From sequence record MK250019.1: a DNA stretch of 64,000 bases; one strand, written 5' to 3'. Numbering within the stretch: the first letter of the stretch is position 1; every line of letters starts with the position of its first letter. A program made the translations under genes and the position numbers. The notes beneath the pieces are model-generated. The model was not told where the DNA came from, searched no databases, and saw only the letters and a program-made list of their open reading frames with translations. Below are positions 1 to 64,000 of the stretch, in pieces.

Positions 1-33
1 CATATTTTTAATTATTTTATTATGATATATTTA

Positions 34-3000
34 TTATGCAAGTACTAATAAGATAGGAGTTAATGTAGCTGATTTCCATGTTGCATAGAATGTAGTATCA
101 GCAGTAATAGGAGATGAATTACCAGATGTATTACCAGATGTTGCAGTGGAGGATGTTGCCCAACCATTAAATGTATAACCTGTTTTAACTGGTGTATATT
201 TTGTAAAGCTAACAGTACTTTTATCATGAACAGTTTCTGTTTTATTTGATGTGTCACCATTTATATTACCACCTTGAAGATTCCATGTTACAGTCCATCT
301 TTGTTGCCATAATGCATAATATGTAATTGAACTATTTATTGTAGCAGAACTACCAACATAGTTTCCACTAGGAGCAGCGCCCCATCCTTTAAAACTATAA
401 CCCGTACGTGTAGGATTATAATTTCCCAAATTAAATATTCCTTTTACATATGTAATATATGGACTTGATGAAGTATATGCTTTACCATTAACAGTTAATG
501 TACCGTTATTTGGATTAAGAGTTACTTTATATCCAGAAATAGTTAATACTGCATATACAGTTATATCTTTTGTTACCTATGTTGTTGATGTAGATAACAA
601 TACCCCGTTAGCAGGAAGCGTATACCAAGCCGCTGTATATCTTATAGTATCTCCACTATTTTTAATTGGATTTGCAAATTCAGCAGGTGCTGTTAACTAT
701 TTATATTGTGTACCATGTGTAACACTAGATGTTTTATTTTGTGTTGTATTATCTTTCCAAATTGCAATTGAAGCATTAGTATTTGCCCATGTTACCGTAT
801 ATGTATTAGCTGAACTTGTATATATAGCATAAAAATTAAAAGTTGAGCTTGTTGTAGTTAATGTATATGGAAATGTAACTACATTACCATTTGTAGTTAA
901 AGACCAACCTTTAAATTTATAAGTCGTTGTAGTATCTGCTGTTTTTGATGGACTTGATGAATATGCAGAAATAGAATCTCCATAATTTTTCTTTTCTGAT
1001 TTCTATGTAGAACCATCACTAAAAGTACCACCGTTTGAATTCCAATATACAGTTTTTTGAGTAACTGTATACATTGCATTAAATTGTATAGCAGTTGTAC
1101 CTAATGTAATACTTACAGGAAATTTTGTATAATATGTACTATTATAATACCATCCAAGAAATGTATTACCTGTTTTACTAGGAGTATTTTTATAACCTAT
1201 ATCAGATGGCTAACATTTAATCGCTCCAGGATTATGATAATCATATATTGCATTACTTGTTGATGTTCCGCCTGATGCTGGTGAAAGTTGTCCACCCGTT
1301 GGATCCCAAGAAACTTTTACATAACCAGTAGAAGCTGTGCTCCAACGAGCATATAAATTTATATCACCAGTTAATAAAGATCCACTTGTTACTGCAGTAC
1401 CTGTTGTTGTTGTTGAATAGTTACCAAGGAATACATATTTTAAATTACTACCTTCCGTCCATATAGGTGTTTCATCTGGTTTTAATTTGGTATATGGTGT
1501 ATCTTTACTAAATTTCTTTGTAATTGATTCATTACCAGTAGTTTTACTCCATTTTGCATATGTATTGTTTTTATGAAATGTCACTGTATATAATGTTGTA
1601 TTACCTGTTTGTGATGCTGTTGCAGTATCTGAATAAGTACTATATTTTCCAGTAAATGTATATGTTCTATTTTTTGTACTTGACTATATATTTGGTATAA
1701 TTGGGTTGTTACTACTAAAAGAGAATGCATGACTGGAAGATTCTCCTGAAATATAATATACTCCTGTAAATTTTGTTGAACTTGTTACATCAGTATTTGT
1801 AGGATTCGTACTTGTAGCACCGGATGTCCATGTTACATTAAATTTTTTTATTAATGTTGCGGTTAAAGTAGCAGAACCACCTTTATAGTCAAATGAAGTT
1901 GGACTTACTGAAACAGATAAGTTTGTACTTGTTGGATTTGATGCTTGTGTACCACTATTTCCCTATCTTGTTAATGTAATAGTTTTTGATGCTGTTAAAA
2001 ACTTACCATTTGAGTCTTTAACATCATGCTATCTTCCATTATATGTATGTTTTAAATTTTTAATATCAACTTTAAAATTTGTATACTAATTATCTGTAGC
2101 TTTTGGTGTAGTTCCTAATGAATTTGCAGTAAAAGATGTTGGTGTAAATGTATACATGGCTGTAGTTAAATCATTAAATGACCATGTAACTGTTTCTGTT
2201 ACTGTCTTATTTTCCATAGACGTATAAGTCCAGTCATAAGTACCTTTCAATGTACAGTCTGTTGCAGTTATAGTTTTACCAGATGCAGGAAAATGATAAC
2301 CAGATTTATCTTTAGTATAGCTATATTCTGTTATTTTCAGATTAGAATATATAAATGCTTTTGATTCATTTGGACCATCTAATTTCTATGAAACTGATAC
2401 TTCATTTGATGTTATACCATCATACGTTGTTTTGAACTTTATTGTTCTTGCTGAAGTAGATGCAGGAATTTTATATGATGTTCCTTTAGTTGATGAAACA
2501 CCAGTTATTCCAGTTATTGTATATGTCTAATTAGCATTAACTGCTTCAGGACCTTGATTTGCATCACTTCCACCACCAGATGTTGAACCAGATGTATACT
2601 AATAAACAACTTTATTTAATGTATACTTTCTCTATAATGTAAATGTTACAGTTCCTCCTGAACTATATACTGTTGTAGGACTTACAGATAATATTACGCT
2701 GGTGGTTTTCTTTGATTCTGGTGTTTTAATTGTCTTAGTGTTTGCTGCTTGCTTAACTGTAAAACTAGGATGTGTTAATGTAACTCCATCAATTGTTGTT
2801 TGTTTCTGTGTTGTACCTCCTGCTGCTATAGTTTTAACATCAGTGACACCAGATTCTGTAGTGCCTTTTGTTGTAGCACTTACTGTAGAAAAGGTTATAT
2901 TTTCTGTTACATTTTCTGTTTCACCTGTATTATATGTTTTCCTGAAAGTTAATGTACCCGAACTTATATTTCCTCCGCTTGCAGGAATTAAATTTGTAGT

Positions 3001-3486
3001 AATACTTGCATTATCTAATTTAGTTACATACTTATCACGTTTTGTTTGCGTTACAGTAACTGTTATAGAATAGCTTCCAGTTTCATCTGTATATTGTGCA
3101 GTATCTGTATATGTTCTGTCAGATGTTGCATTATCACGTTTTCCAAAAGTAAATGTAAATCCATCTTCTTTATTTCCTGTTGTATTTACTCTACAATCAG
3201 ATGCTATTCCGCTAAATGATGGTATCAAATAATGTTTTTCAGTAACATGTGATATAACAAATCCTTCTCTAACTGTATTAGTTCTTTCAACCCAACATTT
3301 ACAGTTGACTGTTGTTCCACCTTCCCATGATATAGATGGTATTGTTTGAGGCTCTTTATGTGTAGTCCATTTTCCATATGAAACTGTTTTCTTTACATAG
3401 AAACGTCTGGAAGTTTTCTGACCTTCCCAACACACACGTTGTTTTTTCTATACATCAACCGCTTTATTATTATTTTTTATAATCAT
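34..3486 (-). CDS. Large Thr/Ser-rich adhesin or fibre-like protein with Ig-like and Listeria-Bacteroides (InlB B-type) repeats, 1150 aa with TAG=Gln
   Basis: ATG at 3486; track ORFs 2632-3435, 1210-1584 and 34-429 share one frame, separated by TAG, ending at TAA 34-36; repeats of the type TRTGYSFKGW..YYALW and VKTGYTFNGW..FYATW. Confidence 0.75.
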
Positions 3487-3509
3487 GTTTATTAATAAAT
3501 AATCAATTT

Positions 3510-4526
3510 TTAGAACTAATCTTTATAAGCATTGTATGTTGCTATAATATCTTTCAAATGAATAGTTGGGAATTTTTGTAGTTTTCTTAATATATTAATA
3601 AAATCTTCTTTACTACTCATATTAATACGATAACTACCATATCTTCCATATTGACGTGTATAAGTTTTATTATATATTTTACGTCCTAATATAATAGTTA
3701 ATAATATGTCATCATTAAACTATAATTGTAAATCTTTTATATTTCTATTCTTCGCACATATAAATAAAGCTGCTAATCGTGCAACCATCTTATCTGCCTT
3801 TGTAATCTTATCAAAACCACTGAAATTTCTTGTATCTATACATTTATTCATACGGTCAATATCTTTCTGAACTACTTTATATACTTTTCCTGTACATGTT
3901 AATTCATCTGTAATTCTCTATGTATTAAATACTTGTTCAACAGATTCCATTAATACTTCACCTATCTATTTTTGATACTCATTAATATCAAAATATGTCT
4001 TATTATAAGATTCAATAAATTTATTAACTGGTGCAGTATAAGAAGAACTTTGATTAATACGTAAAACTATTTTATCATTAACATCAGGAAATTTAACACA
4101 CCATGCACGAAATTCTCTAGATTTATTTCTATATACTGCTTCGTATGGAATTATATAAATTTCAAATGTGAAACTACCACCAATAACACATTTAAAATAA
4201 CAACTGTTCGCCCTTTGAACTGATATATTACGTTGTTCATTATTAAACTAATCACAATCAATAGTAAAAGGAAGTTCGCTATGTTTCTGAACAGCATACA
4301 TTATATCAGTAATAGTATCTAATACATTATTAACAAGATCGTATTTATTGATGAAATATTCATTTACTTCATCTATATTATCACATTGTGCTAATGATGT
4401 AATTTTGACATTATCATTAATCATTTGAGAAACTTCCTATGTATCAGAATCTGTATCATCAACATATATATCATTGAAATCATCATCAAATAAACTTTCG
4501 AGTAATTTCTTTATATTCTTATTCAT
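3510..4526 (-). CDS. Hypothetical protein with MNKxIKKLLESLFDD acidic leader (338 aa, TAG=Gln)
   Basis: ATG 4526 gives MNKNIKKLLESLFDDDFNDIY; the only stops seen before TAA 3510 are TAG; absent from the standard-code track. Confidence 0.7.
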
Positions 4527-4600
4527 ATAATAATTAAAATGTATTTTATTATTTATTTTTAGATAATAATTCATGAAATATTTTTTTAATTAAAATATTA

Positions 4601-4612
4601 TATGTATCTTTG
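4601..4612 (+). promoter_or_regulatory. Bacteroidetes sigma70-type -7 promoter element (TAnnTTTG)
   Basis: TATGTATCTTTG, identical core at 9080, 11562 and 12665, each at the start of a + strand unit. Confidence 0.75.
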
Positions 4613-4642
4613 AGTCACATAATAATTAATGAATAATATAAT

Positions 4643-5017
4643 ATGGTATTAAATATAGACGATTTTGAAGTATTGAAATTTTATGGGTATACAAGTCTAA
4701 TACCTATAAATGCTCGTATTAATGAAGTGTCATCAATAGATGATAATCCTTGTGAACAGCTTCGTTATAAAAAGTTAGAATCCTTTTATAATAAGGTAAT
4801 TGAAAAAGCAAAGGAAAAATGTACAAATAAAAGTTTTCAGTATTGTCATTTTGAAGATAATAAATGTGTATTTTGTTTATCACATATTAAAACAGGTCAT
4901 ATTATCTATATAGGTAAATATGATTTTGAAATATCGATTGGTCTTGATTTTAAACAGCGTTTTGGTCCATCATATAATTTCTTATTTAATAAAGAATCAT
5001 ATAAGAATGAAGAGTAA
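4643..5017 (+). CDS. Hypothetical protein
   Basis: 124-aa ORF directly downstream of promoter, TAA stop. Confidence 0.6.
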   Translation: MVLNIDDFEVLKFYGYTSLIPINARINEVSSIDDNPCEQLRYKKLESFYNKVIEKAKEKCTNKSFQYCHFEDNKCVFCLSHIKTGHIIYIGKYDFEISIGLDFKQRFGPSYNFLFNKESYKNEE

Positions 5018-5147
5018 AAAATTTTTATCTAATTTAAATAATATAGAAACTTGCAAGAATTCATTGGTATTTCTTGCTATGGTATTTCTTATTATTTTAA
5101 CATATGCAGGTATCATATGGTTTTCAGATTATTTGAATAATTATTAA
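5007..5147 (+). CDS. Small membrane protein
   Basis: ATG 5007 overlaps upstream stop; hydrophobic segment LVFLAMVFLIILTYAGIIWF. Confidence 0.5.
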   Translation: MKSKKFLSNLNNIETCKNSLVFLAMVFLIILTYAGIIWFSDYLNNY

Positions 5148-5159
5148 AATTAAATACGT

Positions 5160-5492
5160 ATGGTTATACATAAAGCAGAAAAATGTAATATTAATAATGT
5201 ATCAGAGAATAAAATACATGATAGTACATCAGGTTATAATAGTTTAATTATATTTTTTATCATTACTGTAATTACGGCAGTTGTATATGCAATAACAGTT
5301 TATCCTGCTGCATGTTCAAGAGAATCTGTAATTACAAATAAAGATACAGAAACAAAATTTAAAATGATATTGAGAGACAAATATATTGATAATGTATTTC
5401 TTGAAAATATTAGTCAAAATTCATGGAATTCATTAGATGTATATGATTCAAATATGAAATCTCATAAAATTATTTGGAAAGAAGTAAAATAA
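5160..5492 (+). CDS. Hypothetical single-pass membrane protein
   Basis: 110 aa, TM segment LIIFFIITVITAVVYAITVY, operon position. Confidence 0.55.
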   Translation: MVIHKAEKCNINNVSENKIHDSTSGYNSLIIFFIITVITAVVYAITVYPAACSRESVITNKDTETKFKMILRDKYIDNVFLENISQNSWNSLDVYDSNMKSHKIIWKEVK

Positions 5493-5546
5493 TAAAGTAA
5501 AAAGAAAATATATTTAATAACTATTAATTTTAATAAAAAATAAAAA

Positions 5547-7616
5547 ATGAAGAATTTTATTTTGTGTTTGCTCATTTCATTTGTGAGCGTTTTTAATTCT
5601 TATGCAGACACTGTAACAGATACATTGACTGCATTGAAGTTGAAGGAAGTTACCGTAACTTCTTTGTATCGAAATAATGTACAGACTGGTAGTATGATTA
5701 ATACATCTTCTATTAAGATGATGAATCATGGTCAGGGTACAGATTATGTACTTTCTACATTGCCTAATATTTATGCATATAATGATAATGGTACGCAAAT
5801 GGGTTATTGTTATTTCCGTATGCGTGGTATGGGTCAGGAACGTATGAATGTTACATTGGATGGAATGCCTTGGAATGAAGCTGAAGATTTTGGTTGTTAT
5901 TTCAGTAATTCTCCTGATCTTATGTCTAGTTTGCATTCTATTAAGGTAGAAAAAGGTGCATCAGTAACTAATAACGGTACAGCTGCATATGCTGGTAATG
6001 TTTCTCTGGAATCAGTAGATTTGAGAAAAGATACAGATTCATGGTTTGATATTGGTTATGGTTCATTTAATTCATCACGTGTAAGTGGCGTTTATAATAT
6101 GGGATTGAAGAACCATTGGGGATTGCATGTTCGTGCAACATCACAGCAAACTGATGGCTATAAGGAAAATACATATAATAATTCAAAGTCAATTACACTT
6201 AAGACTGGTTATTTCTTTAATGATAAGCATTCGCTTGATTTCTTGACAATGACTGGTTATCATCGTAATGGTCAAGGTTTTATGGGTCTTACAGAAGATA
6301 TGATTCCTAAGCATCCTACACCATTTAAGCAAATGAAGTCTGGTAATCGTCAGCAGGAAACAGATGATTTCTTGACAACTTATAATAGATTTCAATACAA
6401 GGGAATTCTATCAGATAAGGTATTCTTGTCATCATCATTGTATTGGCAACATCAGACAGGTAATTATCGTATTGGATGGGATGATCCTTCACGACCTACT
6501 GGAAGTGTATTGAATAATTATCATCTTAATTATAATCTTACAGGATTTAACACAGTAATTAAGTATTATCCAGCTAATAATCTTTCACTTACAACTGGAG
6601 TAAATGCATATGTTTATCATAGACGTCATAAGGGATATGATATTGCAAACTCTGATAGTATTATTACAGCATGGAAGAATCCAGGACTTACTCCTTATTA
6701 TGATAATGCAGGAACAAAACCAGATGTAAATGTATTTGCAAATGTAAAGTATCAACCAATTAATAAGTTTACTATTGATGCTGCACTTCAATATCGTTAT
6801 ACATCACTTCATTATCGTGTAAATACACCAGCTATTGGTATTAATGGTGATTCTGATTTCAATCATGACTGGAATTTTATGAATTACAGTTTTGGACTTA
6901 CATATGATATTGATAAGTATTCAAAGGTATATGCACGTTATGCAGTCACAAACCGTGAGCCTTCCAGAACTGATATGTTCGGAGGTGAATATCGTACAGA
7001 TGAATCTGAAATGAATACAAAGTCAGAGCGCGTACATGATGTTGAACTTGGTTATGAAATTCGTAATAATAAGATTAATTTCAATATTAACGGTTTTTAT
7101 ATGAATTTTAGTAATGAACTTGTTGCAACAGGTGAACTTTCATCAATGAATGGTCTTCCTCTCCATAAGCAGCATGATTCATATCGACTTGGTTTGGAAC
7201 TTGCGATGGATTATAATCCTGTTAATACATTGCATCTTATTGCAAATGCTTCATGGTCAGAGAATAAGTTGAAGAACATTAATGGAAAGGAAATGAATCA
7301 TACATTCTCACCATCATCTACATTGTTTGCTGAAGCAAATTATACAGTTAATAAGATTAAGTTCGGTGTAAATACAAATTTCCGTTCATCTATGTATATG
7401 GATATTTATAATAATCATCAGCTTAAGGAAAACCTTACACTTAATGCATATGTTAATGCACGAGTATCAAAGATTGTAGAACTTAGTTTGAATCTTAATA
7501 ATATTACGAATCGTTTGAATTTCTCTAACGGATCAGTTGATATTCCATCAGATACAGCATATTATTTGGTTGATTCACCATTTAATATGTTTGCGACAGC
7601 TAAGTTTCACTTTTAA
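5547..7616 (+). CDS. TonB-dependent outer-membrane receptor (vitamin-receptor-like)
   Basis: Signal peptide, TonB-box-like LKEVTVTS, plug motif MRGMGQERMNVTLDGMPWNE..IKVEKGA..G.VSL, beta-barrel pattern, C-terminal Phe (AKFHF). Confidence 0.9.
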   Translation: MKNFILCLLISFVSVFNSYADTVTDTLTALKLKEVTVTSLYRNNVQTGSMINTSSIKMMNHGQGTDYVLSTLPNIYAYNDNGTQMGYCYFRMRGMGQERMNVTLDGMPWNEAEDFGCYFSNSPDLMSSLHSIKVEKGASVTNNGTAAYAGNVSLESVDLRKDTDSWFDIGYGSFNSSRVSGVYNMGLKNHWGLHVRATSQQTDGYKENTYNNSKSITLKTGYFFNDKHSLDFLTMTGYHRNGQGFMGLTEDMIPKHPTPFKQMKSGNRQQETDDFLTTYNRFQYKGILSDKVFLSSSLYWQHQTGNYRIGWDDPSRPTGSVLNNYHLNYNLTGFNTVIKYYPANNLSLTTGVNAYVYHRRHKGYDIANSDSIITAWKNPGLTPYYDNAGTKPDVNVFANVKYQPINKFTIDAALQYRYTSLHYRVNTPAIGINGDSDFNHDWNFMNYSFGLTYDIDKYSKVYARYAVTNREPSRTDMFGGEYRTDESEMNTKSERVHDVELGYEIRNNKINFNINGFYMNFSNELVATGELSSMNGLPLHKQHDSYRLGLELAMDYNPVNTLHLIANASWSENKLKNINGKEMNHTFSPSSTLFAEANYTVNKIKFGVNTNFRSSMYMDIYNNHQLKENLTLNAYVNARVSKIVELSLNLNNITNRLNFSNGSVDIPSDTAYYLVDSPFNMFATAKFHF

Positions 7617-7621
7617 ATAAA

Positions 7622-7660
7622 AATGGGTGATTAAATATTTCTGATATTTAATCACCCATT
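7622..7660. terminator. Intrinsic terminator hairpin
   Basis: Perfect 17-bp stem AATGGGTGATTAAATAT/ATATTTAATCACCCATT directly after the TBDR stop. Confidence 0.8.
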
Positions 7661-7695
7661 AATTATTTCATATTTATCAATAATTATAAATTAAT

Positions 7696-7703
7696 TATAA
7701 ATA
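7696..7703 (+). promoter_or_regulatory. Putative T4-like late promoter TATAAATA
   Basis: Exact T4 late consensus upstream of a TAG-rich gene; same motif at 16256, 19411, 28970 and near 58716; chance matches are likely in AT-rich DNA. Confidence 0.45.
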
Positions 7704-7740
7704 AGATAATGAAAATATAAAGAATGATTTATTTAGAAAA

Positions 7741-9018
7741 ATGAGTAAATGGAAATTAAATGAAAATAGTATAAACGAATTTTTATGGACATGTGCAGGT
7801 GTTAATAAGAATATATTAAGATTATATCCGAGTGAATATGCAAAATATGCAGGTAGTGGAGGAACTATTTTATTTACTGCTATGATGGCATTTATATCAG
7901 GTAGTTATGCAATGTTTTTTGTATTCAGTAATGCTATATTATCACTGATCTTTGGTATATTCTGGGCATTACTTATATTTAACCTTGACAGATTTATTGT
8001 TAATTCAATGCATACTGATGGTAAAGACACATTAAGTTGGAAAAAAATTCAAACGGCAATGCCACGTATAATTATGGCTATATTTTTAGGTATTGTTATT
8101 TCAACACCACTTGAAATGAAGATATTTAATGATAGAATAGAATCATAGTTACTAAAAGATAATATAGAACGAATAAATTCAGCAAAGAATGAATCATCAG
8201 ATTATAAGACAATATCATTATTACAAGCAGAATAGAACCAATTGACAAAAGATCGAAAACAATTGGTAGATGATTTACAGAAAGCATAGAAAGAACTGAA
8301 GGAAGAAGCAGAAGGAAATGCATTATCTGGTATTGCAGGGCATGGAACTATATATAGAGATAAAGAAACATATGTTAATCAATGTAAACAATCATTATAG
8401 GAATGGGATCTTCTTCATAAAGAACGGTTGACAACTGTATAGAAACGTATTGATGAAGTTAATAAACATATTGAAAAATTTGAAGGTAAAATAGACGGGT
8501 TAAGAGAAGATGGTTTCAGTGCAAGGTATGAAGCTTTTTCAAATCTTAAAGAAGCAAATAATTCATTAGCGATGGTATCATTCATGATAACAATGTTATT
8601 CATTATTATAGAAGTTACACCTACATTTTTTAAACTTATTATGACATCAGGACCATATGAAGAACATTTATAGATAGAAAATTATAAAATAACTGCATAT
8701 GTTACTAAAGAGAAAAATGGTATTGATACAGAATTAAAAATAGATGATTATAATAATAAAGAAAAATTAAAAGCTGTTATTAAACAAGATGAACCTATTA
8801 TTGATGTAACAGATGTATCAGTAAAACCAATTGTATATTCGGCTATATAGCCGTTAACATTAGAATCCGAGCAAGAACCTGAAGAAGTTCCATATATGAA
8901 GTCTAATACATCTATTATAACAACACCTGTTGCAACAAAGAAATTAGAATTTAAGAAAAATGAGAAAGGACAAATTATGTTAGATTTCTCATCAAGACCT
9001 AAAAAATTAAATAAATGA
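7741..9018 (+). CDS. DUF4407-like membrane/coiled-coil protein (425 aa, 7 in-frame TAG)
   Basis: Read codon by codon: TAG at 8146, 8233, 8287, 8398, 8440, 8671, 8848, TGA at 9016; motifs LIFNLDRFIV, PRIIMAIFLGIVISTPLE, GIAGHGTIY, IEVTPTFFKL. Confidence 0.8.
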
Positions 9019-9027
9019 AATAAAAAT

Positions 9028-9066
9028 AATATCCATTAAGAAAAAAAACTTAGTGGATATTTTTTT
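9028..9066 (+). terminator. Intrinsic terminator
   Basis: AATATCCATTAAG/CTTAGTGGATATT stem plus T tract. Confidence 0.75.
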
Positions 9067-9079
9067 ATATAAAGAATTA

Positions 9080-9091
9080 TATGTATCTTTG
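9080..9091 (+). promoter_or_regulatory. Bacteroidetes-type -7 promoter element
   Basis: TATGTATCTTTG. Confidence 0.75.
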
Positions 9092-9127
9092 TATTGTAAT
9101 TAAATAACAATTTAAATAATAAAGAAT

Positions 9128-10135
9128 ATGAGTGAATTAATGTTTAAGAGTAAGAATGTAACACCACAGTTGAATACTTATGTTATTAAGGTAACAGGTA
9201 AGTATAATGATCATCTACCATGGGAAACAAATATTATTAATGTAGAGGCAGATCGCATGAATAATTTTGTGTTGTTATTTCTTGCATATGTTGGTAACAG
9301 AAATTGGCAGCATAAATGGAAGAATTCTACATTCGGCGAGAATTTTAAGAAGGGACCACTGCAGACATATCTAGGTGCTTTTACCGAAGATACACATTAT
9401 CCATGTATGGACCTTATGTGGAATGATGTTGTTTCAGTCAACATTAATTATGTTAATAATAACGGTACATACATTTTGTGTGAACTGCCTGATGTAGAAG
9501 AATTGTATGATACTGAGGAGGATTTCCTTAAGGAACTTAAGTCACAGTTTGATGAATTTAATAAGAATGATCCTCGTGATGTTTATGAAGATGAAGGAAT
9601 TGAGATTGTTGATTCATATGAGCTTGAGCTTGTAAGAAATGTTCTTCGTTCTACTGGTAAGTGGGATAATGATGAAATTGATAATCTGTTTTGGGTTGAT
9701 CGTGAGATTGGTTTTAGTTCATTGGTTGCACGTACTTCTACAGATGAAAATATTCTTAAAGTATGTAAGCAGGAACATGCTAAGAGTGCAACAGGTGTTG
9801 AGTATAATGGATTTAAACCAGAAACACTCGAAAAGATTAAGACCGCTATTAGTGGAACAAATCTTCCAGAGGAAACTAAGACATTTGTAATTGACATTTG
9901 TTCTAAGTATAATTCAAAGAATATGTTGAGTGAATCTGAGAAGGAAGATCTTAAGAATATCATGGAAACATATAATTTGGTAAATTATTCATATGGATGG
10001 ATTGGCCCAGATGGTTGGAGTGGTATTTACCTTGAGCATGTGATAGATCCAGAGATGATTGATTTCGATGATTATTCAGAGAATTCAGTTATTAAGTATG
10101 AGGGTGAAACATATATTATTCATGAAGGAGATTAA
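9128..10135 (+). CDS. Hypothetical protein
   Basis: 335-aa ORF with phage-typical codon use, no TAG. Confidence 0.75.
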   Translation: MSELMFKSKNVTPQLNTYVIKVTGKYNDHLPWETNIINVEADRMNNFVLLFLAYVGNRNWQHKWKNSTFGENFKKGPLQTYLGAFTEDTHYPCMDLMWNDVVSVNINYVNNNGTYILCELPDVEELYDTEEDFLKELKSQFDEFNKNDPRDVYEDEGIEIVDSYELELVRNVLRSTGKWDNDEIDNLFWVDREIGFSSLVARTSTDENILKVCKQEHAKSATGVEYNGFKPETLEKIKTAISGTNLPEETKTFVIDICSKYNSKNMLSESEKEDLKNIMETYNLVNYSYGWIGPDGWSGIYLEHVIDPEMIDFDDYSENSVIKYEGETYIIHEGD

Positions 10136-10138
10136 TTT

Positions 10139-10561
10139 ATGTTAATTATTCTATCAATAGTATTAATTATTGTAGGATTATTTCTTGGAATTTTAATAGG
10201 TACTTTAGGATCATTTGGTGATTCTGAAATACCTATTAAAGAAGATAAAATAATCAAGAGATGTTTGTTATTTAATATAGCATCTCGGTGTGATAAAATT
10301 ATACTTGTATGTTGTACACCATTCGGATGGTTAGGAATTCTTTTATTATTTGTATGTTGTTTTGTATTTCAACATATTATAGGAATTATGTTTATTAGTC
10401 CTTTACCTATGATGGAATTTCTTAATACATTTGAAGACAAAATATATAGTTTTGCACTACTATATTTAGTACCTATGTTTGGTGGTTATTTTATAGGTTA
10501 TAATTATATGAATAATTTTATTAAACGAATAGAAAAAGAAGAACATGAAGAAAGGAACTAA
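10139..10561 (+). CDS. Hypothetical multi-pass membrane protein
   Basis: 140 aa, three to four hydrophobic segments. Confidence 0.65.
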   Translation: MLIILSIVLIIVGLFLGILIGTLGSFGDSEIPIKEDKIIKRCLLFNIASRCDKIILVCCTPFGWLGILLLFVCCFVFQHIIGIMFISPLPMMEFLNTFEDKIYSFALLYLVPMFGGYFIGYNYMNNFIKRIEKEEHEERN

Positions 10562-11039
10562 ATTTTATGTTATATTAGGTTATAATACAGAAACAGAAGC
10601 CTGGTATGGATATGTAGAAAATTCTTTTTCTATGGGTGCAGATAAAAATAGAATTAGAACATTTTCTACATGTAGAGCAGATTATCCTTGGAAAGATAGA
10701 TCATTTTCAGAGAGAAAACGAATAGCGAAAGCATATTTGAAGAAACATGGTTATAGATGTAATTATGCTCGTGATTATATTATAGATGCAAAGATGAATC
10801 CTAATTCACCAAATCAATGGATTTATTTTTATTTGCGAGATATTGTAGACAATCTTAATAAAAAACATTATAATAATTGTTATTGGAAAGTATATAGAGT
10901 AAATTCTAAGTTTTGTCCTATTAATGTAAATATGAATGAATATTACAAAACATTAGTAAATAAGAAATTTAGGAAGTCTCTTGACAAATTTCAATTAAGA
11001 AATCAAGAATTTTCTGTAAAGGAAGTTTCAAAAGATTAA
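10545..11039 (+). CDS. Hypothetical basic protein
   Basis: 164-aa ORF overlapping upstream stop. Confidence 0.65.
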   Translation: MKKGTKFYVILGYNTETEAWYGYVENSFSMGADKNRIRTFSTCRADYPWKDRSFSERKRIAKAYLKKHGYRCNYARDYIIDAKMNPNSPNQWIYFYLRDIVDNLNKKHYNNCYWKVYRVNSKFCPINVNMNEYYKTLVNKKFRKSLDKFQLRNQEFSVKEVSKD

Positions 11040-11047
11040 AAATATAT

Positions 11048-11300
11048 CGGTACGGCTCTAAAGGAGAGAGCATCATTTATGATTAATGATGACGAAGATT
11101 TGTTCGTAAGTTAATCTTTACTAAGAGAATATACAATATTTAGTTATATAGAAGTAATTTAATTGTTATAATGCGAATACAATTTTATATGAAACTATAT
11201 ATGTCATTTATGAGATTATAGTGAAGAATAGCATTTACAGTAACTATAATAAGATGATATAAACAATATAACTTCTGTGGTTCGATTCCACACGTACTGA
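11048..11300 (+). ncRNA. tRNA-like RNA with about 190-nt structured insert
   Basis: Acceptor CGGTACG/CGTACTG+A, D-like hairpin GCTC..GAGC, stem CATCATT/AATGATG, canonical T arm TGTGG-TTCGATT-CCACA at 11276-11292. Confidence 0.6.
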
Positions 11301-11319
11301 CTAATAAACATATAACATT

Positions 11320-11538
11320 ATGAAAGAAGAAATTAAATTCTTAGGTAAAACACCAAGAGAAATTGCAGAACGTTACTTCAATAAATCATATGAAGGTAAA
11401 GAACGATATGATATTTTAGTTGAAGGCTTTATTGAGGGATTTAATTATCTATTTCCTCATTATGATATAGCTAATACTTTGGTTGAAACATTTGAACGAA
11501 TTAAAGAATTAGAAAATAAAGATAAAAAAGATTCATAA
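11320..11538 (+). CDS. Hypothetical protein
   Basis: 72-aa ORF, TAA stop. Confidence 0.6.
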   Translation: MKEEIKFLGKTPREIAERYFNKSYEGKERYDILVEGFIEGFNYLFPHYDIANTLVETFERIKELENKDKKDS

Positions 11539-11561
11539 TTATTTTTTTATTTGAAATAAAA

Positions 11562-11573
11562 TATGTATCTTTG
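11562..11573 (+). promoter_or_regulatory. Bacteroidetes-type -7 promoter driving a non-coding unit
   Basis: TATGTATCTTTG followed by about 1 kb with no credible + strand ORF. Confidence 0.7.
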
Positions 11574-11593
11574 TATTGTAAATAATGAACACC

Positions 11594-12086
11594 TATAAGT
11601 GTTAAGTAACATAAGGATGGAAATCTTATGGTTCGTAAGTAGTAATATCGAATAGTCCGCATAATAGGAACATGTCATTATTTTAACATTTATATAAGAA
11701 TATACTACATGTCTTATATGAGCGTCAGGAGTATTGTAACAGAGTCGACGTATTTACATTTTTAGAGGCGCAGTTTTTAAATCTGACTATTCTACGTAAA
11801 GTAGTGTTCTATGTAAAGTAGTGAAGTGCAAGATACGGCGTCAGTACAAGTCTATATAATAAGTTGCAAATAAAAATAGAAACTGTTAAAATTCGTATCT
11901 AATTTGTCTGTATTTCACAATGGTTAATGAGGTACATGAAAAGTGATTTGGAAGAATCATTATAAACATATTATGATTAAGATAACGTTCAACTAAGCTA
12001 TATAATAATAGTAAGTACAGCGCTGAAAATATATGTTTATATGTATTGCGGTTGTGGTTCGATTCCACATACAGACACGACTTATA
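11594..12086 (+). ncRNA. Large structured ncRNA candidate (about 490 nt)
   Basis: Closing stem TATAAGT/ACTTATA, GGAA-capped hairpin, long-range AATAGTC/GACTATT and AGATACG/CGTATCT helices, embedded tRNA-like domain. Confidence 0.5.
11906..12077 (+). ncRNA. tRNA-like domain with expanded anticodon loop
   Basis: Perfect acceptor GTCTGTA/TACAGAC+A, D loop AATGGTTAA, TACAT/ATGTA stem enclosing about 110 nt with 10-bp ATAAACATAT/ATATGTTTAT helix, T arm identical to the 11048 element. Confidence 0.6.
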
Positions 12087-12299
12087 TTAATGATGAAAAG
12101 TCTGCAATTAACAAAATATAAAAACATCTTAATGTACTGTTGATTATATGTTTTAATTTTGTTAACTAAGAGATTCTTGTAAATTATAAAAATTTACAAA
12201 TCGAGGGGAACGCATAACGGCAATTATGTTAGTACTTGGCGTTTAATGAAATGAATATGTATATTTGCCGATGTGCATATGAGTGACATTAAATGATAA

Positions 12300-12394
12300 A
12301 ATTATAATAGTGTAGCGGTTCGCACGCCCGTTGGTAAAACGGGAAGGGTTTATGTTTGAAAGCATATTAGGGGTTCGACTCCCGCTTATAAACA
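12300..12394 (+). tRNA. Degenerate tRNA-Tyr(GTA)-like gene
   Basis: D loop AGCGGTT, stem CCCGT/ACGGG with loop TG-GTA-AA (G33), long variable arm, T loop GGTTCGACTCC; acceptor only 5 bp and bulged T stem. Confidence 0.5.
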
Positions 12395-12401
12395 ATTAAA
12401 T

Positions 12402-12550
12402 TACATAATGTTCTCACGAAGAGCGAGCATCGGAAGGTGAGCAATTTAGAAAGATGTTTAAGAGTGATCATATTAAATTGATTTCTAACAGAAATACGGT
12501 GACGTAGGAGCTGAAAAAGAACAAACGTATGGTAATGTTAGCATTATGTA
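12402..12550 (+). ncRNA. Structured RNA candidate (about 150 nt)
   Basis: 11-bp closing stem TACATAATGTT/AGCATTATGTA; GNRA hairpins CATC-GGAA-GGTG and ACG-GTGA-CGT. Confidence 0.45.
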
Positions 12551-12616
12551 TTTAAAAAATATTAGTCCTCACAGACTTTACATTTTTTATAACTTTAAAA
12601 TTTTGAATTTAATATT

Positions 12617-12651
12617 AAATCCGATGCTTGTAATAAGTATCGGATTTTTTT
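12617..12651 (+). terminator. Intrinsic terminator closing the non-coding unit
   Basis: AAATCCGATGCTT/AAGTATCGGATTT stem plus T tract. Confidence 0.8.
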
Positions 12652-12664
12652 AATTCATAAAAAA

Positions 12665-12676
12665 TATGTATCTTTG
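12665..12676 (+). promoter_or_regulatory. Bacteroidetes-type -7 promoter element
   Basis: TATGTATCTTTG upstream of nadR. Confidence 0.75.
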
Positions 12677-12706
12677 TAATATATTAAATAATAATTAAAT
12701 AATTAA

Positions 12707-13867
12707 ATGATTAAGAATATAGGAATTTGTTTTGGCGGTTATTGTCCTATGCATCAGGGACATCTTGATCTTATAATGAAAGCAAAGAAAGAAAATGATA
12801 TTTGTTATGTGGTTGTTTGTGGTTATACAGATGAACCACGAGGTAATGAATTAGGTCTTAATATTAATAATAGAAAAAGACTTATTAAAGAGTTTTTTAA
12901 AAATGATGAACTTATTCGAGTTCTTACTGTAAATGATACAGAATTAGGTATTGATGAAAGTATGTCTGAACATAATTGGAAAGTATGGACAGATTATGTA
13001 AAATATCAAATTACAGATGATCTTTTGGGTGGAGGTCCGACATTTCCATTTAGTCCTGATGAAAGGATTGAAGCGCATGAATTGAAACTTACATTCTATG
13101 TTGGTGAAAAGTTCTATGTTGAATCATTGAATAAATTAAATATTAATGCAGTGTTAGTTGGTTACGATGAGAATTCTCCATCTAATAGAAGTAATGATAT
13201 ATCAGCAACATATATTAGACAAAATCCTCAATATTATTGGGATAAGATTGTATCAACATTTAAACCTGCATTAACAAAGAAAATTCTTGTATTAGGTACA
13301 GCATCAGAAGGGAAATCAACACTTGTTAAAGATATTGGTAATTATTTTAATATACCATATACAACAGAATTCGGTAGGGATTATATGGAGAAACATTGTA
13401 TGTTAGATCCTGATATTACTGTAAATGATTTTGTTGAATTCCTTATTGGACAGAGACAATATTATTTTGATGCTTTGAATGATAAAGGAAATAAGGGCGT
13501 TATCATTTCAGATACTGATAATCTCGTTACACTTATGTATGCAAAAGCATATGTATCTGATAATAATATGCAAATTACTGAAGATGAATATAACAATATA
13601 TTGAAACCACTTGCAAAATCATTACAAACAGGTGTTTCATGGGATGTAATTTATCTTATCAAACCGCATAATAAATTTGTTGATGATGGAACACGTTACA
13701 TGAATCAATCTTCAATAGATGAGAGAATGAAGAATTATAAAATTCTTTTATCATTACTTGAAGAGTTCGGTTTACTTGATAAAGTAATTGAATTGAATGG
13801 TTCTTATATGGATCATTTTAATTATGTTAAGGATTATATCACAAAATTATATGATAAAGAAAATTAA
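12707..13867 (+). CDS. nadR: NadR-like bifunctional NMN adenylyltransferase / ribosylnicotinamide kinase
   Basis: N-terminal FGGYCPMHQGH (HxGH), ISATYIR, P-loop GTASEGKST, EFGRDY, SDTD, FVDDGTR. Confidence 0.9.
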   Translation: MIKNIGICFGGYCPMHQGHLDLIMKAKKENDICYVVVCGYTDEPRGNELGLNINNRKRLIKEFFKNDELIRVLTVNDTELGIDESMSEHNWKVWTDYVKYQITDDLLGGGPTFPFSPDERIEAHELKLTFYVGEKFYVESLNKLNINAVLVGYDENSPSNRSNDISATYIRQNPQYYWDKIVSTFKPALTKKILVLGTASEGKSTLVKDIGNYFNIPYTTEFGRDYMEKHCMLDPDITVNDFVEFLIGQRQYYFDALNDKGNKGVIISDTDNLVTLMYAKAYVSDNNMQITEDEYNNILKPLAKSLQTGVSWDVIYLIKPHNKFVDDGTRYMNQSSIDERMKNYKILLSLLEEFGLLDKVIELNGSYMDHFNYVKDYITKLYDKEN

Positions 13868-14516
13868 TAATATATTATATTCAGAGTTTATAGAAGGAAG
13901 AAATATTAATGAACATTTGTTTATGCTCATTGGTATTTTCCTTCAATTAATTGCATGGTATATAACTAAAGATTCATTGATTTCTTTAATATCAGGTGTA
14001 ACTGGTATTATATCTGTTATATTATGTTCACAAAGAAAGATTTCATTTTATTTCTTCGGCTTTATACAATTAGGAACATATATGTATCTTGCATGGCAGC
14101 AAAGATTTTATGGTGAATTAATAGAGAATATATTTTACATTATTACTATGTTAATAGGTATTGTAGTATGGTTAAAAAATTATAATACTGAAGAACAAAT
14201 AGTAGAATCTAAAAGACTTTCTGATAGGTTATTCTATATAATATGTAGTATAATGGTGTTTATCTGTGTATTATTTGGTTATTATATGAAATACTTTACA
14301 GATAATACACAACCATTTATGGATTCATTTTCAACAGTACCTGCATTTATAGCACAGACATTGTTAATGTTACGATATAGAGAACAATGGATATTCTGGA
14401 TTATAATTGATGTTGTTTCTATATTCATGTGGATGTTTGCTGATAATTGGATAATGGTTATTCAATTTATATTTTGGACAATGAATTGCATATATGGTTA
14501 TAGAAAATGGAAATAA
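13851..14516 (+). CDS. pnuC: PnuC-family nicotinamide riboside transporter
   Basis: Multi-TM protein, PFMDSFSTV..AQTLLMLRYREQWIFWIIIDVV motif, overlaps nadR stop. Confidence 0.9.
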   Translation: MIKKINNILYSEFIEGRNINEHLFMLIGIFLQLIAWYITKDSLISLISGVTGIISVILCSQRKISFYFFGFIQLGTYMYLAWQQRFYGELIENIFYIITMLIGIVVWLKNYNTEEQIVESKRLSDRLFYIICSIMVFICVLFGYYMKYFTDNTQPFMDSFSTVPAFIAQTLLMLRYREQWIFWIIIDVVSIFMWMFADNWIMVIQFIFWTMNCIYGYRKWK

Positions 14517-14531
14517 TAAAAATAAAATAAT

Positions 14532-14777
14532 ATGACATTTGTTATTATAGTAATAGTTATTTGCTTAACTGTATATGGTATTATGGCATCTAAACATAAT
14601 GCAGAAGAAAGTAAAGCATTTTGGGGTGATCATTCAGATTCATCTGATGTTAAGAAATTAAAGTCAAGAATGAAACTTTTGATTGATAGAGTAGATTTAC
14701 TTGAGGAACGAATTAATAAGTTAGATGGACAGAGTTTAAAATCAAGAATTGATAGAAAAACATTTAATAGCAATTAA
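14532..14777 (+). CDS. Small membrane-anchored coiled-coil protein
   Basis: N-terminal TM, 81 aa. Confidence 0.6.
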   Translation: MTFVIIVIVICLTVYGIMASKHNAEESKAFWGDHSDSSDVKKLKSRMKLLIDRVDLLEERINKLDGQSLKSRIDRKTFNSN

Positions 14778-14780
14778 TAT

Positions 14781-15248
14781 ATGAAAGCAGAAAGAACAAA
14801 TTTTGAAGTTTTTGATTGGATGAAAGAACATCAAAAAGAGTATAATTATAGTGATGAATTTATTAATGCATATAAGGACTGTTATTTTTTGAAACGTCTC
14901 GAAGGAAAAGTATTTAAAGGTGAATTTTGTGGATATAAAGTAACACCTGATAATTCAGATAAATCTTATTTTGTAGAAGAAGGAATTAGAGGATGTGAAC
15001 GAGGATTTTTTACTGTACTTGATAATAAACTTATTAAACTTGAATTTGATTCAGTACAGGATGAATTGTGGTTTAGTAATAAGTATAAGAAAAATGAGAA
15101 TTCAATTATAGAAAAGTATATCAATCCTAAATTGAAATATCTTACAGAATTCTTGAAACTTGAAACACTTACAGATAATGAAAGAATGATGATTAATGAT
15201 CATATTCAATCATTAGAGTTTATTATTAATTCACTTTATAAAATTTAA
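14781..15248 (+). CDS. Hypothetical protein
   Basis: 155-aa ORF in operon. Confidence 0.65.
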   Translation: MKAERTNFEVFDWMKEHQKEYNYSDEFINAYKDCYFLKRLEGKVFKGEFCGYKVTPDNSDKSYFVEEGIRGCERGFFTVLDNKLIKLEFDSVQDELWFSNKYKKNENSIIEKYINPKLKYLTEFLKLETLTDNERMMINDHIQSLEFIINSLYKI

Positions 15249-15259
15249 TTTTATTTAAT

Positions 15260-15421
15260 ATGAGTTTTCTTACATATTTTTTAATTGCTTATGGTATTAT
15301 TTCAACCATTTCTATTTGTGTATTTGCATATGAAATAAAACATGCACGTAATATTGATTCTAATGCATGTTTTTTAAGAGGTGATATATCAAAAGATGCA
15401 TTTAATAATAAAACAAAGTAA
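15260..15421 (+). CDS. Small membrane protein (53 aa)
   Basis: MSFLTYFLIAYGIISTISICVFAYE; fills the gap between neighbouring genes. Confidence 0.5.
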   Translation: MSFLTYFLIAYGIISTISICVFAYEIKHARNIDSNACFLRGDISKDAFNNKTK

Positions 15422-15446
15422 TTAATATATTAAAATTATAAGATTC

Positions 15447-16208
15447 ATGGCGTATATAGATAAAACCTATATAGTTGATTATCAGCAGTTTAAAGAAGTT
15501 CGAGACTGGTGTAAAGGTAAGATTGTTGAACTTCCTAATGGCCTTAAATATCATGCAGAGAATTTTTTGAATGATAAAGATATGTCAGAAGAGTATTTCA
15601 ATAATTGGAAGAATGAAATTATTGAAAATCGAATGAGGACTTATGGAGAGACATATGAAAAAGCATATAAAAATGCAGAAATTCCATTATGGAATACACC
15701 ATATTACTTTGATATATGGCTTATAAAGAATTGTCCTATACAATTTATACAGGATCGACTTAAATATCAATATGATGATGAATATGAGCAGATTAAAAAT
15801 GGGACATCATCATATGATACATATAAGAGAAATGGTCTTGGAAAGAATTTTCATTATAAAGTAATTCGCAAACCAAATTGGAACCCACGTTATAAATTCA
15901 CTTATGTTGATCGACTCGGTAATGATAAGTGTTATAAGGAAAATCAAAAACCGTGGTGGCTTATCACTATTGAAGATACTAAAACAGTAAATCCAATTTC
16001 ATGGTGGGTAAATACTGAACATAATTATTGGACATGTTCAGAAGAAGGACTTCCATTTAATAGTAATATGCTGGATATAAAGAGGAAGAATCTTAATATT
16101 CATGCTATCATCAGAATGATTAAGAAATGGGATTTACCTACCGGCTCACAAGTTAAGGTATTAAATAGATATTTCAATTACGGTTGGATTATTAATATTA
16201 AAAAATAA
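15447..16208 (+). CDS. Hypothetical protein
   Basis: 253-aa ORF followed by terminator. Confidence 0.7.
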   Translation: MAYIDKTYIVDYQQFKEVRDWCKGKIVELPNGLKYHAENFLNDKDMSEEYFNNWKNEIIENRMRTYGETYEKAYKNAEIPLWNTPYYFDIWLIKNCPIQFIQDRLKYQYDDEYEQIKNGTSSYDTYKRNGLGKNFHYKVIRKPNWNPRYKFTYVDRLGNDKCYKENQKPWWLITIEDTKTVNPISWWVNTEHNYWTCSEEGLPFNSNMLDIKRKNLNIHAIIRMIKKWDLPTGSQVKVLNRYFNYGWIINIKK

Positions 16209-16212
16209 AATT

Positions 16213-16253
16213 AGAAGGATGTTATTTAGACGGTTAAATAACATCCTTCTTTT
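16213..16253 (+). terminator. Intrinsic terminator
   Basis: 16-bp stem AGAAGGATGTTATTTA/TAAATAACATCCTTCT. Confidence 0.8.
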
Positions 16254-16287
16254 ATTATAAATATAAAAATAGGATTAATACTTATAT

Positions 16288-17337
16288 ATGAATAAACAAA
16301 TCAAGCAATTGTTAGAAAATTTATTTGATGATTATGATGACTTAATATAGGATGATAATGATAATATTGAAAAAGATTCCATAGGTAAGAAAATAACTGA
16401 TGAAGATATAAAGAAAAAAGTAAAAGAATGGTTGCGTTATAATATTGCATCAAGTCCAGAAAATAATAATATAGATAGAAATCTTACTTTTGAATATATT
16501 GATGACATACTTTATTGTAATTTACATTTTAATGGTTATATGACAGTATTTATGAGTGAAATACCTGATTATGTAAAGATTAATAAAATTACATGTAAAG
16601 ATATTAAATTTAATAGTTTATATAATTTACCGAAGGAAATAGATGGAGATATGCTTATAGATGGTTATAATCATACGAAATTAATTGGTAATTTCCCCGA
16701 AAAAATAGGTTGTTTAAAGATATGGAATTCAAAAATAAAATCATTGGAAGGACTCAATGATAATTGTGGTTCTATTGAATCATTAGAGATTGAGGCATGC
16801 AATAATTTCCAATATTTTATGGGTATTCCAGAAAATGTAGGACGTGTTTCTATACAAGAATGTAATAAACTTCAAAATTTAATAGGATTACCAGAATCTG
16901 TTGATGATATAGAGTTAACAGATTTAAGGAAATTTTCAAGTTTAGAAGGATGTCCAAAAGAGTTAAAAGGAGATTTACGTATAACAGATTGTAAAAAATT
17001 ATTATCATTAAAATATATTTCATCTTTAATCATAGGAGATTGTTCTGTTACGTATACAGGTATAGAACATCTTGATATGGCTGAATCAAATACAAGAGTT
17101 ATAGGAGACTTTAATGTTTCTAATAATAAGTTAGTTGATTTAAGTAATGGACCAGAAGATGTAAGAGGTAATTATGATTGTGCATATAACTCAAAATTGA
17201 CATGTTTAAATGCGCAAGATACACTTATGTCTGGATATAAGAAAACATTTGATTGTACGAAAAATCGAAGACTAAAAACATTATAGGGATTACCTATAAT
17301 GATTAAAGGAGATATAATAGTAAATACAGATTTATAA
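16288..17337 (+). CDS. Leucine-rich-repeat-like protein, paralog 1 (349 aa, TAG=Gln)
   Basis: MNKQIKQLLENLFDDYDD leader; repeats of the type SLEGCPKEL and NLIGLPESV; TAA at 17335. Confidence 0.8.
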
Positions 17338-17420
17338 AAATTAAATACGTCATACAAATAATATATATGTTATAAGTAAACTATTTGATAAATATAAAAA
17401 TTATATTAAACAATTTATAT

Positions 17421-18467
17421 ATGAATAAACTTATTAGAAAATTATTAGAAAATCTATTTGATGATTATGACGATATAATATAGAATGATAATGATGATAT
17501 TGGAGATGATCTTATAGCTAAAAAGTTAAAAGAGGAAGAGTAGTAGAAAGTAAAAGAATGGCTTTGTAATAATATCTCAACTAACAAATATGAAGTGTTT
17601 CTTAATAATATAGATAAATACGTTACATTTGAATATATTGACGGTATACTTTATTGCAATTTAGAGTTTATTGATTCTATAACAAAATTTAAAAGTCCAA
17701 TACCAGATTATGTAAAGATTAATAAAATTAAAGGTCACGGTCACATTACATTTAAGAGTTCATATAATTTACCAAAAGAAATAGAAGGAACTATGTGTAT
17801 AAAAAGTAATGAGACAAAAATTATTGGTCCTTTCCCACAAAAAATTAAAGTCTTATGTATAAAGTGCCCAAAATTAAAGTCATTAAAAGGCCTTAATGAT
17901 AATTGTGTTTCTATTGGTAAATTATATATAGATAATAGTTTGAATTTACAAGATTTAACAGGTTTACCAGATTCTGTCAACTATTTATAGTTGACTTATT
18001 GCAATTTTCCAAATTTAAAAGGATGTCCAAAACAATTAAATGTTTTAAACATACAAGAATGTAATAAACTTGAAAACCTTATAGGATGTCCAGAAACTAT
18101 TGAAAAAATAGATTTGTTAAATTTAGAAAATTTTTCAAGTTTAGAAGGATGTCCAAAACAATTAGATGGATTGGATATATGTGGTTGTGAAAAATTAAAA
18201 TCATTAAAATATATTTCTCCTTTAATAGGGAAAGGTGGATTAGGTGTTTCACGCTCAGGCTTAGTTGATTTAAGTAATGGTCCAAAAGAGATAGAAGGTA
18301 ATTATTATTGCAATACTAATCCAAATTTGAAACGTTTAAATGCACAAGATACAGTTATGACGGGACATGAGACTGCATTTCATTGTTATAATAATGATAG
18401 CTTAAAAAGATTAAAGGGATTACCTAAGATGAAATACAAAGATATAAAAATAAAGACTGATTTATAA
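17421..18467 (+). CDS. Leucine-rich-repeat-like protein, paralog 2 (348 aa, TAG=Gln)
   Basis: MNKLIRKLLENLFDDYDD leader; tandem TAG TAG at 17541-17546; collinear with paralog 1. Confidence 0.8.
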
Positions 18468-18473
18468 AAAGAA

Positions 18474-18514
18474 AATGAGGAATTAAACATATTTGAAGTG
18501 TTTAATTCCTCATT
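18474..18514. terminator. Bidirectional terminator
   Basis: 17-bp stem between convergent genes. Confidence 0.75.
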
Positions 18515-18535
18515 ATTATTTTGTTAATATATTAA

Positions 18536-19336
18536 TTACTTTCCATAGTGGATGTAATCAATAAGTGCATTTGTATCAAGATTAGACTCAATTGCCTCCT
18601 GATCGTTAACTTCCTTAAGAGCTGCAATAACAGCCTTAAGCAGCTTACTACGACGAGCAAGAAGGTCTGCACGCTGCTTCTGTGACCACTCACCAGTAAA
18701 ACGCTGATGTGTATAATCACCAACCTCAACTGTCTTCTTACACTGAACAACTGCAGCACGATAGTTTGCAGGAATATTAGCAGGGTCGATATTAGGATCT
18801 CGAAGAATTTCCTCTGTTGTTTCTGTTGTACGAGAAACACCCTTTACAAGTTCATTCTCAAGAATCTCACGATTACCATATTCTGCATTATTTGTAGGTT
18901 TCCAAATCTCAGAATCTGAATAAACGGGAATTCTCTCATACATTGTTACGAGTTCTTTTGAGGTAAGAATACTCTTAAGACGCATAAGATCAAGAGCTGT
19001 CAACTCACCGAATGAATGACCATCTACAACAAGCTCAACCTTACGAGCACCCATAGAGTTTGTAGCCTCAACAGAGAATACCTCATTAAGATAATTTGTT
19101 GCAATATTCTTAAACCAATCAAGCTGTTCTGATACAGTTGTCTGAACTGCTGTTACACCCTTCTTTGTAGGATCATCTGGATAACCCTCACGTGGGATAT
19201 ATGTCTTCTTCTCTCCGCGGAATGCACCCTGTGCATTCTTAAAATACTGTGCATACTCATTTACCTCTTTTGCATACACTGATGCAGAATGATCGACCTT
19301 TGCAAGGACGACATTCATCTTTTCTACTTTTGCCAT
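18536..19336 (-). CDS. Conserved hypothetical protein
   Basis: 266 aa, strong high-expression codon bias, no TAG. Confidence 0.8.
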   Translation of the reverse strand: MAKVEKMNVVLAKVDHSASVYAKEVNEYAQYFKNAQGAFRGEKKTYIPREGYPDDPTKKGVTAVQTTVSEQLDWFKNIATNYLNEVFSVEATNSMGARKVELVVDGHSFGELTALDLMRLKSILTSKELVTMYERIPVYSDSEIWKPTNNAEYGNREILENELVKGVSRTTETTEEILRDPNIDPANIPANYRAAVVQCKKTVEVGDYTHQRFTGEWSQKQRADLLARRSKLLKAVIAALKEVNDQEAIESNLDTNALIDYIHYGK

Positions 19337-19468
19337 AATTTACTAAAATTAAACGTTAATGTTAAAACTAAATTTATTATATATACGTGTGTTATAGAGA
19401 AAAGTCTAATTATAAATAGAATAAAATGATATTTTCATATATAAGAAATATAAATAAACGAAAATCAT

Positions 19469-19993
19469 ATGATAACAGTAAATAAGTCTATAGATATAAA
19501 TAAGGAATCATATCCGAAATGTCCATACAGTAAAGAATTATGTGATCCAAATATATTGTTTAATGAATATTCTATTAATAAGAAAGATAAATGTATATCA
19601 TGTAAATATTGGAGATCTAATTATGATTATATAGTGAATAAACATTTAGAAGATGTAAAGAAGGATCCTAATTCAAATTATAATATTATTGTTAATGAAG
19701 TAAACAGAGATGGTGGAAAGTATATAAAATTTGATAATGATGATATTGGGTTTTTGATTTGTGCGACATCTACAATAGAAGATTATTACTATATGTATAT
19801 GGATAAAGACAGAAATATTAAAATGTCGTCATGTGTCGGCGGATATGAAATTATAGAATCTCCAGAAACAATACAAAATCTCTCCGTATTGAGTTATATT
19901 CGTAAACATGATAAAATGTATATCAAAGAAAAAATAATGCGATACATAAAGAATTTGAAATATGATAAAGTAATAACTAATATATTTTATTAA
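19469..19993 (+). CDS. Hypothetical protein with N-terminal Cys motif
   Basis: 174 aa, CPYSKELC..CISCKYW. Confidence 0.65.
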   Translation: MITVNKSIDINKESYPKCPYSKELCDPNILFNEYSINKKDKCISCKYWRSNYDYIVNKHLEDVKKDPNSNYNIIVNEVNRDGGKYIKFDNDDIGFLICATSTIEDYYYMYMDKDRNIKMSSCVGGYEIIESPETIQNLSVLSYIRKHDKMYIKEKIMRYIKNLKYDKVITNIFY

Positions 19994-20070
19994 TAAATAT
20001 TTAAATGATTAAATATAAGTTTTATATTTAAATAAATATAACAAATAAAAATATATTTTTAATTGTAAAG

Positions 20071-20517
20071 ATGAAAGTTAAAGATAAGAAAGCATTATAT
20101 GAATCCATCATGATGAATGTATCAAAGATGGTTAAGAAAGCCATAAATGAATATGGTGACGGTATTGATGCAGAAGATGAAATCGTTGATGACGAACCAA
20201 TGGATGATGATATTACTGTATATGTTCCATTGGTTGGTTGTGAGTGTAAATGTATTCTTTGTAATGATGAGGATGGAAATTCATATTATGAGGTTCATGA
20301 TGATAATGATGATTATGTATGTGAAGTTCATGATGATGTTGATCCAGAGGATGAAGATGCATTGGTTTCTGCTATTGAAGATAATTATCAGTGGGAAACA
20401 CAGTCTGGTGATTATGAGGATGTAGATCCATTGGGACCTTCAGATGATGATGAAGATTCTGATGATATGGATGATGCATTTGATGATTATGAGGATGAAG
20501 AAGATTATGATGTTTAA
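20071..20517 (+). CDS. Acidic protein with KKALYESIM leader (putative head protein)
   Basis: 148 aa, very Asp/Glu-rich. Confidence 0.75.
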   Translation: MKVKDKKALYESIMMNVSKMVKKAINEYGDGIDAEDEIVDDEPMDDDITVYVPLVGCECKCILCNDEDGNSYYEVHDDNDDYVCEVHDDVDPEDEDALVSAIEDNYQWETQSGDYEDVDPLGPSDDDEDSDDMDDAFDDYEDEEDYDV

Positions 20518-20521
20518 ATAA

Positions 20522-20881
20522 ATGAAACGGATTATTAATATAAGACCTTTATCAGAAGAAACTATGCGAAAATCTTTTGGTGCTTCAATGGAAGATAAGT
20601 TGAGGGAATTGAAAGATGAGATTAAAGACAGCAGGTTATTGGAAGATACATTGGCATTTCCTATTGGGCGTGAAGTTTATGTTGATCCGACCGCTGGTAT
20701 GCGGTATAAGATGTTGGGTGGACATTTGTCATATGCCGGTATGAGTCTCAATCAGTTGGATTAGCAGTTGTATTCTGATTTGGTTTCCGGTAGACAAACT
20801 GTTGATGCAGTATTAGATACCTGGAAAAATAAAAGGGTTAAAAAAATTAACTTTTCTTCAGGAAAAATGAAGAAAAAGTAA
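20522..20881 (+). CDS. Hypothetical protein (119 aa, TAG=Gln)
   Basis: TAG at 20762 read through to TAA 20879, which is followed by a terminator. Confidence 0.65.
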
Positions 20882-20883
20882 AT

Positions 20884-20927
20884 AAAAATGAGAATATTTA
20901 ATGTAGAAATTAAATATTCTCATTTTT
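20884..20927. terminator. Bidirectional terminator
   Basis: AAAAATGAGAATATTTAAT/ATTAAATATTCTCATTTTT. Confidence 0.75.
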
Positions 20928-20933
20928 ATTTTA

Positions 20934-21565
20934 TTAATATGCACTAAAACGTTCACGATTCATTTGATTATAAAAATATATAAAAGTACCATCTATGGCA
21001 CCACGTATACATGCATTACTATAATATTCTGCTTCATTTGTTAATGAAAGTGTATGGATTCCTGTTAAATCATCAATAACTTTAAATAATACTGTTTTTT
21101 ATTAAAAATATCATCATTATTTTCCATATAATCAGGCAATGCTATAATAGCTATGCAGTTAGTAACATCAATAAATTTACCTATTAATTCTCCATCTTTA
21201 TCATAAATTGAACCACATGTATTTCCATCATATTTCTTTTCAAATCCATATGAGTCAAATTTTTCATCTAAATATTCTCCTACAAAAACACCATTAGTTA
21301 CATTAAGTTTTAAATTCATTATATTATTTCCCCACCAATCAGTATCATATTGATGATTTAATATTTCCTTATCATCTAATAACCCTTTCATTTTATTAAA
21401 AAATACATCATTAGGTATTGTCGAGTAATTAAAACGTAAAACCTATTTCTTAAACTAGTTTGATGCTTGTATTAATGACTATGATTCATTAAGCTTATTC
21501 TTTACTGCTTTAGAAACCGATTTCATTATAGATTCATAAAGTACTTTCTTTTGATTTCTATTCAT
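20934..21565 (-). CDS. Hypothetical protein with KKVLYESIM leader; apparent frameshift at A6 tract (21095-21100)
   Basis: ATG 21565; frame 0 stops at TAA 21065, while the -1 frame continues KTVLFKVIDDLTGIH..RFSAY to TAA 20934 next to the terminator. Confidence 0.55.
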
Positions 21566-21642
21566 ATTGATTTTTTTAATTTTCATTTATATATTTATAC
21601 TAAAAACATAATTATAGAAATCCTATAACCTTATTTACATAA

Positions 21643-22119
21643 TCAGAATAATGCATCACATTTATTCTCTTTTATCGGACACCAATTTTCATAATCCCAT
21701 TTGAAAAAATCTGTGCAAACGAGATTATTGTTTAATATTGATTTTGCTGTATCAACATTATAATCTATATTAAGTTTAGATAACATTTCTAATATTCGTT
21801 CATGTGTTTCAATGACATTATCTTGAATTAGTTCTGTTCCGTATGTATGTTCTAATGCTTGTTGCCATGTTGAACCATGTTGTATCTTATTATATATTAT
21901 ATAGATAACGAAATTTCCATTTCCGAATGAAGGCTCTAAGAAATTTGATTCTGTATTATTCCACTGTTCTTCTGAAACTTTATCAGACATACGCTTAACT
22001 AATTCAAACGGAGTGAAAAACTCATTTGAACCACCTGAACCCTTTCTTCTGGAAACTCGCTCTTCCGTTGCATAACTATCTAAACTCAAAAACTATTCTA
22101 TATCAAAACTACTATTCAT
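21643..22119 (-). CDS. N6-adenine MTase N-terminal (SAM-binding) half
   Basis: Motif X EFFTPFELV and motif I FLEPSFGNGNF; no NPPY motif; ATG 22119 with TAG at codon 9. Confidence 0.8.
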
Positions 22120-22191
22120 ATTAATTATATAACAGCATATAAATTTTGTTTTATTTATTATAAAAATAAGTTAAACCCTAATTTTCATTTT

Positions 22192-22286
22192 AATGGTTTT
22201 TACGATGTTAAGGATTTTCTTGAGATGAAAAATGAAGATATAATTAAGATGAATTAGTGAAAGAAATTTGATGTTATATTGAGTAA
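22192..22286 (+). repeat. Outer inverted repeat IR-A, left copy (95 bp, 94/95 identical to 24958-25052)
   Basis: Direct comparison; the single mismatch gives TGA (22258-22260) here versus GGA in the expressed copy. Confidence 0.95.
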
Positions 22287-23139
22287 TGCCCCATATGATA
22301 ATGGATTACATGAAAAATTTGAAGCAAAATATTTTGATATATGTGATGGATAGATTTGTTGGGTAAGTCCATTAAGCTTTTTATTGGGTAAAAAACAAAA
22401 AACAAAGATAACACATTAGTTAGATAAGTATATTTGTGATATAGAACAGATAAATGGAAATGAACATTTTGATGCAAATATCGGAGGAAATATGGGTATC
22501 GTATTCTGTGATATGGCTGATGAACATAATGAGCATTATGTTAAGTTTGATGGTAAACAATATAACAAATGTGAAGAAATAACGCCATATAGTGATAATG
22601 AAACAATGAAATATATTATCAATACAATATTAACAAAATGTAAGGAAGATTGTCTAGATAAACATTGTAAATTAACAGAGAAAATATTGCCTAATGATGG
22701 TCGAAATAGATATTTAGAAAATAATCCTAATAAAAATTGGTTTATAATACAATTACCATTAATCAGAGGAGGAAAAAAAGAATTGGATTATTCATCGTTG
22801 TTTACGAAAACAATGAATGATAAAATTAGAACATACAATGAGTTTGAACAACCGGGAAAACATTTAATGTATTTTGCATTTAATACATCAGAAGAAGCAG
22901 TTAATTTCAAAAAATATTGTATGTCTGATATATGTAGATTGATGCTGTATTATTTCAAACCTAATTTAAGTTTAGGTAAAGGTGAATTAAAGTATATACC
23001 TTGGTTCAATTTTACTGATTCTATGTTTGATGGTTCTGCAACAAACGTTAACGAAAATATATACAAATATTTTAATTTTGGAGAAAAAGAAAAAACAGAA
23101 ATTAGATCAGTTATATCTGATTATTATGGTATATGGTAA
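22261..23139 (+). CDS. Silent alternative MTase-catalytic + specificity cassette C
   Basis: KKFDVILSNAPY..FDGKQYNKCEEI..YIPWFNF..DYYGIW, collinear with the expressed C-terminus, in register with IR-A. Confidence 0.8.
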
Positions 23140-23143
23140 TAAG

Positions 23144-23171
23144 AAAGGTTAGGAAATTAATCCTAACCTTT
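23144..23171. terminator. Hairpin at convergent cassette ends
   Basis: AAAGGTTAGGA-AATTAA-TCCTAACCTTT. Confidence 0.75.
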
Positions 23172-23250
23172 TCTTATATTGTAATAATCCGGTAAAAGTT
23201 CTTCAATATGTTTACGTATTTCATCAGAGATATTATATTTGTTAAATAAG
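23157..23250 (-). pseudogene. Orphan cassette C-terminal tail D
   Basis: LFNKYNISDEIRKHIEELLPDYYNIRKG(Q)D*, nearly identical to the tail of cassette B. Confidence 0.75.
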
Positions 23251-23270
23251 TTTCTTATTTAACAAATATA
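23234..23270. repeat. Perfect 17-bp palindrome joining tails D and E
   Basis: TATATTTGTTAAATAAG-TTT-CTTATTTAACAAATATA. Confidence 0.9.
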
Positions 23271-23368
23271 TTCCTGAAATGGAGGATGGAATAACTCGTA
23301 ATAATATAATAAAACATATTCAACATATATTACCTGATTATTATAATATAAGAAATAATGAAAACTAA
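23254..23368 (+). pseudogene. Orphan cassette C-terminal tail E
   Basis: LFNKYIPEMEDGITRNNIIKHIQHILPDYYNIRNNEN*. Confidence 0.7.
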
Positions 23369-23389
23369 TTGTTTTCATTATTTGAATTT

Positions 23390-23445
23390 CTATTAATCAT
23401 AATAGACGCTATATAATTTATGATGGTAAAGAATATAATAAATGT
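23390..23445 (+). repeat. Inner inverted repeat IR-B, left copy (19 bp perfect, 48/56 overall)
   Basis: CTATTAATCATAATAGACG.. matches the reverse complement of 24672-24727. Confidence 0.9.
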
Positions 23446-24060
23446 AGTGAAATAAGTTCTACTAGCAATGATAGTTTATTATAGAACTTTAAAAATATAA
23501 TAACATCGATATGTAATAAAGATAATTTAGAAAAACATATGAGAGCTATACCAGATGATCCTCATTTAAAGAAATATTGGTATAATAATTAGAATGTAGA
23601 TGAATATTGTATAAAAGTTGATTTAATAAGAGGACACGAAAATAAAAAAACAGGTTAGCATAAAGATGATTTTTATACAATAATTTCTAATAATGAAAAA
23701 ACAATATTATCATCAATAGGAAATTTTAAAGATTTAATTAAAAAGAAAAATAATTTAAATAAGAGATTAATAAATTTCTATATTCCATCTATTAATTTAA
23801 ATATTACAAATAATATTATAAATTATTTAAAAACAGATTTTTGTAGAGCAGGACTATTATTCCAAAAAATTAATACAAATATGTATCCAAATGTTTTTAT
23901 TTATATTCCATGGTTTGATTTTTCTAATAATATATTTAGTAAAACACCATCAGAAATAGATGATTATTTATTTACTAAATATAATATATCAAATGAAATA
24001 AGAAAACATATTGAAAAATTACTTCCGGATTATTATAATATAAGAAAAGGTAGAGATTAA
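23392..24060 (+). CDS. Silent, start-less alternative specificity cassette B
   Basis: Open (TAG only) from INHNRRYIIYDGKEYNKC to LPDYYNIRKGRD*; in-frame TGA just upstream and no ATG at the 5' end. Confidence 0.8.
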
Positions 24061-24071
24061 TTCTCTACCTT
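24047..24071. terminator. Hairpin at convergent ends of cassettes B and A
   Basis: AAGGTAGAGA-TTAAT-TCTCTACCTT; both stop codons lie in the loop. Confidence 0.75.
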
Positions 24072-27000
24072 TATATTTTTATATTTGCTTATATCTAAAT
24101 TATAATAATTTGGTAATATCTATAATATATGATTTACAATATCTTGAGAAATATGATATTTTTTAAATAAGTATAAATCTATATTTTCAACGGTATTATT
24201 GAATATATTATCCGAAAAATTGAAATATGGTATAAATCTACATTCACCCCCTCCTAATTCACATGAATTTTGAATTAAATATAAACATATTCTACAAAAG
24301 TATGTTTCCGTATAATTAATCAGATTAATTATAAATTGTTTATTATTAGATGGAATATAATATTTAAGAAATATATTTCCTTTAGAATCTATTTTATTTT
24401 TTATATCTTTATATAAATATGGTGTTAACATATTTCTTGAAAGAATTCCAAAATTTATATGTTTTGTATTAGAATCAGTACCATTATATCTATTTAATCT
24501 TAAAATCCACCAATTATCATCAGGATTATGTTCTACAGGTGCATTTCCAAATTCATGAACATCAGGAATTCTTTTTACATGCATCTATAAATTATCTTTT
24601 AAATATAATGGTTGAACAATAGATTTAAATTTCATAAGTAATTCATCATTTGAATAACGAGAAATTTCTTCACATTTATTATATTTCTTTCCATCGAATA
24701 ATATATAACGTCTATTATGATTAATAGGATCATTTTCCTTAAACATCTAAATAGCCATTACACCACCAATATTAGCGTCAAAAAATTCATTACCATTTAT
24801 AGATTCTATATCACTATAATCCCATGTATCTACATGTTTAACAATATCTTTCTTTTGCTGCTTACCTAATAACCATGTACTAGGCTATACAGTACAAATT
24901 TCACTTCCTATTTCAAAATATTTTGCTAACATCTTATTAGCCAAATTATATGGTGGGTTACTCAATATAACATCAAATTTCTTTCCCTAATTCATCTTAA
25001 TTATATCTTCATTTTTCATCTCAAGAAAATCCTTAACATCGTAAAAACCATTTCCGTCAATGTCATTTATCTTCATAATTATACTTTCCGGAAGCTATAA
25101 AGTCTTTAAAATCTTTCTAATAAAATTAATAGTCAATTCACTACTTGGAACTATCTTACATTTCTTACAAACTTCAATTCCATAATCATTATATAACTAT
25201 ATAAAGAATTCACATACCTTTTCATTCACCAATAAAATACTATCCGCATTCTATACATCTTCACGACTCAACTTCTTTACCATCTTACTAGTCAAACTAA
25301 CAGGCGTTATAACTTCACTCTTATCTAATTTACCTAACTTACTAATAGCATTCTATACTCTCTATATCGCAGAAATATTCTTATCATCCAATAAACACTT
25401 CAACTGATATATCAACATATTAATCTACATTATTTCCGCATCATTCATACGGCTAATAATATCAGATAACTCATCAACATCAATCTTAAAATCCTTAGCA
25501 ATCTGTTCACACTCTGAATCACTACATACCAATTCTATATAATTCATTATATCCTCAGGAATGTTATTCATACAGATACAACTATACAAAACAGACTTTA
25601 ACATAGTCGTAAACTTCTTTTTCATAGTCTCTAATTCTGCCTTATCCTTCTTATCAGCTTTACTAACATTTCCAGACTTTTCCTATGCTTTATCTACAGC
25701 AGAATCAAATCCCTTATCATCAACAGGTAATTCATCACTTCCTTCTTTCTGTTCTAACTTTGTCTAATTCAATAATCCTTCAGACCATCTCTAAATATAT
25801 TTCATATTATCTAAATTATCCAAAAAAGAATTAAACTATTTCAAATCAATAGAATCTTCAATACTTCTTTCACGATTATACTTAACATATTGTTTCAATA
25901 AATCATCTGCTGTAATCTCATGAATTCCATTCAATATATGCTTTCCATTAGTATCATATACACTGTCTACATATGTAGGAACCTGTTCAATACTTTTATT
26001 GATAAGCTCCTTAACTTCTTCAATATTATGTTTCTTCGCTTTATCTGCACCACACTATGAAACAGCAGAATTTACCATCATATTATACATTCGATCAACC
26101 TTAAAATCAATCAAATATACATTAGCCTTCCTACAAATTTTCTGTTTCTGTTCAACACCATTTTCATCTGTATAAGTAGCATTACCTACATTTCTTGTAC
26201 ATAATCTGAATATTGCCTGATCATATTCCTATGGTGAAGCTGTATCTTTCATATAAAACATTGCATCCCATAAAGGAACACTAACACCTGTTAAAAATCT
26301 GTTTACTGTAATAGTTAAAGATCTCTTTCCTTTATTCTCTAAACTCCATAATGCCTGATTTAATGATGTAGAATCAGTCGCTTCAGGATCTAATTTTCTT
26401 GCATCTTTATCTTTTGCAGTTCTTCTTTCTGTCGCTACAATAATCTTTCTATATTCATCTGATTCAGGATCATCATCGATAATATTCTTATCAATTAATA
26501 ACTTTTTCAACACATGACAATCATCAATATGTGGAAGAACCATTATAATATGCTTAAATATTTCACCTTCCTTAATTCTTTTCTAATCTAAGAAACCTGG
26601 CATTTTATGATTATTCGCACCGAATATAGATTCCATTAATTCTGTAACAGCAGATTCATTTTCAAACTTATCATTTGAATTTTTAAATAAAAATGATAAT
26701 GATGTATTAATATCCTTATTTTTACTTAATACTTTTCTACATTCCTTTGTTAAATTCATACCGAATTTAATCATATTAGGAATACCAAAATAAGGAGATT
26801 TACTTTCATCAAAATTATCATCATTAATATGCTCATCTACCCATTTATCACGCGCATCAATCATATCAGAGAATCCAACATTAGAAATGATTTCCTTATT
26901 CTTATAAATTTCAGAAAATTCTCCGCTTGCTAATATATAATATGGTGTACCAGAACACTGTAATGTATACTTATGCTTTATTTCATCAACAGCTTTAGAT

Positions 27001-28376
27001 ATACGATCAACATCTTCAGCTTCTTTCTTTGCTTCTTTTAATTCTGTACTATTAGCTTCATATTTGTTTTTTGCTAAACCTACAGCAGTTCCATATACAT
27101 TTGAATGTGAACCATAATGAGTTTCATCTATAATAATCATATCTAATGGATATTCATCATTATATAAGAATTTATGTTTATCTTTAATTACATTTGCATC
27201 AAATCCTTTCTTACCGGCAAGATCCTGTAAAGTTGCAAATACAATTACAGTTTTACCTTCATCTATATACTGTTTTATCTTATTAGGATTTTCTTTCTTT
27301 ACTTCTTCATATACACCCTTTTGGTTTTTCTTTGATATAGTTAAACTTCCATCTGACGGTAATTCAATAAATACAAAATTATCCAAGAAATCTTCATGGT
27401 TAATATCATCTTTCCATGCAGCTCTTACATCCGCTTTCGCAGAGGTAACTAATACATATTTAATATCAGGTGCTTCTTTAATAATTTCATAACAACAATG
27501 GGTCTTTCCAAATCTCATAACAGCACTTAACAATAAATCTGTACATCCTCTCTTCATTGCATCAATAGCTTTGTTAATTGCATCCTGCTGTAATGGAGTA
27601 TTTTCATATGTATCAGCTGCACCATATTCATGATGTGTAGTTTCCTAATGAGTTTCTAAATCATATAGTTTACCTACATTCTTACCTTCTTTAATATCAT
27701 TTTTAATTTCTGTTATAATATCAGTAATAATCTTTTCATTTAATTCTGATGATGTATCCTTTATTTTCATATCTTTATATTTCATAAAGAATTCAGATGA
27801 TACATGAATATTTTCAATACCATCTTCTTTCGCTAATCTCTTAAATTCATCAAAATCAAATTTATTTGCAGGATCTTTTAAATTAGAATAACCATAACTA
27901 CGTGTACGCGCATGAACATTAAAATCCATAAAGAAAACTTTATGCATTGCATTATCTAACTATGTAGCAGTCCACCATCCTATTAATTTAGCATCACTAT
28001 AATACTTCTGCCATTGTTTAACACGCTATTCAGCACCCTGAACGGTATAACCGATCTTAATGGCATTAGGCGCATATTTTGTAATAAACGCATAAATAAT
28101 AGGTGTATTAGTCTGTAACAATTCTTCTTTAGAAAATGTCTGTCCTTTATGAATTTTATCCAATTCAGACTACATACCTAAATGATTCTGATAATCATTA
28201 TTTAATATATCATCAGAATCATTGTCTGTATCAGATTCATCATTAGTCTAATCATTATTCTAATTTAATTCATCCTATTTCTATCTGATACTTTCATCAA
28301 AATTATTTGACATATCTTCATTTAATGATATAATATCCATATATGTCTATATAAGTTTAACTATATAACTCTTCAT
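24057..28376 (-). CDS. Single-polypeptide restriction-modification-like enzyme: GIY-YIG/T5orf172 nuclease + SF2 helicase + N6-MTase + specificity domain (1439 aa, TAG=Gln)
   Basis: IIYAF..IKIGYT..RVKQW; SAVMRFGKT; IIDETHYGS; SGTPY; NRFLTGVSVPLWD; DQAIFRL; EVITP; FDVILSNPPY (24948-24959); five track ORFs in one frame. Confidence 0.85.
24672..24727 (-). repeat. IR-B right copy, inside the expressed gene
   Basis: Same codon register (ATT AAT CAT AAT AGA) as the left copy. Confidence 0.9.
24958..25052 (-). repeat. IR-A right copy, inside the expressed gene just before NPPY
   Basis: Encodes NGFYDVKDFLEMKNEDIIKMN(Q)GKKFDVILS. Confidence 0.95.
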
Positions 28377-28378
28377 AT

Positions 28379-28846
28379 TTAAAGGAATATTTTTACAATA
28401 TCACATGCTAATCCTTCTCTATCTTCAACAGAAATATAATTATAAATGATATAATTAAACATTACACTTTTAGAGTATTCTTTCTTTTTCTTACTCTTAT
28501 ACATCATCAAATCATAAACCTGATTTTCATTCAGATAATCATCAATAAGCCAATCCACAACATTATCTATATCATCTTTCTTAAGAAAAGTAACAATAAT
28601 ATCAAAATATGTTCCGTTAAACTCAATAGCCCTATTCGCAAATGAACTAAATCTTCCAAAATTCTTTTTCCTATAATCTTCAATAGATAAAGCTCCTTCA
28701 CCTGTTAATATCCTACCTGCAACATATCTTCTAATAGCCTTACTGGAATCTTTAATAAGCTTGCACATCGTTGAACCATCATCATTGGTATCTATAAGTT
28801 TCTGAACCCTCTTAAAATCCTTATTCTCAACTTCTGTATAAATCAT
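28379..28846 (-). CDS. Hypothetical protein
   Basis: 155 aa; stop lies 2 nt before the start of the R-M gene. Confidence 0.7.
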   Translation of the reverse strand: MIYTEVENKDFKRVQKLIDTNDDGSTMCKLIKDSSKAIRRYVAGRILTGEGALSIEDYRKKNFGRFSSFANRAIEFNGTYFDIIVTFLKKDDIDNVVDWLIDDYLNENQVYDLMMYKSKKKKEYSKSVMFNYIIYNYISVEDREGLACDIVKIFL

Positions 28847-28995
28847 AATTATAAAATCTTTATTAGTTAAACAAAAATTAGCATATGAAAATTCATATTA
28901 TTTATTAATAGAATTTTATATGTCTAATATATCATTATTTTATATAATATAATAATTAAAAAGTCAATATATAAATAAAGAAAAATATTTTATAT

Positions 28996-29973
28996 ATGAT
29001 AAAGAAACATCCAATTTTACATGGCGCATGTATTGATAATTTTCATAAATTATATAATGCAGATTTATATGAATAGTATGGTATATTAAATTATGAAGAT
29101 CCGACATTTCGTTTAAAAATTGAAGTAATTGCTACAGAAATATATAATACTACAAAAAATGCAACTAAACCATATTATAAAGAATTTTATGTAAAAAATG
29201 TATATAACTTTATATGGAAATTAAATATTGTCGTAGATTCAACATTTAATTTTTTATCAGTATTTACTCCTGAAGTTGAATTTAAATATAATTATTAGAA
29301 TCATATAGTTGAACATGCAGCAATATTTATAAATCCATTAAAATTTTATAATATAGATTCTCTTGTATCTGCAATATTTCATGAAATAAAACATATATTT
29401 GATCATACAATAACAATTACAAATGATATTCAATAGAAAGAAGTATTATTTAGAGATTATTTGGTACAAGAATATTAGTTATACGATAAACCAGAAATAA
29501 CATTCACATCATATAATAAAAATTTAATACAAAATAATGAAAGTTCTATTATGGAATATTTTAGTTCTTTTATTGATTATGTTGCATCTTCAGAATGGAC
29601 AGCATATTTAGAAAATATCGATAATAGTTATAAACATGAATTAAATAATGTTAAAAGAATAAAATTTTTAAAAGAGAAATATCCATATATACAAATTAAA
29701 AAGTTTATATATTTCAATATTCAATCAGGTAATTACTTATTAATATATTATAATATTGAAAATTATATTAATGATATATTAGAATTAAATTTAAATATTA
29801 TAAATAAAAAATATCAGCGAAATTTTAAAGATATATATGGTGTGAATACTATACAGCAAGTATTAAAAATATATTTAAAAAGAATTCAAAAAGTAAAAAT
29901 ACGAGCAAAGAAAATATTTAATAATGTATATAAAAATTCATATTTAGAAAAAACAATAAAGAGTGAATAGTAA
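28996..29973 (+). CDS. Putative zinc metallopeptidase-like protein (HExxH)
   Basis: ATG 28996, AIFHEIKHIFD motif, in-frame TAGs, ends TAG-TAA inside a terminator stem. Confidence 0.6.
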
Positions 29974-29999
29974 CCCAAATACTATTCACTCTTTTCATA

Positions 30000-31904
30000 T
30001 TATAGTTTCTCTATAATTTTATCTCTCTCTTCTTTCGTTATTATAATAACAAATTCCTTATTAGAACCAAAATGAGATCTGTTTGTCAATGTTTCTTTAA
30101 TATATGGAACATATTTAGTAATCAAATCATCTGTCACAAATAAATATTTCTCACAATCATAATTCTTCAAACAAATATCTATCCAACCATCACAATCCCT
30201 ATTAACAGACTCAACACCAGGCCAATTCTCAATATTCCCATATGGTGAACATGTCAATAAACACTGATACTTACCTGTATTCGCACAACAATCAGCAATA
30301 TCTAAATCACATGTAACATTACATAATAAATCAGAATCAATAACAGGTTTCAAAAATTCATATATTTCCTTACTTTCCTTTACACTCGATTCACATAAAT
30401 CTCTACCTATATATGATTTACAACATGCTAATGTTCCTATCATTCTACCACTATATCCGGAAAACGGATCAAATATTGTATCAAACTCATTAAGATATTT
30501 CTTTATAAGATATTTTGCAAGATCAGGTTTAAAATAAGTAACTGTCTGAAACATCCTTGATGCATTCAATCCTATTCCATAAATAAAATCAGGAACATAA
30601 CATTCATCAATAAAATGTTTCCTTCCTTCTGATTTATACCAATCTGCAAATTTCAATCTGTTAACAAGAAGTTTCCTAAATAATTCCTTATCTGACTTAA
30701 TTTTATTCCATCCTTCATATGGTGATATACTGTTATCAATATGTGCATATATAATAGACTTATGAAACTTCTTTATAATTTTAGAAGGTGTTCGCAAATC
30801 TCTATCTTTTGATTTAATATATTCAAATTCTTTAATACATTCTTCATCAGTAACAGGATGTACAGTAGAAGGTGGAAAATATATATCCTGAATCTTTTCA
30901 AACTCTCTGTCTAAATACTTATCAACAACTTCATTACAATGTGCTGTCGTGCAATTCGCGCTCTTACATAAATTATCTTCTGTCTCTTCTTCACCGTTTA
31001 CAATAACCGGTTTATATTTAGGTTTACTTAATAATTCAGAAATATTAGTATATTTGTTAACCGATTTCTCTTTCTCTTTCTTCTTTTCTTCAGGTTTATC
31101 TTCTTTTTTAGCCTCTTTATGTTTAGTCTCTTTAACTTTCTTTTGTTCTTTAACTGGAAATGCTTCTTGAATACTGGTTTCTACTAAATCCTGTTTTTCA
31201 ATGATTTCATTTATATTATCATCAACAGTATATTTAACTAACAAAACAGGTTTATATTTAAAACGCGGTGCTTTACTGGCACAACTTGTAGAACAATATT
31301 TCGTATACAATTTTGTATTCTTTCCAATCCAAATAACAGGTTTTCCGCAAACAGGGCATTTAGGTTTCTCATAAACACCTTTCCTTATTCGCTGAACAGT
31401 CTCAAGAATAGAAGATGAATCATCAAATCTATTATTCAAATAATCTAATATAATAGGATTATCTATAAGTTCAACATACTTGTCATATATAATATGATTA
31501 ATAACAACATAATCATTCATATATTCAGAATTATCTATAGACTTCTGCCATTCCTTAAATCTATCATCTCGATGTTCTGCAATTTTAAAACTGTCTTTAT
31601 ATTGTTCTCTACATAATGAATTATACTTTGACTTACATATAGATGAATCACATGTTTCTTTATAACCGTTTCCTATTCTTCCACTCCATCTTGCTTTTTT
31701 ACCACAAAACTTACATGTTACAACAGAATGCAAATCATGAATAACATAATATAACCTCTCTAATATATCTTCATGATGTGTTAAAAAATCTGTGAAATCA
31801 TAAACTTCTTTATTTACATCTTCATTATTTTTAACTATATAAATTAACTGTCTTAAACTTATTTCTTTATTATTATATTGTTTTAAATAATCATTTAATT
31901 GCAT
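30000..31904 (-). CDS. DNA methyltransferase with N-terminal zinc-finger repeats
   Basis: CKFCGKK and CPVCGKP modules; C-terminal TIFDPFSGYSGRMIG (SAM binding) and LTCSPY. Confidence 0.7.
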   Translation of the reverse strand: MQLNDYLKQYNNKEISLRQLIYIVKNNEDVNKEVYDFTDFLTHHEDILERLYYVIHDLHSVVTCKFCGKKARWSGRIGNGYKETCDSSICKSKYNSLCREQYKDSFKIAEHRDDRFKEWQKSIDNSEYMNDYVVINHIIYDKYVELIDNPIILDYLNNRFDDSSSILETVQRIRKGVYEKPKCPVCGKPVIWIGKNTKLYTKYCSTSCASKAPRFKYKPVLLVKYTVDDNINEIIEKQDLVETSIQEAFPVKEQKKVKETKHKEAKKEDKPEEKKKEKEKSVNKYTNISELLSKPKYKPVIVNGEEETEDNLCKSANCTTAHCNEVVDKYLDREFEKIQDIYFPPSTVHPVTDEECIKEFEYIKSKDRDLRTPSKIIKKFHKSIIYAHIDNSISPYEGWNKIKSDKELFRKLLVNRLKFADWYKSEGRKHFIDECYVPDFIYGIGLNASRMFQTVTYFKPDLAKYLIKKYLNEFDTIFDPFSGYSGRMIGTLACCKSYIGRDLCESSVKESKEIYEFLKPVIDSDLLCNVTCDLDIADCCANTGKYQCLLTCSPYGNIENWPGVESVNRDCDGWIDICLKNYDCEKYLFVTDDLITKYVPYIKETLTNRSHFGSNKEFVIIITKEERDKIIEKL

Positions 31905-31936
31905 AATAATACTTTATTATTTCTAATAATATTTAT

Positions 31937-32797
31937 ATGTTAAAAAAACTCATTTGTTTTATAATATTAATGGATTTGTTTTCAAAGACTTTCATATTAA
32001 ACATATATATAATATATGAAACAAAATTTATAAAAAATAGAGTTCTTGCATTAGATTTAAATCCAAATTATATTGGATGGTCTATAGTTGATTGGAAATC
32101 TGAGAGTGAATTTGATGTTATTAAATCAGGTGTTTATTCAATTAAAAAATTGAATGACATAGATTTTGGTTTAAAAAATAAAGGATATAGTTCAGAATCT
32201 AATGAAAGAAAATATATTTCTGTTAAAAGAAATTATGAGACTTTACAAATTGTAAAGAATATAGTGAATAAATCTATATATTACAAATGCCAGATTATAT
32301 CTATTGAAGATTTAAATATTAAATCAAGTGATAAAGAATTAGGTAAACGATTTAATAAGTTAGTAAATAATTCATGGTGTAGAAATGCATTTGTGAATAA
32401 TTTAACTAAAAGATGTAATATTCATAATATTAAATTATTGAAAGTGAAACCTGAATATTCTAGTTTTATAGGAAATTTCTTATATAGAAGTTTAAATTTA
32501 CCGGATATGATATTAGCTTCAATAGAAATAGGAAGACGCGGATATGAGTTTTATAATCAATATATAAGTAAAGTAAAAGAAATTAAAAAGAATATAGTAA
32601 GACCGAATTTAAGTATATTTCAAAAGTTGTATCTTAAGTCGTTGGAAGAATTTAATTTACAGCCGATATACAAGGATTTGATTGAATTATATTACTTCTT
32701 CAAAAAGTCGAAACTTAAATATCGACTTTCTATAGATTCATTCAATCTATAGTTTTCTAGCTTTTATTCGAATACAAGTTTAATTGTATTTATATAA
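31937..32797 (+). mobile_element. tnpB: TnpB/Cas12f-like RuvC nuclease (IS200/IS605 accessory type), N-terminally truncated
   Basis: RVLALDLNP (RuvC-I), ISIEDL (RuvC-II), VKPEYSSFIG, LPDMILASIEIGRRG (RuvC-III); TAG 32750 read through to TAA 32795; true start uncertain. Confidence 0.7.
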
Positions 32798-32874
32798 ATT
32801 ATAATGTTTATAATTTATTATAATAAAAGTATTTAAGGCAATTTAATAATTTATTACGATACCATGAAGATTTA

Positions 32875-34491
32875 TTGGATATATTAAAGAAGAAAACTTC
32901 TTTTTTAGATGAACATAATCCTTCTAATTCGGAACGTGTATATTGCTGGTATAATAATATAACAGAAATTCAGAAATGCCCTCATTGCGGTAAATCCAGA
33001 AAATTTCATAAATTTACATATGGATATTTTCCTACATGTGGTTCAAAAGAATGTCGTGCAAAATCCGTTGTATATGGAAATAAGTTTAATCATAATTTTG
33101 TAGAAATACAAAAGAAAATGAGAGAAACATATGCAAAAAACCATAATGGTTATACGCATAATATGCAAGATCCAGAATTTAAAAAGAAGTTTTTTGATGA
33201 GTTTAAAAAGAAACATAATGGTATATCATGTGGTGCTCAGACAGAATTAGCAAAACAAAACAGAGAGAAAACAACATTAGAAAAATATGGTTGTAAATAT
33301 GCTTTATCATCTAAAGATGTAAGAGATAAAATATATGAAAAATATGGTGATGATGCAAAAATTAAATTTGCAAAAATCGCTACTGATACACGGAAAGAAA
33401 ATACATTAAATAACATTATTAAAAAGATTGAAGAATTAAATTATACATATATTTCAAATAATAATAATTTATTTAAAATTAAATGTAATAAATGTGGACA
33501 TATAAATGAAATTACAAGACAAGCAATAAACTATTACTATAGGAATAGTAATCATATATATTGTAATAAGTGTGAATATAAAGAATTAACATATAGGAGT
33601 AATTTTGAAAAAGATGTTGTTAAAGAAATAGGAAATATTATAAAAGAAACTAACTATTCTATTATAACAAATAAACATATTTATAATGGTAAAGAACATT
33701 TTGAAGTTGATATATTGATTCCTGAATTAAATTTAGCAATAGACTGNNNNNNNNNNNNNNNNNNNNNNNNNNNNNNNNNNNNNNNNNNNNNNNNNNNNNN
33801 NNNNNNNNNNNNNNNNNNNNNNNNNNNNNNNNNNNNNNNNNNNNNNNNNNNNNNNNNNNNNNNNNATGATATTTATAAGAAAGACATTATATTAAGTCGT
33901 TTATCTAGTAAATTAAAATTAAATAAACATATATATGCAAGAAAATGTTTAATTAAAGAATTGACTCCTAAATTATATAGAGATTTCTGTAATGAAAATC
34001 ATTTACATGGATCTGTTAATGCTTCAATAAAAGTAGGATTATTTTTTAATGATGAGTTAGTTGAAGTCGTAGGTTTAGGGAAATCTCGTAAATTAATTGG
34101 TAATAATAAAGATGAAGTTTCATATGAATTATTACGTTTATGTACAAAGAAATATATTAACGTTATAGGTGGGTTTTCTAAATTAATGAATTATGTTATT
34201 AATAAGTTTAATATAAATTCCATATATAGTTATGCAGATTTATCATGGATAGATTTAAAAGGAACATCATACATTAATAGTGGATTTTATATAGATAAAG
34301 TTATTGATAATGAATATTGGTGGGTTGTAAACAATATAAGAGAGAATCGATTGAATTATACAAAGAGTAAATTGGTATCATTAGGGTATGATAAGCATTT
34401 AACAGAAATTGAAATAATGCATTCTTTAAAGTATTATAGAATATTTGGTCCTGGAAATTTAAAATTTATATATAAAAAGAAAAGTCTCTAA
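32875..34491 (+). CDS. Hef-like homing endonuclease (zinc finger + PD-(D/E)xK-type domain)
   Basis: CPHCGK module, TLEKYG repeat, EVDILIPELNLAI, ARKC..NENHLHG, YELLRLC..VIGGFSKL; antisense to the capsid gene; spans an N gap. Confidence 0.7.
   Translation: MDILKKKTSFLDEHNPSNSERVYCWYNNITEIQKCPHCGKSRKFHKFTYGYFPTCGSKECRAKSVVYGNKFNHNFVEIQKKMRETYAKNHNGYTHNMQDPEFKKKFFDEFKKKHNGISCGAQTELAKQNREKTTLEKYGCKYALSSKDVRDKIYEKYGDDAKIKFAKIATDTRKENTLNNIIKKIEELNYTYISNNNNLFKIKCNKCGHINEITRQAINYYYRNSNHIYCNKCEYKELTYRSNFEKDVVKEIGNIIKETNYSIITNKHIYNGKEHFEVDILIPELNLAIDXXXXXXXXXXXXXXXXXXXXXXXXXXXXXXXXXXXXXXXXXDIYKKDIILSRLSSKLKLNKHIYARKCLIKELTPKLYRDFCNENHLHGSVNASIKVGLFFNDELVEVVGLGKSRKLIGNNKDEVSYELLRLCTKKYINVIGGFSKLMNYVINKFNINSIYSYADLSWIDLKGTSYINSGFYIDKVIDNEYWWVVNNIRENRLNYTKSKLVSLGYDKHLTEIEIMHSLKYYRIFGPGNLKFIYKKKSL
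33747..33865. other. Assembly gap (N run)
   Basis: 119 N characters. Confidence 1.
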
Positions 34492-34512
34492 GAAACCAAT
34501 CTTAGAGACTTT
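34481..34512. terminator. Bidirectional terminator between endonuclease and capsid genes
   Basis: AAAGTCTCTAAGA/TCTTAGAGACTTT. Confidence 0.8.
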
Positions 34513-34540
34513 ATTATATAATATTGTTTTGATAAAATTA

Positions 34541-36526
34541 TCAAAGTCCAGCAACGTCAACACAGAATGTAATATACTGAGTTTCAGGATAGAAACCTGC
34601 ATCAACAAGAGCATATCTTGATTTTATCATTAACTTTGGAGACATTGTTCCTTCAGCGATAATCTGAACTGATTCAGCCATTACATATGGACAGAAGTGA
34701 ACACCAGGTTCATCCTTACCACCCTTACGACCAACAAGTACACGGTTATCAGAACCACCCATGAGAGGATCTACATAGATTGTTAAACCGAACATTCCAC
34801 CGATTGGATAAAGTGAACCACCATTCTGTGAAATTGTGTTAGCAACAGGAGAGAATGTATAGTTAGCATTGCTCTGAAGAAGAGTTGCAATTGTAATGTT
34901 AGTTACTGCGAATGTAGCTGCACCATAACGACCTCTCTGAAGAATCCAGTTAGAAGCTGCAAGGAAGTTAACTGCTAATCTCTTAAGAAGAGTATCACGG
35001 TTTTCGAAAGCAGCACCAGAAGGAATATACATTGGTTTGTAAGGAAGTGCAACGTTTACATAGCTCTTATAAGCAACACCAGTAGGATCATTCTGTTCTG
35101 ACTGAGGAATTGCAAGAGCAGGAGTCATACGAACACCAGAAGTTGCAGTATAAGATGGGTCAAAACTCAAGTTCAAGTTAGCTGCAGGACCTTCAACCTC
35201 AACGAGCTTGTAGTGGTTCTTCCAACCAAGAGCGAACAAACGAGATGTGATATGACGGTTAATAGTTGCAGAAAGCTCATTGATACCAGCATTTTCTACC
35301 ATCTTAATAACATCAATACCCCACTGTTTCTGAAGGTCTGTTACCTGTTCCTGAGTTACAGCGCAACCAACCATGATTGTACCAACCTGTACATGCTTTG
35401 TAAACAACTGAAGTGAAAGTTGACGAGCCATTGTCTGCTCACCAGTACCACGACTCATTGGTTCATAAAGTGTAGTACCATCCTGATATGTACCATACCA
35501 TGCATCACGATCACGTTCACCAGCACCAGTGAATCCCTGGATCTGATCCTCAAGCATTGAAATAAGACGAGGAGCGTGAAGTGTAAGAACTACATTTACT
35601 TCTTCTGCAGAACCTACAGGAGTATAAACTGCCTCAAAATCAAGTGCACCACCATTGAAATATGCACCAAGTGACTGTGAACCAGAAACAACCTTGAACA
35701 TAGGATCACCATCAATACGAGACCAACCAACGAACTCAACAACAAGTTTGGCTGCATTATGAGCATCATCAAGTGCATCCATCTTTGATACAAGAGTTGT
35801 ACCAGCAGGCATTGCAGAAGCGCCCTTTAACATACGCTTAATCTGTGCAGGAGAAAGCTTAACAGCAGCAGATGAATCAGTTGTAGAACCATCAACAATT
35901 GTAGCCTCACCAGGAGCGATAGAAGCCTTGAATGCATGAGGAAGACCATACATCTCAAAAGGAGCATTTGACTGTGAATTTGCCATAGGATTCTGAGTTT
36001 TAGCAGAATATGCAGGTGTAGCACCAAATGGCTGCTTTGAACCAGAATATACATAATCCATATAAGGAAGAACACCAGTAGGACCGTCAAGTGGAGTTGT
36101 ATTTACAAGCTCGAAACCGATAGTCTTAGCAGCAACCTTAAGAGCAAGAGGTAACAAAGTAGGATACTTATCACCAGAACCAAGGTTCTTATTATCTGCG
36201 TAGTCAGCACCAGTTAAAGCAGGTTTGCCAGCAGGAACTGGATCACCAACACCAAGTGTGTTATAAAGGTTATTATATGGTTGATATGTTCCACCGAACT
36301 GTGAATATGCATTAGATGGCATTACAAATGCATCCTCATTCAACTTAGCTGTATTATGTGCAAGCTGAGACATCCAAGCAAGTTTATCAGCATCTTCAAC
36401 ACCTGTAATCTTCTTAATAGTAGGTGCCCATGATTCGTAGATAGCTTTGTCGCTATTCTTAGCAGTTGCACGATTTACATATGATTCGTAAGCCTATGCA
36501 ACAGACTTATTACTTTTGATTTTCAT
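34541..36526 (-). CDS. gp23: T4-like major capsid protein (661 aa; single TAG at codon 11)
   Basis: ATG 36526 gives MKIKSNKSVA(Q)AYES..WAP; TPLDGPTGVLPYMDYVY, EINELSATINR, GVHFCPYV, PKLMIKSRYAL; strong codon bias. Confidence 0.9.
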
Positions 36527-36932
36527 ATTAAAATTTTGTTTATTAATTTTTTGTTAAATTTTATATTGAATTTCTTAAAATATTTATCTAAGTTATTTTT
36601 ATAAAAAATTTGATTTAAAAACTTATGTTTAAATATTTATTCAATATAATAAAGGTAAATATTTTAATTTACCTGTGTAATTGTTAACTCAGATTACTAA
36701 ATCAAATTATTTACATAACGAAATCACTATATTAAACGTTTGATTTCCATATAATTACACTTTTTTATTTATAAGTATATCTTATTAAAATCTAGTCTTT
36801 AAATATAACCATTTTAATTTATTATGGTTAATTCAGTAGAATTAATTACAATAATTAATTTATTAAGTATTCTGTTGTATATATGTTATTTATCTAATTA
36901 TTTATCTATATTAAAATAATTAAAAAAGAAAT

Positions 36933-37208
36933 TTACTTAGAAATCGTATCGTTTTTTGCAAATGCTCTATCTTGTTGAACTTTTACATAAGCATCATAAA
37001 AACTAATAGTATCACTTGCAAATTTAGTATTTAGTTTTTCATGTATATCTTTTACTTCTACACGAATATCTTCTATTGATTCTCGCATAGCAGGTTTAGT
37101 TACACAAATATCCCATATAATAGAACCAATCACGAATAAAATTATCAATATAGAACCTATGCAACTAAATGAATTATAACATTTTTGTGTCTAATTAGTA
37201 TCAATCAT
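36933..37208 (-). CDS. Small single-TM protein (91 aa, TAG at codon 6), possible lysis accessory
   Basis: ATG 37208, TM SILIILFVIGSIIW followed by coiled coil. Confidence 0.55.
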
Positions 37209-37260
37209 TTTTCATTAAAGAGATTTAATTTTAATTTATTATTTCCACTGTATTAACTCT

Positions 37261-37794
37261 TTAATTATTTATCTTTAAATTCTAATGAATCTGCAACTTC
37301 AATTTTTTATATTTTGCACTATTATTACAACGATCCATAGCTCTCTTATATTTTTCGCCAAAGAAATGATATGTATATTCATTGCGTTCTTTTATTGCTT
37401 TAATATCTAATAACATCGGATCTGTTGGATGATACTAAGAAACAAATCGATAAACTAAATCAAGTTCTAATTGCATAGTTTGATATGCATGTCGATTAAT
37501 TTCTTCCTCTATATTTATCACCTCTAAAAGATAGTAAATATCATCTGCATAATCATCTTTATCTACTGCATCTTCAACTACAACTTTTACATTTTTTACT
37601 TCTGTTCTTAATTCCTATATTTCATTTGTATATATCTTAGAATAACTAAAATATATTACACCCAGTAAAATGACGATACCCAATAAATTTCTTAAAGCTT
37701 TTGGGATCTTAAACAACTAATCAATAAACTCTTTAATTGCTTCCTGGTCTCCAACTTTTTTGAAAAAATAGGAAAGAATCTAAAATATATACAT
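37261..37794 (-). CDS. Single-TM protein (177 aa, TAG=Gln)
   Basis: Read codon by codon; TAG at codon 5; TM LLGIVILLGVIYFSY. Confidence 0.6.
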
Positions 37795-37925
37795 TTTTAA
37801 TTTATTTAATTATGTTATTTTAATATTTATCAAAAATATATACATAAGAAAAAAAGGTTAAGATCTTAAAAGAGATCTTAACCTTTAAATAACATTAATA
37901 TTTATATTATGGTACTAATATAAAA

Positions 37926-39287
37926 TTATTTTGAAATATTCTTTGAATACTCTTCAATAAGTGTATTCAAGAACTTCTGTCCATCAAATCCAACATTAAG
38001 GAACTTCAATAACATTGGTGAATAACCAGACATAAAAATATTTCCATACTTATCTGTCTCTGGTGATGTCGTATTTCGAGAATTGAAATTCCACCAAACA
38101 AGCTTTGTATGCATTCCATTCTGCTTGAAAATATTCATCATCTCATCCTTTGTTTGATTTGAACCGCTATCAAACTCCATATCTGATAATACGACAATCC
38201 AATCTGGTGCATTCTTTGAATCAAGTTCCTTCAGCTTTGCGCATACAGCGCCAAAGTCTGTATTAGAGCAATCACCAGTATACATTGATTCAAGTTCTCT
38301 CTTATACTGAGATTCCTCAAAAAGATGTTGCTTTGAAAATTTTGGTGTTGTTCCCCAATAACCTCCGCGTACATAAGTATTTTCTACACCAAGCTTCAAC
38401 AATACAGGGTGTGAAGAAAAACTCAAAACCGTATCTGGAGCATATGTTGAACACTTTGCAAGATAATGACCTACTGCTAAAGCCTTTCCATAACTATCAT
38501 TACTATCTTGCATTGAACCAGAAGAATCTACAACAGGAATCCAACTTCCTGAAATCTTTTCAATCTTTGAAAAGAACAAATCAGGATCAATCTTATCACG
38601 ATTCTTATAAATGTCATAAACATTTGTAGTAGAAACCTTCAATTCTTGCTTACCTGAACGAACATCTTCCAAATACTTCTGAAACCTTACCTTTGTATCT
38701 TCACCTGTTGAAAATCTCTTAAAATACTTAATCATTGCAAGTGATGGAACCTGTGAGAAAATAATCTCTTCCGTTCTATGTCGTGACAACTTATTTTCTG
38801 TTGTATCAGACTTAATAAAATGTCCATAAGTCTGCTTATTCATATGAAACTGCTTTGCAATCTTACGAGCAAGCATAAGATTCTTAGATGAATAGCGAGG
38901 CATCCACTTCTTACAAAGTTCATTACCATTCTTAATTTCACTATACAAAAATTCGCACATTTTTGCAAATGAAATATCTCCCATCTGTTCCCATCCAATA
39001 AACAAATCATCGAAACGACCAGCTTTTACTACATCAGATGGTGTCACCTCTGTCAATAGCATAAGACGTCGACCAAGTTCACGTCTGCCAAATCCAAAAC
39101 GAGGATCTCTCATCATCATAGCAAACAACTTTGCAGTCATAGAAGTACCAATATATGGAATTTCATCAAGATGCTTACCATAATATTCTGACATAAAGAG
39201 AATATCCAACATAGGATTCATTGTAGTGTTATATGCATTATCACCATTCTCTGTAGTCTTCTTTGCAAAAATTTCTTCAAGTGTCAT
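37926..39287 (-). CDS. DUF2828 / TROVE-like protein with C-terminal vWA domain
   Basis: TTENGDNAY, MRDPRFGFGRR, VVDSSGSM, VVLSDMEFD, VWWNFN, MSGYSP. Confidence 0.8.
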   Translation of the reverse strand: MTLEEIFAKKTTENGDNAYNTTMNPMLDILFMSEYYGKHLDEIPYIGTSMTAKLFAMMMRDPRFGFGRRELGRRLMLLTEVTPSDVVKAGRFDDLFIGWEQMGDISFAKMCEFLYSEIKNGNELCKKWMPRYSSKNLMLARKIAKQFHMNKQTYGHFIKSDTTENKLSRHRTEEIIFSQVPSLAMIKYFKRFSTGEDTKVRFQKYLEDVRSGKQELKVSTTNVYDIYKNRDKIDPDLFFSKIEKISGSWIPVVDSSGSMQDSNDSYGKALAVGHYLAKCSTYAPDTVLSFSSHPVLLKLGVENTYVRGGYWGTTPKFSKQHLFEESQYKRELESMYTGDCSNTDFGAVCAKLKELDSKNAPDWIVVLSDMEFDSGSNQTKDEMMNIFKQNGMHTKLVWWNFNSRNTTSPETDKYGNIFMSGYSPMLLKFLNVGFDGQKFLNTLIEEYSKNISK

Positions 39288-39522
39288 AATCTTTTCTTTT
39301 TAAATTTTGTTATTACAAAAGTTGTTTAAATATTAATTACCAAAAAATTATACTAAATTAAAAATTGCGGACTTAACTTTCATTTTTAATAACAAACAAG
39401 AGTCTATTTACCATATCAAGGATTATCTTACAAATAATATATTTTCTAATTAATTTGCTGTTTTGACTCTCATGTATTTTTTATATGAACAAATATGTAT
39501 TTTGTCTATCTAACGAATATTT

Positions 39523-40077
39523 TTAATTTTTATTTGCACTTGGTAAATGCCCATGTGAAATACACCATAACATTAAATCATATACAAGTGAAATAAGTTC
39601 ATCACCTTCAAGTTCAGGATCTTTAAACTCATGTTTTTTTATTTTAATGTGTTTATATATACCTTTTGTATTAATAGGTTTATATAACACTTTATACATA
39701 TAATCAATATCTTTATTTTCGTCTTTTTGCTTAATTATATGTAATTTTAATGTATGATAATTTTTTGTTTCGTCTATATTAACTGCATTATATTCATTAT
39801 CACAATATATAGTTGATGGGAGTAAATCTATCATTTGTTCAAGTGTCCAACTTCTATATGATAATTTTGTATTAACTCTATAATAATTAGAAATACCAAA
39901 ATGTAAATCATTGTATGATGTTGTACGCTGTGTCAATACTAAATCAAATTCATAACTTATATTATCAAGTGAATTAGTATGTGAAAAACACATATGAACA
40001 TGTTTATATGATGGAGAATATCCGCCATATACATCATTTATTTTCTTTTGCTCACTTTCTGTTAACCACGTTCTCAT
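39523..40077 (-). CDS. Hypothetical protein
   Basis: 184-aa ORF. Confidence 0.65.
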   Translation of the reverse strand: MRTWLTESEQKKINDVYGGYSPSYKHVHMCFSHTNSLDNISYEFDLVLTQRTTSYNDLHFGISNYYRVNTKLSYRSWTLEQMIDLLPSTIYCDNEYNAVNIDETKNYHTLKLHIIKQKDENKDIDYMYKVLYKPINTKGIYKHIKIKKHEFKDPELEGDELISLVYDLMLWCISHGHLPSANKN

Positions 40078-40166
40078 ATTATTATAATTAAAAAGAGTAG
40101 ATACATATTATTTTTATGTACCTACTCTTTATCATATATATTAAATATTAAAAAGTCTAATTAGAA

Positions 40167-43100
40167 TTAAACTAAAATACGAATTGCATGTTTTGGTAAT
40201 TGTGTTACTTTACCTGCAACTGTACAATCTACAAGGTCTGTATCATCTGTAGTATCTACATATGACTTAGGATTTACTTTAATCTTACGTAATGGTTCAT
40301 CATTTTCAGAAGCAATTACAGCAGGAATCCAATCTTCAACATCAATGTCTATATTGTCTTTATGCCATGTTTCTTCTTTATCACCTACATAAACTCTTAC
40401 GTCATCTACACCTTCTAGAATATCTTTAAGATTTGCTTTAAATCTTTCACCATTTAATGTATTTTTCAAAACCATTGAATCTACTACAATATTACATTCA
40501 ACTGTTTTTCCATTTAAATCCGCCATTTTTTCAGCTTTAGGATTTTCTGGTGTTTTATTTAAATTATTCTTATCGAATTCAAATTGGTCTGGTGTATTGT
40601 CAATATCCTTAAATTGTGAAGGATCTGGTTTAATATCCTTTGAAGTTACATCAATTGTTTTACCATTCTTTGTAATTTTCAAATTTTGTTTATCACTAGT
40701 TTCTTCATCTACTGCAAATACAGTCCAAGGTTCATTTTTATAAAGAACTTTATCGTTTACTTCATATTCAATAACAGCTCCTTCTTCTAAGAAAGGATTT
40801 TTATTATGTTCAGTAACAAGATTTACATTAGGAAGTTTTGGTTTTACTGCTTCATTTTCATCCTGTTGTGGATCTAATGCACCGACTAAACCATCCTTCT
40901 TTTGTTTATCTTCAATTTCCTGTTTAAAATCATTTTCTTCTTTTGTTCCATATTTAGCGTCATTCGCTACTTTAGAATTATCAATATCATTATCGGAATC
41001 GACTTTTGTAGAACGTTTAATCTTACAATTTTCAGTTATATACTTATTATTACTATCATAAGATCTTCCTGTTAATGCACTGAATATAGAAGATATGATA
41101 AACATACAATCATCACTATCTGTTATGTTATAAGATGTAAGTTGTTCACCTTTATCTGCATAATCAACTTTTAATGATTCTATTGTTTGTCCAGGAACTT
41201 CATCTTTGAAATCTTCAATTATTTGATAAAATTCTTTTGCATCACGGTAATAAATATCTGCACCAATTTGGTAAATTGCATATGATTCAGAATCACCAGA
41301 TTCATAATTATCAGAAATAATAAAATACTTTACTGTATCAGAATCATGTCCTTCTGTTGCTAAATCAGTAACTATAACATTATTTCCGTCTTCATTTGCT
41401 TTTTCAGCAGATTTTATTGCCTTTACCTACATTTTACTTAATGTATCATAATCTGTTTCTTCATTATAATCTTCTATTGGATTATTACCAGTAGAATCGG
41501 ATGTAGAAATCTCGTTTGTGGTACTTCCATCAATTATCTCTTCTGTAAGAGGAGTACCTTTCTAATCCTTTGATTTAGAAGCCTTGATGGTAGCTTCATT
41601 TAAGAAAAAACTTTTACCCACCTTATTTTTAAATACAGGAGTAATCTTAATAGACTTATGTTCTTTAAGTGGTTTCTTTACCTTAACCTCTTTTGATTCT
41701 GGAATTTCTGTTCCGTCTGCAGAAGGTGCTGGTAATTCAATTTCTGTATTTCCTGATTTATATGTAGGAATAATTACAGTTTCTTTATCATCTGAATCAT
41801 CGTCCACGTCGGAATCATCATCATTCTCATCTTCATCATCAGTTATATCAGACATTTTAAAACCAAACATATCATCGTCAGAATCATTATCTGAATTATC
41901 ATCATCGTTCTCATCTGATAACTTTGTTAATGGATAATCCCAATCGTCATCATCGTCATCATCATCTGAATCTAATTTCTGAGAATATTCTTCACGATCT
42001 TCATCATTTCCATCTCTTAAATATGCTGCTTCCCAATCATCATCGTCGCCATCATCATCTGCAAGTTGTGCAGCAACAGTTGGACCTACTTCTTCATTTG
42101 CAGGTTCAGCAGTTTCACAAACATCACTATAATCAGGATGATTCTTAATTGCATCAATAACAGCTGCATAAAGTTCATTTGTCATAGGTTCGTTATCAAG
42201 AATAGGATTATTATCATCATCCAAGTAGAACTCAATTGTCTTGTTCTCTACATACTTCTTACCTGTGCCATCAATCATAGGAACAATTACAATAACAGAA
42301 CCTGATTTTTCTTTCTTACCATCCTTAACATTCTCATCAAACATTACATCTGCAATTTTATATGAAAATTTAGGTTGATATGTTTCTTCTTTCTCATCTT
42401 CAACTGTTTTAGGTGTATTAGCTGGAATATCTTCAATTTCAGAATTTGTTCCAAGTGGATCTTCTGTATCACCACCAAATACATCTGTTGCTTCATCACC
42501 AGGTTCAGCAGTTTCATCATCATCTGAATTATCACCCATATCAACAGTTGTCATTGAATTATATGTATCTTCATCATTATCTTCTGATGCAGTTTCATCA
42601 TCATCAGAATTTACAAATTCATCTTCATCATCTGTTTCTGTTTCATCAGAATCTTCTGGTTCAAATATATCTTCATCATCATCAGTAGAATCTGAATCAT
42701 CTGAATCATCATCAAAATTAACTTCCTTAAATGCTTCTTCATCATCTTCATCTGAATCTTCTTCAGAACCAAATACATCATCTGAATCATAGTCATCATC
42801 TGAATCATCAAAATCAGTTTCATCTTCATCTGAATCGCTGTCTGCATCAATTGCATTAGCTGCTGCATCATCAAATCCAGTACCTTCAGAATCTTCATCA
42901 TCATCTGAATCATCATTTGAATCACTACCAAGGAATTTTGCAAATTCATCATCAGTAACACCTTCATCTGACTCTTCATCATCAAAATTATCGGTTGCTT
43001 CAGAATCACCGTCTTCACCACTTAATGGTTGTGAAAGTTCATCTTTTGATGCATCAACTTCTTCATCAGACATTGGTTCATTTGGATTTTCCTTTGTTAC

Positions 43101-45215
43101 TGTACCATCATCTGTTGAATCATCATCTGTTGTTTCGTCATCATCTGTATCATCAGAATTATCTTCACCTGTTACATCATCTGCTTGTTTCTGCCATTCC
43201 TTATATTCTGCCTTAATATCATCAAGTTTCTCTTCTGCATCTGCAATAGCTTTTTCAAGTTTCTCCTTATTTTCATCAGATGCAGATTCAAGAGCTTTAT
43301 TAAGTTTTTCAATCATATCCTCATACTTTTCGATAGAATCTTCATACTGATTCTTTGTCTCATTAAGTTTAAGAATAATCTTATCTTGAGATGGAAGTAA
43401 ATCACTGAATAATGATGATACATTAATACCCATATGTTCATTTAACTTATTCTTACAGAAAATAGGATTTACGTTTCTGTAGAATGTATGCTGACCAATC
43501 GCATCATTATGTGTTGCAATGAATATATTCTGATCAAGTTTAAACAAGTCTGCATTAATATTATTATTCTCATTAAGAGTTACATGCTTAGCCCAATCAA
43601 TCTTTGCAATATTATTGAAATTCTCCAATAAACAAGAACACATAATATAGAAATTTGTATCATAATCATCATACTTCATACACATTTCACGAAGATTACG
43701 AAGTGTTTCTTTTGATTCTTTATGTCCATAAATATCAACATAACCTTCAAAAATTGTTGCATACTTATCATTACTATGAAGGATAATATGATCTTCATTT
43801 ATTTCAACATGTGGATCATTTACAAGACGACAAAGTTCAACAAATCTCTCATCAAGCTGATCAACAAGTTTATCTTCTAATACAGCAATGTTATTTCCTT
43901 TCTTTACATAGAATTGACCGTTAACATTGAAAATTGCTTCATTTTCCTTAACATACTGAACAGGCGTATAGATATTAGAAACTGATGCATTTTCTCTAAT
44001 AATATTAATCTGATCTTTAATATTTAATGCTTTTTCTGTAAGTTCATTCGCTCTGCGAGAATTATCTGAATAGATAACATTAAACATTTCATTGATATAA
44101 GGATCAGAAGCATATGGCATCAACGCATTACGTAATTGAACTCTGTTAATAGCATTAGGTTCTTTTACATAACGAGCAACATCTTCTTGAATAAGGTCTA
44201 CATAAATGAATGAAGAATGATCATCCTTCATTTCCTCTAAAATCTTAGTAAGTGTAATTTCTTCACGTTTTGAATCTACCTTTTCAGTAATAGACTTCAT
44301 TGCCTTACTAACAGGAAGCAAATAATTAAATTTAGATACATTCTGAAGGAATGTTTCATAAAGTCTCTCTTCATATGCACCCTGATTAATAGCATTAGAA
44401 TAAAGATTAATAACTTCCATAAGACGCTGATTAGATGAAGCGTCTGAATGACGAATATTATTAATATGTTCGGAAAGATTAATTCCTTGATTATTTGCAA
44501 TAGCATTTAAGCAGAAATCATCTTTTTCTGTTAAACGTGCTTTTTCATCTTCATCAAGTTTCTCATCAATATAACGTTGAACCTTTGAGAAAATCTGGTC
44601 CATTGTTTTCTTATCACGTTGTTCCTGAAGTTTCTTTTCAAAATTCTTTACTTCAGACTCATTAACATAATCTGCATGGATAAAATTAGCAGACATAGAA
44701 GTTTCTTCAGTAAGAAGAATATTTAATTTAGTTGCAACTGGATCACCATCTTCTACGAGTGGAGACAATGCTTCAACAAGATTATCCTTTGTTTCTTGAC
44801 ATTTATTTGCAACATATTGATTATACAAATATTTAATATTATCTTTTGTTAAAGGATTCTCAATCTGTTCAATAAGTTGATAACCGACAAGATTTGCTCC
44901 ATCAGTTGCCAATGTATTATTCATCTGTTCAATTACAGTCTTAATAGATTTATTACCTTTTGCGTATTTGGCAAGTCCTTGTCCAAACTGCTCAAAAAGC
45001 ATAAAATCCTGAGCACCATTTGCAAGTGCATTATTATAGTTAACCAAATAGCTCATTAATTCGGGGTTCTTATGTCCCTCTTCAATAAGTCCATTTACAT
45101 ATCTATGAATATTGAACTTAGTGGTACCATCGAAGTTTTCTGTATCTCGATTAAAACTTTCTTGAATAATATTACGAACGCCTTCTAAAAGCTCGTTTTT
45201 ATTTAATTTTCCCAT
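40167..45215 (-). CDS. Giant acidic protein, putative prohead core/scaffold (1682 aa, one TAG at 41562)
   Basis: Track ORFs 41562-45215 and 40167-41105 are in frame; the linker was read stop-free; Asp-rich centre; upstream of the capsid gene. Confidence 0.75.
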
Positions 45216-45287
45216 TAAAGTTTAAATATGTATTTTTATTTTTATTATTTATTATCGAAAAAATTAAGCATATTTTCAAAAATATGC

Positions 45288-46658
45288 TTAAACTATTAGT
45301 ATTGAATCACTTACACATTTATTTTCAGTATTATAGTGATCTCTTAAAATTAATTTTACTATTTTTGTATTAACCTTTCTTGGATAAACGAAACATTCAA
45401 ATTCTATAGGATTATTTTCATCTATCATAAAATTTTTAAGATTTAATTTAGCTGGAACTTCCTTTAACTATCCTTTATTATCTTCATATGATATTATACA
45501 GTCAACTTGTGGTTTTGCTGTTATAAAATATCCTTTATTTAATACATAAACAGTAGATTCATCAACAATACGTGTTTCTGGATCCGGATACATATAAATT
45601 TCAGGATTTGTATAAACTGTACATTCATCTGTATTAGGTACTAAAATATCAATACGAGATGGATTCTCAATAAAATCTAGCGGTATTCTCCAATGATAGA
45701 AATTATGATTATCGACTGAATCTAGAAGAAACTGTTCACCTTTATCATCTTCATATAAAATATCAACTTGAAGAAGATCTCTATCTTGATATGAATATTT
45801 CCATTCAACAAGAAGATCTTGTCCAGAAACAAGAATCATATCTTCAAAATCAGTTACCCAGTGTAATGGACCTGTTATTTTTTCTGGATGTTGTCTATTT
45901 ACCCATATAGCATAACCCATATTATTAATGGCATTATCTGCAGGTCTTTCATTATATCTGTCAAATATAGGTTGATATGTTTCGCACTATATTGTAAATG
46001 GAACCTTTATCATCGTATCAGACGGTAACTGTCCGAATGTATAAGTGCCTCCTGCTGTTGGTTGATATGCAGATTCTGGAAATCCTACACGTACAGGTAC
46101 AACAGTTCCTTTATAGTTTATATGAAATGTTAAATTTTTATAAAAGAATTCTCGATATGCTTGATTTATTTTCATTGCTTCATTCATTGTTGAACAACGA
46201 ATTTCTACATTAAAACTATATGTTAACGGCATAGAATATAGATATGAAACATATGATTTAAGCTTACCATTTTCTCTGCGCGTATATTTTCCCATTACAA
46301 ATCTGTTTGTAATGTTTCCTGATTCTATCTATACACTTGACATTGATAAACGTCCCTAAGGATAAAAATCGAAATTACCGTCTATTTTTTGTAAACCTAT
46401 ATCAGTACATTCATCACTTGTAAAATTCGTATAATTATCTTGAATAAACTTTTCTGAATTTTGATTTGAACCACCGAAATCATAAAAAAATGGAACACAA
46501 ACATTTTCTATTCCTTCTTCTGTATCATCCCATCTCTATTCGTAAAATAATCTTCTATTAAATACTTTTAATAAACCTACGAGAATAGCTCTATCAAAAA
46601 CATCTGTTGTGTTTCTTGTTTCAAAAAGCTATTTAGGTGTTAATTGTGTTTTTGACAT
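45288..46658 (-). CDS. T4 gp15-like tail completion / sheath stabiliser (456 aa, TAG=Gln)
   Basis: CVPFFYDFG..EKFIQDN, YP(Q)GRLSM, PLTYSFNVEI resemble gp15 motifs; TAA at 45288. Confidence 0.6.
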
Positions 46659-46737
46659 AATAAACTAAAATATAGTTTCAATATTTATTAAATAAAAAAT
46701 GTGACTTATATTCCGGTATATAAGTCACATTTTAATA

Positions 46738-47901
46738 TTATCTTAATTCTTTATCTAATAGACATAAACCTGATTTATAAAATTTCCATATATTTATGGT
46801 ATATATATGTTCATTTGTTTCCTTATCATCATATTCAAACATATATCTTACTTTCATAAAATTACCATGTTCATCTTTTCCTTGTTCACCTTTATCTTTA
46901 GAACCATAGTATATAGATGACATATAACCATAAGTTGGGACATTATAACCTTTATTTTGTAGATAAAGAATTGTTTCTTTATTTATAATATTTTCAATTT
47001 TAATCAAATCTTTAAATGTATATTGTTCAAAATTATTATCTATTACAAATTGTTTAAATAAATCTTCACCATATTCAAATCCTTTATATTTAGATGGTTG
47101 TAATATAGATGGTTGTGAATTCATTCTATATTTCTTAAATCCTAATTTTTTAAGGAAATTCAAGAAATCATCAAATGATTTCAAAGTATCAAATACATTT
47201 GGATATTCAAATGTTATATATGATGTTTTCCATACTTTTGATATAGATATAGGTTTCTAATCATTTGTACTAGACATAACAAAAGTATTTACATATGAAC
47301 TTAAATTATAAGAAGTTATAGGATAATCATCTGTTGAACTCATAATAATATCTTTCATTTTTGATGGAATACCATCTTCAAAATCAATAAATACTTTTTC
47401 AACAGTATAATTATTTTTTATATATACATTCATTAAAAAATATGTATTAATATATACAAAACGTTTTTTTGTACCATATGTAACATATTCGCAGTCATTA
47501 TCATCATTAGCATATATTATAATTTTATGAATAATATTATCAGTTACATATATTGAACATATTTTATGATTTCTAATATATATTTCTACACAATCATATG
47601 AATCATTTATATTATAACCTGCGAATTTACATCTAATTTCATAATAATCTAATCTCTTATATGAAACTAATTGTGTAATAGATGATATATATAATTCTCC
47701 TATTTTATACAAATTTTCTGCATTATCTAAATCTGAAAAACCTGATGGATATTCAGTTTTATTCCATGGATTATTTTTTAATGTATTTAATTCATCATCG
47801 ATAACCTTCTATGTAAATACAGACTAAGTTGCATCATTATCCACAATATCGTCAATATCATCAAATAAACTCTCTATTAAACGCTTTATTAATTTATTCA
47901 T
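46738..47901 (-). CDS. Hypothetical protein with MNKLIKRLIESLFDD leader (387 aa)
   Basis: ATG 47901; joins track ORFs 47257-47712 and 46738-47184 across TAG. Confidence 0.75.
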
Positions 47902-47915
47902 TTATAATATTATTT

Positions 47916-50900
47916 TTATATTTTTTTACCTACATATACATATCTAGAAAATGTAAATATACAACTATCAGAAACAGTTATATTATATTTATATGCATAT
48001 TTAATATTAAAACTATATAATCCATAATATGTCTTATTATTAATAGATGTTGGTGGTGATGTAATGCTATTAATATCAATATCTGGAAACTCACATATAT
48101 TTATATTATTAGACTTTGGTGCATATTTATTCTTTGATAATATTTCATTATAATAATTATGTGATGTTAGTAAAAGTGTATTGTCATTATTAGTACTACT
48201 AGAATATAAACGTATACTAGTAATTGATGAATCAACATAACTTAAATTTTTTTGTATTGGAGTAGAAACACCAGAATCCCTATAAAACATTTTCATTTTA
48301 ATAGTTATACCTTTTTGTATATTATTATCTGTTGAAAATATACCGTCCAAACTATATGTATAACCTTTGTAATCTGGATAATATATATCTGTATATAAAT
48401 TATTAATATTTAATTCTATTTTTTGTTTACGAATCACAGCAGGTGTTGATGACTTTACTATTTGATTTATAGATAATATTGCTGTTTTCTATTTTGTATT
48501 ATATTGTAATCTACCAACCTTTGCATATGTTGTTTTGTAGGTACTAGAAGTACCATTTGAATCAACATTAGACGATTTTTCAGTAATTTTAATTGATGAA
48601 TTTGTTGTATCTAACTAATCTATATCATTATTTAATAAATATAAATAACTTTTTAATGGATTAAATGAACCTGAATAGAATTGTATATTATCACTTTTAT
48701 ATGTATTGTCATTATATGTTTTAAATGATATATCAGTATAACGTACAAATTTAATATTTACGTTACCATCCCATCGGCCAGCATACCATGACATCCATAT
48801 ATCAAAATTTAATGTTATATTTAGTTTACTTAACTTAAAATCATTAAGTAATTTCTTAAAATTAATTGCAATTGACTCATATCCACAACCATGCTAATTA
48901 TCACTACTAAATGCTATATAATTATATACTTTTTCACTGTTATAATTATTTGATTGACTAAAACCAAATGAATTTTTACATATATCTACACTTGTATCTG
49001 TTATTATTAATGAACCATTATCTGATCTTGTTAATAATGTTGCTGTATCTAAATCACATCCACCATTACTCCATTCATATACTAAACCAAATATATCAAA
49101 TGCTGGGAAAAATTCACTATCACCATTTTGAATAATATCTTTATCTATTGATTTTTGAATATCTCCATTTTTATACGTAACAGACCAATTTCGTTTAAAT
49201 AGTTTATCAATATTTATATCTTCTACTCTTGCAGGAACACTGAATACCTATTCAACCTAATAATCAGTTACTGTAGGTCCAGATACCTTAGTTAGTGTAT
49301 AACTCGTAAAACCCTCAACTTCGGTAGATTTTAATTCTAAATCTGTTGTAATGTGATTTTCCTTTATATTTGGATCAGATCCTACATAACCATAATAGAT
49401 TATCTTAAACTATCCACCAGACTTAGGTATAGGATCTGGTTCATTTTTTAATATTAATTTTATATCACCTGGGTTTTGTGTTAATGTTATACTTTTTCCT
49501 TTTCCTTCATATTTTGCTGTAAATACATATGATTTTTTTTCTGAACTTTTATTTAATCCAAAAGTAACATTTATACTTATAAAACCGCCATTTTTATTTG
49601 GTACTGGTCTACCAACTGATATAGATATATTATTGTCATATAAAAATGTTATTTTATCTACATCTATTATATGTTCATCATTTAATATTCCAAAATAGTT
49701 TATTGTTTTTGTTTCTCCTACAGGATTAACAATATTTTGTTTTGACTAATCAGTTTCACTATCATATATAGATACATCAAATGTTGCACCTTCCTATGTT
49801 ATTGATAAATTCGCTGGAAGTTTTTGTCCATTTAAATTATAACTACATTCAAATTCATATGTTATAGAATTTGCAGTTTTATTATCTGCAACTTCATATT
49901 CTTTTCTATATTCATATTCACCTGATTGTAATCCAGATGATAATTCTGTTAATCTGTTATGTCCATTTTCATCTTTCGTTTCATTTGTCTGTGTTATACT
50001 GAAATTTCTTTCCGATACATCTGTATAAATTTTGCCATTATTATCTTTTTCTACACTACATATAACAATTATATGTGATGGTGATAATGGTGATAATGGT
50101 GATAATGTAAGAGAACCAAATTTCGCGTTTAACTTATAACTTGAACTACCCTATTTACATGTTAATTCTTTTTTATGCTTTTCATCATCACCACCAAATT
50201 GAATACTAAATGTATATTCCTTTTCTTCTATAGTAGGATTAGCATCAATTTTATAATCAAATGAATATTTTTTTGATTCACTATCATATGTAACATTAAA
50301 ATTATGTTTATTATTATTTAAACTATATACAAAATTTCCTATTGCATCTTTCCCTAAATCTATTATTTCACCATTATTGTATTGTAGATAAAATGTAATT
50401 TTTACTGTGTCACCATTATTGCTTATTTCAGTCTTATCTATATATGCTTTTAATTCACATTTTTCATCTCTACCAAATGATGTCCTTATTACTGTTAAAT
50501 CATTTGTCTTTGTGTTATCTTTATCAATACCATTATAACGATAATAAAATTTATATGTTTTATTCTCTGGTTCATTATAAAGATCAGTTAAATTATACTC
50601 TGATTTATATGTATTTAAACTTGAATCTAATGTACCTCTATCAATCTAAAAAGTATTATTATCTATAAATTTAAAATATTCAGACTATGTTGGTTGTAAT
50701 TCATCATTTAATAAAACTCTAACATGTATGTTTTGATTTGAATGTGGATACCCATTATATGTTATAATTGCACTACTATCTGTACCATTATTCGTTATTG
50801 TTCCTGCATTATTATTATCAAAAAATGCAAGCAAATCAAGTGAAGCACCATCCTAATATATTTCAATTCTATTATTATCATTATCCGTATAATTAGTAAA

Positions 50901-53885
50901 TGGATTCCATGTATAACGATAATCAGTTCCATTTATATTATCACTAATAAATTCATATTTTATAGATTTAGTTATTTCTCGTTTTAATAAGTCATCATTT
51001 TTATTTACTTTAAATGTAATTTTTAAATATGATGAATCATTAAACGTTTCTTCTCCTGCATTTTCAAACGCATTATTATCAATAGTTATATCACTAATAT
51101 TTACAAAACCTTGAAAATGTGTTTTATCTAAATCTATATATGTTTTGTAACTATTACCGTAAATATAATTAGCATCATCTGGTAACACTATCATAAATAC
51201 AGTTCTATAATATAAAGTTACCGGATAACCTGTTGCTGGTATTCCTTTATCAGTAGTACCTATTTTTAATATACTTTTATTATCGTTATATGATGAATCG
51301 TTATCAGATCTATATTGAATATATGTACCGTTTAATGTATTTTTATTATCTGGTGTTGCTTTAATTTCAGGCTTATAAATATTTAATTTTTTGTAAATAT
51401 ATAAATTGGTATTTATAGTACTATAACCCTACTTATACATAAACGCATATATTACCACACCCGGACATATATATCTTAGTATTGTAATTTTACCTCTATA
51501 TGTATAATCTTCTTTATTATATGTTGGATTTTCATCCGCATATGGCTATACATCAACCTAATTAGCTACACTAATTGAAAACTCTTTTACCTAAAATTTT
51601 GATAAATCTATTTTTTTAAGTGAGCCATCATCTTTATTAATTTCGCATACATAACATTTATAATAAAGTATATTATTAATAAATGGTGATATATATAATT
51701 TTTTTGGTTTATACTCTAATAAAGTTGAATAGCTACTGTCTTTGTATAATTCTACATATATCTATAAATATAGTTGTTTAATATCATAATAATTTGTTGA
51801 ATCATGATATTTTATTTTAATACGAAATATAATATCTTTAATAGTAGTTATATCATCTCCATCCATTTTCTATGGATCAACTTTTATAATAGACTATGAT
51901 TTATTAAGTAATTTTCTATTACCTTGTATCACATGTATATAACCTGGTGTATTATCATTAGTTGTATATGTAAAATATACATTATCAACTGATGTTTCTA
52001 AATGTTTATCTAAATAACCATCTTTAATAATACCTACACTTATTACTTCAAATCTATCTTCACCTAATGCTGATACATAATTTGATCTTGGTCTGATTTC
52101 ACATGCATATACTACTGATTTCTATGTTACAACATGAGAAACTGTTTTTGAATTATATTTTACTGTAAATGTTAAACGTCTATCTACATTTTTATCATAT
52201 ATATTTTTACATCTTATATTACTTGCAACTACATAATTAATATTTTCATATGTTATAATTTCATATTGTATATCTAATAAATTAACATCATCATTATCAC
52301 ATGTAATTGTATATAAATTTACATCTTCTATTGTAATTCCTTTTTCGTTATCAAACGCTCTAAATGCTAAAATTATATTATTATATTCTGGTATACCTCC
52401 AATTTTTTCTGTACATTCATCTTGTTTAATTGCCAAATCAATAGAAAGTATGTCCTATGTTAATTTACATGAAGCTTGTAGAATATCAAGATTATTATCC
52501 ATATTAAAATTTATAGTCTTTGTAATAGAAGCACGTTCATTTCTATCAAAATTAATATCTAATATATATTCATCACCATTTAATGTAACATTATTATATA
52601 ATACACTGTCAACTAATGCATTTATTGTATATGTCGTAGAAATATTATTTTTTATATTTGTAACATTTGTAATCTTTACAGAATTCTTTTTATCAATCTC
52701 TATTATACCATAATAATGCAATCTTATTGTTTCACCAAATGCAGAAACATTATATGTTCCATTAGTAGAAGGAGTTTCTGCTGTATTTCTATCTAAATAT
52801 TCTACGTAATACTATAATTTTATACTTGATTTATCTTGAATTATTTGTTTTACTGTACTTTTTAATTTATTAGAACCATTATCATATACTACGTTAACAT
52901 ATAAATATCTTTGCTCACTTGTATAATTTTCATCTACATTTATAGTGGTTTTAAATTCACCATCAACATATATAGTTTTAATTACACTATAATTAATCTA
53001 ATTCTATGTATTACTATATGAAAACTCTAACTATAAATTATCTTTAACTTCTTTTGACTTAACATTAATACCATCTGTATATGTACATTTATATGTTAAT
53101 ATTCTATTATCACCATTAAAAATTACAGGATTCGGTTTATCTATATCTAACGTAATAGTATATGTATTAACATTCTATATTATTGATTTTTGTTGATTAA
53201 CTTCATTATATTGAGTTTTAAATATTGCTTCAAATTCTAACGTCTTCTAACTACTTATATTCTCATCTATTAAATATACTAATTCTACTGTATTGTCAGA
53301 TGAATTAATTTTTAATGACTTTATTTTATTTTTATCTAATAAATTACCATTTAAATTTAATGTTACATTAGACTAATTTCTTTTATTTAATACTGCCCAA
53401 TATTTTATATGGATTTCCTGTTCATCACCAGATATTACACCTCCATCTTTATTTAAATGTCCATTCTACACTTCTGTAGGAATAAACTCCAAATGAACTT
53501 CAATATTTTCTTTTGGGGCCTATGAAACTTTTGCATATATATGATTTATAGGTGTTAAACTCTATACATTATTACGTACAGCAAATTCCATTACATCTTT
53601 ACGTAATTTTTCTGTTGTATTATCACTAATAGATGTAATGATTAATTTATTGTAATATTTTAAAGCCTCATTTGTTTCGCTATCTTTTTCACCTTCTTTT
53701 ATAAATTTATACCCTGTAATCCAATCAGGTTTATATATACAATTAATATCTGATGTAATAGGTATATAATTCCATTCTAATACAGCATAATAACCTGTAT
53801 TAGTCTCATTAAATTTATCTGCAGGTAATAACGGTAATATAATAGTATCTGATAAAATTTTATGAAATTTATTATTGCTCATCAT
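47916..53885 (-). CDS. Very large tail fibre / baseplate-associated protein with Ig/BACON-like repeats (1989 aa, many TAG)
   Basis: Five track ORFs share one frame; sampled lines contain only TAG stops; C-terminal WSNGGCDLDT..DNQHGCGYESI motif. Confidence 0.7.
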
Positions 53886-53909
53886 TTATATGCAAATTAG
53901 TTTTATAAA

Positions 53910-55625
53910 TTAAATAAATCCATGGAATATAAAATCACCATAAATTGATCTAGTTGTTGGTCCCCATGTTGTCAATATAGCGACAACAAACCAAATATTT
54001 GTTAATTTTAATCGTTCATAACTAGGTAAGAAATCACCTCCAATGACAATAGTCCATTCTAATAATCTTACTAACTTTTCTATAGCAGGTGAATTCTGAT
54101 CACTCAATGCTAACCGTATATCAAATAAATCAGGATCCATTAAATATTCTGGTGTTGTAATAGGAGGAAATGACTTTCTAACTATTTCATTTATTTTCTT
54201 AAAATCTACATTCTATAAAGCAGACTTTGCACCAATATCAAGTTTAAATTGGCACTTACTCATATCAAATGCTATATTCATAACACCCATTCCCCAAAAT
54301 GGTTTACCTAACTATCCGGCTTTATATACAGTTGGATCAGTTTTATAAAAAGGGCAAATTGCCATATTAGACTTTGCAGTAAAGAAGAAACCATATTCCT
54401 ATGGACCTATATAGAATGGTCCACTTACATTTATAATTGCATTATATGCAACAGCTAATGCTTTTTCCAAAGCTTCCTTTGCTAATTGTACTGCTCTAAT
54501 AATCTGATTAATAACTGCAAATAACGGTGCTAATTTCTTATCTACCGTACCGAATTTAATACGTCTTAGTAATTTTATAATCAACTCATTTTTTTTTATT
54601 AGAAGTAAATTAATTATCTTTTTTAACTCTATAAATACAAGGTTTACTTTTGCTGTTACATAATCTCTATATTCTTTTGGCATAGTTGCAGTACCAGCTA
54701 AAATATCTGGAACTTTCTATACTACATTTAATACAAGATTAAAATAATCTAAAATATTTTTAATTTTATCTATTATTTCTGGTGTTTCTGTTCTATATTC
54801 ACCTTTTAGTGTTTCTGTAATTTTTATAAGTAAATCTTTTCCTGCACATGTAAGTGAACAATAACCGTTTCCTGGCATAAAATCAATATGTTTACCACAA
54901 ACAGGGCATGTTCCACCTTTTGTAAGATAATGTCCAAACTGATCGACTGCAGACGCTAATCCTATTGCAGCATCTAATGTATTTTTACTTGTTCTAGTTC
55001 CATCTTCATCTTCTGTTACAGTATTTGTAACATTCTTAACTATATCTTCATCTTCTGCATTTTGTACAGAAGAAGCTGCTAATGTTGTTACATCCTATAA
55101 TGCAACTGTATCTTTTATCTGTTGATTAACATCTGTTCCTTTTCCTTGATGATATTCATTATCCTATACAGAAACACCATACATATCTTCTTCTATGATA
55201 TTAGACTCATCAAATAATGATGCTCCTGTATATTCCTCTAGATCTTCTTCTGATTGTTCAGTATGTCCAGTTGTATTTACAAATTCTTCATTATTATCTT
55301 CTTGTTCTTCTAACTATTTCTGTGTAAAAGAATTAATATATTCTTCTGTTTCGACACCAGATTTATTTTTTAATCTTTCACCAGTTGTTAAATTTTTAAT
55401 ACTATATACCCGTTCAACATCAATCAGATTATTAGTTACATTTCCATCTTTATCTACTTCATAATAAACATACCATGTTACTCGTATTTCATTTCTTGGA
55501 TCTCCTACATAATATGTTTTATATCTTAAAGATTCAATATAATATTTTTTATTCTCATCATACTAAAGATCATCGTCATCATAGTTATAATATATAACAC
55601 CAGTTTTAGATGTAATTGTTTCCAT
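53910..55625 (-). CDS. Hypothetical structural-region protein (571 aa, TAG=Gln)
   Basis: ATG 55625 (METITSKTG); joins ORFs 54399-54683 and 53910-54140; CPVCGK motif. Confidence 0.65.
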
Positions 55626-55627
55626 TA

Positions 55628-56335
55628 TCACATAATTAAGTTTTCAATATTTCCTAAATATTCAACTTCATTTAGATTAAATTTTTGTTTTGTATTGTCA
55701 TTAAATTTTACGATACATGTATTAACATTTTCCTATATAGAATATAATGTACCGAATTTATTATTCTTAATAACATATACATCATTTTCATGTAATTGAT
55801 TTGATTTAAATTTTAAATAATTATCATTTGTAAGTGGATATTTTGGTTTCTTATTTTGTTTATTTGCAATCATTTTACCTAATACTTTAGGCGCACCATC
55901 AAACGTTTTTATATTATTGAAATTTGCATAACAATTACCATGAATAATATATGGGAATGCAGTCCAATCAGATAAATTATTTCCTGTCATATTACAAGAG
56001 CCATCTACCTCATTGAATTTAAATAACTGCATTCCCATACGATTCAATCCTTTATTGGAAAGATATAAATTATCATGGACATCTACTAATATACCATGAC
56101 CTGTACATTTAATTTCGTAATTATCTACGTCTAATTCATTTAGCATTCTTTCGACTCTTGGTTTTAATTCATTTTCTTCATACTCTGAAGATATATTTGT
56201 TGATACATAATCATCATCACCTAATATATCATCAAAATCATCATCAAAATCATCAAACATTGATTCATTTAACGTAGATATATTTCTTTTATTGTATTTG
56301 TTTATTTTTTTATATTCTGGAACGGAAATAATCAT
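55628..56335 (-). CDS. LRR-like protein with LNESMFDD acidic leader (235 aa)
   Basis: TAG 55733 read through to TGA 55628; resembles the 16288/17421 paralogs. Confidence 0.7.
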
Positions 56336-56372
56336 AATTAGTTATTAAATAATAATTTATATTATTTATTTT

Positions 56373-56825
56373 TTAATTATTATCGTCCATAATCAAAGAT
56401 GGTTTACCTCTATCATCTTTTTTAATTCCCTAACATTCTATTATTTTATTCTTATAAAAACGTTCATAGAAAAATACTTCCTCACACAAATTATACAGGT
56501 CTGTATGTTTAGGTAATATGCCATTATCTAAAAGTACAATTTTGTTTATTTCCTTAATCTTCTTAAATTTATTCTAAAGGTTAAACAATAAAGTTTCATC
56601 CAAATTTTTATTTATGTAAATAATTCCTTGATATTTCTTTAATTTAGACGCCTATTGAATTTGATTCAATATTTCAGTATTAATGAAATATACATTCGAC
56701 TATTTGCTGAGATCTAGTTTAAAACTACTTACGAACGACTATATATCAAGAATAAAAAAACTTTTAATGTTAGTAAATAACATTCTTAGTTTATTTTCAG
56801 ATTCAGTTGTTACGTATACATTCAT
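56373..56825 (-). CDS. Hypothetical protein (150 aa, TAG=Gln)
   Basis: ATG 56825 (MNVYVTTESE) to TAA 56373. Confidence 0.6.
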
Positions 56826-56884
56826 TTATATTAATTACTCGTTAGTTTTTAATTATAGTTACCAATTATTTATTATTGAAATTA

Positions 56885-58003
56885 TCAACCTTCTTGTTTT
56901 GTATTATCTGATAATGTTGATTCATAATAATCAGTTAAACCTTTCGCTAACGCTTCTTTCAATGTATTATTATTCATACGTCTTGAAATACTTGTAACAA
57001 AATGTTCTGACATTCCTTCTGGATACACATCCTTTATAGTTTTATAAACTTCCTTTGGAGGTAATTCAAGTTCAATATCAACACCAATATTATATACTTT
57101 CTTCTTACTCTTATCAATCATATTAGTAATAAGAATATCCTCTTTATAATCTGGATCTTCATATGGTGATATTTTCTTATCTTCTGAAACTTGTTCAATT
57201 ACTTCATTACGTAATCGTTTTGCAAATTGTTCTGTAGATAATGTAACAGTTTCTCCATTAGAAACTATATTAATAGAATCATATTCTGAATTAGACAAAA
57301 TATCATCAAGATTAATAGTAATACTTGCATGACGTACAGTTTCAATTACCGCAGTAGAAATAGGTGATTTAGTTGTATTAACTTGCTTACTATTATATTG
57401 AGTAATTTGAGGATTTGGAACTTTTGCAATTATATCTGCTACAATTTCTGGAGACTCTACTTTAATTTCTGGTTTCTTTACAGTTTTACCTAAAATTAAA
57501 TTATCAGTTGATTCAGAAATATTAGTATTCTGCTTTAATGATGGATCTAATAATTCAGGGTGTAAAGAAAGTAAATAATTTTCTTTTGGTTCGATATTTG
57601 TAGTTTTAACTGTAACAGGTGGTGTCGCATCGGTTCTCTTACCTGCATTACTTATAGGTCTAGATGAAGATTTGCCATCTTCTGTTAATGATAAACTCAT
57701 ATGTTCTCCATTAACACCTATACCTGGTTGAGGAACCTCAAACACTTCTCCATTTTCTCCTGTTACTGTTTTTGTTTCATTAAGATTAAACTCTACTGTT
57801 TTGAATGACCATTTATTTGTAGGACCTGAAAGTTCAGTCATCATATATCTGCCATTAAATGCATTCATATTATTCACTTCAGCAATATATGATTCATCAC
57901 ATTTCGTATTATCCTCAAATACATAAAGGGTTAATTCATCATCAGATATATCATCGATATATTTCAATTTTGTAATTTTACCAAGAGTTTCTCCTGGTTG
58001 CAT
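56885..58003 (-). CDS. Hypothetical protein
   Basis: 372-aa ORF. Confidence 0.75.
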   Translation of the reverse strand: MQPGETLGKITKLKYIDDISDDELTLYVFEDNTKCDESYIAEVNNMNAFNGRYMMTELSGPTNKWSFKTVEFNLNETKTVTGENGEVFEVPQPGIGVNGEHMSLSLTEDGKSSSRPISNAGKRTDATPPVTVKTTNIEPKENYLLSLHPELLDPSLKQNTNISESTDNLILGKTVKKPEIKVESPEIVADIIAKVPNPQITQYNSKQVNTTKSPISTAVIETVRHASITINLDDILSNSEYDSINIVSNGETVTLSTEQFAKRLRNEVIEQVSEDKKISPYEDPDYKEDILITNMIDKSKKKVYNIGVDIELELPPKEVYKTIKDVYPEGMSEHFVTSISRRMNNNTLKEALAKGLTDYYESTLSDNTKQEG

Positions 58004-58033
58004 ATGCTAATAAAACTTTGCCATATTTTATAA

Positions 58034-58222
58034 TTAGTTTTCTTTTTCTTTTACATATCGTACTTTTACTGATACGATATTAATATTATTGTTTTCTAAA
58101 TTATTTTCTAATTTATTTATATTGGTATTTTTTCTGGGTATATTTTTAAACTTATTGGTAAATAAACCCATGAACCAATACCAACATCGTTTAATAAATT
58201 GAATCATGAAGTTATTACACAA
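58034..58222 (-). CDS. Small hypothetical protein
   Basis: 62 aa or slightly shorter, operon position. Confidence 0.45.
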   Translation of the reverse strand: MCNNFMIQFIKRCWYWFMGLFTNKFKNIPRKNTNINKLENNLENNNINIVSVKVRYVKEKEN

Positions 58223-58275
58223 TATTAGTTTTATCTAATATTTTATATTAAATATAATAAGTTTAGTTTACTTTA

Positions 58276-58680
58276 TTATTCACATGTATCTGCACTACCA
58301 TTTGATTGATTTTCATCTTCAACTTCTGGTTTATTAACAGGTTTTTTTCTACAAGGTGCTTCAGTAATTTCTATTCTATTTTTACCGAATGAGCTTGTAA
58401 TAGATTTAATACCCATTAAACCTGCTGATACACTAAAGTATGTAATAGTTCTGTCTATGAATTCTAAAATATTTGCACATTCTCCTGGATTTATAAAATA
58501 ATATAATACAAGAATAACAAATAAAAATAAACATACACCGGATGCTATAAAACCTACAACTTTTGTTGAACTTGTTTTCCCGTTATTATTTGAAAATATT
58601 TCAACTGGTGAAAATTTATGGGCATTAAAAATAGGTACTCCATAAATTCCACAATCATCGTTTGTTTTCTATGTACTCAT
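58276..58680 (-). CDS. Holin-like two-TM protein (134 aa, TAG at codon 4)
   Basis: GKTSSTKVVGFIASGVCLFLFVILVLYY TM1, second hydrophobic segment, charged tail. Confidence 0.55.
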
Positions 58681-58757
58681 TTGTTTTTAATTATTTTTCA
58701 TTTAATTATTTATTTTTATAAATATCATATACAAAATTTAATTAATTATTAATTTAA

Positions 58758-59792
58758 ATGAAACATTTTGGTTTTGACTCAGCATATAAAAAACTATATG
58801 AATCATTATTTGATGATACAGATGGTATATTAGATAATAATGAAATTGATCATTCTGATTTATATATAGATGATGAATATATTTTTGAAAGATTTAAAGA
58901 ATTATATAATGAATAGGATTTATCAAAATATAGTATAATAGAATATCCAAAATTCAATAATTTTAATATATAGAATATAAATGGAATTGATTATAGATTT
59001 GTAGATAGTGTAGAATCATGCGGTCATTATACATTAGGTTATCCCAAATCTATAAAACGTTCTGGATTATTTTCATATATAATTAATTCGCAGGAATTAA
59101 TTGATTTTATTATGAAATATAATATAATTATATAGTGTCCAATTTCATTACATGGTAAATATTAGGAAACATATATAACTTATATTTTTGATAATATTAA
59201 TATTCCTGAAAACTTTTTAAATAATTTTTCACTATATAAAGATTCATATGTAGTCAGAGCATATACACCTGGATTAATTTTTAATAACTGTAATATAATA
59301 GAAAATGAATTAGAACATTTATTAAGTTCTACTGATTTTAGTTATAAACGAATAAAATATGTTAATTTAAATAAGGTAACATTAAAATCATTAAATATAA
59401 CAATAACTTAGGATTTTTGTTTTGAAATAATGAATTGTAATTAGTTAACAGATTTAAATCTTATATATAAATGTAATATAGTCGATGATAATTCATTAGT
59501 TATAAAAAATTGTAAGTCATTGAAAAATGTTAATATATAGGATAATTCTAAATATGTTTCTTTATTAAAATTAAAAATTGATAAATGTCCTAATATTAAT
59601 ACAGATACATTAATATTACCAAATCATAATACAAAAATATATAATGTACAATTACTTAATGATAAAATAAAATAGCGTGCAATAAAATTCCGTGGTGATA
59701 TTGTTGAATATTTTTATAAGAATGGTAATGGTAAAGATTTTAAATATAAGTATTATGATATAGGTCCAAATCCACATATGTATTGGTTATAA
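58758..59792 (+). CDS. Hypothetical protein with KKLYESLFDD leader and LRR-like C-terminus (344 aa)
   Basis: ATG 58758, in-frame TAGs, TAA 59790, then a terminator near 59808-59840. Confidence 0.7.
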
Positions 59793-59846
59793 AAATAATA
59801 TATAATAAAAGGGAAATAACTGTTATGAGTTATTTCCCTTCATTCA

Positions 59847-60029
59847 TTAAAATAAGTTAGTAATTCGTTTGACTATATTTTTCCGTGTTTTATGTAAGAT
59901 TTTGTATATAGTCCAAACATGAGGACGAAATAAATACAGGTAAAACCTATAAAGTTTTTTTATTTCTTTAAAGGAGTATATATGAATTCCATCTGAATTT
60001 GTGCTTAAAATCTGTATAAACGTAAACAT
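59847..60029 (-). CDS. Small basic hypothetical protein
   Basis: 60 aa between two hairpins. Confidence 0.35.
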   Translation of the reverse strand: MFTFIQILSTNSDGIHIYSFKEIKKLYRFYLYLFRPHVWTIYKILHKTRKNIVKRITNLF

Positions 60030-60237
60030 AGTAATATTCGAAAAACTTATTTTAATTATTATACAATATTTATATAAAATAGTCTTAAAAAATAAGAGGA
60101 ACTATACATCGCGTACTGTTCCTCTTTAATCTAAATAATTTAGAAAAATGAAAACTAATTGAAAAACGAGCAAACGTTTTTTCTTAGTTTTTCTATATCT
60201 TTTTATTTATCTATGTTTGAAAAATAATTTTTTTAAA

Positions 60238-62370
60238 TTAGTTTCCACCGAATAATTTATCAAGTTCTTCCTGCGACATTGCATCTACTGCATCATCACC
60301 GTTTGTTGATGGTTCATCATCTTTATTCTCGTCATCTGACTTATCATCATCTGAATCACTTGAATCATCAGAATCATCAGAACTATCTGAATCATCAACA
60401 ATCTGACCACCAATCATTTCTTCAAATTCTTCTTTAGAAATACCATATTCATTATTTAAAACATCTGCAAGATCATTTACATAATCAGTATTTGTTAAAA
60501 TAACTTTAATAGGTTTATCTTCACTGTCAGAAGAATCATCTGAATTATCATCTGAACTTGCATCTGAATCTTCACCATCTGTTGCATTATCATCTGTAGA
60601 ATCATCTGTAGAATCATCTGCTGTATCACTTTCAGAATCATCATCTTCTAACAATTTCTTAAACTTATTATAATGTAAAGACTCATTAGGTGTTTCATCT
60701 GCAGTATCATCAGTATCTGTATTTTCATCTGAGTTTTCATCTGCTTCTGAATCTGTATCATCAGAATCTTCACTGTCATCTGTTTCATCATCATCTTCAA
60801 ATTCAATAGCATCATCTGGAACACCAGCATCTACAAGTGATTGTTTAAGTTCATCTGCAGCATCTTGATTTGCAACTGTAATTACAACGCGTGATAATTC
60901 TACTTCTTCATCATTATCGGGTGTTTCATCTGTATTGTCACCTGATTCAGTATCTGCATTATCGTCTGAAGCATCTGCATTATCATCTTTACTATCTCCA
61001 TCAGTAGGATCTACTGACAATGGTTCCAATGGATTTTCTTCATCTTCATTAATTGCTTTAGACTTATTCAACTTTTTGAAAGTCAAACGATATGTAAGTT
61101 CTTCATCAAGAATTAACATTAAACGCTCTTTATTTTCAATTGCAGTACGAAGTTCTCTCTTTGTTGATTTTGTAGCAGATTCATTCAATGACTTATATGA
61201 TTTCATAAGATTTGTATGCTGTTTCTTAACAGTATTTAACAATTCAAGAAGTTCTTTAGCTGAATATTCTGTAATATTCTTACCATTGATTGTTTTCTTA
61301 GAATATAATGTTTTCTTACCAGATTTCATAGCTTCACAAATCATATTGAACTTCTCTGCACCAAGTGATTCCTTTAACTACATAATCTCTTTTTTCTTCA
61401 TGATAAGTTTCATCTTCTTATCATTACGTGGTTCTGTCTTTGCTTTATTAATTGCATTACTAATAATAGATTCATTAAGATATGGTTTCTTAGCAGAACG
61501 AACAATATCTCTTGTTGTCAAACCAGCTTTACGCATTTTTAATGCTTCAGAAAGGTTAACAAGTTTTTTACCTTTCTTTGGTGGACAACATCCCTTTTTC
61601 TTTTCAAGAAGTCTTCTTCTGTTTCTGAGTTTACGATTATTTAATGATTCATAGCATTCAAATTCGCTGTCTTCCATACATTCATCAAATTCATCATCTG
61701 CATCGTCATCTGAATCATTTAATGCATCATCATCAGCAAATTCCTCATCAGCATCTTCATATGTTTCATCATAAATACCATCATCTTCCATATCTGCATA
61801 TGCAGCATCTTTTGCATCTAATGCATCTGGATCATCTGGATCAACTTCATCATAATCAGGAATCATATCATCATAGTCATCATCCTCTGTATCAATCCAT
61901 TCACCTTCATCATCAAGACCATAATCTTCATCCATATCAATATAATCATCACCATATTCATCCTTCATATCTTCGATGGCACAATCTCTTGCATCATCAT
62001 CACATGATTCATCAATATAATCATCACCATATTCGTCTCTCATATCATCTTCAGCTGCAGCACGAGCATCATCATCTGATTCAACGTCATCAAGTTCATC
62101 ATCTGCATCGTCATATACAAAGAAATTATCAACGTCATCAATATAATAATCATTTTCAAATATGTCGATAATATCATCTTGTGTAAGACCATCAATTACC
62201 ATATAAACAGTACCATCAGACTCTTCCTTAGTAATTGTTGCATCTGTTGTATCTTCTATCTATGAAGCGATTTTATCCATCTAACCATTAAGTTCAGGAT
62301 TTTCGTTTACAAGTCGTACAACATCAATCTTTACAGGAAATGTAAGACTTTCATTAAGTTTTCTTTTCAT
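60238..62370 (-). CDS. Highly acidic putative head/scaffold protein (710 aa, 3 TAG)
   Basis: ATG 62370 (MKRKLNESLTF); joins 61378-62202 and 60238-61344; many xxE-S/A motifs; internal repeat of about 24 aa (DDDAR..DEYGDDYID). Confidence 0.8.
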
Positions 62371-62431
62371 ATTATTATAAATAGAATTATTTTCTTTTTT
62401 ATTATTTATCTTTTTGAAAAAACACTATAAA

Positions 62432-63055
62432 TTAACTTAAATCGATTAATTTTTCATAATATTTTTTCAATATTTTTTCATCCAGTATATTATTACTTAA
62501 CATATTTATATATGCTGTCTCAAACATATCATAATTATGATTATATATATCATTTCTTATAATAGTAGATGAAACACATTCATTATTATATTCATCATTT
62601 CTATTAATATAATGTACAGGTTCAATATTAGCATTTATATATATGGTTTTTACACCTTTAGTTGAATCATAATATTTTCCGTTTACTGAATATAATTGAA
62701 CAAATTCATCTTTTCGTTTAATGTCATTACCTTTATTTGATGTAACTAAACAGAATTTCTCATCATTAATTGAACTTCCAACATCATTATAACATTTACG
62801 TATAGGTGCAGGATATTCTGATATACCAACATTAATATTTACATTATATAGTTCACTTAACTTATCTTTAATATTATTTAAAAACCATAATGAACTATCT
62901 GCCGTAATATTATCTCTATTTTTAGATGATATATAAATACGTACTTCATCAATATGAACATTATCGATATTGAATATGTGTGATTTCAATATCGATAAAT
63001 GTCCATCATGAAATGGTTTAAAACCACCAGGGAATAATAATATATTTTTACTCAT
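62432..63055 (-). CDS. HIGH-motif nucleotidyltransferase (cytidylyltransferase-like)
   Basis: LFPGGFKPFHDGH and VSSTIIR. Confidence 0.75.
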   Translation of the reverse strand: MSKNILLFPGGFKPFHDGHLSILKSHIFNIDNVHIDEVRIYISSKNRDNITADSSLWFLNNIKDKLSELYNVNINVGISEYPAPIRKCYNDVGSSINDEKFCLVTSNKGNDIKRKDEFVQLYSVNGKYYDSTKGVKTIYINANIEPVHYINRNDEYNNECVSSTIIRNDIYNHNYDMFETAYINMLSNNILDEKILKKYYEKLIDLS

Positions 63056-63068
63056 TTATTTCTTATTT

Positions 63069-64000
63069 TTAAACTGACTTAATTCCAAATTTAGATGTAT
63101 CAATACCTATTAAATTTTTAAGTGAAATACCTCCGAGTGTTTGCATTTCATGGAATGTTTTTAATATAAATTTAACATCTGGGTTAAATACAACAAATAC
63201 AATGTCTTTTCTTATTTTTGAAGGTATCTGTTTTAATTGTTCCCAACCAGAATCTTCACCATCTGTAAATACCATAATAGTTGTATGTTTTTCACCATTA
63301 TCATAATAATATGGTTTCTTAAGCTTAGTAACACTTATAGTATTTCCTGGAATATCTGTACCTCCAGAACCACCTCGTTCTCCAAGAAGTTCAAGACGTT
63401 TTGAAATAGGTGTTTTAATATTCCACATTTCAACATCTTCAGGATGTATAGCACCTGTTGTAAAATAAGCTCTAGCAGAATTTAATACTTTACATTGTTT
63501 TTCTAATGTTACAATTTCTTTAAATATCTGATAGAATATACCATTACCATTACTATACATAGAACCTGAATTATCAATAAGATAAAATATATTTGCTGCA
63601 TTATTCTCAGCAAATGGAACTTTTTTATATGGGTTGTATCTATCATCACGCCATGATTGTGACATTGTACGTTTTGAACGTTTCATCTGTGTTCCTGCTT
63701 CCATCGCAGCTGTAAAATGTTTCTTCATCTTCTGCTTCCAATTAGCAAGAGATTCCATATTTTTTAACTTATCTGCAATATCATTAAGTTTATTTGCAAG
63801 ATCTGGTGAAACTTGATTTAATCTTTCTTTATTTTCTTCATTATATCTTCTGGATATTTCTACAGGATCACATGTTAATTCTTCTGCAGTATAAGGATCA
63901 CCTGATTCTTTTGCAATTTCAGCCATTTGCTCTTGTGATAACATATCAGCACCACCAAATGTAGAAGATGTTGTTGTTTCAAATTCCTTACCTTCAAGTT
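63069..64000 (-). CDS. vWA-domain protein (DUF2201-type C-terminus), 5' partial
   Basis: MIDAS motif LIDNSGSM, GGTD, MVFTDG; frame open to the window edge. Confidence 0.7.
   Translation of the reverse strand, partial: LEGKEFETTTSSTFGGADMLSQEQMAEIAKESGDPYTAEELTCDPVEISRRYNEENKERLNQVSPDLANKLNDIADKLKNMESLANWKQKMKKHFTAAMEAGTQMKRSKRTMSQSWRDDRYNPYKKVPFAENNAANIFYLIDNSGSMYSNGNGIFYQIFKEIVTLEKQCKVLNSARAYFTTGAIHPEDVEMWNIKTPISKRLELLGERGGSGGTDIPGNTISVTKLKKPYYYDNGEKHTTIMVFTDGEDSGWEQLKQIPSKIRKDIVFVVFNPDVKFILKTFHEMQTLGGISLKNLIGIDTSKFGIKSV

What the first reader, a model, noticed from the sequence alone, without database searches (positions are those of the whole stretch)
11048..11300. tRNA shell wrapped around a 190-nt insert
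Seen: a 7-bp acceptor stem with discriminator A, a D-like arm, and a T arm identical (TGTGGTTCGATTCCACA) to that of the 11906 element. The insert has its own helices (ATTATAGT/ACTATAAT, ACGAA/TTCGT, ATTGTT/AACAAT). The positions equivalent to U8/A9 and U33 are missing, so it is unlikely to decode. Inference: the tRNA frame may recruit RNase P/Z or CCA addition to process or stabilise a cargo RNA, or act as a decoy for tRNA-targeting defences. An unusual intron is also possible.
Basis: partly seen in the sequence, partly recalled or inferred. Interest (0 to 1): 0.68.

Follow-up and report, generated by a model that had tools for sequence, protein, structure and literature searches.

The report
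tRNA-shaped structured RNA of Lak megaphage
A 255-base gene in the Prevotella megaphage Lak-A2 encodes a conserved folded RNA whose two ends form the acceptor stem and T arm of a tRNA but which cannot decode codons; it most likely borrows the tRNA-processing machinery to be cut out and stabilised, and its job is still unknown.

Summary
The window is the last 64 kb of Prevotella phage Lak-A2. The tRNA shell at 11047-11301 is real. An 8-bp closing stem (a 7-bp acceptor plus a -1:73 pair) and a T arm identical to that of the 11906 element enclose about 220 nt.

It is single-copy and present in all Lak A, C and B genomes. Between the A and B clades the closing stem keeps pairing through three double changes. 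An inner 8-bp helix shows one compensatory change. A 7-bp long-range helix is invariant. The 5' domain has lost all sequence similarity yet folds into three hairpins in both clades.

It is not a decoding tRNA. ARAGORN and Rfam do not call it, the "anticodon" loop has A33 and varies between strains, and the B form has no cloverleaf. No removable intron gives a normal tRNA in both clades. RNA-library contigs show only the unspliced form.

It is not a tmRNA; Lak has a genuine one elsewhere. It is not a Y RNA, and it is not a copy of a host tRNA end.

Best reading: a non-decoding tRNA-framed ncRNA, probably descended from a class II tRNA, cut out by RNase P and RNase Z and given CCA. Devoto et al. 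2019 described "enigmatic introns" in Lak tRNAs but did not list this element.

Verdict: a new variant of a known kind, of moderate interest.

The parts
11047..11054 (+). 5' strand of the closing (acceptor-like) stem P1: a 7-bp acceptor at 11048-11054 plus a -1:73 pair (T11047-A11300).
   Evidence: Pairs with 11293-11300. Lak-B has ACAGTATA/TATACTGT: three pairs changed on both sides, and G.U becomes A-U. Strain variants C11053T (giving U.G) and G11049A (giving A-U) keep the pairing.
11055..11071 (+). Hairpin H1, the D-arm-like one: GCTCT / AGAGC with loop AAAGGAG.
   Evidence: In Lak-B it is replaced by an 11-bp hairpin of unrelated sequence at the same place.
11071..11091 (+). Hairpin H2, the anticodon-arm-like one: 7-bp stem and 7-nt loop UAUGAUU (11078-11084), with A at position 33.
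   Evidence: Loop positions 11081 and 11083 vary among Lak-A strains. Lak-B has a different 7-bp hairpin with an 11-nt loop.
11092..11107 (+). Hairpin H3, the variable-arm-like one: ACGAA / TTCGT.
   Evidence: ARAGORN reads it as a class II variable arm once 11114-11276 is deleted. Lak-B has TTCAGTA/TACTGAA here.
11108..11142 (+). Single-stranded linker holding the conserved block GTTAATC-N-TTACT (11110-11122).
   Evidence: 74% identical between Lak-A and Lak-B, against 41% in the 5' domain.
11143..11149 (+). 5' strand of the long-range helix P-long (GTTATAT).
   Evidence: Pairs with 11266-11272. Predicted by RNAalifold on two alignments and invariant in all sequences.
11161..11184 (+). Hairpin H4: AATTGT / ACAATT with a 12-nt loop.
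   Evidence: Lak-B has a hairpin of different sequence at the same place (ATAT(T)GC / GCATAT). RNAalifold finds three pairs changed on both sides.
11215..11250 (+). Hairpin H5: 8-bp stem ATTATAGT/ACTATAAT and a conserved 20-nt loop (11223-11242).
   Evidence: One compensatory A-U to G-C change; 100% of cells paired. This region is 78% identical between the clades.
11266..11272 (+). 3' strand of P-long (ATATAAC), followed by a 3-nt 'variable loop' TTC.
11276..11292 (+). T arm: TGTGG-TTCGATT-CCACA.
   Evidence: Identical to the T arm at 12053-12069. In Lak-B only the three G-C pairs next to the loop remain.
11293..11301 (+). 3' strand of P1 (CGTACTGA) and the conserved C11301. No CCA is encoded.

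Best explanation
Element 1 is a gene for a non-decoding, tRNA-framed structured RNA of about 255 nt in Lak-A and about 280 nt in Lak-B. It is specific to the Lak megaphage lineage.

Its two ends form a tRNA minihelix: an 8-bp acceptor-like stem stacked on a T arm. Between them lie three hairpins and a roughly 130-nt domain closed by a 7-bp helix. In Lak-A the three hairpins still look like the D arm, anticodon arm and long variable arm of a class II tRNA.

Inferred mechanism:
1. The RNA is transcribed together with the upstream ORF (10545-11039). No promoter or terminator lies between them.
2. Host RNase P cuts at the 5' side of the minihelix and RNase Z cuts behind the discriminator.
3. A CCA-adding enzyme adds CCA, perhaps the one that Devoto et al. 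annotate in Lak.
4. The tRNA-like ends protect the RNA from exonucleases.
5. The conserved inner surfaces, namely the H5 loop and the GUUAAUC-N-UUACU linker, then bind an unknown protein or RNA partner.

Shown here: the structure, its conservation and covariation, its lack of decoding features, single copy, and presence in RNA libraries in unspliced form.

Inferred only: the processing steps, the stabilising role, and the existence of a partner.
For: - **Source.** The window is the end of Lak-A2 (MK250019.1). The element is 98-100% conserved in Lak-A1 and Lak-C1 and recognisable in all nine Lak-B genomes.
- **Closing stem.** It keeps 8 bp between clades with three double changes and G.U to A-U. 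Two independent strain variants keep the pairing.
- **Inner helices.** H5 has a compensatory change, P-long is invariant, and H4 is replaced by another hairpin. Measured on the 3' core, 95.9% of cells are paired, against 28-57% when partners are slid. Only 2 of 500 shuffles reach the observed covariation score.
- **5' domain.** It is only 41% identical between clades but folds into three adjacent hairpins in both, with z -2.1 and -2.8.
- **Strain variation.** Of 12 polymorphic sites in Lak-A strains, 9 lie in loops or junctions and 2 keep a P1 pair.
- **Coding.** No ORF lies in the element under table 11 or TAG=Q.
- **tRNA calls.** ARAGORN and Rfam do not call a tRNA.
- **Processing enzymes.** No CCA is encoded. 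Lak carries cca and rnlB genes according to Devoto et al. Table S7.
- **Expression.** Contigs of four RNA libraries cover the element without a skipping joint. Devoto et al. report that non-coding regions of Lak are among its most highly expressed parts.
Against: - No end mapping exists. The RNA-library data are contigs, which cannot show starts, ends or levels, and DNA may be present in such libraries.
- Only two diverged clades are available. Each covariation is therefore in effect one event, and the statistics are modest.
- The Lak-B T stem has only 3 standard pairs. That weakens the case for a tRNA-like elbow in that clade.
- No partner, and no conserved complementarity to the neighbouring RNAs, was found.
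- Neighbouring proteins give no functional hint.
- The inner 5' strand GUUAUAU can also pair locally in both clades, so part of the fold is ambiguous.
Confidence: 0.5

Rival explanations
1. An intron-bearing tRNA gene of the kind Devoto et al. reported in Lak phages. The insert would be spliced out and a functional tRNA would result, for example a class II tRNA-Ser(UGA).
For: - Lak tRNAs Tyr, Phe, Thr and Gly carry 79-141-nt inserts.
- Element 2 of the same locus is about 97 nt in Lak-B and 172 nt in Lak-A, so inserts do come and go here.
- With 11114-11276 removed, ARAGORN reads the Lak-A form as tRNA-Ser(tga) with a variable arm.
- H3 followed by A-rich ..UUAAUC loosely recalls the 'small hairpin + AUUAAAUUAAA' start of the published introns. 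This resemblance was judged by eye only.
Against: - Only 6 of 1254 deletions give a call for Lak-A and 0 of 1254 for Lak-B. Known intron-bearing controls gave 143 (Tyr) and 821 (Thr), though Phe gave only 3, so the test is imperfect.
- The insert would lie between the variable arm and the T arm, not at 37/38.
- The loop has A33 and U37, and its 'anticodon' differs between strains: TGA or TAA.
- The Lak-B 5' hairpins are 11, 7 and 7 bp long, which is not a cloverleaf.
- The insert shares no sequence with the known introns.
- RNA-library contigs show only the unspliced form.
Confidence: 0.1
2. A decoy or sponge. The tRNA-like frame would present the RNA to a host factor that recognises tRNAs, such as an anticodon nuclease or another tRNA-targeting defence, a modification enzyme, or EF-Tu. 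It would titrate or block that factor.
For: - The ends are tRNA-like and decoding features are lost.
- The locus holds three aberrant tRNA-like genes side by side.
- Phages are known to counter tRNA-directed defences (established knowledge; reviewed in PMC7824862).
Against: - Nothing here tests it.
- The part most like a nuclease target, the anticodon-like loop, is the least conserved part.
- The Lak-B form lacks an anticodon-arm mimic.
- The conserved parts are the inner domain, which no known tRNA-binding factor recognises.
Confidence: 0.15
3. A processing signal only ('tRNA punctuation'). The minihelix would exist so that RNase P or RNase Z cuts the transcript behind the upstream ORF. The inner part would have no function of its own.
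For: - The element starts 8 nt after the stop codon of ORF 10545-11039 and ends 19 nt before ORF 11320-11538.
- No promoter of the repeated strong type and no terminator lies directly upstream.
Against: - A 70-nt minihelix or tRNA would be enough for that.
- Blocks of the inner domain (the linker, P-long, H5 and its loop) are 74-89% identical between clades, while unconstrained parts have fallen to about 41%.
- The three-hairpin architecture is also kept.
- The downstream ORF is absent in Lak-B.
Confidence: 0.12
4. A decaying tRNA pseudogene disrupted by an insertion, with no present function.
For: - The Lak-A 5' part looks like a degraded class II tRNA.
- The Lak-B T stem is weak.
- The element is confined to one phage lineage.
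Against: - Compensatory changes occur in P1, H5 and H4.
- Inner blocks are conserved.
- Hairpin architecture is retained where the sequence has randomised.
Confidence: 0.08
5. A small tmRNA-like RNA with a tag reading frame.
For: - The topology resembles tmRNA: acceptor and T arm enclosing a large insert closed by a helix next to the T arm.
- ARAGORN at an 80% threshold proposes a permuted tmRNA with a 19-residue tag.
- In 8-bp numbering a G.U falls at 3:70 in Lak-A2.
Against: - Rfam tmRNA gives no hit here.
- A genuine tmRNA lies elsewhere in the Lak genome: A1 223029-223421, 54 bits, with G3:U70.
- The G.U is A-U in Lak-B and in one Lak-A strain.
- The proposed tag frame is hit by non-synonymous changes and a stop in Lak-B, read from the alignment.
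- About 90 nt lie between the acceptor and the closing helix, where tmRNA has a short D-loop analogue.
Confidence: 0.02

Closest known systems
'Enigmatic introns' and pseudo-tRNAs of Lak megaphages (Devoto et al. 2019, PMC6784885)
   Same: - The same genomes are involved.
- tRNA-shaped genes are far longer than a tRNA because of an internal insert.
- Rfam gives no hit for the insert.
- Sequences are identical or near-identical across cohorts.
- The published introns themselves contain a 7-bp acceptor-like stem plus a GGTTCGAATCC T arm.
   Different: - Element 1 is not in their tRNA or intron tables. Their A1 list starts at 108 kb, whereas the element lies at A1 29015-29269.
- Its outer frame is not a decodable tRNA.
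- The insert is not at 37/38 and has no inner T arm.
- It shares only the T loop with the introns.
tmRNA (Rfam RF00023)
   Same: Acceptor stem and T arm formed by the two ends. A large structured insert is closed by a helix that abuts the T arm. No anticodon.
   Different: - No conserved G3:U70.
- No conserved tag frame.
- No pseudoknot pattern recognised by Rfam.
- A long three-hairpin 5' domain.
- The phage has a real tmRNA elsewhere.
Bacterial Y RNA-like YrlA RNAs (Chen et al. 2014, PMC4201824)
   Same: Non-decoding RNAs with a tRNA-like module (T arm, D-like arm). They occur in bacteria and some phages. According to that paper (not re-read here; listed), their tRNA-like module is handled by tRNA enzymes.
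   Different: - From my own knowledge of that family: in YrlA the RNA ends form the Ro-binding stem and the tRNA-like module is internal. Here the ends form the acceptor stem.
- No TROVE/Ro60 gene is present in Lak-A1.
tRNA-like elements used as processing handles (mascRNA of MALAT1, gammaherpesvirus-68 tRNA-miRNA chimeras, engineered 'tRNA scaffold' RNAs); cited from established knowledge, not tested here
   Same: What it would work like: RNase P and RNase Z recognise a tRNA-shaped module, define the RNA ends, and stabilise or release a cargo RNA.
   Different: In the natural cases the cargo lies beside the tRNA-like module. Here it lies inside it, as in the engineered scaffolds. None of them is from a phage.

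Membership tests
Canonical decoding tRNA | 7-bp acceptor stem continuous with a 5-bp T stem, and a T loop of the TTCRANY type | tested here: met
   Met in Lak-A. In Lak-B the T stem has only 3 standard pairs.
Canonical decoding tRNA | U8/N9 spacer and a 3-4-bp D arm | tested here: not met
   Lak-A has a 0-1 nt spacer. Lak-B has an 11-bp hairpin at this place.
Canonical decoding tRNA | 5-bp anticodon stem, 7-nt loop with U33 and a purine at 37, and a conserved anticodon | tested here: not met
   A33 and U37. The loop varies between strains. Lak-B has an 11-nt loop.
Canonical decoding tRNA | Recognised by tRNA finders or covariance models | tested here: not met
   ARAGORN default and intron modes, and Rfam at gathering score and at E up to 10, give no call.
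Intron-bearing tRNA (Lak type, Devoto et al.) | Removing one internal segment at or near 37/38 restores a normal cloverleaf | tested here: not met
   6 of 1254 deletions for Lak-A, all with the insert after the variable arm; 0 of 1254 for Lak-B. Controls gave 143, 821 and 3.
Intron-bearing tRNA (Lak type, Devoto et al.) | Spliced form present in RNA | tested here: inconclusive
   No skipping joint in contigs of four RNA libraries, but contigs drop rare forms.
tmRNA | G3:U70 alanine identity pair | tested here: not met
   A G.U is present only in some Lak-A strains. It is A-U in Lak-B and in L039.
tmRNA | Conserved tag reading frame and a match to the tmRNA model | tested here: not met
   No Rfam hit. 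The frame proposed at low threshold is broken in Lak-B (alignment). The true Lak tmRNA scores 54 bits elsewhere.
Y RNA-like (YrlA) | Partner Ro60/Rsr (TROVE) protein encoded nearby or in the genome | tested here: not met
   No PF05731 match in the whole Lak-A1 record; the control genomes did give matches. A host-encoded Rsr was not examined.
Y RNA-like (YrlA) | RNA ends form the Ro-binding stem, with the tRNA-like module internal | tested here: not met
   Here the ends form the acceptor-like stem.
Group I or other self-splicing intron, or self-cleaving ribozyme | Match to a curated model | tested here: not met
   No Rfam family at E up to 10 in 10900-13500.
Phage attP copy of a host tRNA 3' end | T arm plus 3' acceptor strand identical to a host tRNA gene | tested here: not met
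   The 21-nt T-arm/acceptor strings of elements 1 and 2 are absent from 185,579 prokaryote species genomes. Covariation of the distant 5' strand argues for an RNA-level feature.
RNase P / RNase Z / CCA-adding substrate ('works like') | Cleavage at the minihelix ends and CCA addition | not testable with these tools
   Only the geometry, the lack of an encoded CCA, and the annotated Lak cca gene speak for it.

The most novel reading that the evidence does not exclude
Lak megaphages may carry a whole family of tRNA-framed RNAs. It would include this element, element 2, further long shells in the tRNA cluster, and the tRNA-like cores of the published 'introns'. These would be cut out by the tRNA end-processing enzymes (RNase P, RNase Z, CCA addition), with the phage RNA ligase resealing host tRNAs where the element sits inside one. 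That would be a protein-enzyme, tRNA-mimicry-based way of excising and launching structured RNAs, distinct from group I/II and archaeal/eukaryal tRNA splicing.
Probability: 0.1. Interest if true: 0.8.

Novelty: new variant of a known kind. Interest (0 to 1): 0.52.

Why it matters
Lak phages are among the largest phages of the human and animal gut, and about a tenth of their genome is non-coding and highly expressed. This element shows that part of that non-coding fraction consists of conserved, folded RNAs built on a tRNA frame.

If the frame does recruit RNase P, RNase Z and CCA addition, it would be a natural counterpart of the engineered 'tRNA scaffold' used to express RNAs. It could also offer a route to understanding the unexplained inserts in Lak tRNAs. 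For annotation, it is a case where tRNA finders miss a conserved gene.

Tried and rejected
- **ARAGORN with introns allowed.** It joins the 5' end of element 1 to the 3' end of element 2 as 'tRNA-Cys with a 937-nt intron'. I rejected this as an artefact of the identical T arms.
- **Low-threshold ARAGORN tmRNA call.** Rejected: the tag is not conserved and a real tmRNA lies elsewhere.
- **MFE folds of the whole element.** These are unreliable in this AT-rich sequence: whole-element z is only -1.7 and the inner domain -0.5. Comparative analysis was used instead.
- **Search for more diverged homologues.** All of the following returned only Lak-A- and Lak-B-type copies, or nothing:
  - three DNA patterns in IMG/VR;
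  - one pattern in metagenomes;
  - protein-anchored synteny through the NadR-like and upstream genes;
  - a covariance model of the 3' core run on four distant Lak-like contigs.
- **Paralogues.** None exist in Lak-A1 or Lak-B2 beyond weak T-arm hits.
- **Shared insert sequence.** None was found among element 1, element 2, other long shells and the published introns.
- **Conserved complementarity.** None was found between the conserved loops of element 1 and the neighbouring non-coding operon.
- **Neighbouring proteins.** No informative family.
- **RNase P RNA.** By eye I considered that 11582-11905 might be an RNase P RNA because of an AGUCCG motif. I rejected this: the motif is not conserved in Lak-B and there is no Rfam hit.
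- **Read laying.** The first request was answered 'busy'. The repeat of the same request gave contigs only, so no RNA ends, strand or levels could be read.

Full report
**Source and setting**

BLAST places the window at the end of Prevotella phage Lak-A2 (MK250019.1; window position x corresponds to record position x + 477299). Lak-A1 and Lak-C1 are 97.5-98% identical over 10500-13000, and the nine baboon Lak-B genomes about 75%. Lak phages are 540-550 kb megaphages that read TAG as Gln. Devoto et al. [quoted passage not shown]

**The observation**

The shell is there as described.
- Acceptor strands lie at 11048-11054 and 11293-11299, with discriminator A11300.
- A D-like hairpin lies at 11055-11071.
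- The T arm lies at 11276-11292.

The T-arm core occurs twice in the window, here and in the element at 11906-12078, against 0.01 expected by chance. A scan for 'T arm plus a matching 7-nt acceptor strand within 450 nt' finds only these two convincing shells in 64 kb.

T11047 pairs with A11300, so the closing stem is 8 bp. Element 2 has the same -1:73 pair in both clades (read).

ARAGORN calls neither element, with or without introns. Rfam gives nothing at gathering score or at E up to 10. No ORF lies in the element under table 11 or with TAG=Q.

**Comparative anatomy**

The element is single-copy and sits at the same place in every Lak-A, Lak-C and Lak-B genome. It was also found in IMG/VR and metagenome contigs of these two types.

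*Closing stem.* Lak-A has TCGGTACG/CGTACTGA and Lak-B has ACAGTATA/TATACTGT. Three pairs changed on both sides, and G.U became A-U. Within Lak-A, C11053T gives U.G and G11049A gives A-U.

*Helices recovered by RNAalifold* on the full element and on the 3' core:
- a long-range helix GTTATAT/ATATAAC (11143-49/11266-72), invariant;
- hairpin H5 (11215-22/11243-50), with one A-U to G-C compensation;
- hairpin H4, replaced by a different hairpin in Lak-B;
- the T arm.

*Pair counts on the 3' core.* 95.9% of cells are paired, against 28-57% when the partners are slid. Only 2 of 500 shuffles reach the observed covariation score. These numbers rest on two clades and are therefore modest.

*5' domain (11055-11108).* It is only 41% identical between the clades, which is about random for this composition. 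Even so it folds into three adjacent hairpins in both, with z -2.1 and -2.8.

*Conserved blocks.* The linker with GTTAATC-N-TTACT, P-long and the H5 region are 74-89% identical.

*Strain variation.* Of 12 polymorphic sites among Lak-A strains, 9 fall in loops or junctions. Two keep a P1 pair, and one touches the terminal pair of H1.

**Is it a tRNA, with or without an intron?**

In Lak-A the three 5' hairpins have the sizes of a D arm, an anticodon arm and a class II variable arm. If 11114-11276 is deleted, ARAGORN reads 'tRNA-Ser(tga)'. Several points argue against a real tRNA:
- Only 6 of 1254 possible deletions give a call for Lak-A, and none of 1254 does for Lak-B. Intron-bearing Lak tRNAs used as controls gave 143 (Tyr), 821 (Thr) and 3 (Phe) calls.
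- The loop has A33 and U37.
- The 'anticodon' differs among strains: TATGATT, TATGACT, TATAATT.
- The insert would lie after the variable arm rather than at 37/38.
- The Lak-B hairpins are 11, 7 and 7 bp long.
- Contigs from four RNA libraries cover the element unspliced and show no skipping joint. Contigs can miss rare forms.

The element is absent from the tRNA and intron tables of Devoto et al.. It probably descends from a class II tRNA, but it is not a decoder now, and I find no support for splicing.

**Other identities tested**

- *tmRNA.* The topology is similar, but there is no Rfam hit and no conserved G3:U70. The tag frame offered at low threshold is broken in Lak-B. Lak has a genuine tmRNA elsewhere, found by the T-loop census of Lak-A1 and confirmed by Rfam at 54 bits.
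- *Y RNA-like.* The ends are in the wrong place and the phage has no TROVE gene.
- *Host tRNA 3' end (attP).* The T-arm/acceptor strings of elements 1 and 2 occur in none of 185,579 prokaryote genomes. Covariation with a strand 250 nt away also points to an RNA-level feature.
- *Repeat or mobile element.* It is single-copy, and its insert shares nothing with element 2, with other long shells or with the published introns.

**Context**

The element starts 8 nt after the stop of ORF 10545-11039. In Lak-A it ends 19 nt before a 72-codon ORF that Lak-B lacks. No copy of the repeated strong promoter lies upstream of it.

That promoter (11540-11583) occurs about 18 times per Lak-A genome. It heads a separate non-coding operon that runs to a strong terminator at 12617-12647. 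The operon holds:
- a 324-nt structured RNA with ten covarying pairs;
- element 2;
- a conserved spacer;
- an aberrant 93-nt tRNA-like gene.

Element 2 is about 97 nt in Lak-B, where it gives a weak Rfam tRNA hit of 22.5 bits. In Lak-A it is 172 nt, because about 76 nt sit inside its anticodon-stem-like helix. Its acceptor shows four compensatory changes.

The locus is therefore a cluster of tRNA-framed and other structured RNAs. The Lak-A1 tRNA cluster contains at least two more unannotated long shells.

**How it most likely works**

The features kept by selection fall into two groups. One is the minihelix formed by the ends, which is the part of a tRNA that RNase P, RNase Z and the CCA-adding enzyme recognise (established knowledge). 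The other is a set of inner helices and loops.

No CCA is encoded. Devoto et al. annotate a CCA-adding enzyme and an Rnl2-type RNA ligase in Lak.

I therefore take the element to be a stable non-decoding RNA. It would be cut out of the upstream mRNA by the tRNA end-processing enzymes and protected by its tRNA-like ends. Its conserved inner surfaces would bind an unknown partner (confidence 0.5). Structure and conservation are shown here; processing, stability and the partner are inferred.

The rivals are given in the Rival explanations section with their odds: decoy, pure processing signal, intron-bearing tRNA, pseudogene and tmRNA-like RNA.

**Limits**

- Only two diverged clades exist in the collections I could search.
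- All searches for more distant copies failed.
- The reads tool returned contigs only, so ends, strand and abundance remain unknown.

**Verdict**

The non-decoding inference is supported. The processing/stabilising idea is the best available reading but is untested, and the intron idea is not supported.

The element is a new, unannotated variant of a known kind: tRNA-like non-coding RNAs, alongside the insert-bearing tRNA-like genes already noted in Lak phages. It is confined to one phage lineage. Interest is moderate (0.52).

Noticed in passing
window 11906-12078: Second tRNA shell (acceptor GTCTGTA/TACAGAC, discriminator A, same T arm). In Lak-B the orthologue is only about 97 nt (L003 2203-2300, weak Rfam tRNA hit of 22.5 bits). 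Lak-A therefore carries about 76 extra nt inside the anticodon-stem-like helix TACAT/ATGTA. The acceptor shows four compensatory changes between clades. The T arms of elements 1 and 2 are identical in Lak-A and both reduced to GGG/CCC in Lak-B, which suggests concerted evolution.
   Followed up: partly
window 12301-12393: The only ARAGORN call in the window, 'tRNA-Tyr(gta)' of 93 nt, is aberrant. It has G at position 33, an A.A mismatch at 1:72 and a 3-bp T stem, and falls below Rfam's tRNA threshold. The Lak-B orthologue has ATA in place of GTA (L003 2521-2614, 23.1 bits).
   Followed up: partly
window 11582-11905: A 324-nt non-coding RNA directly upstream of element 2, conserved between Lak-A and Lak-B. 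RNAalifold predicts 56 pairs, 10 of them with compensatory changes. There is no Rfam match. It has the highest word depth of the stretch in two RNA libraries, although the repeated promoter next to it may inflate that figure.
   Followed up: partly
window 11540-11583 (and 12644-12678): A roughly 44-nt promoter-like block (TTTG ... TATCTTTG, Bacteroidota type) is repeated about 18 times per Lak-A genome and 14 times per Lak-B genome. RNA-library contigs from other copies diverge exactly at its two ends. A strong intrinsic terminator at 12617-12647 closes the non-coding operon.
   Followed up: partly
Lak-A1 record MK250015.1 223029-223421 (-), locus L023: A phage-encoded tmRNA (393 nt, GGGGACA.../TGTCTCC-A, G3:U70; Rfam RF00023 54 bits, E 2e-19). 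tmRNA is not mentioned in Crisci et al. 2021; the other Lak papers were not checked for it.
   Followed up: yes
Lak-A1 record 497002-497238 (-) and 499338-499564 (-), locus L026: Two more unannotated long tRNA shells (237 and 227 nt) lie inside the main tRNA cluster. The first becomes tRNA-like to ARAGORN after many internal deletions; the second never does. T arms without a found 5' partner also occur at 216078 and 525786.
   Followed up: partly
Lak tRNA introns (Devoto et al. Table S6; A1 500019-500111, 496422-496500, 492368-492481): Each published intron has the same build: a 4-5-bp hairpin with an A-rich loop, then AUUAAAUUAAA-like linker, then a 7-bp acceptor-like stem with its own GGTTCGAATCC T arm. 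The paper notes a possible tRNA inside the Thr intron only.
   Followed up: partly
window 12707-14516: NadR-like gene (cytidylyltransferase-like domain + AAA_28) followed by a PnuC nicotinamide-mononucleotide transporter gene. This looks like an NAD salvage module directly downstream of the non-coding operon.
   Followed up: no
loci L036, L038, L040, L042, L047 (metagenome contigs, GC 33-40%): The loop pattern used to fish for element 1 also hit an unrelated conserved motif, TTGTGAA-N-AATTGCACTTAAAGTAACGGGTGC, in five non-Lak contigs. It may be some other regulatory or RNA element.
   Followed up: no

What the first reader, a model, noticed from the sequence alone, without database searches (positions are those of the whole stretch)
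11562..12651. Dedicated non-coding transcription unit of about 1.05 kb packed with RNA structure
Seen: a host-type promoter (11566-11573) and a strong terminator (12617-12651) bracket DNA with no credible + strand ORF. It contains successive structured blocks: 11594-12086, a long hairpin at 12108-12166, hairpins at 12178-12245, a tRNA-like gene at 12300-12394 and a multibranch RNA at 12402-12550. Established: large phage-associated ncRNAs (GOLLD, ROOL) occur beside tRNAs. Inference: an early ncRNA operon of unknown function.
Basis: partly seen in the sequence, partly recalled or inferred. Interest (0 to 1): 0.78.

Follow-up and report, generated by a model that had tools for sequence, protein, structure and literature searches.

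The report
Lak phage operon of structured RNAs
A giant gut phage (Lak-A2, which infects Prevotella) carries a 1.05 kb gene-free transcription unit encoding two tRNA look-alikes and three conserved, previously undescribed folded RNAs of unknown function.

Summary
The window is Prevotella phage Lak-A2. A Bacteroidetes-type promoter (-7 box TAtcTTTG, 11566-11573) and an intrinsic terminator (12617-12647 plus T-run) bracket about 1.05 kb with no credible ORF under table 11, TAG=Q or TGA=W.

The unit is conserved from end to end in five Lak lineages that are 70-88% identical. Compensatory base changes support these parts:
- RNA-1a (11593-11900)
- a tRNA-like module with no conserved anticodon (11906-12078)
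- R3, a two-hairpin kissing-loop RNA (12212-12295)
- an aberrant tRNA-Tyr-like gene (12301-12393; G33, A1·A72 mismatch, missed by Rfam's tRNA model)
- RNA-5, a multibranch RNA (12402-12549)

The hairpins between them keep their shape but not their sequence, or are lost in some lineages. Nothing matches Rfam, including GOLLD, ROOL, tmRNA, group I introns and riboswitches. No copies turned up outside Lak phages.

Contigs from a pig-gut metatranscriptome lie on the unit and on one promoter-linked gene, but hardly on the flanks. That fits transcription without proving it.

Best reading: a polycistronic tRNA-linked stable-RNA operon, probably cut at the tRNA-like modules by host tRNA-processing enzymes. 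What the RNAs do is unknown. The original Lak paper noted highly expressed large intergenic regions but did not dissect them.

The parts
11541..11583 (+). Promoter block; -7 box TAtcTTTG at 11566-11573
   Evidence: Matches the Bacteroidetes -7 consensus TAnnTTTG (own knowledge). The block recurs 4-5 times in the window, mostly ahead of genes, and is invariant across lineages. RNA-library contigs break at its edges, as expected for a repeat.
11593..11900 (+). RNA-1a: multi-helix structured RNA of about 310 nt
   Evidence: fold_alignment gives 59 pairs, 21 with two-sided compensatory changes. 97.6% of cells pair, against 30-43% when slid. The hairpin at 11612-11632 is deleted in L020, so it is dispensable. 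Long invariant single-stranded stretches are present.
11906..12078 (+). tRNA-like module 1: 7-bp acceptor stem, D-like arm, T arm with GGTTCGATTCC loop; the anticodon loop is replaced by a variable insert
   Evidence: Acceptor stem: 4 of 7 pairs compensatory. T stem: 3 of 5 compensatory. A 7-8 bp 'anticodon' helix is kept. The insert is about 100 nt in lineage A and about 30 nt in B-like lineages. ARAGORN calls the orthologs Ile, Ser or nothing. No Rfam tRNA hit.
12079..12102 (+). Small conserved hairpin just 3' of the tRNA-like module
   Evidence: The stem is GACU/AGUC in lineage A and UCCU/AGGA in B-like lineages, which is compensatory. The loop is conserved. Folds in all five lineages.
12108..12165 (+). 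Long imperfect hairpin; shape conserved, sequence not
   Evidence: Predicted at the same place in A2, B2, L020 and L022 with unrelated sequence; absent in L021.
12177..12199 (+). Short hairpin, lineage-restricted spacer
   Evidence: Present in A and B; deleted in L020, L021 and L022.
12212..12295 (+). R3: two hairpins inside an outer helix, with a kissing-loop pseudoknot (GGCA 12219-12222 with UGCC 12266-12269)
   Evidence: 27 pairs, 8 with two-sided changes. 98.9% of cells pair, against 36-41% when slid. The kissing loop covaries (G-C to U-A). Single copy in Lak-A1 and Lak-B2.
12301..12393 (+). Aberrant class-II tRNA-Tyr-like gene (anticodon GUA; AUA in B2, B3 and L020)
   Evidence: Called by ARAGORN. 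Anticodon stem: 3 of 5 pairs compensatory; the variable arm covaries. G33 and the A1·A72 mismatch are invariant, and the T stem has only 3-4 pairs. Not found by Rfam's tRNA model and not in the published Lak tRNA table.
12402..12549 (+). RNA-5: multibranch structured RNA of about 150 nt
   Evidence: 31 pairs, 11 compensatory. On the model-fitted alignment, 99.6% of cells pair against 32-55% when slid; covariation score 0.375 against 0.18 in shuffles, reached by 0 of 500 shuffles. Single copy in two Lak genomes. Not found in 154 Bacteroidales genomes.
12617..12654 (+). Intrinsic terminator
   Evidence: 14-bp stem plus T-run. Lak-B2 has a terminator of different sequence at the same position.
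11048..11300 (+). RNA-0, outside the finding: a sister RNA of about 250 nt closed by a tRNA-like acceptor stem and the same T arm
   Evidence: 40 pairs, 12 compensatory. 92.9% of cells pair, against 33-52% when slid. The acceptor stem covaries between lineages (CGGUACG/CGUACUG versus CAGUAUA/UAUACUG).

Best explanation
This is a polycistronic operon of stable RNAs in a Lak megaphage. Host RNA polymerase starts at a Bacteroidetes-type promoter (about 11580) and stops at an intrinsic terminator (about 12650). The roughly 1.07 kb transcript carries, in order:
- RNA-1a
- a tRNA-like module without an anticodon
- variable hairpins
- the kissing-loop RNA R3
- an aberrant tRNA-Tyr-like RNA
- the multibranch RNA-5

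I infer that the two acceptor/T-arm modules act as punctuation. Host RNase P would cut at their 5' sides, and RNase Z or exonucleases (then possibly the CCA-adding enzyme) would act at their 3' sides. That would release four or five discrete stable RNAs, as in the phage T4 tRNA cluster with its two extra stable RNAs.

The tRNA-Tyr-like RNA plausibly helps decode the very frequent UAU codon, and its unusual G33 loop might escape host tRNA-cutting defences. RNA-1a, R3 and RNA-5 are trans-acting folded RNAs whose partners are unknown.

Shown here: absence of coding, conservation, RNA-level structure on the + strand, promoter and terminator. Suggested: transcription. Inferred: processing and function.
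For: - Non-coding under three genetic codes, with no ORF shared between lineages.
- The whole unit is collinear in five Lak lineages at 70-88% identity.
- Compensatory changes occur in every conserved module. Many G·U pairs would be C·A mismatches on the other strand, so the + strand RNA is the selected molecule.
- The promoter block is repeated, mostly ahead of genes. The terminator is conserved in place but not in sequence.
- In pig-gut metatranscriptome run X20, contigs lie on 11562-12563 and on 9198-10182 (the gene behind another copy of the promoter), with little or nothing on 10183-11561 and 12564-14900.
- TAT makes up 5.6% of codons and outnumbers TAC 16 to 1. The wobble base of the Tyr-like RNA switches between G and A across lineages while the rest of the loop stays invariant.
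- Precedents: tRNA-like 't-elements' define RNA ends through RNase P and RNase Z (PMC1920247). Phage tRNAs counter tRNA-targeting defences, including one that depletes tRNA-Tyr (PMC10264068, PMC11555353).
Against: - No RNA ends were mapped. The RNA-library evidence comes from contigs, which cannot show strand, ends or abundance, and three of the four runs cover coding and non-coding DNA alike, so DNA carry-over cannot be excluded.
- Processing at the tRNA-like modules is an inference from shape alone.
- G33, the A1·A72 mismatch and a 3-4 bp T stem may make the Tyr-like RNA a poor or non-functional decoder.
- Only five lineages, effectively two deep clades, underlie the covariation counts, and shuffle controls are inflated by shared ancestry.
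- More distant Lak-like phages (nadR 63-65% identical) lack the unit next to nadR, so it is not universal.
Confidence: 0.7

Rival explanations
1. The unit is one large ornate RNA of about 1 kb that works unprocessed, like GOLLD or ROOL. The tRNA-like modules would be structural domains rather than cleavage signals.
For: All modules keep the same order and spacing in five lineages, and total length is nearly constant at about 1157 nt. Large phage RNAs next to tRNAs are known, and GOLLD and ROOL form multimeric assemblies (bioRxiv 10.1101/2024.12.08.627333).
Against: The segments between modules are deleted or replaced in some lineages (12104-12207 is absent in L021). No long-range pairing between modules was detected. 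Each module closes on itself. No Rfam hit to GOLLD or ROOL.
Confidence: 0.15
2. It is a decaying tRNA cluster: degenerate tRNA pseudogenes and spacer with no present function.
For: There are two aberrant tRNA-like elements. The published Lak annotation lists many 'pseudo' and 'undetermined' tRNAs. Hairpins are gained and lost between lineages.
Against: RNA-1a, R3 and RNA-5 are not tRNA-shaped, yet they keep 98-99.6% of pairs through many compensatory changes and hold long invariant stretches at 70% overall identity. The promoter and terminator are maintained.
Confidence: 0.06
3. It is a cis-regulatory leader, such as an NAD-related riboswitch, controlling the downstream nadR-pnuC genes.
For: nadR (12707-13867) and pnuC (13797-14516) follow directly. 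A terminator follows RNA-5.
Against: A full copy of the promoter block lies between the terminator and nadR. Lak-B has an extra ORF between the unit and nadR. Lak-like phages with nadR-pnuC but without the unit exist. No riboswitch family matches. The terminator lies 65 nt beyond RNA-5 and shares no sequence with it.
Confidence: 0.04
4. It encodes small proteins, or is a DNA-level element such as an origin or packaging site.
For: Short ORFs of 25-50 codons exist in each lineage. The region is AT-rich.
Against: ORF positions and frames are not shared. Indels are mostly not multiples of three. G·U-containing covarying helices point to selection on the RNA of one strand.
Confidence: 0.03

Closest known systems
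Phage T4 tRNA gene cluster with stable RNAs 'species 1 and 2' (rnaC, rnaD); from my own knowledge, not re-checked here
   Same: Phage-encoded and non-coding. tRNAs are co-transcribed with extra small stable RNAs of unknown function, and host RNase P and 3' processing release them.
   Different: Here only one module looks like a decoding tRNA, and it is aberrant. The extra RNAs are larger (about 85, 150 and 310 nt) and unrelated in sequence. One module is a tRNA scaffold whose anticodon loop is replaced by a variable insert.
GOLLD and ROOL large ornate RNAs (Rfam; bioRxiv 10.1101/2024.12.08.627333; PMC5737381)
   Same: Large, highly structured phage- or prophage-associated RNAs of unknown function, often next to tRNA genes.
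   Different: No sequence or structure match. This unit is modular with self-closed domains. It has been found only in Lak phages.
tRNA-like processing signals: plant mitochondrial t-elements (PMC1920247); also mascRNA on MALAT1 and gammaherpesvirus tRNA-miRNA units (own knowledge)
   Same: Acceptor/T-arm mimics embedded in longer transcripts, recognised by RNase P and RNase Z to define RNA ends.
   Different: Those are eukaryotic or organellar. No cleavage has been shown for the Lak modules.
tmRNA and bacterial Y RNA (YrlA) tRNA-like domains (PMC4201824)
   Same: An acceptor/T-arm module with the anticodon arm replaced by another RNA domain. RNA-0 and tRNA-like module 1 have this topology.
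   Different: No tag ORF is conserved, and no G3·U70. ARAGORN's tmRNA search and the Rfam models are negative. No Ro/Rsr gene was found among the ten neighbouring ORFs scanned, plus nadR and pnuC.
Lak 'highly expressed large intergenic regions' and 'enigmatic tRNA introns' (Devoto et al. 2019, PMC6784885; bioRxiv 10.1101/356790)
   Same: Same phage family. The paper notes ORF-free regions of up to about 1.5 kb that are highly expressed. Its tRNA 'introns' contain T-arm plus acceptor-like minihelices resembling the modules here.
   Different: The paper does not dissect any such region. Its tRNA table has no entry at this locus (A1 29-31 kb), and its intron-bearing tRNAs lie at 492-500 kb.

Membership tests
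GOLLD / ROOL (Rfam) | Match to the family covariance model | tested here: not met
   cmscan of the window at gathering thresholds gave 0 hits. cmscan of 11400-12800 at E<=10 gave no GOLLD or ROOL hit.
Canonical tRNA | Cloverleaf with a 7-nt anticodon loop, U33, a 5-bp T stem and a paired 1-72; detected by tRNA models | tested here: not met
   12301-12393 has a cloverleaf with covariation, but G33, A1·A72 and a 3-4 bp T stem. ARAGORN calls it; the Rfam tRNA model does not. 11906-12078 has no conserved anticodon loop.
tmRNA | tRNA-like domain plus a conserved tag reading frame and pseudoknots | tested here: not met
   ARAGORN -m found none. Rfam's tmRNA model aligns only to the 11-13 nt T loops. 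The candidate mini-ORF in RNA-0 is interrupted by TGA in Lak-B2 (read).
Group I intron in a tRNA | Match to the Intron_gpI model, with a conserved P3-P9 core inserted in an anticodon loop | tested here: not met
   No Rfam hit at E<=10. ARAGORN's intron model with a 5' half at 11655 is contradicted by Lak-B, where that acceptor pairing fails.
Riboswitch / cis leader of nadR-pnuC | Aptamer in the 5' UTR of the regulated gene, with an overlapping expression platform | tested here: not met
   A separate promoter copy lies between the terminator and nadR. No riboswitch model matches. The unit is absent upstream of nadR in L016 and L017.
Phage tRNA-linked stable-RNA operon (T4 type) | One promoter and one terminator, no ORF, and tRNA(-like) genes interleaved with other conserved RNAs | tested here: met
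Phage tRNA-linked stable-RNA operon (T4 type) | Primary transcript cut by RNase P and 3' processing enzymes into discrete stable RNAs | not testable with these tools
   Only contigs of RNA libraries were available. They cannot show RNA ends.
Structured ncRNA in general | Base pairs maintained by compensatory substitutions beyond control levels | tested here: met
   R3. RNA-5. RNA-1a. tRNA-like modules.

The most novel reading that the evidence does not exclude
Lak megaphages use acceptor/T-arm 'minihelix' frames as a general device. Arbitrary RNA domains (RNA-0, the insert of tRNA-like module 1, and the published tRNA 'introns') would be framed by tRNA ends, so that host RNase P, RNase Z and CCA-adding enzyme mature and stabilise them. 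The framed and neighbouring RNAs (RNA-1a, R3, RNA-5) would be new classes of functional RNA that take over host translation or act as decoys for tRNA-targeting defences. The invariant G33 loops (UGGUAAA; UGGAAGA) would be nuclease-resistant anticodon-loop mimics.
Probability: 0.2. Interest if true: 0.85.

Novelty: new variant of a known kind. Interest (0 to 1): 0.6.

Why it matters
Lak phages are among the largest phages of the human and animal gut, and almost nothing is known about how they take over Prevotella. [quoted passage not shown]

This analysis turns one such region into defined parts: three new structured RNA families with covariation support, plus two tRNA mimics. It also shows a recurring design, with RNA domains framed by tRNA acceptor/T-arm ends. 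That gives concrete molecules for end-mapping, RNase P/Z assays, structure determination and pull-downs. It also gives candidates for the growing field of phage tRNAs that counter tRNA-cleaving defences.

If the RNAs prove to be processing by-products or simple decoders, the finding is a useful annotation but not a surprise.

Tried and rejected
- Alternative genetic codes (TAG=Q, TGA=W, TAA read through) gave no credible ORF.
- Rfam at gathering thresholds and at E<=10 gave only noise: CRISPR-DR50, IS009, snoRNAs, a Lysine fragment and tmRNA T-loops.
- ARAGORN intron models: the 327-nt-intron 'tRNA-Stop(tta)' is refuted by Lak-B. The 100-nt-intron 'tRNA-Ile(tat)' correctly finds the acceptor and T arm, but the anticodon is not conserved.
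- A tmRNA-like tag ORF in RNA-0 is not conserved.
- A long-range GAAUAGUC/GACUAUUC pairing in RNA-1a has no covariation and is broken in L020 (alignment).
- Motif scans: viral contigs returned only Lak contigs plus chance hits L011-L014, which are GC-rich or coding. Metagenome contigs returned only two Lak-B contigs. Genome contigs returned none.
- Covariance models of RNA-5 and R3 found no paralogues in the Lak-A1 and Lak-B2 genomes. The RNA-5 model found nothing in 154 sampled Bacteroidales genomes. That search had no positive control among bacteria, so it is weak evidence.
- More distant Lak-like nadR loci (L016-L019) lack the unit.
- Neighbouring proteins gave no RNA-related function: a TonB-receptor-like protein, NadR, PnuC and unknowns.
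- RNA runs X15-X17 cover genes and the unit alike, so they say nothing about transcription.

Full report
**Identity of the window**

The 1141 bases at 11540-12680 are 100% identical to Prevotella phage Lak-A2 (MK250019.1, 488839-489979). They are 96% identical to Lak-A1 and Lak-C1 and about 74% to the nine Lak-B genomes. No whole genome is held for the window.

**Checking the observation**

The region 11562-12651 has no + strand ORF longer than 36 codons with a start codon. The longest stop-free stretch on the + strand is 54-55 codons under table 11, TAG=Q (the code Lak uses) or TGA=W.

It lies in a block of about 43-50 nt that recurs at 4579-4612, 9058-9109, 12644-12692 and 54591-54621, mostly just upstream of genes.

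The terminator (12617-12647 plus T-run) is one of three terminator-like sites found in 3 kb, where 0.5 are expected. In Lak-B2 a hairpin plus T-run of unrelated sequence sits at the same place. That is good evidence the terminator function is under selection.

**Relatives**

I collected the unit from five lineages:
- the A/C group (window, L001, L002, L005, L006; 95.6-98.8% identical to each other)
- Lak-B (L003, L004, L008-L010, L024, L025)
- three Logan contigs, found through the neighbouring NadR protein (L020, L021, L022)

The B-like lineages are 85-89% identical to each other and about 70% identical to A. The unit is collinear throughout, and its length is nearly constant at about 1157 nt in A and B.

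Exact-motif scans of IMG/VR, JGI metagenomes and 185,579 prokaryote genomes returned only Lak contigs or obvious chance hits. Lak-like phages whose NadR is only 63-65% identical do not have the unit next to nadR.

**Anatomy**

The alignment shows alternating blocks: near-invariant stretches, covarying helices and freely varying spacers.

- **RNA-1a (11593-11900).** It has 59 predicted pairs, 21 with changes on both sides. 97.6% of alignment cells pair, against 30-43% when the 3' partners are slid by 1-3 columns. One hairpin (11612-11632) is deleted in L020.
- **tRNA-like module 1 (11906-12078).** It follows RNA-1a after 5 nt. It has a 7-bp acceptor stem (GUCUGUA/UACAGAC in A; GGUUAUG/CAUAACC in B-like; 4 of 7 pairs compensatory) and a T arm with the canonical GGTTCGAnTCC loop (3 of 5 stem pairs compensatory). 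It also has a D-like arm and a 7-8 bp 'anticodon' helix kept through G·U and compensatory changes. Where the anticodon loop should be, there is an insert of about 100 nt in A and about 30 nt in B-like lineages. The inserts share only the motif UGGAAGA. ARAGORN calls the orthologs Ile(gat), Ser(tga) or nothing, so no anticodon is conserved.
- **Small hairpin (12079-12102).** It follows directly and has a covarying stem and a conserved loop.
- **Long hairpin (12108-12165).** Its shape is kept in four lineages and its sequence is not. It is absent in L021.
- **Short hairpin (12177-12199).** It occurs only in A and B.
- **R3 (12212-12295).** It consists of two hairpins inside an outer helix, with a kissing-loop pseudoknot whose G-C pair becomes U-A in Lak-B. 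Of 27 pairs, 8 show two-sided changes. 98.9% of cells pair, against 36-41% when slid.
- **tRNA-Tyr-like gene (12301-12393).** The cloverleaf is kept, with compensatory changes in the anticodon stem and the long variable arm. However, G33 (normally U), an A1·A72 mismatch and a T stem of only 3-4 pairs are invariant. The wobble base is G in three lineages and A in the other two. Rfam's tRNA model does not report it even at E<=10. The published Lak tRNA table has no entry at this locus.
- **RNA-5 (12402-12549).** It has 31 pairs, 11 of them compensatory. On a model-fitted alignment, 99.6% of cells pair, against 32-55% when slid. The covariation score is 0.375, against 0.18 in shuffles, and 0 of 500 shuffles reach it.

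Many helices contain G·U pairs, which would be C·A mismatches on the other strand. The + strand RNA is therefore the selected molecule.

Covariance models of RNA-5 and R3 find one copy each in the complete Lak-A1 and Lak-B2 genomes. The RNA-5 model finds none in 154 sampled Bacteroidales genomes.

**A sister element**

Just upstream, at 11048-11300, lies another conserved RNA of about 250 nt, which I call RNA-0. Its ends form a covarying 7-bp acceptor stem next to the same T arm, and its interior has 12 compensatory pairs out of 40. In B-like lineages it abuts the promoter block. In lineage A a 72-codon ORF (11320-11538) lies between them.

**Transcription**

Only contigs of RNA libraries could be laid on the window. 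Three runs cover coding and non-coding DNA alike, so they are uninformative.

The pig-gut metatranscriptome X20 is patchy. Its contigs lie on 9198-10182 (the gene behind another copy of the promoter block) and on 11562-12563. Little or nothing lies on 10183-11561 or 12564-14900. That pattern fits RNA rather than DNA carry-over, but it cannot show ends, strand or level.

[quoted passage not shown] They do not say which.

**How it most likely works**

Shown: a promoter-to-terminator unit that is non-coding and under selection for RNA structure on the + strand. Suggested: that it is transcribed.

Inferred: the two acceptor/T-arm modules are recognised by host RNase P and by 3' tRNA-processing enzymes, which cut the transcript into discrete stable RNAs. 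Precedents are the T4 tRNA cluster (own knowledge) and tRNA-like t-elements (PMC1920247).

The Tyr-like RNA may really decode. TAT is 5.6% of all codons in the window's ORFs and outnumbers TAC 16 to 1, and the G/A switch at the wobble base keeps tyrosine identity. Its invariant G33 could be an anticodon-loop change that escapes tRNA-cutting defences, a strategy proposed for phage tRNAs (PMC10264068; for tRNA-Tyr, PMC11555353). This last point is speculation.

What RNA-1a, R3 and RNA-5 do is unknown. Their long invariant unpaired stretches suggest tertiary contacts or binding sites.

**Rivals**

- A single unprocessed ornate RNA is possible. The deletable spacers and self-closed modules argue against it.
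- A decaying tRNA array is contradicted by the covariation in modules that are not tRNA-shaped.
- A leader or riboswitch for nadR-pnuC is contradicted by the intervening promoter, the extra ORF in Lak-B, and phages with nadR-pnuC that lack the unit.
- Small proteins or DNA-level elements are contradicted by the lack of shared frames and by G·U-containing helices.

**Novelty**

The kind, a phage tRNA-linked stable-RNA operon, is known. The existence of highly expressed Lak intergenic regions is published. New here:
- the dissection into five covariation-supported modules
- three RNA folds with no match to any Rfam family
- the tRNA scaffold whose anticodon loop is replaced by an insert
- the recurrence of tRNA-end 'frames'

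The 'introns' listed in the paper's Table S6 also contain T-arm plus acceptor-like minihelices.

Noticed in passing
window 11048-11300: RNA-0: a conserved structured RNA of about 250 nt, closed by a covarying tRNA-like acceptor stem and the T arm CUGUGGUUCGAUUCCACA. It lies directly after the gene ending at 11039 and has no promoter block of its own.
   Followed up: partly
window 11320-11538: A 72-codon ORF is present only in the A/C lineages. In B-like lineages RNA-0 is followed directly by the promoter block. The ORF's last codons overlap the conserved AAAAAGATTCATAA sequence upstream of the promoter. No family match.
   Followed up: partly
window 4579-4612, 9058-9109, 11541-11583, 12644-12692, 54591-54621 (weaker at 51467-51487): A repeated promoter block with the TAtcTTTG -7 box, mostly in front of genes. 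Assembly contigs of RNA libraries break at its edges.
   Followed up: partly
window 11789-11822: A 17-nt tandem duplication inside RNA-1a. It is absent in Lak-A1 and partly absent in L005. It is seen as a 14-nt deletion in contigs of two RNA libraries.
   Followed up: no
Lak-A1 record MK250015.1, 492-500 kb (paper Table S6): The published 'enigmatic tRNA introns' of Lak (in Tyr, Phe and Thr tRNAs) themselves contain a GGTTCGAnTCC T arm flanked by an acceptor-like stem. They are mini tRNA-like frames like those in this unit.
   Followed up: no
Lak-A1 record: Of 27 GGTTCGAnTCC T-loop motifs in the genome, three (29247, 30008, 30323) form this isolated cluster, far from the main tRNA clusters. 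None of the three is in the published tRNA table.
   Followed up: partly
window-wide ORFs: Extreme codon bias: TAT 55.7 versus TAC 3.5 per 1000 codons, AAT 78 versus AAC 7, GAT 74 versus GAC 6. In-frame TAG occurs at 8.1 per 1000, consistent with TAG=Q recoding in some genes only.
   Followed up: no
window 5547-7616 and loci L016, L017: A phage-encoded protein with weak similarity to TonB-dependent receptors. It is conserved near nadR-pnuC in distant Lak-like phages too.
   Followed up: no
window 16288-17337: An ORF read with two TAG=Q codons has a weak partial match (about 23 bits, against a cut-off above 900) to EspK/GogB-family models over about 70-120 residues. This is far below family membership and probably reflects a shared repeat or domain only.
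   Followed up: no
L023 1-110: A B-like contig carries a tRNA-Tyr-like gene with the A-type anticodon stem and variable arm. This suggests recombination between lineages within the unit.
   Followed up: no
window 33747-33865: A run of 119 N (masked or a gap). It was left untouched.
   Followed up: no

What the first reader, a model, noticed from the sequence alone, without database searches (positions are those of the whole stretch)
22192..28376. Phage-encoded invertible shufflon for a restriction-modification enzyme's specificity domain
Seen: the 1439-aa nuclease-helicase-MTase gene contains two repeats, IR-A (24958-25052) and IR-B (24672-24727). Their inverted partners (22192-22286 and 23390-23445) sit at the 5' ends of opposite-strand, start-less cassettes homologous to the enzyme's C-terminus, in the same codon register. 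Inverting 23390-24727 would swap specificity domain A for B. Inverting 22192-25052 would swap the catalytic motif plus domain for C. The cassettes share anchors (DGKxYNKC, IPxFxF, LPxYY) but diverge in between, as target-recognition domains do. Established: invertible hsdS loci in Streptococcus pneumoniae, Bacteroides fragilis and Mycoplasma pulmonis switch methylation specificity in this way. Inference: the phage phase-varies its methylome, or the specificity of a nuclease aimed at host or competitor DNA. I do not know of such a locus described in a phage.
Basis: partly seen in the sequence, partly recalled or inferred. Interest (0 to 1): 0.92.

Follow-up and report, generated by a model that had tools for sequence, protein, structure and literature searches.

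The report
Megaphage enzyme with swappable specificity cassettes
A giant gut phage (Lak-A2) carries a restriction-enzyme-like nuclease-motor-methylase gene followed by silent, upside-down spare copies of its DNA-recognition end, bounded by matching inverted repeats; the layout recurs in distant megaphages and looks built for swapping specificity by DNA inversion, but no flipped copy has yet been seen in reads.

Summary
The window is Prevotella phage Lak-A2, which reads TAG as Gln (published code 15). The 1439-aa gene (24057-28376, minus strand) has a T5orf172/GIY-YIG-type nuclease, an SF2 motor, an N6-adenine methylase fold with NPPY, and a TRD. The motor's best fold match is the Type ISP enzyme LlaBIII; the methylase and TRD match CamA, M.TaqI and PglX.

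IR-A is 95 nt, 94/95 identical and sharp-edged. IR-B is weak: 64 nt, 83%, no more than protein conservation explains. Cassettes B and C have no start codon, lie inverted and are in register. Their long open frames would not survive by chance (4e-7 and 5e-9).

- The only IR-A mismatch is a TGA stop in cassette C, which also has NAPY instead of NPPY.
- A small methylase N-lobe gene (mN, 21643-22119) accompanies the module in every complete locus.
- Lak-A2 encodes no serine or tyrosine recombinase, only a RecA-like protein.

Six further lineages share the layout, one with perfect nested 48-nt repeats. The central junction lies flipped in three of them. No inversion joint was found in contigs, and near-identical genomes share one orientation. 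Switching is therefore likely but unproven, probably by homologous recombination. Verdict: a new variant of known invertible specificity loci.

The parts
24057..28376 (-). Expressed gene P0001, 1439 aa under TAG=Gln: nuclease, SF2 motor, N6-adenine methylase fold and TRD
   Evidence: ORF appears only with TAG read as a residue. Domains. A 541-kb ENA contig is 100% identical here, with the same neighbours.
27939..28100 (-). T5orf172 (GIY-YIG-type) nuclease motif region, residues 93-146
   Evidence: PF10544, E 2e-4, 22.3 bits against a cut-off of 20. Relatives P0025 and P0083 also hit it. Invariant Y95, G109, R118 and E195.
25797..27614 (-). SF2 dsDNA-translocase motor, about residues 255-860
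   Evidence: PF04851 ResIII, E 6.6e-8. AF2 model with core pLDDT mostly 70-90. Foldseek top hits are LlaBIII (Type ISP), then EcoR124I HsdR and SauUSI.
24732..25259 (-). Gamma-class N6-adenine methylase fold, residues about 1040-1215. NPPY is at 24948-24959. Motif I is degenerate (ILLVNEKVCEF).
   Evidence: AF2 pLDDT 92.9. Foldseek hits CamA, M.BseCI, M.TaqI, PglX and HsdM. A profile hits METTL5 and HsdM at NPPY. Motif I alignment.
24060..24731 (-). Expressed target-recognition domain A with the alpha-type tail (...LPNYYNLDISKYKNIKVEN)
   Evidence: C-terminal domain of the AF2 model. Its core is replaced by another sequence in Lak-C1, which is otherwise about 99% identical.
24958..25052 (.). 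IR-A, arm inside the expressed gene. It ends at the first codon of NPPY.
   Evidence: 94/95 identical to 22192-22286, with sharp edges. Same codon at 28 of 29 identical residues against a 68% background.
22192..22286 (.). IR-A, arm at the 5' end of cassette C. It contains the only mismatch, a TGA stop at 22258-22260.
22192..23139 (+). Silent cassette C: linker, alternative methylase C-lobe (NAPY, type-2 sequence DNGLHEKF...) and TRD C. No start codon.
   Evidence: Translation. 292 codons are open after the TGA; chance 5e-9. NAPY type-2 lobes are conserved in P0014 and P0016, and the active enzyme P0002 has the same lobe type with NPPY. Absent from Lak-C1 and from the deeper wastewater haplotype.
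24664..24727 (.). IR-B, arm in the expressed gene at the methylase/TRD border (INHNRRYILFDGKKYNKCEEI)
   Evidence: 64 nt, 83%, 19-nt exact core. Not above protein-level conservation.
23390..23453 (.). IR-B, arm at the 5' end of cassette B
23392..24060 (+). Silent cassette B: alternative TRD with the beta-type tail (...LPDYYNIRKGRD). A stop lies three codons upstream and there is no start codon.
   Evidence: Translation. About 224 open codons; chance 4e-7. 99.5% identical at protein level in Lak-C1, also silent there.
23904..24211 (.). Convergent tail-to-tail junction unit. The two stops overlap by 4 nt. It lies between the 3' anchors IP[WY]F[DN]FS, whose arms 23905-23964 and 24174-24233 are 39/60 identical.
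   Evidence: Best matches to Lak-B1 (83%), L006 (78%) and L023 (78%) are inverted although the flanks are collinear. Alpha and beta tails alternate between the active and silent slot across lineages. Arm identity.
24046..24072 (.). Bidirectional intrinsic-terminator hairpin at the convergent junction
   Evidence: Found on both strands.
23143..23172 (.). Terminator-like hairpin just after cassette C
23145..23249 (-). Fragment F1: remnant of a beta-type tail (...NISDEIRKHIEELLPDYYNIRKGQD*), convergent on cassette C
   Evidence: Inverted repeat with the tail of B, 105 nt, 81%. Translation.
23270..23370 (+). Fragment F2: remnant of a beta-prime tail (...GITRNNIIKHIQHILPDYYNIRNNEN*)
   Evidence: Translation. 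Same tail type as P0016 and P0009.
21643..22119 (-). mN: a 158-aa stand-alone methylase N-lobe (motifs X, I, II, III; EPSFGNGNF) on the same strand as the enzyme gene. Conserved partner gene.
   Evidence: phrog_21201 'DNA methyltransferase', E 2e-17. Lies downstream of the module in every locus that extends past it. Fused as C-lobe-TRD-mN in P0124 and phrog_11371.

Best explanation
This is a recombination-driven specificity-cassette locus (a shufflon in layout) serving a phage enzyme that resembles Type ISP restriction-modification enzymes.

Shown:
- Lak-A2 expresses a 1439-aa protein with a GIY-YIG-type nuclease, an SF2 translocase, an N6-adenine methylase fold and a TRD.
- Between this gene and its conserved partner gene mN lie two silent, start-less cassettes on the opposite strand. 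B is an alternative TRD. C is an alternative methylase C-lobe plus TRD.
- Each cassette begins with an inverted copy, in codon register, of a segment of the expressed gene.

Inferred:
- Recombination between IR-B arms would invert 23390-24727 and put TRD B, with its tail and the bidirectional terminator, behind the methylase.
- Recombination between IR-A arms would invert 22192-25052 and install module C. A crossover in the 66 nt upstream of the TGA mismatch would instead give a truncated null enzyme.
- A third pair of anchors at the TRD/tail border would flip only the tails.
- Lak-A2 encodes no serine or tyrosine recombinase but does encode a RecA/UvsX-like protein. The exchange is therefore most likely homologous recombination in the replicating phage DNA pool, or a host enzyme. 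It is probably infrequent and diversifies the population, rather than being a fast invertase-driven phase switch.
- The likely benefit is a changed DNA specificity: of protective methylation against diverse Prevotella restriction systems, of a nuclease aimed at host or rival DNA, or of both.
For: Anatomy: repeats, cassettes and register.

Concerted evolution of the repeats:
- IR-A is 94/95 identical with no synonymous change in 31 codons, against 36% residue identity just beyond it.
- Lak-B1 has 25 consecutive identical codons followed by an abrupt drop.
- The relative L010 (31% identity, standard code, 413-kb contig) has three nested inverted repeats: 48 nt at 100%, 58 nt at 86% and 48 nt at 100%. 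They encode identical peptide blocks separated by diverged blocks.

Selection on the silent cassettes: open frames of 224 and 292 codons in 27% GC DNA, with chance 4e-7 and 5e-9.

Recurrence: the same layout (active gene, convergent start-less cassette, then mN wherever the contig reaches that far) occurs in Lak-C1, Lak-B1 (also L017 and L022), L006, L010, L013, L021, L023, L024, L025 and L029.

Historical inversion: the tail-to-tail junction matches best in inverted orientation in Lak-B1, L006 and L023 although the flanks are collinear. Alpha and beta tails swap between the active and silent slot.

A bidirectional terminator sits at the junction.

Mosaic TRDs between genomes about 99% identical elsewhere (Lak-A2 and Lak-C1), and several TRD variants branching exactly at the inner edge of IR-B in wastewater contigs.

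Enzyme class.

Recombinases: PF00239, PF00589 and PF07508 are absent from the 541-kb record, while the same search finds a RecA-like gene.

Precedent: a paper whose title states that spnIII recombination is independent of all known pneumococcal site-specific recombinases (PMC6620402, listed).
Against: - No inversion joint at IR-A, IR-B or the tail anchors in the Logan contigs of four runs. The one opposite-strand joint (23931/24619) does not link homologous positions. Only contigs from mixed wastewater populations were available, not raw reads, so this test is weak.
- Every near-identical genome has the same orientation: Lak-A2 and its ENA twin; Lak-C1 and L021; Lak-B1, B3, B6 and B9 with L017 and L022.
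- IR-B in Lak-A2 and Lak-C1 is only 83-84% identical and no better than protein constraint.
- Cassette C has a TGA in its repeat and NAPY. It is missing from Lak-C1 and from the deeper wastewater haplotype, so it may be decaying.
- Relatives with same-strand tandem units, each with its own start codon, show that spare modules can exist without inversion.
- The methylase motifs I and II inside the big protein are degenerate, so methylation by this protein is uncertain.
Confidence: 0.6

Rival explanations
1. The cassettes are donors for non-reciprocal gene conversion or for exchange between co-infecting genomes, as in pilS/pilE-type variation. No reciprocal inversion is involved. The inverted orientation only protects the copies from deletion.
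For: TRD cores differ between Lak-A2 and Lak-C1 although the silent B cassette stays in place. This is replacement from outside, not inversion. The sharp identical blocks are also the signature of gene conversion. No inverted isomers were seen among near-identical genomes.
Against: The tail-to-tail junction is flipped as a unit, with its overlapping stops and its terminator, in three lineages. The strictly convergent layout with a bidirectional terminator is what reciprocal inversion needs. The nested repeats of L010 match classical multi-inversion loci.
Confidence: 0.17
2. The locus is a programmed phase switch catalysed by a site-specific invertase supplied by the Prevotella host or by an unrecognised phage recombinase. 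That would be the hsdS-type model.
For: The layout equals known invertons. Per Milman et al. (PMC9881135), master invertases of the Mpi and Tsr0667 type are enriched next to bacterial programmed inversions, so trans-acting invertases exist in bacteria. That Bacteroidales hosts carry many such invertases is my own background knowledge.
Against: No PF00239, PF00589 or PF07508 gene in Lak-A2. The only resolvase, in Lak-C1, is part of a 1.27-kb IS607-like insertion absent from Lak-A2. The repeats differ in position and sequence between lineages, so they are not a conserved short recombinase site. Orientation is fixed in all assemblies.
Confidence: 0.1
3. The cassettes are decaying remnants of once independent, same-strand methylase C-lobe-TRD genes, scrambled by past rearrangements. 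The locus does not switch today.
For: Relatives carry tandem stand-alone units with start codons (L014, L015, L019/L046, L033). Cassette C has a stop and tail fragments lie beside it. The locus is a deletion hotspot: Lak-A1 and Lak-B2, B5, B7 and B8 lack it.
Against: Open frames of 224 and 292 codons in AT-rich DNA. A 95-nt repeat with one mismatch next to sequence with 36% residue identity. The same start-less convergent design in lineages only 31-50% identical.
Confidence: 0.13

Closest known systems
Invertible hsdS loci of Type I RM systems (S. pneumoniae SpnD39III/ivr, B. fragilis, M. pulmonis)
   Same: One expressed specificity module plus silent 5'-truncated copies in inverted orientation. 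In-frame inverted repeats lie at the borders of variable TRD segments, and several repeat classes allow combinatorial shuffling.
   Different: Here the variable part is the C-terminus of a 1439-aa single-polypeptide enzyme, not a separate S subunit. One cassette also replaces half of the methylase catalytic domain. No recombinase gene lies in the locus or the genome. The carrier is a megaphage with no integrase gene detected. Inversion has not been shown.
Programmed gene-altering inversions in bacterial Type IIG/Eco57I-like enzymes, BREX PglX and DISARM fusion proteins (Milman et al. 2023, PMC9881135)
   Same: Inversions swap the C-terminal specificity part of large methylase or helicase fusion proteins. 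Fusion genes recur at such loci.
   Different: Those are chromosomal bacterial defence systems. Recombinase genes are enriched next to them, and long reads confirmed the inversions. This one is phage-borne, has no recombinase, and is unconfirmed by reads.
Type ISP restriction-modification enzymes LlaGI/LlaBIII (PDB 4xqk)
   Same: A single polypeptide ordered nuclease, SF2 translocase, gamma N6-adenine methylase, TRD. LlaBIII is the best fold match of the N-terminal 1000 residues.
   Different: The nuclease is T5orf172/GIY-YIG-type, not Mrr/PD-(D/E)xK. SAM-binding motifs I and II are degenerate. A separate N-lobe gene (mN) always accompanies it. No sequence-level match to PDB.
Phage invertible segments: Mu Gin/G, P1 Cin/C, and Rin shufflons of prophages
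   Same: Phage-encoded DNA inversion that swaps alternative C-terminal specificity domains.
   Different: Those switch tail-fibre or receptor-binding proteins and use a dedicated serine or tyrosine invertase with short sites. Here the target is a DNA-recognition domain of a methylase/nuclease, and no invertase is present.
M.TaqI, CamA and M.BseCI gamma-class adenine methylases
   Same: Two-domain design with an N-terminal Rossmann catalytic domain carrying NPPY and a C-terminal DNA-recognition domain. They are the top Foldseek hits.
   Different: Those are stand-alone methylases with canonical motif I. Here the module is fused to a nuclease and motor, or in relatives is split or permuted with mN.

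Membership tests
Invertible specificity locus (epigenetic inverton / gene-altering programmed inversion) | An expressed gene plus at least one homologous, 5'-truncated, start-less cassette in inverted orientation | tested here: met
   Cassettes B and C lie on the opposite strand, have no start codon, and are homologous to the C-terminus.
Invertible specificity locus (epigenetic inverton / gene-altering programmed inversion) | Inverted repeats in the same reading register bounding the variable segment, more alike than the surrounding coding sequence | tested here: met
   IR-A is 94/95 identical with sharp edges. IR-B alone would be inconclusive at 83%. Relatives have 88 nt at 95% and 48 nt at 100%.
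Invertible specificity locus (epigenetic inverton / gene-altering programmed inversion) | Both orientations present within one population (reads spanning the inverted junctions) | tested here: inconclusive
   Only Logan contigs of mixed wastewater or gut runs were available. They show no joint at the repeats. Both orientations of the junction unit exist between lineages, but not among near-identical genomes.
Invertible specificity locus (epigenetic inverton / gene-altering programmed inversion) | A dedicated site-specific recombinase in or near the locus | tested here: not met
   PF00239, PF00589 and PF07508 have no match in the whole Lak-A2 record. RecA serves as a positive control. Neighbouring ORFs have no recombinase hits.
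Invertible specificity locus (epigenetic inverton / gene-altering programmed inversion) | Alternative alleles confer different DNA specificities | not testable with these tools
   This needs methylome or cleavage assays. The TRD cores share only about 36-40% residue identity.
Type ISP restriction-modification enzymes | A single polypeptide with the order nuclease, SF2 ATPase, methylase, TRD | tested here: met
   Pfam T5orf172 and ResIII. Folds: LlaBIII and HsdR for the motor, CamA and TaqI for the methylase-TRD.
Type ISP restriction-modification enzymes | An Mrr-like PD-(D/E)xK nuclease domain | tested here: not met
   The N-terminal domain matches T5orf172 of the GIY-YIG superfamily. No PD-(D/E)xK family was hit.
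Type ISP restriction-modification enzymes | A catalytically competent gamma methylase with SAM-binding motifs I/II and NPPY | tested here: inconclusive
   NPPY is present and invariant. Motif I is 'ILLVNEKxGEF' and motif II is an invariant 'SS' instead of an acidic residue. The canonical motifs sit in the separate mN protein.
Type ISP restriction-modification enzymes | ATP-driven translocation with cleavage on collision; hemimethylation of an asymmetric site | not testable with these tools
   Biochemistry is required.
R64-type shufflon (Rci tyrosine recombinase with short sfx repeats) | An Rci-family recombinase and short conserved 19-bp crossover sites | tested here: not met
   No tyrosine recombinase. 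The repeats are 64-108-nt coding segments that differ between lineages.
Type IIG/IIL enzymes (Eco57I/MmeI-like) | A nuclease-methylase-TRD fusion without a helicase motor; match to the Eco57I methylase family | tested here: not met
   A roughly 600-residue SF2 motor is present. The PF07669 hit is below its cut-off, 21.2 against 25.3 bits.

The most novel reading that the evidence does not exclude
Lak-like megaphages use a multi-repeat shufflon that needs no dedicated invertase. It would reprogram the DNA specificity of a new Type ISP-like enzyme family (GIY-YIG-type nuclease, motor, methylase-like reader, TRD, working with a separately encoded SAM-binding lobe, mN). This would give a virus a heritable, reversible choice of methylome or nuclease target, and so let it track the diverse restriction systems of Prevotella hosts or attack rivals. 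One cassette (C) would also act as an OFF or alternative-lobe state, depending on where the crossover falls relative to its TGA.
Probability: 0.35. Interest if true: 0.82.

Novelty: new variant of a known kind. Interest (0 to 1): 0.62.

Why it matters
Switching DNA specificity by inversion is known in bacteria as a defence and as an epigenetic bet-hedging device. In phages, known invertible segments change tail fibres. A specificity shufflon on a phage-borne restriction/methylation enzyme would put the same trick on the virus side of the arms race. [quoted passage not shown]

It would also show that such loci can be maintained without their own invertase. It would define a modular enzyme family seen here only in phage and metagenome contigs: whole, split, tandem or permuted methylase-TRD units with a universal small partner, mN. 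And it would give a concrete marker, the orientation of 22.2-25.1 kb, for following Lak population dynamics in metagenomes.

If switching is not found, the locus still documents intense diversifying recombination on a phage DNA-recognition domain.

Tried and rejected
- Reads. Only Logan contigs were on offer. They gave no joint at the repeats, one non-homologous opposite-strand joint, and one deletion haplotype. This says little either way.
- Inverted isomers in collections. Cassette B has no relative in IMG/VR. Profile scans of IMG/VR and JGI metagenomes returned 4 and 33 loci, none an isomer of Lak-A2. The exact-protein look-up found the same arrangement, 100% identical.
- Invertases. None in Lak-A2. 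The resolvase in Lak-C1 is an IS607-like insertion and is rejected as the invertase. L010's 413-kb contig could not be searched as a whole.
- Bacterial homologues. No relative was found among 185,579 species genomes. The scan is limited to a few peptide patterns.
- Sequence matches to solved structures. None for the whole protein or for mN, and only weak UvrB/HsdR hits for the N-terminal profile. Fold searches were needed.
- Complex prediction for mN with the methylase-TRD module. I did not pursue it, so the mN partnership rests on gene neighbourhood and natural fusions only.
- The first broad alignment, A3, was too diverse for the search for related loci. A narrower one, A4, was used instead.
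- hhalign of the Lak-B1-type N-extension against the internal N-lobe aligned only the KFD..NPP segment.
- The promoter scan is uninformative in this AT-rich DNA: fewer hits than in shuffles.

Full report
IDENTITY AND GENETIC CODE

The window is Prevotella phage Lak-A2. Window 22000-28500 equals MK250019.1 499299-505799 at 100%. The record is a 541-kb circular megaphage genome from human faeces and carries no annotation.

Under table 11 the region breaks into short ORFs. With TAG read as Gln, a single 1439-aa ORF appears at 24057-28376 on the minus strand, with 27 in-frame TAG codons. Reading TAG as Gln is justified by the genome itself. Devoto et al. 2019 established code 15 for Lak-A1 and Lak-A2 (PMC6784885). 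In an alignment with related full-length proteins, at least two of them read by the standard code, Q is the commonest residue opposite the TAG codons, and one such column is invariant Q.

THE OBSERVATION

IR-A is real. The tool reports 22192-22299 / 24945-25052 (108 nt, 95%). The alignment shows a core of 95 nt (22192-22286 / 24958-25052) with one mismatch, and identity collapses at both edges.

IR-B is 23390-23453 / 24664-24727: 64 nt, 83%, with a 19-nt exact core.

The longest exact inverted match in 21000-30000 is 66 nt. In 100 Markov simulations the maximum was 24.

Cassette C (22192-23139) and cassette B (23392-24060) lie on the plus strand. In 27% GC DNA, open frames of 224 and 292 codons have chance probabilities of 4e-7 and 5e-9. 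The silent cassettes are therefore kept open by selection, or are very young.

- The single IR-A mismatch is a TGA stop in the cassette copy (22258-22260), where the active gene has GGA.
- Cassette C has NAPY, not NPPY. This is a conserved variant of a second type of C-lobe sequence (P0014, P0016). The same lobe type with NPPY is the active one in P0002.
- IR-B is not better conserved than the protein requires. At identical residues the same codon is used in 13 of 17 cases, against a 65% background set by codon bias. IR-A has 28 of 29 against 68%.
- Two tail remnants lie between C and B.
- A bidirectional terminator hairpin sits exactly at the convergent B/A junction, at 24046-24072.

THE ENZYME

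Pfam gives T5orf172, of the GIY-YIG superfamily, at residues 93-146, and ResIII at 259-437. Relatives add T5orf172 and weak Eco57I hits.

An AF2 model of residues 1000-1439 (pLDDT 92.9) is a complete Rossmann methylase fold followed by a C-terminal domain. Its best Foldseek matches are CamA, M.BseCI, M.TaqI, BREX PglX and HsdM. A profile matches METTL5 and HsdM at NPPY.

A model of residues 1-1000 has a mean pLDDT of 66, with the motor core at 70-90. It matches the Type ISP enzyme LlaBIII best, then EcoR124I HsdR and SauUSI.

The protein therefore has the Type ISP order: nuclease, dsDNA motor, methylase, TRD. Two things differ. The nuclease belongs to another superfamily. The internal SAM-binding motifs are degenerate: 'ILLVNEKxGEF' for motif I, and an invariant 'SS' where motif II has an acidic residue.

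THE PARTNER GENE mN

The 158-aa gene at 21643-22119 lies on the same strand as the enzyme gene. It has canonical motifs X, I, II and III (FFTP, EPSFGNGNF, GTE, TDFF) but stops where motif IV would begin. It hits phrog_21201 'DNA methyltransferase' with E 2e-17.

It lies downstream of the methylase-TRD module in every locus long enough to show it. It is fused behind the C-lobe and TRD in P0124 and phrog_11371.

In the locus without cassettes (L005) it directly follows the enzyme gene. The cassettes are therefore insertions between two partner genes. Whether the large enzyme needs mN to methylate is open.

COMPARATIVE EVIDENCE

The family has about 300 representatives at 50% clustering. It was found only in phage or metagenome contigs: 6 Lak records among 50,697 phage genomes, and none in 185,579 prokaryote species genomes by a pattern-limited scan.

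Three layouts occur:
- (a) A module followed by a convergent start-less cassette: Lak-A2, Lak-C1/L021, Lak-B1/L017/L022, L006, L010, L013, L023, L024, L025, L029.
- (b) Same-strand tandem units with their own start codons: L014, L015, L019/L046, L033 and others.
- (c) A single module: L005, L011, L047 and others.

In layout (a) the inverted repeats are maintained although their position and sequence drift:
- Lak-C1: 69 nt, 84%.
- Lak-B1: 88 nt, 95%, as 25 identical codons followed by an abrupt drop.
- L006: 151 nt, 82%.
- L010, which is only 31% identical, uses the standard code and lies on a 413-kb contig: three nested repeats of 48 nt (100%), 58 nt (86%) and 48 nt (100%). They encode identical peptide blocks between diverged blocks.

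That is concerted evolution. The two copies exchange sequence.

In Lak-B1 the expressed gene lacks the nuclease and motor (456 aa) yet keeps the cassette, the repeat and mN. This points to the methylase-TRD part as the target of diversification.

HAS THE SEGMENT EVER FLIPPED?

Each convergent pair consists of one alpha tail (...LPNYYNLDLSKYKNIKVEN) and one beta tail (...LPDYYNIRKGRD), with stops overlapping by 4 nt. In Lak-A2, Lak-C1 and L013 the alpha tail is on the expressed gene. In Lak-B1, L006 and L023 the beta tail is.

At nucleotide level, with the flanks collinear (mN at 94% to Lak-B1), the junction 23904-24211 matches as follows:
- Lak-B1: 83% inverted against 70% collinear.
- L006: 78% inverted against 65% collinear.
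- L023: 78% inverted against 70% collinear.

The simplest reading is that this unit has inverted during the divergence of these lineages, between the IP[WY]F[DN]FS anchors. Those arms are 39/60 identical in Lak-A2.

EVIDENCE AGAINST FREQUENT SWITCHING

Contigs of four runs laid on 21700-25600 show no joint at any repeat. They show only a haplotype lacking cassette C (22166 to 23385, deeper than the haplotype with C), one opposite-strand joint between non-homologous positions, and several TRD variants branching at the inner edge of IR-B. These are short contigs of mixed populations, not reads, so the test is weak.

Near-identical genomes always agree in orientation: Lak-B1, B3, B6 and B9 at 100%; Lak-C1 and L021; Lak-A2 and a 541-kb ENA contig.

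Lak-A2 and Lak-C1 differ in the expressed TRD core, but by replacement, not by inversion.

THE CATALYST

The whole Lak-A2 record has no resolvase/invertase, tyrosine recombinase or large serine recombinase. The same search finds a RecA-like gene at 435353-435988.

Lak-C1 has a resolvase 3.8 kb from the enzyme gene. It belongs to a 1.27-kb IS607-like insertion that is absent from Lak-A2. Lak-B1 has none.

The most likely agent is therefore homologous recombination during phage replication, or a host enzyme. The library holds a paper whose title states that spnIII recombination is independent of all known pneumococcal site-specific recombinases (PMC6620402, listed; not read).

MECHANISM AND CONFIDENCE

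Shown: the anatomy, the register, the selection on the cassettes, concerted evolution of the repeats, recurrence across lineages, orientation polymorphism between lineages, and the enzyme class.

Inferred:
- Recombination at IR-B swaps TRD A for B.
- Recombination at IR-A swaps the C-lobe plus TRD for C. A crossover in the 66 nt before the TGA would import the stop and give a null enzyme.
- The anchors at the TRD/tail border flip the tails.
- The outcome is a change in DNA specificity.

I put 0.6 on a recombination-driven cassette system that works by inversion. The rivals are conversion only (0.17), a trans-acting invertase (0.10) and decaying relics (0.13).

COMPARISON WITH WHAT IS KNOWN

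The logic is that of hsdS invertons. It is closer still to the programmed inversions in bacterial Eco57I-like, Type IIG, PglX and DISARM fusion enzymes (PMC9881135).

What is new is the carrier (megaphages with no integrase or invertase detected), the absence of a dedicated recombinase, a cassette that replaces half of the catalytic domain, and the enzyme family itself with its mN partner.

The Lak and jumbo-phage papers I read do not mention the locus. Iyer et al. analysed Lak-B8, which lacks it.

Noticed in passing
window 21643-22119 (-): mN is a 158-aa stand-alone methylase N-lobe with canonical SAM-binding motifs. It follows the methylase-TRD module in every related locus that extends past it, and is fused behind it in P0124 and phrog_11371. 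The large enzyme's own N-lobe has degenerate motifs I and II. This may be a split or permuted methylase system.
   Followed up: partly
L054 (Lak-C1 MK250029.1 17420-18687), site equal to window 32003-32017: A 1.27-kb insertion in Lak-C1 carries an IS607-like serine recombinase with an N-terminal HTH (PF00239, E 4.5e-22, 3 in-frame TAG) followed by the start of a TnpB-like ORF. It is absent from Lak-A2. This is a mobile element inside a megaphage that uses code 15.
   Followed up: partly
window 21699-28073 compared with L003 (Lak-A1); L007, L009 (Lak-B2, B5): Lak-A1 has a clean deletion of mN, the cassettes and all but about the first 100 codons of the enzyme gene. Lak-B2, B5, B7 and B8 also lack the locus, and Lak-B4 keeps only mN. 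The site is a hotspot for gain and loss among genomes that are otherwise 98-100% identical.
   Followed up: partly
window 22166-23385: Wastewater Logan contigs (X1, X2) contain a haplotype in which cassette C and both tail fragments are replaced by 6 nt (ATATAA). Its depth is about 13, against about 4 for the form with the cassette. Lak-C1 has a third filling, 817 nt with an unrelated 150-aa ORF.
   Followed up: partly
L014, L015, L019/L046, L033, L027: Relatives carry two or more same-strand tandem units of methylase C-lobe plus TRD (about 300 aa), each with its own ATG (conserved ...LNKVMKFD...), followed by a single mN. This suggests several specificities expressed at once rather than in alternation.
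   Followed up: partly
L010:11519-12601: A megaphage contig of 413 kb that uses the standard code has three nested inverted repeats (48, 58 and 48 nt; two perfect) between the TRD of a homologue (31% identical) and a convergent 185-aa start-less cassette. This is a cleaner multi-inversion design than the one in Lak-A2.
   Followed up: partly
window 12301-12393 (+): The tRNA-Tyr (GTA) gene is 93 nt long, longer than a standard tRNA. This may fit the intron-containing tRNAs reported for Lak phages.
   Followed up: no
window 33747-33865: A run of 119 N, masked or a gap. The ENA twin contig aligns on both sides of it.
   Followed up: no
Lak-A2 record 435353-435988 (L016): A RecA/UvsX-like gene (PF00154, E 1e-14) is the only recombinase-type function found in the genome. 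It is a candidate driver of repeat-mediated exchange.
   Followed up: no
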